DNA of 25,490 bases from a bacterium (lineage in GTDB: Bacteria; Patescibacteriota; Patescibacteriia; UBA1558; S5-K13): assembly GCA_029555085.1 (NCBI GenBank), contig JAKPTO010000007.1, forward strand, positions 1-25,490. Direction: 5' to 3'. The notes under the pieces were generated by a model. That model saw only the letters and a program-made list of their open reading frames with translations. It had not been told where the DNA came from and ran no database searches. The first letter of the stretch is position 1; the number at the start of each line of letters is the position of its first letter. Made by a program: the position numbers and the translations under genes. This document shows, piece after piece, positions 1 to 25,490 of the stretch.

Positions 1-141
1 ATCAAAATGTTAATAGAATATGGAAAACCCCTTATGAATGGTTAGATTATTATAATTTTAAAAGAATACATTTAACTCTTAATGGACTTACTCCTCAAGA
101 AAAGTATTTAGAAAGTGTAACCCTTGACTGTTAACTGTACA
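1..141 (+). mobile_element. Right end of an IS481-like element inserted into a second IS remnant
   Basis: The transposase stop at 132-134 is followed by CTGTACA ending at 141, matching the 5'-TGT...ACA-3' ends typical of IS481. Sequence from 142 switches abruptly to the other IS. Confidence 0.65.
3..134 (+). CDS. C-terminal fragment of an IS481/IS3-type DDE transposase, truncated by the window start
   Basis: Manual translation of frame 3 gives QNVNRIWKTPYEWLDYYNFKRIHLTLNGLTPQEKYLESVTLDC*. It contains the YNxxRxHxxLxxxTP motif typical of integrase-core C-termini. Confidence 0.8.
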   Translation, partial: QNVNRIWKTPYEWLDYYNFKRIHLTLNGLTPQEKYLESVTLDC

Positions 142-343
142 TATGCTTGTTCGTTCTTTTTGTATGGTCTTGCTGTTCTAATGCTACTAATATGTTTTCT
201 TTATCGGTATGTTATTTTGATAAAGACTTCAATAAATCCTTATTTTCGTGATAGAATCATATTGTGACATAGATTTTGATATTTAATTGTTATATGCATA
301 TCAATTATATCATTTCTATGTCGCATATTTATTTAGAATAGTA
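142..343 (-). pseudogene. Internally deleted remnant of the IS found at 24527-25490
   Basis: 142-~196 matches ~24723-24778 and ~197-343 matches ~25341-25488 with few mismatches. About 560 bp of transposase is missing between the two blocks. Confidence 0.9.
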
Positions 344-401
344 AGACCCAGGAACATCAGGGGAAGATACAAAATACTCCCCACAATATTTTAGAACTTT
401 G

Positions 402-836
402 CTAGGATAATAGGATAAAAGGCATTATCATTAAAAGACTAATTAATATTGGAAAATATATTATTTTTAAAAATTTGAATTTATCTTCTTTATTTTTTCT
501 TTTTTTCTCAAATAAACATACAAGGATTATATTTACTACTATATTTATAATTGCTAGCGCTATATAAGTAATAAATATAAACATATACATCTGCATTTCC
601 ATTAACCAATCTGACTGCCAACCTGAAGGTGAAGATCTGACTATATTAATACCTATAAACATATACGACAGATTTATTGCAAGGGATATTATTAGTAATG
701 CCATATAAAAAATCGGCCTTTCCAGGTTATAAATACTTTTATTTTTTTTCTCAACATGATCAGCGTCTAGTTGATGAGTGTTTGATTGTTTAGTATTCGA
801 CAAATCATTATTCAATTGATTAGTGTTTGATTTCAT
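402..836 (-). CDS. Hypothetical membrane protein (about 3 TM helices)
   Basis: 144-aa ORF with three hydrophobic stretches. Extended -10 (TGATATAAT) on the minus strand at 864-872. Confidence 0.7.
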   Translation of the reverse strand: MKSNTNQLNNDLSNTKQSNTHQLDADHVEKKNKSIYNLERPIFYMALLIISLAINLSYMFIGINIVRSSPSGWQSDWLMEMQMYMFIFITYIALAIINIVVNIILVCLFEKKRKNKEDKFKFLKIIYFPILISLLMIMPFILLS

Positions 837-881
837 TTTATTTGTATTAATACTTATATATTTATTATATCACAATTCTCT

Positions 882-909
882 ACAATTACATTTCTAACTT
901 CAATAACTA
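882..909 (+). repeat. Direct repeat copy 1 (28 bp)
   Basis: acaattacatttctaacttcaataacta; 24/28 identical to 1655-1682. Confidence 0.7.
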
Positions 910-1104
910 TGGAGTTTCAAATCAAAGAAGGTCCACTTATATTGAGTTTTTTGACTTTTGAAAAATACTAAATAAGTTTATATACATATTGGACTCATAA
1001 ATAGAAAATAACTATTTGTCCAATATGTGCTGGACTGATACAAAATATGGAATTATTTATAGTTGGTGGTATAATTAAATTATTAATTATTAATTAAAAA
1101 TAGC

Positions 1105-1587
1105 ATGAACAAATTTGAAACGATGTCGCAAGACAACCTTGAACAGGAAAAAAATCAATTAATTTCTCAATTGGGAAGTTCATTACATGAAGAATGGCGA
1201 GCACCAAGAAAAAAAGAAGATGGAAGTTTTGAGCCTCGTTGGAAATCTACCAACGATAAAAACTGGATTGCAGAACACAACACTAATGAAGTTGATATTG
1301 CAAATACTGTTTATGATGATCTTCCATCGGACTGGAAAGGCGAAAATGAAATATCGGCAAAAGTTGCTATTGGGGAAATATATGAAGCAATCAATAATAA
1401 TCAAGAATTGGATGATAATTTTATTGAAAACGCCAGCGATGTTATGCATGAAAAATGGCTTGAGCGTAATGGCAGTTGGGCGCCAGCCGAACAAAATAAA
1501 CCATACGCGGAATTATCAGAAGAAGAAAAAGAAAAAGACAGAGTTATTATTAAAAAAGCTATTGAATTATATCAATCCTCAAAATAA
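1105..1587 (+). CDS. Tandem RyR (ryanodine receptor repeat)-like domain protein
   Basis: Two repeats of HExW...Y(D/A)xL(P/S)xxxKxx(N/D): LHEEWR..YDDLPSDWKGEN and MHEKWL..PYAELSEEEKEKDR. Extended -10 TGGTATAAT at 1067-1075. Confidence 0.7.
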   Translation: MNKFETMSQDNLEQEKNQLISQLGSSLHEEWRAPRKKEDGSFEPRWKSTNDKNWIAEHNTNEVDIANTVYDDLPSDWKGENEISAKVAIGEIYEAINNNQELDDNFIENASDVMHEKWLERNGSWAPAEQNKPYAELSEEEKEKDRVIIKKAIELYQSSK

Positions 1588-1606
1588 TTCTAAAAATAAT
1601 TATTGC

Positions 1607-1634
1607 AAAAGCACGGTTATTGAGCCGTGTTTTT
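1607..1634 (+). terminator. Rho-independent terminator
   Basis: aaaaGCACGG-ttattgag-CCGTGTtttt, 20 nt after the stop of 1105-1587. Confidence 0.75.
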
Positions 1635-1654
1635 GATTAATGAATATATTTTTC

Positions 1655-1682
1655 ACAATCACATTTCTAACATCCACAACTA
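1655..1682 (+). repeat. Direct repeat copy 2 (28 bp)
   Basis: acaatcacatttctaacatccacaacta; 24/28 identical to 882-909. Confidence 0.7.
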
Positions 1683-1961
1683 AGAAACCCTAACAATAAA
1701 ACCATTCCTAAAAGATAATTTTTGTTTCATTAAACTGTAGATAAAATTAATTCCTAATCTTATATTTATTGATACATAAATTATATTTAATCTATTTACA
1801 AATATATTTATAAGCAGTAAAATCAAATAAAAAACCCTTGTTTACAAGCCCTAACGAGACATTAAATAATTATTTAAAAAATGTATGGCAAAAAAATATA
1901 GAAACAGATATGCCCATCTTAACAGATAATTTTGCGCCAGTAGATTATTATATAAATAAAA

Positions 1962-2681
1962 CTAATCCCTAATTCCACATTTCTTAACATATTTTTTCAT
2001 GATCTTTTGAAAATCTTTTAATTTATTTATCGTAAATCCTAATTCTCCCGCAAGTGACTCATCGAGTAATTTTCCATTATCATGAAAATTTTGTAAATAA
2101 ACTAATTTTGCACCTTTTAACTCTTGAGCTAATTTTAAAATATCATCATCATTAAAAAATTTAGGCAAAATCGTTATTCTAAATTCATATTTTAATTTAG
2201 AATTAATGAGATAATCTTTGGTTTTTGAAATTTCTTTAAACATTGATTCTGGCACCTGAGTAATTGTTCCAAACAAATCAAAATGCGCCTTATAATCCAT
2301 TGCAATATAATCAACTAATTTTTCTTCAATTAAATTTTTTAGTAATTCAAAATTACTCCCATTTGTATCAAGTTTAACTTTATATTTCATTTTTTTAACT
2401 TTTTGTATAAATTCTTTTAATCCACTCTGTAGTAATGGCTCTCCTCCTGTTATACAAAGCGCTTCTATTTTATGTTTTCTAGATTTTAAAAAATTTAAAA
2501 CATCATTTTCTGTTATATTAAAAATCATCCCTTGATTAAATGGGATAAGTTCTGGATTATGACAATATCGACATCTAAAATTGCATCCTTGTGTGAATAA
2601 AATTGCTGAAATTTTCTTCGGATAATCAATTAGGGATGTTTTTTGTAATCCTGCAATTTGAAAATTATTTGATATTTGCAT
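1962..2681 (-). CDS. nrdG: Anaerobic ribonucleoside-triphosphate reductase activating protein (radical SAM)
   Basis: SLIDYP..LFTQGCNFRCRYCHNP (CxxxCxxC), ITGGEP and KLDTNGS motifs; lies downstream of nrdD. ATG at 2681 is preferred because the track start at 2705 falls inside a hairpin. Confidence 0.93.
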   Translation of the reverse strand: MQISNNFQIAGLQKTSLIDYPKKISAILFTQGCNFRCRYCHNPELIPFNQGMIFNITENDVLNFLKSRKHKIEALCITGGEPLLQSGLKEFIQKVKKMKYKVKLDTNGSNFELLKNLIEEKLVDYIAMDYKAHFDLFGTITQVPESMFKEISKTKDYLINSKLKYEFRITILPKFFNDDDILKLAQELKGAKLVYLQNFHDNGKLLDESLAGELGFTINKLKDFQKIMKKYVKKCGIRD

Positions 2682-2691
2682 ATAAAATGAT

Positions 2692-2726
2692 AATTCCCCC
2701 ATCAAGAATCAACTTGAGGGGGAATT
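2692..2726 (-). promoter_or_regulatory. Strong stem-loop between the glycyl-radical mini-gene and nrdG
   Basis: aattccccc(a)tcaag-aatcaa-cttgagggggaatt inverted repeat. Possible attenuator or mRNA-stabilising element. Confidence 0.6.
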
Positions 2727-2737
2727 CTGCAAAAATA

Positions 2738-2884
2738 CTAAATCTTACCGCATTTTCTTTCATTGAATTCTGCTTGCTTTCCGTCATTCCATTGAGAAAC
2801 GGGTCTTAAATAGCCAACAACCCTAGAATATACCTCACATTTCTGCCTTTTTGGAACCTCGTTGGAACTTTTGTTTTTGTCCAT
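2738..2884 (-). CDS. Stand-alone glycyl-radical domain of class III RNR (NrdD C-terminal peptide, 48 aa); not in the ORF track
   Basis: Manual translation: MDKNKSSNEVPKRQKCEVYSRVVGYLRPVSQWNDGKQAEFNERKCGKI*. It carries the NrdD C-terminal signature CEVYSRVVGYLRPVxxWNxGKQxEFxxR. Confidence 0.92.
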   Translation of the reverse strand: MDKNKSSNEVPKRQKCEVYSRVVGYLRPVSQWNDGKQAEFNERKCGKI

Positions 2885-2910
2885 ATATTTATAAATTAAT
2901 TCTTATATAT

Positions 2911-2938
2911 ATTATAACTCTTTGTTAATTTTTAGCAA
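2911..2938 (-). promoter_or_regulatory. Candidate sigma70 promoter for the glycyl-radical mini-gene and nrdG
   Basis: Minus strand TTGCTA-N16-TATAAT within the 67-nt gap after the nrdD stop. Confidence 0.55.
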
Positions 2939-2951
2939 AAAACAGTAAAAA

Positions 2952-5039
2952 TTAATAAAATGTCTTGTGTGGAGATGGTTCGGCTGCGTGATAACCAATT
3001 TCATTATCACAATAAGGACAGAAGTTGTGCTCCCCTGAAATATAACCATGCTTTGGACAAACAGAAAATGTTGGAGTAATGGAAAAATATGGAAGTTTGT
3101 AATTTTTTGAAACTTTTTTAACTAGCTTTTTGCAAATTTCTGGATCTTCAATTCTTTCTCCAATAAATAAATGAATTACAGTTCCTCCAGTGTATAATGC
3201 CTGTAATTCATCTTGTTTATCTAAAATCGTAAATATATCATCAGTATAGTTAACTGGCAAATGTGTTGAATTCGTATAAAATGCTGGTGCGCCTTTTTTA
3301 TAAGCCTCTTCATTTGCAACTATAATATCTGGAAAATTTTTCTTGTCCAATAATGCAAATCTGTGACTCGTTCCCTCTCCAGGAGTTGCTTCTAAATTAA
3401 ACATATCTCCTGTTTCTTCTTGATATTTTTGTAATTTTTCTCTCATAAAATACATCACCTCTACTGCAAATTTTCTTCCTTCTTCACTTCCTATGTCTTT
3501 TTTCATGAAATTAAGACACGCTTCATTCATTCCTAAAAGTCCTATTGTATTAAAATGATTTTTCCAATATTCACCAAATCTTTTGTATATATCTCTTAAA
3601 TAAAACTTTGAATAAGGATATAGTCCTCGCTCTGTAAGTTGTTCTAATATTTTTCTTTTTGTTTCAAGTGTATCTTTTGCAATATCCATTAACCTCTCTA
3701 ATTGTTTAAAAAAATCTTTTTTTGTTTTTGTGGTGTAACCAATTCTTGGCATATTTATTGTAACAACACCAATACTTCCAGTGAGAGGATTTGAGCCAAA
3801 AAGTCCACCACCACGACGACGCAATTCTCTATTATCAAGTCGTAATCTGCAACACATACTTCTTGCGTCATCCGGAGACATATCAGAGTTTACAAAATTT
3901 GCAAAATAGGGAATTCCATACTTTGCTGTCATTTCCCACAATTTTTTGTATTTTGGATTATCCCAATCAAAATCTTTTGTAATATTATAAGTTGGTATTG
4001 GAAATGAAAAAACTCGTCCATTTGCGTCTCCCTCCATCATTACCTCTGCAAATGCCTCGTTAAACATGTCCATTTCTTTTTGGTATTCCCCGTAAGTTTG
4101 TTTTTGTAATTCTCCGCCAATTATAACTGGCTCGTCTTTCATTATTTTAGGAACAGTTAAGTCCATTGTTATGTTTGTAAATGGATTTTGAAATCCTACT
4201 CTTGTTGGAACACTCATATTAAACATAAACTCCTGAATGCATTGCTTTACTTGTTTATAATCAAGCTTGTCATGTCTTATAAAAGGAGCCATGTATGTGT
4301 CAAAATTTGCAAATGCCTGCGCTCCATTTGCCTCTCCTTGAAGTGTATAGAAAAAATTAACAGTTTGACCAAGTGCTGTTCTTAGATGTTTTGCTGGTTT
4401 ACATGCTACTTTTCCTGGCACACCCTGAAAACCAACCATGAGTAAATCTTTTAAATCCCAGCCACAACAATAGACAGCAATTAAATCTAAATCATGAATA
4501 TGAAGTTCTCCTGATTTTTCTGCGTCACGAGCTGCCTTAGAATAAATTTTATTAAGCCAATAATTTTTTTGAACGGTTGAAGAAATATAACTATTTAATC
4601 CCTGAAGTGAAAAAGCCATGTTTGCATTTTCTCTTACTTGCCAATCAAGTTCACCTAAATAATTTGAGATTAACTCATCTGCGTCAATAATTGATTTTAT
4701 GTCTCTAATTCTATTATGTAAATCTCTATACAATATATATGATTTTGCTGTTTTTGCATGACCACACTCTATTAAAACTTTTTCTACGATATCCTGAATT
4801 TGTTCTACCTCTGGAATAATGAGGGAGCCGAATCTTTTATTTAATTCCTCTACAACTGCATCTGTAATTTCATTAGCGCGTTTTGAATCTCTACCACCAA
4901 CAGATTTCGCTGCTTTAAAAATTGCCCTATAAATATTATCTCTATTAAATTTAACTATTTTGCCAGATCTTTTTTTTACTTGTTTTATAAGCGAAACGAC
5001 TTTTTTCTTATGTACTTTTTTTTCTTTTACTGTTGTCAT
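2952..5039 (-). CDS. nrdD: Class III (anaerobic) ribonucleoside-triphosphate reductase catalytic subunit with ATP cone, lacking the glycyl-radical tail
   Basis: N-terminal ATP cone (VKKRSG..EQIQDIVEKVL..AKSYILYR), LHIHDLD, YCCGW, finger loop RSMCCRL, LEATPGE, YTNST, and zinc site CPKH..CPYC. No RVxGY motif before the stop. Confidence 0.95.
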   Translation of the reverse strand: MTTVKEKKVHKKKVVSLIKQVKKRSGKIVKFNRDNIYRAIFKAAKSVGGRDSKRANEITDAVVEELNKRFGSLIIPEVEQIQDIVEKVLIECGHAKTAKSYILYRDLHNRIRDIKSIIDADELISNYLGELDWQVRENANMAFSLQGLNSYISSTVQKNYWLNKIYSKAARDAEKSGELHIHDLDLIAVYCCGWDLKDLLMVGFQGVPGKVACKPAKHLRTALGQTVNFFYTLQGEANGAQAFANFDTYMAPFIRHDKLDYKQVKQCIQEFMFNMSVPTRVGFQNPFTNITMDLTVPKIMKDEPVIIGGELQKQTYGEYQKEMDMFNEAFAEVMMEGDANGRVFSFPIPTYNITKDFDWDNPKYKKLWEMTAKYGIPYFANFVNSDMSPDDARSMCCRLRLDNRELRRRGGGLFGSNPLTGSIGVVTINMPRIGYTTKTKKDFFKQLERLMDIAKDTLETKRKILEQLTERGLYPYSKFYLRDIYKRFGEYWKNHFNTIGLLGMNEACLNFMKKDIGSEEGRKFAVEVMYFMREKLQKYQEETGDMFNLEATPGEGTSHRFALLDKKNFPDIIVANEEAYKKGAPAFYTNSTHLPVNYTDDIFTILDKQDELQALYTGGTVIHLFIGERIEDPEICKKLVKKVSKNYKLPYFSITPTFSVCPKHGYISGEHNFCPYCDNEIGYHAAEPSPHKTFY

Positions 5040-5065
5040 GGTATTATTTTATATTTATTTAAAAA

Positions 5066-5081
5066 ACACCATATATTGTGT
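5066..5081. promoter_or_regulatory. NrdR box
   Basis: acaccatatattgtgt fits the acaCwAtATaTwGtgt consensus and lies 27 nt upstream of nrdD. Confidence 0.8.
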
Positions 5082-5098
5082 TTGTATTTATAATTATA

Positions 5099-5114
5099 CC
5101 ACAATAAGCTGTGT
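5099..5114. promoter_or_regulatory. Second, weaker NrdR box overlapping the nrdD promoter
   Basis: ccacaataagctgtgt, offset 33 nt from box 1. Overlaps the extended -10 TGGTATAAT (minus, 5093-5101). Confidence 0.55.
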
Positions 5115-5159
5115 TTGAAAAAGAGCACTAAAAATCGTATTTTTTTGATTTATAAAAAG

Positions 5160-5168
5160 TTATCCACA
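5160..5168 (+). promoter_or_regulatory. DnaA box
   Basis: Perfect TTATCCACA upstream of the nrdD promoter. Confidence 0.55.
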
Positions 5169-5292
5169 ACACTAAGACCTAAAACTTAAAATTTTAGGAT
5201 TGAAAATTATAAAAATATGTAATTGATTTTTAGTCATTTATTTGCTAAATTAGATAAATATTAATTAAAAAAATTTTAACTATTAAGTCCTC

Positions 5293-5373
5293 CGCTGTTC
5301 TGAGCTTAATTTAGAATCTTAAAAAGAGAATTACTTATCTTATACTGAAATTCTGAAACAAGTTCAGAATGAC
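5293..5373. repeat. REP-like palindromic element with two inverted arms
   Basis: Arm 2 attctgaaacaagttcagaatgaca is a hairpin. Arm 1 gctgttctgagcttaatttagaatct is a degenerate inverse of it. A related palindrome is at 11297-11327. Confidence 0.5.
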
Positions 5374-5417
5374 AAATGAGAACAAAAATTTCTTAATTAT
5401 GGAAAGGTTACAATAAA

Positions 5418-6704
5418 ATGAAAATTGATAAAAAAACATTAGAAAAAAATAAAATAGAACTTACTTTAGAAATAGAACCATCTGAATATGAAAAATTTCT
5501 TTTGCGTAGTGCTGAAAAGTTATCCAAAAATTCAAAAATTGATGGATTTCGTCCTGGAAAGGCACCATACGATGTTGTTGCGAAAAAATTTGGAGAATTA
5601 CATATTTTAGAAAATGCATTAGACGAGATTTTAACTCATTTTTATTTTGACACAATTATAAAAGAAAAAATAGAAGCAATTAGTCAACCAAAAATTGATA
5701 TTAAAAAATTAGCGCCAGGAAATAATATAATTTTTACAGCTACAGTGAATGTTCTCCCTGGAATTGAATTATGCGATATAGAAAAAATTAAAATAAAAAA
5801 GAATAAAATAGAAATTGATGAGAAAAAAATAACAGAAGCAATAGAAACTATGAGAGAAATTAATGCACCGGAAAAAGAAGTTGAAAGTGAGGCGCAAAAA
5901 GGAGATAAAGTTGAAATAGATTTCAAAACCTTGGTAGATGGAGTGGCTATTGAACATGGCAGTGAAATTAACTATCCTCTTGTAATTGGTAAAAACCAAA
6001 TGATTCCCGGATTTGAAAATAATTTAATTGGACACAAAAAAGGAGATGAATTTTCTTTTAAACTAAATTTTCCAAGTCCATACCACAATAAAAATTTAGA
6101 AAATAAAGAAGCTGAATTTAAAATAAAAATGAAAAAAGTTTCAAAAATTGAACTTCCGGAATTAAATGATGAATTCGCTAAAAAATTCAAACTAAAAAAT
6201 TTAAAAGAATTAAAAGAAAAGTTAAGGGAAAATTATAAGGAAGAAGCAATTGAAAAAGAAAATAGAAGATTAGAAATGGAAGCAATTGAAAAAATTGTTG
6301 AAAATTGTAAAATAGGTGAATTTGATGATGAAATCATAAAAGAAGAGGCGGAAAAAATGATACGCGAATTACAGCATGATATTTCTTCTCGTGGAATGAA
6401 TTTTGAACATTATTTAAATGCAATTGGTAAAAAACAAGACGAATTAAAACAAGAATTTTTACCACAAGCAAAAAAAAGATTACAAGCATCTCTTGTAATA
6501 AGAAAAATCATTGATGAGCAAAAATTCCATGTAAGTGACGAGGAATTAAAAGAAGCCATAAACCATGAAAAAATGCATTATCCTGAAAATACAGAAGCCC
6601 ACAAACAAATTGAATCAGATTCATATAAAAATTATTTAATAAATTCATTGCTCAATAAAAAAGCAATTGATTATATAAAATCAAAAACCATACTCGATAA
6701 ATAG
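5418..6704 (+). CDS. tig: Trigger factor
   Basis: GFRPGKAP ribosome-binding motif, FKBP domain (MIPGFENNLIG..FPSPYH), 428 aa. Confidence 0.97.
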   Translation: MKIDKKTLEKNKIELTLEIEPSEYEKFLLRSAEKLSKNSKIDGFRPGKAPYDVVAKKFGELHILENALDEILTHFYFDTIIKEKIEAISQPKIDIKKLAPGNNIIFTATVNVLPGIELCDIEKIKIKKNKIEIDEKKITEAIETMREINAPEKEVESEAQKGDKVEIDFKTLVDGVAIEHGSEINYPLVIGKNQMIPGFENNLIGHKKGDEFSFKLNFPSPYHNKNLENKEAEFKIKMKKVSKIELPELNDEFAKKFKLKNLKELKEKLRENYKEEAIEKENRRLEMEAIEKIVENCKIGEFDDEIIKEEAEKMIRELQHDISSRGMNFEHYLNAIGKKQDELKQEFLPQAKKRLQASLVIRKIIDEQKFHVSDEELKEAINHEKMHYPENTEAHKQIESDSYKNYLINSLLNKKAIDYIKSKTILDK

Positions 6705-6949
6705 AATTAATGCTATAATAAAATTATCAACATTAATTCATAATTAGTGAGAATTCTTTCTTTGTAATATCGCATCAGAAAATGAAATTAAAATACGCTA
6801 CTCTAAATTAAACATTATTTAAATAAAAATATCTGAAAAATAAATTTATAATAATTATTTTTATTATTTTACTATCCTCTATTGGAATAATTTTTTATAT
6901 AAATTATAAAACTAATAACTCATCCCGTAATGGCGGGATAAATAAAAAT

Positions 6950-8302
6950 ATGGAAGAAAAAATAACTCGCCTTCCAGCTGTATCAGGACAATTTTACCCT
7001 AATGATAAAAACCAATTATCAAAAATGATCAATAATTTTTTTAGTTTATCAGAAAATAAAAACATTGACGGAATTAAAGCCGTAATTGTTCCTCACGCTG
7101 GATATATTTATAGTGGACAAATTGCATCTGACGCTTTCAAGCAAATAGAAAACTATTCTAACATTGAGCGCGTTATTGTAATTGGTCCATCTCATCATGA
7201 ATACATGACAAATTTTGCGCTGTCACGAGCTGATTTTTGGCAAACTCCAATGGGAAATGTAGAACTTGATAAAGAAACAATAAATAAAATTGAAAAGTTT
7301 AACGAATTAGAATTTAATGACAATGCTTCACAAGAAGAACACTCTATTGAAGTTGTAATTCCATTTTTGCAATATGTAATAAAAAATAACTGGAAATTAA
7401 TTCCAATACTCGCCGGACAAGTAAGCGATGAAAATATTAAAAACACCGCAAAAAATTTAAACTCCATAATTGATGACAAAACTTTAATTGTAATAAGTAG
7501 TGATTTGTCTCATTATTATGAGAAGAAAAAGGCAAGTGAACTTGACCAAAAATGTATTGACTCAATAAAAACACTTGAATTTGATTCAGAATGTGAAGCA
7601 TGCGGAGAAGTAGGAATAAAATTATTATTTGAACTTGCAAAATTAAATAATTGGAAAGGTGAATTGATAAAATATGGTGATAGTGGAGATATAACAAAAG
7701 ACAATTCCCAGGTTGTTGGATATATGTCTGCAATTTTTGTTGGAGAAAATAAAAATGAAAATTATTCTGAGTCAGATAAAAAATTTCTATTAAATTTAGC
7801 AAGAAACACAATTGATTATGCTTTCAAAAATAATGGAAAATTAATGACATTTGATGAAAATACAATTCCAAATAATTTAAAAGAAAAACGCGGAGTTTTT
7901 GTAACACTAAATAAAGACGAAAAACTACGCGGTTGCATTGGTTATATTGAAGCAATTGAAAAATTATACAAAGCAGTTCAACTAAACGCATTATCAGCTG
8001 CATTTGATGATCCCAGATTCAATCCTCTGTCTGAGAGTGAATTAAAAAATGTTAAAATAGAAATATCAATATTAACAATTCCTCAAGCTTGTGAATTTGA
8101 AAACATAAGGAAAGATATTGATGGAGTTGTTTTAAAAAATGGGAGATTTGGAGCAACTTATTTACCACAAGTCTGGGAAAATGTTGCAAGTGTTGATGAA
8201 TTTTTCGGATCATTATGTCAAAAAGCGGGACTTGATTGGGATTGTTATAAAGATAAAAATACAAAATTCTCAACTTACCAAGCAGAGGTATTTAGTGAAT
8301 AA
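6950..8302 (+). CDS. MEMO1-family (AmmeMemoRadiSam protein B) fused to AMMECR1-family (protein A)
   Basis: N-terminal RLPAVSGQFYP, VPHAGYIYSG, GPSHH, EHSIEV, SSDLSHY, ACG, VVGY. C-terminal GVFVTL..LRGCIG, DPRF, TYLPQVW, LCQKAG. Confidence 0.92.
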   Translation: MEEKITRLPAVSGQFYPNDKNQLSKMINNFFSLSENKNIDGIKAVIVPHAGYIYSGQIASDAFKQIENYSNIERVIVIGPSHHEYMTNFALSRADFWQTPMGNVELDKETINKIEKFNELEFNDNASQEEHSIEVVIPFLQYVIKNNWKLIPILAGQVSDENIKNTAKNLNSIIDDKTLIVISSDLSHYYEKKKASELDQKCIDSIKTLEFDSECEACGEVGIKLLFELAKLNNWKGELIKYGDSGDITKDNSQVVGYMSAIFVGENKNENYSESDKKFLLNLARNTIDYAFKNNGKLMTFDENTIPNNLKEKRGVFVTLNKDEKLRGCIGYIEAIEKLYKAVQLNALSAAFDDPRFNPLSESELKNVKIEISILTIPQACEFENIRKDIDGVVLKNGRFGATYLPQVWENVASVDEFFGSLCQKAGLDWDCYKDKNTKFSTYQAEVFSE

Positions 8303-8316
8303 TTTAAAATAATTAA

Positions 8317-9336
8317 ATGAAAATTCTTGGCATAGAATCCTCTTGTGATGAAAGCGCGGTATCTCTTGTTAAAATTGATAAAAACAGCGTAAAACTAATA
8401 AAAAACCTCATTTCATCTCAAGTAGAAATTCACAAACAATTTGGTGGAATTGTTCCTGAAGTCGCAGCTAGACATCATGTTGAGAATTTTTTTCCACTAT
8501 TAAAAGAATTAAATATTGATATTGCGCGAGATGTTGATTTAATAGCAGTAACTTATGGTCCGGGACTTATCACATCGCTTGTTATAGGGCTAGAATTTGG
8601 AAAAACACTTTCATTTATTTACAAAAAACCACTTGTAGCAATCAATCATATTGAGGCACATATTTATAGTAATTGGCTAACGCACAAAGAATTATTTAAC
8701 AATAAAAAAATATTTCCCGCTCTTGCTGTTGTAATATCTGGTGGTCATACGCAATTGTTTATCATGAAAAATTATGGAAAATACAAACTAATCGGAGAAA
8801 CGCGAGACGACGCAGTTGGTGAAGCATATGATAAAGTTGCAAAAATTCTCGGTCTTGAATATCCAGGTGGCCCAATTATAAATCAATTATCATGTGAATT
8901 TACAAAAACTCCAACAATAAAATTTCCTCTACCCATGATAAATACAAATGATTTTGATTTTTCATTCTCTGGATTAAAAACTTCTGTTTTATATAAATTT
9001 CAAAAAGAAACTAGACAAATTACAGATGAAATAATTAGAGAATATTGTAATGCTTTTGAAAATTCAGTTTGCGAAGTTTTATCAAAAAAAATAATCAAAG
9101 CATGTCAAAAATATAATGTAAAAAATATAATTCTTGGTGGCGGAGTAAGCGCAAATAGTTCTATAAGGGATAGAATTTCAGATGAAGCAAAAAAAATCGG
9201 AGCAAAAACTTACTTTCCTGAAAAAAAACACACGGGAGATAATGCTGCAATGATTGCAATTGCTGGCTATTTTAATCGTGACAAGAAAAAGAAAAATAAT
9301 TTTACAATAACAGCTGATCCAAATTTAAAACTATAA
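8317..9336 (+). CDS. tsaD: tRNA N6-adenosine threonylcarbamoyltransferase
   Basis: ILGIESSCDE, GGIVPEVAARHH, GPGL, NHIEAH, SGGHT, DDAVGEAYDK, FSFSGLKT and DNAAMIA motifs. Confidence 0.97.
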   Translation: MKILGIESSCDESAVSLVKIDKNSVKLIKNLISSQVEIHKQFGGIVPEVAARHHVENFFPLLKELNIDIARDVDLIAVTYGPGLITSLVIGLEFGKTLSFIYKKPLVAINHIEAHIYSNWLTHKELFNNKKIFPALAVVISGGHTQLFIMKNYGKYKLIGETRDDAVGEAYDKVAKILGLEYPGGPIINQLSCEFTKTPTIKFPLPMINTNDFDFSFSGLKTSVLYKFQKETRQITDEIIREYCNAFENSVCEVLSKKIIKACQKYNVKNIILGGGVSANSSIRDRISDEAKKIGAKTYFPEKKHTGDNAAMIAIAGYFNRDKKKKNNFTITADPNLKL

Positions 9337-9559
9337 AGTTAACTTCTGAGTTGAAATTGCTCAAAACTCCCATTTTTGCTATGCTTTATTTTGTAAAACC
9401 AGATACTTGATTCAATATGAAATCAATAACAATTATAAAAATAAATAAATTTAAATTATCCTTTGCGTGGTATGATTTATGGATTGGCGCATATATTGAT
9501 AAAGATAATAAAAATCTATATATTTGCATTATTCCAACAATTTTAATAACAATAAATTT

Positions 9560-10861
9560 ATGAAAAATAACGCCATTAAAAAACTATTACTTGTTGATAT
9601 AGATGATACGCTTTGTAATTCAAGTATGGCTTATAAAAAAGCTCAAAAAGCTTGTTTTTTATATTTGAAAAAACAAAAATTTAATTTAACAGAAAAAAAA
9701 TTTAATGACCTGTATAGTAAATCAAGAAATTATATACATAAACTTTTAAAAAATACAGCATCATCTCATAATAGATTTTTATATTTTCAAAACTTATTTG
9801 AAAGATTAAATTTACCCATACATCCAAAATTACTAAATGGTATTACAAATTTGTATTGGAATACTGTGTATAAAAATATTAAATTACTACCAACCGTTCT
9901 AGAATCTTTAAAAATAATAAAACAAAATAAAATAAAAATAGGAATAGTCTCCGATTTATTATCTCAAATTCAAATTACAAAATTACAACACCTAGATATA
10001 GCTCAATATTTTGATTTTATTGTAAGTTCAGAGGAAGCTGGTAGAGATAAACCATTTCCTTATATTTTTAAATTAGCAATTAAAAAATCTCAATTTACAA
10101 ACAACTTTCAAGTATATGTAATAGGAGATAATTGCTCTAGGGATATTCTTGGCGCTGAAAAAATGAAATTTATTTCTATTTATATAGGTAAAGGAAAATG
10201 TAAAATAGCGGATCATTCGATTAAAACTTTTAAAGAAGTATTATCAATACTTGATATACAACAAAAAATAGATGGATATATAAAATTTAATTATGGATGG
10301 GAAAACTCTTCTCCAATACCACTTAAATACATTAAAGCGCTTAATAAATACAGAAACATTTTACATAAAAATAAATTTATAGGCATAGATAAAGAGGGAA
10401 TTGGTTTTGGTAATATTAGCCAAAGACATAAAAACAAACAATTTATTATAACTGGAAATAGTACTGGAGGAATTAAAAATCTAAAAAATAAGGACTATTC
10501 ACTTGTATCTAGTTGGGATTTTCAAAAAAATTATATAAGTTGCCATGGATCAAAAGTAGCCTCATCCGAATCTCTTAGTCACGCTATAATATACGATACA
10601 TTAAAAAATATAAACTCCGTAATTCATATACATGACAGGGTGTTGTGGGAAAAACTAAAACATAAATATCCAACAACTCCTAAATCAGCCAAATACGGAA
10701 CAGTAGAAATGACAAAAGAAATAAAAAAAATATTAAAAAACAAGAATAATGTTCAAAAAAGAATTATAATAATGGGTGGACATAAAGATGGAATTATTTT
10801 CTTTGGAGAAAATTTACAAGATGTATATAAAACACTAAAACAATACCAAAATCTAAAATGA
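9560..10861 (+). CDS. HAD-family hydrolase fused to a class II aldolase/adducin-like domain
   Basis: HAD motifs DIDDTL, IVSD, KP and IGD..RD. C-terminal FGNIS.R..FIITG, ASSESLSH and VIHIH. ATG at 9560 is preferred over the TTG at 9524. Stop overlaps the tsaE start. Confidence 0.8.
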   Translation: MKNNAIKKLLLVDIDDTLCNSSMAYKKAQKACFLYLKKQKFNLTEKKFNDLYSKSRNYIHKLLKNTASSHNRFLYFQNLFERLNLPIHPKLLNGITNLYWNTVYKNIKLLPTVLESLKIIKQNKIKIGIVSDLLSQIQITKLQHLDIAQYFDFIVSSEEAGRDKPFPYIFKLAIKKSQFTNNFQVYVIGDNCSRDILGAEKMKFISIYIGKGKCKIADHSIKTFKEVLSILDIQQKIDGYIKFNYGWENSSPIPLKYIKALNKYRNILHKNKFIGIDKEGIGFGNISQRHKNKQFIITGNSTGGIKNLKNKDYSLVSSWDFQKNYISCHGSKVASSESLSHAIIYDTLKNINSVIHIHDRVLWEKLKHKYPTTPKSAKYGTVEMTKEIKKILKNKNNVQKRIIIMGGHKDGIIFFGENLQDVYKTLKQYQNLK

Positions 10862-11283
10862 CTAAATATATTACAAAATCATTAGACGAAACATTGAAAC
10901 TTGGTGAAAAATTGGCTCAAAATTTTAAATTTAATATAATTGGATTAAATGGAGATTTGGGAAGTGGAAAAACAGCTATTACAAAAGGAATTGGAAATTA
11001 TTTTGGAATTAAAAACATTACAAGCCCAACTTTTGTTGTAATGAAAATTTACGAAACCTCAAAAAATATCAGTAAAATTAAAAAAATGATTCATATTGAT
11101 TGCTACAGATTAGAAACCTATGATGCATTATTAGATATTGGGCTCATGGACTACATAAACGATGACAAAAATTTAATTATCATAGAATGGGCTGATAAAA
11201 TATCTAGCTATTTACCAAAACAGACAATTTATGTAAACTTTAAGTTAGGTGAAAATGAAAATGAAAGAATAATTGAAATATAA
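10858..11283 (+). CDS. tsaE: tRNA threonylcarbamoyladenosine biosynthesis ATPase
   Basis: GDLGSGKT, TSPTF, HIDCYRL and IIEWA motifs; 141 aa. Confidence 0.96.
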   Translation: MTKYITKSLDETLKLGEKLAQNFKFNIIGLNGDLGSGKTAITKGIGNYFGIKNITSPTFVVMKIYETSKNISKIKKMIHIDCYRLETYDALLDIGLMDYINDDKNLIIIEWADKISSYLPKQTIYVNFKLGENENERIIEI

Positions 11284-11296
11284 AATTTTCCCTATA

Positions 11297-11327
11297 TTGT
11301 CGTTTTGAACCTGATTCAAAATGACAA
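11297..11327. repeat. REP-like palindrome
   Basis: ttgtcgttttgaa-cctga-ttcaaaatgacaa, a 13-bp stem; resembles the arm at 5349-5373. Confidence 0.55.
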
Positions 11328-11349
11328 ATATTATATAAAGAATAAAACA

Positions 11350-13917
11350 ATGAAAATAGAACTCGAAAAGGCCTACGAAGCCAAACAATTTGAAGATAAA
11401 ATTTACAAAACTTGGGAAGAGTCGGGATTTTTCAATCCAGATAATTTAAAACATGCTAAAAAACCTTATTGTATATTAATGCCACCGCCAAATGTAACTG
11501 GAATTTTACATCTTGGTCACGCACTTGAAAATTCAATATTAGATATTGAAATAAGATTTAGAAGAATGTGCGGATATAAAGCATTGCTCTTACCAGGTGC
11601 TGATCATGCAGCAGTTGCGACTCAGGCAAGAGTAGAAAAAGAATTACAAAAAGCTGGTATAAAAAATCCTCGAGAAGAATTAGGTAGAGAAAAATTACTT
11701 AAAAAAATTAGAGAATATTCTGAAAACTCTAAGTCAACGATTTTAAATCAAATCAAAAAAATGGGAACAAGCTGTGATTGGTCCAGATTTGCTTATACAT
11801 TTGACGAAACTAGATCTAATGCTGTGAATACACTTTTCCAAAAAATGTATAACGACGGATTAATTTATAGGGGCTACAGAGCTGTTAATTGGTCAGTGTG
11901 TGGACAATCAACCGCCTCTGATGACGAATTAGTTTATGAAGACGAACCCGTTACAATTTATACTTTTAAATACTCCCATGATTTTCCAATTCCAATTGCA
12001 ACAACTCGCCCAGAGACAAAACTTGGTGACTGTGCAGTAGCGGTAAATCCAAAAGATGATAGATACAGTAAATATATTGGTCAAAAATTTACAGTTGATA
12101 TTGGAGCGCTAAATCCGCTAACCATAACAATAATTGCAGATGAAAATGCTGATATGAATTACGGAACTGGAGCAGTTGGGGTTACTCCCGCGCATAGCAT
12201 GATTGATTTTGAAATGTATCAAAAAAATAAAGAAATTGGAATTATCCCTGTAATTGGTCATGACGGAAAAATGACAAAAAACGCAGGCGAAAATTATCAA
12301 GGATTAACCGTATTAGAAGCAAGGAAAAAATTTGTAAATTGGTTAAAAGAGAATAATTTAATTATAAAACAAGAAGAATCCATTCATAGCGTAGGCAAAT
12401 CTGACAGATTTGGAGATGTGATTGAAGTACTACCTATGAGACAATGGTTTATTGATGTAAATAAAAAAATTCCAGGAAAAAACAAATCTCTCAAACAACT
12501 AATGAAAGATGTTTTTACAATAGGTCATAATGGAAATAAAAAGAAAATTATAAAAATCACTCCTGCTAGGTTCTTAAATTCGTATATGCAATGGATTGAC
12601 AATCTACGCGATTGGTGTATATCAAGACAAATTTGGTGGGGCCATAGAATTCCTGTTTGGTATAAAGACAAAGAAATAAAAGTTTCTCTTGAACCATTAG
12701 GAGATGGTTGGTCGCAAGATTCTGATACTTTAGATACTTGGTTCTCATCTGGCGCGTGGACTTTTTCAACTTTAGGATGGCCAAAAAAGACAAAAGATTT
12801 TAAAATGTTTCACCCAACACAATGGATGCAAATGGGATATGAGATATTATTTTTCTGGATGGCAAGAATGATACTTATGACTACTTATGCAATAGATGAT
12901 ATTCCATTTGAAGAGGTTTATATTCATGGAATACTACGATCAAAAGAAGGAAAGAAATTTTCAAAATCCCTTGGGAGTGGATTGGACCCAATTGAGATAA
13001 TTAAAAATTATGGAACAGATGCGCTACGACTTAGTTTAATAAAAGGAATTGCGCCTGGAAATGATGCGAAATTTTATGAAGAAAAAGTTGTTGGCGCAAG
13101 AAATTTTATAAATAAATTATGGAACATATCAAGATATATTTTAATGTCAGTTAATGACATCAAGTTAATAGAAAAAGAACCAAAAGCGCAAACACTTGCC
13201 GACCAATGGATTTTACAAAAATTAAATAGTGTAATTGAATCAGTTACAGAAAATCTAAATAATCATAATTTTTCACTTGCAAGCGAAATTTTATATGATT
13301 TCACATGGACTGATTTCGCTGATTGGTATATAGAAATTTCTAAAATTGAGAAAGGTAAAGAACAAATACTGCTTTATACCCTACAAACACTTCTAAAATT
13401 GTGGCATCCGTTTATTCCTTTTATAACTGAAACTATTTGGAAAAATATTGATTCTAAATTATTAATGATTTCTTCTTGGCCAAAAACAGATCATAAATCA
13501 GAGGAAAAAATAAATAATAATTTCGAAAAATTACAAGAAATTATTATTGCAATAAGAAATCTAAAAAATGAAAACAAAATTGATTTAAAAACAGTCGTAC
13601 ACTGTCATTTGGAGTCAAAAAAATACTTCGAATTAATTATGGATCAAAAAAATATTATAGAATCTCTTGCGAGAGTTAAACTAACAAGTGATAAATATAA
13701 AGATGTGGTTCACATATTAGATATTGATATTTATATTGAAATAAAAATTAATGAGCAAGACAAAATAAAAAAAATTAAAGAAATAGTTGCATATATAAAC
13801 AAATTGGAAGAAAAAATTAATAACAAAGACTTCATACAAAAAGCGCCTACAAATATTATTGAAAACGAAAAGAAAAAATTGAAATCCGCATATGATTTAT
13901 TAGAAAAATTAAAATAA
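11350..13917 (+). CDS. valS: Valine--tRNA ligase
   Basis: PPPNVTGILHLGHA, ATTRPET, DWCISRQIWWGHRIP, DTWFSS, KFSKS, GTDALR and a C-terminal coiled coil. ATG at 11350 is preferred over the TTG at 11305, which lies in the hairpin. Confidence 0.97.
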   Translation: MKIELEKAYEAKQFEDKIYKTWEESGFFNPDNLKHAKKPYCILMPPPNVTGILHLGHALENSILDIEIRFRRMCGYKALLLPGADHAAVATQARVEKELQKAGIKNPREELGREKLLKKIREYSENSKSTILNQIKKMGTSCDWSRFAYTFDETRSNAVNTLFQKMYNDGLIYRGYRAVNWSVCGQSTASDDELVYEDEPVTIYTFKYSHDFPIPIATTRPETKLGDCAVAVNPKDDRYSKYIGQKFTVDIGALNPLTITIIADENADMNYGTGAVGVTPAHSMIDFEMYQKNKEIGIIPVIGHDGKMTKNAGENYQGLTVLEARKKFVNWLKENNLIIKQEESIHSVGKSDRFGDVIEVLPMRQWFIDVNKKIPGKNKSLKQLMKDVFTIGHNGNKKKIIKITPARFLNSYMQWIDNLRDWCISRQIWWGHRIPVWYKDKEIKVSLEPLGDGWSQDSDTLDTWFSSGAWTFSTLGWPKKTKDFKMFHPTQWMQMGYEILFFWMARMILMTTYAIDDIPFEEVYIHGILRSKEGKKFSKSLGSGLDPIEIIKNYGTDALRLSLIKGIAPGNDAKFYEEKVVGARNFINKLWNISRYILMSVNDIKLIEKEPKAQTLADQWILQKLNSVIESVTENLNNHNFSLASEILYDFTWTDFADWYIEISKIEKGKEQILLYTLQTLLKLWHPFIPFITETIWKNIDSKLLMISSWPKTDHKSEEKINNNFEKLQEIIIAIRNLKNENKIDLKTVVHCHLESKKYFELIMDQKNIIESLARVKLTSDKYKDVVHILDIDIYIEIKINEQDKIKKIKEIVAYINKLEEKINNKDFIQKAPTNIIENEKKKLKSAYDLLEKLK

Positions 13918-13943
13918 AAATTTCGGAGAAATCCGAAATTTTT
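13916..13943 (+). terminator. Rho-independent terminator of valS
   Basis: aaaaatttcgga-gaaa-tccgaaattttt. Confidence 0.8.
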
Positions 13944-13946
13944 AAA

Positions 13947-13975
13947 TTGACAAAAAATAAATATTTTAATAACAT
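13947..13975 (+). promoter_or_regulatory. Sigma70-type promoter
   Basis: TTGACA-N17-TAACAT. GGAGG SD at 13999-14003 precedes the ATG at 14009. Confidence 0.7.
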
Positions 13976-14008
13976 AAGATAACGAAAAAACAATCATGGG
14001 AGGAAATC

Positions 14009-14782
14009 ATGAAAAATATCAATCCTAGTGACAATCCTAGTTACATAGGAATCACAGGCTTTACTCATCAAGAGCAAGTTAGTCGCTTGATTATGGAAAC
14101 AATACCAGGACACACGCACAAACTAATGGTGGGTGTTTTGGCGAATGATGTCACAATGCGCGAAACAAAAGTTTGGGGCAGATATGTAAATAAAAACTTA
14201 ATACCGGAACTTTTTCTAAAAGATAATAGGGTGTTAAATATGATACACTTTAATACCCGTGAAAAAGAAAAGTTATTAGATCGCTTAGTAGAATTAGTTT
14301 CAATTGCAGGAGAAAATCTTCATGGTTTTCAACTCAATATGAGATGGCCAGATCCAAATGTATTGTATGAATTCAAAAAACAATTTCCTGAAAAGAAAAT
14401 TGTAATACAAATGGAAAAGGGCGATTTCGATGATTATAGACCCAAAGAAATGGCAGAAAAACTTCTTGAATATGAAAATATTGGAAATTATGTGATTTTA
14501 GATATGAGTGGAGGCGCTGGAATTGAGATGAATCCTCAAAAACTCATAAAATATGCGCTGGCAATATCAGAAAAAACAAATTTTCAACTCGTATTCGCTG
14601 GCGGACTTCATTCAAAAAATCTTCACATAATCAAACCAATCCTGAAAATTTTTCCAAATGCGTGTATAGATGCAGAAGGTCAACTTATGAATAAATGGGG
14701 TTCTCTTGATCCAGAAAAAACCATTCCTTATTTGTGTAGAGCTATATCAATAACATCAACATCAAAAAGAATTAATAATTGA
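14009..14782 (+). CDS. TrpF (phosphoribosylanthranilate isomerase)-like TIM-barrel protein of unknown function
   Basis: YIGITGF, FQLN, ILDMSGGAG, FAGGL and IDAEG follow the PRAI-like phosphate-binding barrel pattern. No other trp genes are nearby. Confidence 0.6.
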   Translation: MKNINPSDNPSYIGITGFTHQEQVSRLIMETIPGHTHKLMVGVLANDVTMRETKVWGRYVNKNLIPELFLKDNRVLNMIHFNTREKEKLLDRLVELVSIAGENLHGFQLNMRWPDPNVLYEFKKQFPEKKIVIQMEKGDFDDYRPKEMAEKLLEYENIGNYVILDMSGGAGIEMNPQKLIKYALAISEKTNFQLVFAGGLHSKNLHIIKPILKIFPNACIDAEGQLMNKWGSLDPEKTIPYLCRAISITSTSKRINN

Positions 14783-14807
14783 ACCGTGGAAACACCACGG
14801 TTTTTTT
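14782..14807 (+). terminator. Rho-independent terminator
   Basis: aaccgtgg-aaaca-ccacggtt followed by a T-run. Confidence 0.8.
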
Positions 14808-14851
14808 AAAAATAAAAAGCCACCATCCTCTCGATAAAAAGATCTGGTGGC
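14808..14851 (-). terminator. Probable terminator of the minus-strand transcript
   Basis: gccacca...tggtggc stem (14819-14851) followed by T-rich sequence on the minus strand. Confidence 0.55.
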
Positions 14852-15039
14852 AAAAGATTAACAGTTTCTTTGAGCTCTGTAACCATTCAAAATGGCTTTA
14901 AAGATCCACTTCGCAATGGCCACGTGACGCAAACCACTCCATGAACCAGACATACTTTTATACCCAGTCATACTAGATATAAAAATTGGCTTCTTCGTGT
15001 ATTCCTCCACTGTCACTTGCAATCCTTCTTAATGTTGCT

Positions 15040-15933
15040 TCACTGACTTTTACCTCTACTTGGCTTCTTTTTTTTAATTGTCTTTATGGAAACCTTATAC
15101 TCCATAAAGTGAGCGAATCGTATTATGTCTGGGTCTATGTCGGATCTAAAATTCCGATAATCAAAATTTCCCCAAATATTAAGTCCCGTTTGGTAGTCCC
15201 TTAGATCTATGGACTTATTCAAAAAAATCAGGGCCATCGCGATAATTGTTTTTCGCACATCAACATTGGAGCGTACGCCAGCAAATGCGCGAACATCCAA
15301 TAAAGCATTAAGTTTGTCTCGTTCCCCAACCCTACTCACCACTAAATCAATACATGATTCGTGATTTATATTTATACCCACGCTTTTATCGTCTAGCGTG
15401 GAAGCATCTTTTTTGTGCTTTATTACATTAAGAATGGGTTTGTTACAATCGTTAAACCCATCTGCCCATTCTACAAACCAATCAGCTGTTGATAAAATCT
15501 TTGCTCTCTGCATTTTATCAACATATGGATTCAAATATGCATAACGAGCACCCTTTAAAAAACTAAAAACCAGTATGGCCAATACACTCAATCTGATCCA
15601 CGGCAAAGCGCTCGGATTGAATAATATCAACTTAATTGCTAAAAAAACAACAATTAAAAACAAAATGTTTTTTACCAAATCGATGATTTTGAACTTGGTA
15701 TTTTTATGAATAAATCCAGAGATAGTTTTTGGATTTATGCCCGAATCAAAAAATCCTCCTTCCTCCATCGTGGCAATGTAGTCATCGAAGTTGGATTTTG
15801 AATTAATAATGGAATAAATCCTTGCCTTATGACTATGGGCAGACAACAAGATACACGAAACAAAACTCGCAATCAAGATAATTGGCATGGAAATTATCCG
15901 TACCAATATTTCCACTAATTTGTGTTTTTTCAT
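15040..15933 (-). CDS. Hypothetical membrane protein (about 3 TM helices plus a soluble C-terminal region)
   Basis: Long ORF with hydrophobic segments. AGGAGG SD precedes the ATG at 15933. Promoter TTGACA-N17-TAATTT at about 15967-15995. Confidence 0.7.
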   Translation of the reverse strand: MKKHKLVEILVRIISMPIILIASFVSCILLSAHSHKARIYSIINSKSNFDDYIATMEEGGFFDSGINPKTISGFIHKNTKFKIIDLVKNILFLIVVFLAIKLILFNPSALPWIRLSVLAILVFSFLKGARYAYLNPYVDKMQRAKILSTADWFVEWADGFNDCNKPILNVIKHKKDASTLDDKSVGININHESCIDLVVSRVGERDKLNALLDVRAFAGVRSNVDVRKTIIAMALIFLNKSIDLRDYQTGLNIWGNFDYRNFRSDIDPDIIRFAHFMEYKVSIKTIKKKKPSRGKSQ

Positions 15934-16085
15934 TTTATCCTCCTGGATATTTTTAATTTTCATATCAAATTAGCATACATTATAAACGCTGTCAATAATG
16001 CGTATATAAATCAACAATTCATAACTCCCTTGAATTGACATTTATCACGAAATAAGCTTTTTATATAAATAAATTTAAATTTTAT

Positions 16086-16116
16086 TAAAAAACTGCGGAA
16101 ATTTCCGCAGTTTTTA
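16086..16116 (-). terminator. Rho-independent terminator of purB
   Basis: taaaaaactgcggaa-at-ttccgcagttttta. Confidence 0.8.
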
Positions 16117-16125
16117 ATTACATTA

Positions 16126-17607
16126 TCATTCATTCAATTCCTCACTAACTATTTCAGCGCAAAAACCAATATAGTTCTCGGGTTTTAGAGCCAATATTCT
16201 ACTTTTTGACCCTTCTGGAACATCTAAATCAGCTACAAATTCTTCAAGAATGGGTCTAGATAATTTCTTGCCTCTAGACAACTCCTTGAGCTTATTATAT
16301 GCATCTGGAATTCCCAGAACACGCAATATAACCTGAATTGCCTCTGTTACAACTTCAAAATTATCTTCAAGATCTTTGCTAATCTTCTCTTGATTAATAT
16401 CTATTTTCCCAACAGCTTTTATACAACTTTCAATTGCTATAAGAGTGTAAGAGAAAATAATTCCTAAATTTCTTTGAAGTGTGGAATCGCTCAGATCTCT
16501 CTGTAGAGTAGAAACAAGAAGTTCTCTAGAAAGACACTCGCAAAGAGCTATTGCAATTTTTGAATTTCCGCGAGCATTTTCCCAATCAATTGGATTAACT
16601 TTGTGTGGCATTGTAGAAGAACCAACTTCAGTTAATTTTGGCTTCTGTTTAAAATAATTCATGGAAATGTACATCCACATATCAGATGACATATCAACTA
16701 TAGTTTCTGCAATTCTGACAATGATTTGAAGTAATTCCGCTATATCATGATGTGGATTAATTTGAGTAGATACAGAAATATAATCTAACTCTAGATAGTG
16801 CTCAATGAAGTATCTGCATTTTGCGGGCCAATCAACTTCTGGCATAGCAAAACGATGCGCCGCAAAAGTTCCAGTAGCTCCACTCCATTTTGCCTTTGCT
16901 TTCCATTCTTGAATTTTGAAAAGTTCGTCAGACAAACGATTGTAAAAAACCAATAATTCCTTACCTATAGTAGTGGGTGTTGCTGCTTGACCATGAGTAT
17001 GTCCAAGCATAACTACATTTTTCCAATCATGAATTCTATGGAATAACAATTCTAAAAATTCCAAAAACTTAAGATTAATAATCCTTTGCGTCTGCTTAAG
17101 CATTAAAGAATATGATGTATTATTAACATCTTCAGAAGTCAAAAACAAATGCACATATCCAGAAAACTTTTCCAAACCAATTTCTTTAAGTCGCTCTTTT
17201 ATATACTCAACAACAGCAACAACATCGTGATTTGTGGTTTTTTCAATGTTTTTAATAAGAATTGCTGATTCAAGGTCAAACTCTTCCGCAATGCTTAGAA
17301 TTGCTTTCATTTCCTCACTAGAACATTCGGAAATTTTTATATTCGATAAAAGAAATTCTAACCATTTGATTTCCACGATTACCCTGAATTTGAAAAGTCC
17401 AAACTCGGAAAAAATTTCCTTAAATTGTCTTGTTTTTTCACAATATCTGCCGTCAATTGGAGATATTGCCATAAGTGAATGGGATTCCTCTACAAAACTC
17501 ATGATTTTACTCTTTTCGGTGTTAAGAACTTCCTTGAATTTGTCTAAATATTCTTCATCAATACCGAGTGCCTCTAAAAATTCTCCAATTCTTTTCTCTG
17601 TAAGCAT
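16126..17607 (-). CDS. purB: Adenylosuccinate lyase with an N-terminal extension
   Basis: AISPIDGRY, TNHDV, TSEDVNN, HTHGQAATPTTIGKE, signature GSSTMPHKVNPIDWEN, QRDLSDST. The GGAGG SD favours the ATG at 17607. Confidence 0.95.
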   Translation of the reverse strand: MLTEKRIGEFLEALGIDEEYLDKFKEVLNTEKSKIMSFVEESHSLMAISPIDGRYCEKTRQFKEIFSEFGLFKFRVIVEIKWLEFLLSNIKISECSSEEMKAILSIAEEFDLESAILIKNIEKTTNHDVVAVVEYIKERLKEIGLEKFSGYVHLFLTSEDVNNTSYSLMLKQTQRIINLKFLEFLELLFHRIHDWKNVVMLGHTHGQAATPTTIGKELLVFYNRLSDELFKIQEWKAKAKWSGATGTFAAHRFAMPEVDWPAKCRYFIEHYLELDYISVSTQINPHHDIAELLQIIVRIAETIVDMSSDMWMYISMNYFKQKPKLTEVGSSTMPHKVNPIDWENARGNSKIAIALCECLSRELLVSTLQRDLSDSTLQRNLGIIFSYTLIAIESCIKAVGKIDINQEKISKDLEDNFEVVTEAIQVILRVLGIPDAYNKLKELSRGKKLSRPILEEFVADLDVPEGSKSRILALKPENYIGFCAEIVSEELNE

Positions 17608-17638
17608 GTTATCCTCCATGATATTTGTTTAATACAAA

Positions 17639-17704
17639 TACACTATCAAAACCATACTTATTGTCAATAATTGCTTTGACAAAACCTATAAAATAAGCTA
17701 AAAT
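17639..17704. promoter_or_regulatory. Back-to-back divergent promoters for purB and rpmF-nusB-rnc-smc
   Basis: Minus strand TTGACA-N16-TAGTGT; plus strand TTGACA(17676)-N17-TAAAAT. Confidence 0.65.
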
Positions 17705-17764
17705 TTTAACAAATGAGCAAATTGCAATTTTTTTTATTTTAAACATTAAAAGTAAATAAATAAT

Positions 17765-17980
17765 ATGCCAGTACCAGCAAAAAGAAGACCATCATCCGAA
17801 ATAAGGAGAAGAAGATCGCATCATGCACTTAAAAAAATTAATTTAGTATCTTGTCCAAAATGTAAAACAATGATAAAACCACATACAGTTTGTAAAAATT
17901 GTGGGTATTATAAAGGTGTAGAAATAATTAAGATCAAATCAGCATTAGACAAGAAAAAATCAAAAAAGAAAGAAGCATAA
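17765..17980 (+). CDS. rpmF: 50S ribosomal protein L32
   Basis: MPVPAKRRPSS..RRRRSH, CPKC..PHTVCKNCGYYKG zinc ribbon. Confidence 0.97.
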   Translation: MPVPAKRRPSSEIRRRRSHHALKKINLVSCPKCKTMIKPHTVCKNCGYYKGVEIIKIKSALDKKKSKKKEA

Positions 17981-18010
17981 CTCAAATTATGCTTTTTTTG
18001 TCTAAAAAAT

Positions 18011-18466
18011 ATGTCAAATCGTCATTTATCAAGAATAATAATACTTCAAACACTTTTTGCCTGGGACTTCAATAAAACCCAAGGCAATCCAGAAAAAATA
18101 TTAGAATATACAGAGCAAGAATTTAATACAACTAAAAACGATAGTGAATTTGCCAAAAATCTTCTAAAAGGAATTGTGGGGAAATGGAAAGAATTAAACG
18201 AACTTATTGTTAAATATGCTCCAGAGTGGCCACTTAAACAAATTTCTTTAATTGATAGAAATATACTTCGCATTGGTATTTACGAATTAAAGTTTGAAAA
18301 CACTCCACCAAAAGTTGCAATAAATGAAGCCATAGAATTATCAAAAGATTATGGCGGAGATAATAGTGGCAAATTCGTAAATGGAGTTTTAGGATCAATA
18401 TATAAAGAAATGGGCGCGACAGAAGAAGAACTCAAAGAATTTGAAATCCCAAATACAACAAATTAA
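18011..18466 (+). CDS. nusB: Transcription antitermination factor NusB
   Basis: [31 protein letters not shown] and FVNGVLG motifs. Confidence 0.97.
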
Positions 18467-18474
18467 ATAAAAAT

Positions 18475-19173
18475 ATGCAAAAAGATAAAGTGCAAGAATT
18501 TGCGAAAAAAATAAATATAGATTTTAATAATATAAATTTACTCAAACAAGCTTTTGTACATAAATCCTTCATCAATGAAAATCCTGGATTTAAACTTGGT
18601 CACAATGAAAGATTAGAATTTTTAGGTGATGCTGTTTTAGAACTTGTATCAACAGATTTCCTTTTTAAAAAATTTAACGATAAACCAGAAGGAGAACTTA
18701 CAAACATAAGAGCAAGTTTAGTTAATTCACATCATCTAACTTTAGTTGCAAAAGAATTAGAAATAGAAAAATATTTATTTTTAAGTCATGGTGAGGAAAA
18801 AGACAAGGACTCAAAAGCAAGACAATATATAATTGCAAACTGCATGGAAGCAATAATTGGAGCAATCTACCTAGATAATGGTTACGCAAACGCAAAACAA
18901 TTTATAGAAAAATATATTTTTAAAAATGTTGATGAAATAGTTGATAAAAAATTATACTTAGATCCAAAAACACAATTTCAAGAAAAAGCGCAAGAATTGT
19001 ATAATATAACTCCAAAATATAAATTATTAGAAGAATCTGGACCTGATCATAAAAAAAGCTTTGTTGTTGGATTATATGTTGATAAAAAATTAATCACAAA
19101 AGGAAGGGGTAGTTCCAAACAAGAAGCAGAAATAAATGCCGCTATTTTAGGTCTAAAGAAAAAAGATTGGTAA
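18475..19173 (+). CDS. rnc: Ribonuclease III
   Basis: NERLEFLGDAVL signature, EAIIGAIYLD, and a dsRBD (DPKTQFQE..GPDH..SKQEAE). Confidence 0.97.
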   Translation: MQKDKVQEFAKKINIDFNNINLLKQAFVHKSFINENPGFKLGHNERLEFLGDAVLELVSTDFLFKKFNDKPEGELTNIRASLVNSHHLTLVAKELEIEKYLFLSHGEEKDKDSKARQYIIANCMEAIIGAIYLDNGYANAKQFIEKYIFKNVDEIVDKKLYLDPKTQFQEKAQELYNITPKYKLLEESGPDHKKSFVVGLYVDKKLITKGRGSSKQEAEINAAILGLKKKDW

Positions 19174-19185
19174 AAATAAAAATAA

Positions 19186-21798
19186 ATGTTTTTAAAAAAA
19201 ATAGAAATTCAGGGATTTAAATCCTTTGCAAATAAAACTAAACTAATATTTGATCAAAACCTTACTTCAATAGTTGGGCCAAATGGTTCTGGAAAATCAA
19301 ATATTGCTGATGCTATAAGATGGGCAACTGGCGAACAAAGTCAAAAACTTCTTAGAACAAAAAAATCAGATGAAGTAATTTTTGCAGGAAGCGATAAAAA
19401 AAACCGCCTAGGAATGGCTGAGGTTAGTTTATTTTTAGATAATTCTAGTCATAAAATTCCCATTGACTTCAACGAAGTGATAATCACTAGGCGTGTTTAT
19501 AGAAACGGAGAAAATGAATATTTAATTAATAAAAACAAAGTAAGATTATTAGATATTCAACTAATGCTCGCAAAAGCTAATTTTGGAGAAGGCAATTATT
19601 CAATTGTAGGACAAGGAATGATTGATTCAATTTTAAATCAATCAGCTGCGACAAGAAAAGAGTTTTTTGACGAAGCAACTGGAATCAAAGAATTTCAAAT
19701 AAAAAAAGAAAAATCGCAGTTAAAATATACAAATACACAAGAAAATCTATCAAAAAGCAAAATGCTTTTAAATGAAATCTCTCCTCGTCTGAAATATTTA
19801 ACAAGACAAGTAAATAAATTAAAAAATCGTCAAGAGTTTAAAGAAAAATTAATTGATCTACAAAAAAAATACTACGGATTTATAGTTTCAAATATTAAAA
19901 ATGAAATAAAAGACAATGAAGAAAAATTAAAAATAATAGAAAAAACTCGCAACGATTTAGAAAAACAGTTATTAGACATTGACGCTAAAATCAATAGCAA
20001 AGAAAAAAAAGATTCGTATGCTTCAAATTTTGTATCAATTCAAAAAGAATATGAAGAATTAAATGATTTAAAAAATAAACTTACAAGGGATAAGGTAATT
20101 TACCAAGGAAAACTTAGTATTGAATTTTCAAACACTGGGAAAAATGATATTTCTTGGTTTGTAAATCAAAAAAACGAACTTAGTGATGAATTTAAAAAAA
20201 ACGAATCTCAAATTATAGAATATAAAAAAGAAGTAGAAGAATTAAATAATAAATTAAAAAATAAAACCGAAGAACAGCAAAATTTCTTAAATAAAATTAA
20301 AGAACTTCAAGATAAACTTGAAAACATAGGCGAACAAAATAAAATTTCCGATGATTTAGAAGTAAAAAATAGAATCAAAAAACTAAATTTATCCATTAAA
20401 TCAATAATAGATGATTTTGATAATATTGAAATTGACAAATTAAAACAAGATCTGTTTTTTATTTCAAAAGAAGTGGATTTTATAGACAAATCTCTAAGTC
20501 AAGAAGATAAAAGAGAAAATAATAATCGCTCAAAATTACAAAAAGAATTTCAAGATTATTTATTAAACAAAGATTCTCTTGTAAATGAAATATATGAATT
20601 AAAGTCGAGTAAAAATTATAAAGATGAAAAATTAAAAGAGCTCATCAGGAGACAAGATATTATTTCGGTTAGCATTTCAAAGCTTGATATAGAAATAGAA
20701 TCAGCGAACTCATCCGACAAATCTAAAAATCAAAAACAAATTGAAGACATGATTGCAAATATTGATGATAAAATATCTAATATTGATAATAAAATTGCGA
20801 ATATTAAATTGCAAATTGACAAATTAGAATCTCAAAGTCATGATGAGAGAAAAGAACTTCTAGAATTACAAAAAACTTCAAAAGATCTACAGTTTGAAAT
20901 AAATAAAATTAACTCTGAAATCCAAGAAATAAAAATTTCCCTTGCAAAAAATCAAACAAAAAAAGAAAACATAGAAACGGAAATAAGGCACGAGGAATTA
21001 GACATAAACGATTTAGATTATAATTCAACAGACATTGATACTGATGTAGAATTTTCAAAAATAAATAAGTTAAAAATTCAACTTTCTCAAATTGGAGAAA
21101 TAGAAGAAAGCACTGAAACAGAATACAACGAAGTAAATGAAAAATATATATTTTTAGATAAACAAATTACAGATTTAGATAATGCTTCAAATGACTTGAA
21201 ACATATAATAGATGATTTAAATGAAAAAATTGAAAATAAATTTAACGAAAATTTCAAAAAAATTAATGAAATCTTTAATGAATATTTTCAAATTTTATTT
21301 GGTGGAGGTTCTGCCACTCTTACAATAAAAAAAGAAACTGATAAACAAAAAGAAAATGAAAACGCTGCGGAATCGCAAACTGAAATAATTGAAGAAGAAA
21401 CTGAAAAAAATACAAAAACTTATGAGGGAAAAATAAAACCAATAACAGATATTATAATTACTGTAAAAATTCCCGGCAAAAAATTAAACAGTATGAATGT
21501 TTTATCAGGTGGTGAAAGATCACTTACTTCAATTGCACTTATTTGTGCAATCATATTTAATAATCCGTCCCCATTTGTAGTACTTGACGAAGTGGATGCC
21601 GCGCTTGATGAAGCAAATTCAGTAAGATTTGCAGAAATTATAGAAAAATTAAAAGACAAAACTCAGTTTATATGCATAACTCATAATCGCGCAACAATGA
21701 CAAAGTCAGACACGCTTTATGGAGTTACAATGGATGAGTCCGGTGTTTCAAAAATGCTTTCAATAAGCTTCGCAGAAGCAAAAAAATATAGTGAATAA
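19186..21798 (+). CDS. smc: SMC-family chromosome segregation ATPase, short form (870 aa)
   Basis: GFKSFA, Walker A GPNGSGKSN, Q-loop GQG, long coiled coils, signature LSGGE, Walker B/D-loop LDEVDAALDE, ITH. rnc-smc synteny. Confidence 0.92.
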   Translation: MFLKKIEIQGFKSFANKTKLIFDQNLTSIVGPNGSGKSNIADAIRWATGEQSQKLLRTKKSDEVIFAGSDKKNRLGMAEVSLFLDNSSHKIPIDFNEVIITRRVYRNGENEYLINKNKVRLLDIQLMLAKANFGEGNYSIVGQGMIDSILNQSAATRKEFFDEATGIKEFQIKKEKSQLKYTNTQENLSKSKMLLNEISPRLKYLTRQVNKLKNRQEFKEKLIDLQKKYYGFIVSNIKNEIKDNEEKLKIIEKTRNDLEKQLLDIDAKINSKEKKDSYASNFVSIQKEYEELNDLKNKLTRDKVIYQGKLSIEFSNTGKNDISWFVNQKNELSDEFKKNESQIIEYKKEVEELNNKLKNKTEEQQNFLNKIKELQDKLENIGEQNKISDDLEVKNRIKKLNLSIKSIIDDFDNIEIDKLKQDLFFISKEVDFIDKSLSQEDKRENNNRSKLQKEFQDYLLNKDSLVNEIYELKSSKNYKDEKLKELIRRQDIISVSISKLDIEIESANSSDKSKNQKQIEDMIANIDDKISNIDNKIANIKLQIDKLESQSHDERKELLELQKTSKDLQFEINKINSEIQEIKISLAKNQTKKENIETEIRHEELDINDLDYNSTDIDTDVEFSKINKLKIQLSQIGEIEESTETEYNEVNEKYIFLDKQITDLDNASNDLKHIIDDLNEKIENKFNENFKKINEIFNEYFQILFGGGSATLTIKKETDKQKENENAAESQTEIIEEETEKNTKTYEGKIKPITDIIITVKIPGKKLNSMNVLSGGERSLTSIALICAIIFNNPSPFVVLDEVDAALDEANSVRFAEIIEKLKDKTQFICITHNRATMTKSDTLYGVTMDESGVSKMLSISFAEAKKYSE

Positions 21799-21820
21799 CT
21801 TATAATATTATATAAATTTA

Positions 21821-21853
21821 AAAGCGGAGATTAGATTCTCCGCTTTATTTTTT
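21821..21853. terminator. Bidirectional terminator between smc and the convergent ORF
   Basis: aaagcggaga-ttagat-tctccgcttt flanked by A/T runs. Confidence 0.8.
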
Positions 21854-22097
21854 TTAAAATTCTATTTTGTGCTCGATCTACAAGCACAGCACATATCCAA
21901 CAAACCACGACAAACAATATGAAAATAACTGTTGCTGTGATGAGTTGAGTAATTAATGTTACTGGGATTCCCATACGAACATTCATATACCTTAACAATC
22001 TATGCAAATAGGTATAGAAATTCCCCCTGTATAAAAGGGCAATTGTTCCCGGGAGTAAAAAAAAGTAAAAAAGTTGGTATTTATTTGGGAATTTCAT
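21831..22097 (-). CDS. Small hypothetical membrane protein (2 TM)
   Basis: 88-aa ORF with TAAGGAGG SD, two hydrophobic segments and a basic tail. Confidence 0.7.
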   Translation of the reverse strand: MKFPNKYQLFYFFLLPGTIALLYRGNFYTYLHRLLRYMNVRMGIPVTLITQLITATVIFILFVVVCWICAVLVDRAQNRILKKIKRRI

Positions 22098-22115
22098 TTA
22101 TTCCTCCTTAGATTA

Positions 22116-22244
22116 CTAAAAAACCAATCCAAATAAATTTGACTGACCAAATTTCCCTGTAATATAAATTAGATAAATTAACAACAATACCATTACGACA
22201 ACTATAATGGCTAACACTATAGTTATTTTCTTAATATTTTTCAT
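22116..22244 (-). CDS. 42-aa single-pass membrane peptide; not in the ORF track
   Basis: MKNIKKITIVLAIIVVVMVLLLIYLIYITGKFGQSNLFGLVF*. AGGAGG SD and promoter TTGACA-N17-TATATT (22280-22308). Confidence 0.7.
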   Translation of the reverse strand: MKNIKKITIVLAIIVVVMVLLLIYLIYITGKFGQSNLFGLVF

Positions 22245-22645
22245 ATCTCCTCCTAGATATTATATTATATATTTAATAGAATATATCACACATAAAATAC
22301 CGTGTCAATTTACTAAATGATTTAAAATATCTGAATAGTAATTTTTTATACAAAAACAAAAAACCAATAAAAACAGGTTTTATACGGAACTCATTAATCT
22401 CTTAAGACTTTATTAAAGAGAGCTAAAATTATTTTTTTAAAGAATACTCATTCATCAACCCTAGATGAATAATTAAAATAAAAAAATATACTAATGAAAA
22501 TATATTAATTCAATGAAATAATATAAAAAGATAACCTTTCTTTAAGTTATGGATATATTATTACAAACAAATAACGCAAAATTATTGAAAAAATAATAAT
22601 TTGAACTGAAATTAGAATCCATATTATCCTATTATTTTTTGTTTT

Positions 22646-23059
22646 TTACTTCATGTCTCCCGAATTAATAATGTTCAAAATTTCTGGTATCATATCAAAT
22701 TTATCGCATTTTTTATCACATCCAGACTCTAGAAGTATATTATTGAATTTATCGTCTGACGACATTGCAATGATTTCTTTATTAAATCCCATTTCTCTAG
22801 CTAATTTAACAAATGGAACCGTATCCAATTCTGCACTATTGTTGAGACAGCCATCTAAAAATATTATATCTATATCCTGATTTTCCCCCAATATCTGCTC
22901 TGCTTGTTCAAGAGTATAGGCGTGCAATAAATATCCCCTGTCTTTTACTGTTAAATCTAAAATTTTTTGAAAATTTACATCATCATCGATTATAAGAATT
23001 TTTTTTAATTTTTCTTTTTCAATTTTAGATTCATTATTTTCAATACCTGGTCTTTCCAT
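22646..23059 (-). CDS. Single-domain response regulator (CheY-like receiver)
   Basis: KILIIDDD, IDIIFLD (phospho-acceptor Asp), IIAMSS, GCD..CDK. Confidence 0.8.
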   Translation of the reverse strand: MERPGIENNESKIEKEKLKKILIIDDDVNFQKILDLTVKDRGYLLHAYTLEQAEQILGENQDIDIIFLDGCLNNSAELDTVPFVKLAREMGFNKEIIAMSSDDKFNNILLESGCDKKCDKFDMIPEILNIINSGDMK

Positions 23060-23079
23060 ATTATTTTTTTATTTATAAA

Positions 23080-23111
23080 ATAATTATATCATTTAAGATA
23101 ATTATATCATT
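23080..23111 (-). repeat. Tandem duplication of an extended -10 element
   Basis: ataattatatcatt occurs at 23080-23093 and 23098-23111; each reads TGATATAAT on the minus strand. Confidence 0.6.
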
Positions 23112-23146
23112 AATCCTAACAAAAATACATCTTCATTCTAACCTAT

Positions 23147-23181
23147 AAAAAACCTGTAAAAATGGATTCTTTTGAATAGAG
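23147..23181 (-). repeat. Degenerate duplicate of the tRNA-Gly 3' end and trailer (att-like)
   Basis: 29/35 identical to 23735-23769. Confidence 0.75.
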
Positions 23182-23386
23182 TTTCTTGGCTTCCCGCATT
23201 TTCAATGTGAGGAATAGAGAATAATTAATCATTGTTAAGGATTAATAATTATTATATTATATATATATTTAATTATTACACTTAAAGTGTTGCCAAGCTA
23301 TTGGGCTATTACGGGAGGATTGACATAATTATAATAAATATGCCATACTCCATAGTTATAAAAATAATACCAATGAGGAGGAACTC

Positions 23387-23662
23387 ATGAAAAACAAAAA
23401 TATTTCATACTGCGCACTAATTCAGTGCCCTTTCATTCTAGTATCACTTATTGCTTCCTATATCATAAATTTAGTGATGGCTTTAAGTGGAGTACTCATT
23501 ATGGCTATCTGTCAAACACGCGCGTCAGAAGTTAACTGGGCATTTCTTTTCCAACTCAAACATCCCTATCTATCATATTCCTTTGTATTCTTTCTCGTAT
23601 TATTGACATTGAATCTGTTGCTTGGAGTGGTTTGGAAAAAAATGCACCCAAAAAGCATATAA
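23387..23662 (+). CDS. Small hypothetical membrane protein (2 TM)
   Basis: 91-aa hydrophobic ORF with GAGGAGG SD and promoter TTGACA(23320)-N18-CATACT. Confidence 0.7.
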   Translation: MKNKNISYCALIQCPFILVSLIASYIINLVMALSGVLIMAICQTRASEVNWAFLFQLKHPYLSYSFVFFLVLLTLNLLLGVVWKKMHPKSI

Positions 23663-23678
23663 TCAGGCAAGATAATTT

Positions 23679-23708
23679 TTCCAGTTGTTAATACAACTGG
23701 AATTTTTT
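23679..23708 (+). terminator. Rho-independent terminator
   Basis: ttccagttgt-taat-acaactggaa followed by T6. Confidence 0.75.
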
Positions 23709-23764
23709 ATTATTTTTTTCTTTCGTATGTATCAAAAAAACCCAATAAAATGGGTTCTTTTGAA

Positions 23765-23839
23765 TGGAGCGGGTAAGGAGAATTGAACTCCCCTCTCAAC
23801 CTTGGCAAGGTCGTATAATAGCCGCTATACTATACCCGC
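23765..23839 (-). tRNA. tRNA-Gly (GCC)
   Basis: GCGGGTATAGTATAGCGGCTATTATACGACCTTGCCAAGGTTGAGAGGGGAGTTCAATTCTCCTTACCCGCTCCA. Acceptor stem GCGGGTA/TACCCGC, anticodon GCC, T-loop TTCAATT, encoded CCA. Confidence 0.96.
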
Positions 23840-23890
23840 ATACGCCAAGCTTGACTTGGCGAATTTTCAATTTTTAATTTAAAATTTTAA

Positions 23891-24439
23891 TTACTCAGTT
23901 TTAACCTCTTCTCCTGTGCTTGGAGTTTCTGCTGACACTTCCTCTGTTTTGGTTTCTTCAACAGCTGGAGCTTCTTCTGTTTTTGCCTCTTCTGTAACAA
24001 CTGGGGTTTCTTCTTTTACTTCTTCTGTTTTATTTTCTTCAGGAACTGAAACCTCTTCTTTTACTTCCCCAACCGGGGCCGAAGTTTCTACCGATTTTTC
24101 TAATTCTGCTTTTTTTGCTTCTTCCTTTGCTTTTTTATCCTCTTTTGCTTTGTTAATCTTTTCAGATCTTTTTTTAGTAATTTCAACAGACTTTGCTTTT
24201 TTACCCTTTATTAATTCATTTTTTACAAATAAATTATGAACAGTTGCGCTACATTGAGCACCCTGAGACAACCAATAAGAAATTCTCTCTTTGTTTAATT
24301 GAGTTTCTTTTGTTCTTGGATTATAAAAACCGAGCTTTTCTATATACTTGCCCCATGGATCTCTTCTTTTGTCCATTATTACTATTCTATAAAATGGAAT
24401 TTTTTTTCTACCAATTCTGGTAAATCTAATGCTTAACAT
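23891..24439 (-). CDS. rpsP: 30S ribosomal protein S16 with a long acidic C-terminal extension
   Basis: MLSIRFTRIGRKKIPFYRIV..IEKLGFYNP..YWLSQGAQ, followed by an E/K/T/A-rich tail of about 90 aa. Confidence 0.96.
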   Translation of the reverse strand: MLSIRFTRIGRKKIPFYRIVIMDKRRDPWGKYIEKLGFYNPRTKETQLNKERISYWLSQGAQCSATVHNLFVKNELIKGKKAKSVEITKKRSEKINKAKEDKKAKEEAKKAELEKSVETSAPVGEVKEEVSVPEENKTEEVKEETPVVTEEAKTEEAPAVEETKTEEVSAETPSTGEEVKTE

Positions 24440-24492
24440 ATTGAATTTTGGATTAAATTTTAATAAATTGAGGCGTTTGTGACGATGAAAAT

Positions 24493-24521
24493 ATAATATA
24501 CTATTTTAGAATCTATGTCAA
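24493..24521 (-). promoter_or_regulatory. Sigma70 promoter of rpsP-tRNA-Gly
   Basis: TTGACA-N17-TATTAT on the minus strand. The -35 overlaps the transposase stop codon. Confidence 0.65.
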
Positions 24522-25414
24522 CACGACGTTCTCTCTAAGGTCAAATGCGACATAGAAACAAATTCATAGGGTGTTTTCATATTTAATGATAAGTGGGGTC
24601 TAACCTTATGATAATATTCAATATATTTATTAACTTTGTTTTGAACCATATCTAAATCTTCTTTTTTGTATTTAACATATCCTAAACATTCTTTTCTAAG
24701 TATTCCATTAAATCTTTCAATATATGCTTGTTCGTTCTTTTTGTATGGTCTTGCTGTTCTAATGCTATTAATATGTTTTTTTGCATATTCTAACCATTCT
24801 TTCTTGAATTCAGATCCACCATCTTTTTGAATATGGTCTATTGTTTTAAAATAATCTAATTGTTGTTTTAGTGCTTCTAATCCAGCTTGTGCTGTTAATT
24901 TTGGTTTTATTATCACACTTACTTCTTTTGTATATGTATCAATTGATGTAAAAGCATACAATTCACCAAAATCAACCGTATCTGTCTGAATTACTTCTCT
25001 TGGCTTGTTTCCTTGCTTAACATGGCCTCTTTTACAATATTTTTTCCATTTACTTCTTAATATGTATTTTTCATTTAATATATTATATATTGTTGCTACT
25101 GATATATTAATATTGTATTGTTTTTTTAAAAAATACTTTATCTTTTCACCACAACAATTATGATATTCTTGTCTTATTTTGTATATATATAATTTAGTTA
25201 ATATATCTGTTTTCTTTCTATTTCTTCTTCCTTTCTTTGCTTGTTTGTATCTCCTTATGAATTTCTTTATTCCAATTTGTTTTATCTTTTTTATCCATCT
25301 ATACATAGTTGCTCTATGGATACCTAATTGTATTGGAATATTCTCTATTGGTATGTTATTTTGATAAAGGCTCCAACAAATCCTTATTTTTGTGATAGAA
25401 TCATATTGTGACAT
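24518..25414 (-). CDS. IS481-family-like DDE transposase
   Basis: N-terminal HTH (LGIHRATMYRW), ISVATIYNIL, core IQTDT / IQKDGGSEF / IERFNGILRKE, and YHKVRPHLSLNMKTP. Single ORF of 298 aa. Confidence 0.92.
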   Translation of the reverse strand: MSQYDSITKIRICWSLYQNNIPIENIPIQLGIHRATMYRWIKKIKQIGIKKFIRRYKQAKKGRRNRKKTDILTKLYIYKIRQEYHNCCGEKIKYFLKKQYNINISVATIYNILNEKYILRSKWKKYCKRGHVKQGNKPREVIQTDTVDFGELYAFTSIDTYTKEVSVIIKPKLTAQAGLEALKQQLDYFKTIDHIQKDGGSEFKKEWLEYAKKHINSIRTARPYKKNEQAYIERFNGILRKECLGYVKYKKEDLDMVQNKVNKYIEYYHKVRPHLSLNMKTPYEFVSMSHLTLERTSC

Positions 25415-25490
25415 AGATTTTGATATTTAATTGTTATATGCATATCAATTATATCATTTTCTATGTCGCATATTTATTTAGAATAGTACG
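24527..25490 (-). mobile_element. Insertion sequence of about 965 bp with imperfect terminal inverted repeats
   Basis: cgttctctctaaggtcaaATGCGACATAGAAA (from 24527) versus the reverse complement of the window end, cgtactattctaaataaatATGCGACATAGAAA. The target duplication cannot be assessed because the window ends. Confidence 0.8.

What the first reader, a model, noticed from the sequence alone, without database searches (positions are those of the whole stretch)
2738..5039. Split class III ribonucleotide reductase with the glycyl radical on a separate 48-aa protein
Seen: NrdD (695 aa) ends 18 residues after the CPKH..CPYC zinc site and has no RVxGY motif. After a 67-nt AT-rich gap, an unannotated ORF with its own ATG encodes CEVYSRVVGYLRPVSQWNDGKQAEFNER, and nrdG follows. 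Known: in glycyl radical enzymes the Gly loop is normally in the C-terminus of the catalytic chain, O2 cleaves the chain there, and GrcA/YfiD is a spare-part glycyl domain for pyruvate formate-lyase. Inference: this is a three-component RNR (catalytic barrel + detachable radical peptide + activase), so O2 damage would cost only a ~5 kDa peptide. Similar small ORFs may exist in other genomes; I cannot say how well characterised they are.
Basis: partly seen in the sequence, partly recalled or inferred. Interest (0 to 1): 0.88.

Follow-up and report, generated by a model that had tools for sequence, protein, structure and literature searches.

The report
Two-chain anaerobic ribonucleotide reductase, radical peptide
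This small bacterium makes its only DNA-precursor enzyme in two pieces, with the radical-carrying glycine on a separate 48-residue peptide, and the same split turns out to be common in its whole phylum.

Summary
On the minus strand lie nrdD (5039-2952, 695 aa, ends 18 residues after the Zn site, no Gly loop), a 67-nt gap, a 48-aa ORF (2884-2738) carrying RVVGY (Gly24), and nrdG. It is not a lesion or an assembly error. Contigs from three runs reproduce it exactly. The peptide is under strong purifying selection (pN 0.01-0.05, pS 0.23-0.84). It is the only RNR found in a 99.4%-complete genome.

In a 401-genome sample of the phylum, 116 genomes matched NrdD and 112 were examined. Of these, 70 carry only the split form, each with an ATG-started 40-84 aa peptide. 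The junction falls in all three frames and at three or more different positions, and nrdG follows in 70 of 71 split genes. The split also occurs in DPANN archaea, Halanaerobiales, Thermotogae and Hippea.

Split forms share a motif pair: an acidic CxxC[DE]xE tail on the barrel and R[QTE]xC on the peptide. A complex model docks the peptide in the canonical glycyl-radical position (0.84, best control 0.02), with Cys16 against the Zn-site cysteines.

The best reading is an obligate heteromeric class III RNR. The O2-economy rationale is untested. I found no description of this split in print.

The parts
5066..5081 (.). NrdR-box-like palindrome 27-42 nt upstream of the nrdD start codon
   Evidence: the only match in the window to a recalled NrdR-box consensus (1 mismatch). 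Chance expectation is 0.68 per window, so the count alone is weak; an NrdR gene above the NCBIfam cut-off is in the genome.
2952..5039 (-). nrdD-large: ATP-cone plus class III RNR barrel plus Zn site (C661, H664, C674, C677, at about 3009-3059). It ends 18 residues later and has no glycyl-radical loop.
   Evidence: PF13597 positions 1-530 of 562, E 1.7e-186; NF006126 1049 bits; catalytic-loop CC396/397 and C661 are invariant in 68 split large chains.
2885..2951 (-). 67-nt intergenic gap. It holds a promoter-like site (TTGCTA 2938-2933, 16 nt, TATAAT 2916-2911) inside a block that is invariant in six related genomes.
   Evidence: Promoter-like sites are not clearly enriched in the region (31 found against 21.4 +/- 5.0 in shuffles). 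The argument is therefore the conservation of the block while synonymous sites nearby are near saturation.
2738..2884 (-). 48-aa glycyl-radical peptide (NrdD C-terminal module). Cys16 codon is 2837-2839; Gly24 codon is 2813-2815.
   Evidence: PF13597 positions 530-560 of 562. R21, G24, N33, K36, E39 and R43 are invariant in 68 peptides. pN 0.012-0.046 against pS 0.23-0.84.
2692..2727 (-). Conserved RNA hairpin between the peptide stop codon and the nrdG start
   Evidence: -23.1 kcal/mol, z -3.56; 16 pairs, 8 with compensatory changes across six genomes. Function not established.
1962..2681 (-). nrdG, the radical-SAM activase (NrdG2 type)
   Evidence: TIGR02495, 201.5 bits, cut-off 131.15. In the phylum sample nrdG follows the peptide gene in 70 of 71 split genes.

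Best explanation
This is an obligate two-chain class III (anaerobic) ribonucleotide reductase.

The 695-aa chain supplies the ATP-cone, the catalytic barrel with its cysteine loop, and the Zn site. The 48-aa peptide supplies the glycyl-radical loop that single-chain NrdD carries at its C-terminus.

Inferred mechanism:
1. The peptide is translated from its own ATG, possibly from its own promoter in the gap together with nrdG.
2. It binds the barrel in the canonical position of the glycyl-radical domain. It is held by a strand pairing with residues 657-661 and 669-674 of the large chain, by a basic R-x-x-C segment lying against the acidic CxxC-D-x-E tail, and perhaps by Cys16 joining the Zn site.
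3. NrdG abstracts the hydrogen from Gly24.
4. The radical passes to the barrel's cysteine loop, as in any NrdD.

Shown here: the gene structure, its conservation and spread, selection on the peptide, absence of any other RNR, split-specific sequence signatures, and a confident in-silico docking. Inferred: binding, activation in trans, the role of Cys16 and Zn, and the promoter.
For: Structure and selection:
- Domain split is exactly at NRDD profile position 530.
- Identical sequence in contigs of three runs from different years.
- Purifying selection on the peptide in 15 of 15 genome pairs.
- No other NRDD and no PF02867 in the 99.38%-complete genome.

Spread:
- 70 of 112 examined NrdD-bearing genomes of the 401-genome phylum sample are split only.
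- All 71 split genes there have an ATG-started peptide of 40-84 aa, in frames 0/1/2 = 19/28/24. nrdG is downstream in 70 of 71.
- 58 of those 71 genomes have no class I/II RNR match (hand cross-tabulation).
- 906 stand-alone 26-84 aa homologues exist in the protein collection, many on long contigs.
- The split is also found in Micrarchaeota, Nanobdellota, Halanaerobiales, Bacillota, Thermotogae and Hippea. It is the only NrdD in 5 of 5 such genomes checked.

Split-specific signature:
- The tail CxxC[DE]xE together with R[QTE]xC occurs in 60 of 76 split loci. R[QTE]xC occurs in 0 of 46 fused genes.

Complex model:
- ipSAE 0.84 (runs 0.86/0.84/0.84). Best of 3 controls 0.02.
- The tool's mark was reached by 58 of 80 solved complexes and 2 of 110 mismatched pairs.
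- Partner pLDDT 76-78, and the runs agree in at least 80% of contacts.
- Peptide residues 11-28, 31, 33-39 and 41-48 touch the large chain, including 657-663, 669-674, 677-678 and 681-683.
Against: - No biochemical or expression evidence for the peptide exists.
- The complex model may score high from memory of solved single-chain NrdD structures (8P23, 9D3X, 4COI, 1H78). It shows likeness, not binding.
- The organism may also salvage deoxynucleosides, so 'sole RNR' does not prove the enzyme is essential.
- A Zn role for Cys16 rests on contact listings only. The large chain already has four candidate ligands (C661, H664, C674, C677), and the equivalent position is Cys in only 28 of 46 fused genes.
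- Kin are not independent, so the counts overstate the number of independent observations.
Confidence: 0.82

Rival explanations
1. Exchangeable radical cofactor. The peptide is activated by NrdG while free, docks reversibly, and is discarded and replaced after O2 cleaves it at Gly24. Oxygen exposure then costs a 5-kDa peptide rather than an 80-kDa enzyme. This is a variant of the best explanation that differs in dynamics and in the reason for the split.
For: - O2 cleavage at the radical glycine and rescue by GrcA/YfiD are established for PFL (passages of PMC8683613 and PMC13450708).
- The split arose or was kept at three or more different junction positions.
- It is more often the sole RNR: 58 of 71 split genomes lack class I/II, against 19 of 39 fused-only genomes (hand count).
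- Near-identical DNA occurs in activated-sludge, wastewater, soil and digester runs.
- Stand-alone NrdD-type radical domains also exist beside full-length NrdD in other genomes.
- The conserved promoter-like block in the gap could let the peptide and activase be made independently of the NrdR-controlled barrel.
Against: - Nothing here measures exchange.
- The modelled contact of Cys16 with the Zn-site cysteines and the extensive interface (136-141 confident contacts) fit a stable subunit at least as well.
- The habitat and sole-RNR contrasts are confounded by relatedness.
Confidence: 0.33
2. Neutral gene fission. The linker between the Zn site and the Gly loop tolerates a break, so the two pieces simply behave as a permanently associated enzyme with no functional advantage. 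The fission was fixed by drift in small, fast-evolving genomes.
For: - The junction is variable in length, frame and position.
- Fused and split forms interleave on the barrel tree: 3 changes with IQ-TREE on 60 rows, 7 with FastTree on 112 rows.
- The same domain content is kept.
Against: - The split forms carry conserved signatures of their own: R[QTE]xC in 65 of 76 split peptides against 0 of 46 fused genes, and an acidic tail in 61 of 76.
- The gene order peptide-nrdG is kept in 70 of 71.
- Spread into distant phyla and archaea suggests the arrangement is at least not deleterious and is transferable as a unit.
Confidence: 0.35
3. Broken gene or artefact: a private nonsense or frameshift lesion, or an assembly error, in a decaying nrdD.
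For: At first sight this is a stop codon and a frame change inside what is one gene in model organisms.
Against: - Identical in contigs of three runs.
- Conserved in all 6 genomes of the same NrdD lineage with a complete locus.
- pN/pS is far below 1.
- 70 of 112 genomes in the phylum sample share the arrangement.
- It is the only RNR in the genome.
Confidence: 0.02
4. Recoding. Frameshifting, translational bypass or read-through joins the two ORFs into one chain.
For: A TAT codon precedes both the nrdD stop and the peptide ATG in this window, which formally allows a take-off and landing pair.
Against: - The TAT pair is absent in close relatives: the segments before the ATG read ...EKHM...ANIM...NNHM.
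- Gap length (65-88 nt) and frame (0, 1, 2) differ among six close relatives, and in-frame stops intervene.
- Every one of 76 split loci has its own ATG, and 26 of 76 have a canonical Shine-Dalgarno sequence before it, against 14% of random windows.
- No Rfam match or intron lies in the region, and there is no intein domain.
Confidence: 0.03

Closest known systems
Single-chain class III RNR NrdD with NrdG (solved: Prevotella copri 8P23, 9D3X, Thermotoga maritima 4COI/4U3E, phage T4 1H78)
   Same: ATP-cone, barrel, cysteine loop, Zn site, RVxGY loop and radical-SAM activase are all present and in the same order. The peptide aligns to residues 616-645 of the 651-residue T. maritima chain.
   Different: The glycyl-radical loop is on a separate 48-aa polypeptide with its own start codon. 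The large chain has an acidic 18-residue tail and the peptide a basic R-x-x-C lead-in; the R[QTE]xC lead-in was found in none of 46 fused genes.
GrcA/YfiD of E. coli and Y06I of phage T4 (autonomous glycyl radical cofactors, spare parts for pyruvate formate-lyase)
   Same: A small stand-alone protein carrying a glycyl-radical loop, presumably activated by the cognate activase and working in trans with a barrel that lacks a usable loop (passages of PMC8683613 and PMC13450708).
   Different: GrcA is a PFL-type domain that backs up a full-length enzyme after O2 cleavage. Here the module is NrdD-type, much shorter, and there is no full-length enzyme in the genome. It is therefore a constitutive subunit, not a spare. 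Both papers state that spare parts are validated only for PFL.
Split class II RNR NrdJa/NrdJb (Pseudomonas aeruginosa)
   Same: An RNR catalytic chain divided into two genes, with the C-terminal accessory part on the second chain (passage of PMC9669993).
   Different: A different class (B12-dependent). The second chain carries IscU-like and Zn-finger domains for re-reduction, not the radical site.
Class I RNR alpha/beta
   Same: The radical is generated on one polypeptide and used by the catalytic barrel of another (established knowledge; passage of PMC9669993).
   Different: Class I uses a ferritin-like metallo-subunit and long-range radical transfer. Here the radical residue itself would insert into the barrel.

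Membership tests
Class III RNR catalytic subunit (NrdD) | NRDD alpha/beta-barrel domain | tested here: met
   PF13597 E 1.7e-186; NF006126 1049 bits against a cut-off of 548
Class III RNR catalytic subunit (NrdD) | Conserved cysteine loop in the barrel (site of the thiyl radical; the assignment is recalled) | tested here: met
   C396 and C397 in ...SMCCRLRLD... are invariant in 68 split large chains
Class III RNR catalytic subunit (NrdD) | C-terminal Zn site (CxxC/H ... CxxC) | tested here: met
   C661 is invariant; H664, C674 and C677 are at least 90% conserved
Class III RNR catalytic subunit (NrdD) | Glycyl-radical loop RVxGY on the same polypeptide | tested here: not met
   The large chain stops at profile position 530 of 562. 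The loop is in the separate ORF 2884..2738
Class III RNR catalytic subunit (NrdD) | Cognate radical-SAM activase NrdG nearby | tested here: met
   TIGR02495, 201.5 bits (cut-off 131.15), immediately downstream
Class III RNR catalytic subunit (NrdD) | Glycyl radical formed and NTP reduced | not testable with these tools
   Needs anaerobic reconstitution and EPR
GrcA/YfiD-type spare-part protein | Small autonomous protein with a glycyl-radical loop | tested here: met
   48 aa with its own ATG and RVVGY
GrcA/YfiD-type spare-part protein | Homology to the PFL C-terminal domain (Gly_radical / GrcA family) | tested here: not met
   Only NRDD and NrdD models match
GrcA/YfiD-type spare-part protein | Coexists with a full-length enzyme whose damaged loop it replaces | tested here: not met
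   The genome holds only the loop-less NrdD. The feature is met in other genomes by longer NrdD-type modules.
GrcA/YfiD-type spare-part protein | Rescues the O2-cleaved enzyme | not testable with these tools
   Biochemical assay needed
Intein- or intron-interrupted nrdD (as in phage T4 sunY, or intein-bearing nrdD) | Intervening self-splicing element between the two coding parts | tested here: not met
   The gap is 67 nt. There is no Rfam family and no intein domain. Inteins do occur elsewhere in nrdD of other genomes (open frames of 1004-1557 aa).

The most novel reading that the evidence does not exclude
The NrdD glycyl-radical module is a free-standing, replaceable radical cofactor. NrdG activates the peptide off the enzyme, and it then plugs into the barrel through a Zn site shared between the chains (Cys16 with C661, C674 and C677). 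In one lineage the split even runs through the second CxxC pair. After O2 cleavage the peptide is swapped for a new one.

This would make the split NrdD a repairable RNR. It would explain how bacteria and archaea that rely on NrdD alone persist where oxygen comes and goes.

The longer Zn-ribbon-plus-Gly-loop proteins found beside or apart from full-length NrdD (Paceibacterota, Moranbacteria, Desulfobacterales) would then be the first spare-part proteins for a glycyl radical enzyme other than PFL.
Probability: 0.3. Interest if true: 0.92.

Novelty: new variant of a known kind. Interest (0 to 1): 0.8.

Why it matters
Every characterised glycyl radical enzyme carries its radical glycine on the catalytic chain. 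The only trans-acting radical domains known are the GrcA/YfiD spare parts of pyruvate formate-lyase. A 2021 paper and a 2026 review both state that it is open whether other glycyl radical enzymes have them (passages seen).

Here the anaerobic RNR is naturally divided so that the radical site is a peptide of about 5 kDa. This is the form found in most NrdD-bearing genomes of a 401-genome sample of Patescibacteria. It is the only RNR detected in 58 of the 71 sampled genomes that carry the split form.

Practical consequences:
- It offers a natural minimal substrate for studying how activases reach the glycine.
- It offers a system to test whether radical modules can be exchanged after oxygen damage.
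- It explains why automatic annotation calls these enzymes truncated or misses the peptide. That matters for metabolic reconstructions of CPR and DPANN organisms.

Tried and rejected
Assembly error or private lesion: rejected.

Read-through, frameshift or bypass: rejected. Frames, gap lengths and the TAT pair are not conserved.

Intron, riboswitch or intein in the gap: nothing found.

Shine-Dalgarno sequence before the window's peptide: none. Only 1 of 16 long ORFs of the window has one, so its absence says nothing.

RNA evidence: the one RNA run with a share of the words (X19) gave contigs only on parts of nrdD-large (3409-3573, 3738-3956, 4457-4853). It gave none on the gap, the peptide or nrdG. 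This neither shows nor excludes transcription of the peptide.

Promoter scan: promoter-like sites are not clearly enriched (31 against 21.4 +/- 5.0). One terminator-like site lies inside nrdD and is probably chance.

Number of origins: FastTree on 112 barrels needs 7 changes of state (at least 5 forced). IQ-TREE quick (LG+G4) on 60 of them needs 3, with a long-branch warning. I therefore claim only 'three or more', and no direction. No AU test was run.

Rows left out of the trees (12): L109 (contains N), L113-L118, L121 and L122 (intein-sized), and L119, L120 and L123 (fragments).

Genomes not resolved or not examined:
- G370 (L073) has a large chain ending ...ERLSCGC with no Gly loop found in the 6.2-kb locus.
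- G009 (L011) is cut by the contig end.
- Four of the 116 matching genomes (G184, G196, G332, G403) were not examined because their matches were weak or fragmentary.

Script errors and limits:
- In one search my regular expression picked a wrong segment for the extra ORF of L169. That pair is not counted.
- Peptide starts were set at the most upstream ATG of the open segment. Gaps are therefore lower bounds and peptide lengths upper bounds (for example L116, gap -92).

Supplementary files of papers were not consulted and could hold RNR gene tables that mention the split.

Literature: seven full-text searches found no paper describing a split NrdD or an NrdD-type spare part. I read passages by 'find' in PMC13450708, PMC9669993, PMC4390871, PMC11528403, PMC11226230, PMC8683613, PMC3655853 and PMC11237513. 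Subscription journals are not covered.
Full report
**What is in the window.** Everything lies on the minus strand.

- An ORF of 695 aa at 5039..2952 has an ATP-cone and the NRDD barrel. It matches the Pfam profile only to position 530 of 562. NCBIfam gives NF006126 at 1049 bits. It ends ...CPKH..CPYC plus 18 residues, then TAA.
- A 67-nt AT-rich gap follows, then an ATG-started ORF of 48 aa at 2884..2738 in a different frame. This ORF matches NRDD profile positions 530-560 (E 1.6e-10) and carries RVVGY, with the glycine at residue 24.
- nrdG (NrdG2 type, 201.5 bits) follows. Its likely start is the ATG at 2681.
- The surrounding genes are housekeeping: trigger factor, TsaD, ValRS, adenylosuccinate lyase and SMC.
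- The genome is 1.02 Mb and 99.38% complete. The nearest named record in the public genome collection is a Patescibacteria MAG.

**Not an artefact, a lesion or recoding.**

- Eighteen DNA runs under 15 study codes hold all sampled words of 2600-5100. They span 2016 to 2023 and come from sludge, wastewater, soil and digester samples. All are flagged as possible sources.
- Laid contigs of three of these runs cover the nrdD stop, the gap and the peptide gene with no differing letter and no indel.
- The genome has no second NRDD and no class I/II RNR domain.
- In the six genomes that share this NrdD lineage, the peptide core differs at synonymous sites by 23-84% but at non-synonymous sites by only 1.2-4.6% (15 of 15 pairs).
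- Among the same six genomes the gap is 65-88 nt and the peptide sits in frame 0, 1 or 2 relative to nrdD, with stops between. No conserved frameshift or bypass geometry exists.
- Rfam finds nothing in the region.
- The organism hardly uses Shine-Dalgarno sequences: 1 of 16 long ORFs has one. Their absence before the peptide is therefore uninformative. In other lineages 26 of 76 peptide genes have a canonical AAGGAGG-type site, against 14% of random windows.

**How widespread it is.** A search for 26-84 aa relatives of the peptide returned 906 proteins. Many are on contigs of hundreds of kilobases, and they are named 'hypothetical protein' or as partial NrdD in Parcubacteria, Azambacteria, Micrarchaeota and Aenigmarchaeota.

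In an even sample of 401 genomes of the phylum, 116 have an NRDD match. I fetched and classified the locus in 112 of them:

| State | Genomes |
|---|---|
| Split only | 70 |
| Fused only | 39 |
| Fused plus an extra radical module | 1 |
| One split and one fused paralogue | 1 |
| Unresolved | 1 |

By coded family, 25 families are split only, 24 fused only, and 4 mixed or other.

All 71 split genes have an ATG-started peptide of 40-84 aa (median 53). The gap has a median of 27 nt. Frames 0/1/2 number 19/28/24. nrdG lies downstream in 70 of 71.

Cross-reading by hand, 58 of the 71 split-bearing genomes show no class I/II RNR, against 19 of 39 fused-only genomes. Kin are not independent, so I make no statistical claim.

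A scan of one genome per GTDB species with the peptide profile returned 80 loci. Among them are 14 split operons outside or inside the phylum, plus one further locus (Cryosericum, L181) in which the contig end cuts off the upstream gene. They include Micrarchaeota, Nanobdellota, an unnamed archaeon, Halanaerobiales, Bacillota, Thermotogae and Hippea. In Halanaerobiales and Bacillota the gene order is nrdD-nrdG-peptide. In 5 of 5 of these genomes checked, the split NrdD is the only NrdD.

**One origin or several.** The junction differs between lineages.

- Most break after the second CxxC, leaving a tail CxxC-D/E-x-E-(I/L)-G on the barrel.
- One lineage (L054, L063, L075, L101, L104) breaks inside the second pair. 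The barrel ends ...GEHYEC and the peptide begins ..KCGKK.
- A divergent group (L092-L096) puts a whole CPFCG pair on the peptide.

On a tree of the barrel alone, split against fused needs 7 changes with FastTree on 112 rows (at least 5 forced by supported branches). It needs 3 with IQ-TREE quick on 60 rows. I conclude three or more events, direction unknown.

The fused NrdD of the sister genus in the window's own family sits in a different clade of that tree. It is therefore not the unsplit counterpart of this gene.

**How it probably works.** The split forms have signatures of their own.

- The motif R-[QTE]-x-C directly before EVYSRVVGY occurs in 65 of 76 split peptides and in 0 of 46 fused genes.
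- 60 of 76 loci combine it with the acidic CxxC[DE]xE tail.
- A Cys five residues before the loop arginine is present in 66 of 76 peptides. The other 10 carry Cys further upstream. In fused genes the figure is 28 of 46.

A complex model of the two chains, each with a 68-row alignment, gave ipSAE 0.84 (three runs: 0.86, 0.84, 0.84). The best of three controls was 0.02. Partner pLDDT was 76-78, and the runs agreed in at least 80% of contacts. By the tool's calibration this mark was reached by 58 of 80 solved complexes and by 2 of 110 mismatched pairs.

In the model the peptide lies where the glycyl-radical domain of single-chain NrdD lies. Residues 14-19 pair with 657-661 and 669-674 of the large chain, and Cys16 touches Cys661 and Cys674. 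Because single-chain NrdD structures are solved, this pass may reflect memory. It shows likeness, not binding.

My reading is an obligate heteromer. The peptide is clamped next to, and possibly into, the Zn site. NrdG then makes the radical on Gly24. It is the most interesting untested point.

**Regulatory anatomy (inference).**

- An NrdR gene is present. The window's only NrdR-box-like site lies 27-42 nt upstream of nrdD. The consensus was recalled from memory, and chance expectation is 0.68 per window.
- Inside the gap, a block of about 30 nt including TATAAT (2911-2916), with a TTGCTA 16 nt upstream, is invariant in six genomes whose synonymous sites are near saturation. It may be a promoter serving the peptide and nrdG.
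- Between the peptide stop and the nrdG start lies a hairpin (2692-2727, -23.1 kcal/mol, z -3.56). Compensatory changes occur in 8 of its 16 pairs across the six genomes. Its G-rich 3' arm lies just before the nrdG start. I did not establish whether it is a terminator or gates nrdG translation.

**Relation to what is known.** The parts are those of a class III RNR, and the chemistry is presumably the same. The defining feature 'radical glycine on the catalytic chain' is not met.

The peptide is not a GrcA family member. It matches only NrdD models, and in this genome it is not a spare part. Neither Pfam nor NCBIfam has a model of its own for the peptide.

Passages of a 2021 JBC paper (PMC8683613) and a 2026 review (PMC13450708) say that spare-part proteins are validated only for PFL, and that it is undetermined whether other glycyl radical enzymes have them. 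Seven full-text searches and eight papers read by passage gave no description of a split NrdD. The library lacks most subscription journals, and I could not see supplements. 'Not described' is therefore provisional.

**Seen on the way.** Two further kinds of autonomous NrdD-type radical module exist.

- In four genomes (L029, L152, L169, L199) a full-length nrdD is followed by an ORF of about 90-96 aa, then nrdG. The ORF holds a CxxC..CxxC ribbon plus a Gly loop. In three of three pairs computed, the extra loop is most similar to its own genome's NrdD loop: 29, 26 and 30 of 31 residues.
- In eight Desulfobacterales or Thermodesulfobacteriota loci, a protein that is about 112 aa in L172, inside open segments of 112-206 aa, has the same make-up and stands alone, with no nrdD or nrdG within 3 kb. 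In 5 of 5 of these genomes a full-length NrdD lies elsewhere. This family has 404 clusters in the protein collection, mostly labelled hypothetical.

These, rather than the window's peptide, fit the definition of a spare part.

**Verdict.** This is a real, conserved and widespread two-chain form of the anaerobic RNR: a new variant of a known enzyme. The oxygen-economy rationale is plausible but untested.

Noticed in passing
L029 (G117), L152, L169, L199: A full-length fused nrdD is followed by an extra ~90-96 aa ORF (CxxC..CxxC ribbon plus Gly loop), then nrdG. The extra loop is nearly identical to the same genome's NrdD loop (29/31, 26/31 and 30/31 in three pairs). It is a candidate true spare part for a class III RNR.
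   Followed up: partly
L135, L139, L140, L144, L154, L164, L172, L178 (Desulfobacterales / Thermodesulfobacteriota): Unlinked stand-alone proteins with a Zn ribbon plus an NrdD-type Gly loop (NRDD profile positions 511-562; about 112 aa in L172, within open segments of 112-206 aa). No nrdD or nrdG lies within 3 kb. In 5 of 5 genomes checked a full-length NrdD lies elsewhere. The family has 404 clusters in the protein collection, mostly 'hypothetical protein'.
   Followed up: partly
L054, L063, L075, L101, L104 (coded family f57): The split runs through the second CxxC of the Zn site. The barrel ends ...GEHYEC and the peptide starts ..KCGKKTLVYSRVVGY and ends in HICGCG. A four-ligand Zn site would have to bridge the two chains.
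   Followed up: no
window 2692-2727 (-): Conserved hairpin between the peptide stop and the nrdG start. Its z-score is -3.56, and 8 of 16 pairs show compensatory changes in six genomes. Its G-rich 3' arm sits just before the nrdG ATG, so it could be a terminator or a translational gate.
   Followed up: partly
window 2911-2938 (-), inside the 67-nt gap: Promoter-like TTGCTA-16-TATAAT inside a ~30-nt block that is invariant in six genomes, while the flanking gap sequence and synonymous sites vary. The peptide and nrdG may have their own promoter.
   Followed up: partly
window 5066-5081; G000:C51:20293-20733 (L204): One NrdR-box-like palindrome (ACACCATATATTGTGT) lies just upstream of nrdD, and an NrdR gene is in the genome. 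No such site lies in the gap.
   Followed up: partly
L083 (G385), L112 (G247): A second, adjacent nrdD paralogue whose loop reads RVVGK instead of RVVGY. In G385 it sits next to a split nrdD that lacks the ATP-cone.
   Followed up: no
L113-L118, L121, L122 and others: Many nrdD genes of the phylum have open frames of 1004-1557 aa, with the NRDD match in two or three pieces. This looks like inteins at recurrent positions (about profile positions 157 and 260), in split and fused forms alike.
   Followed up: no
L127, L133 (Halanaerobiales, Bacillota): The gene order is nrdD-large, nrdG, peptide. The peptide gene comes after the activase rather than before it.
   Followed up: no
many peptides and fused C-termini (e.g. 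L012, L048, L053, L057, L064, L068, L071; L003, L025, L040): The C-terminal ends often carry a CxC or CxxC motif (..CGC, ..CDCE, ..GCGCK). This is reminiscent of redox-active tails of other RNR classes. The window's peptide has a single Cys45.
   Followed up: no
L073 (G370): An NrdD of a divergent type (relatives have RRITGY) ends ...FERLSCGC, and no Gly loop was found anywhere in the 6.2-kb locus.
   Followed up: no
window, 16 ORFs of 150 aa or more: Only 1 of 16 has a Shine-Dalgarno-like motif upstream. Leaders are A/T-rich.
   Followed up: partly
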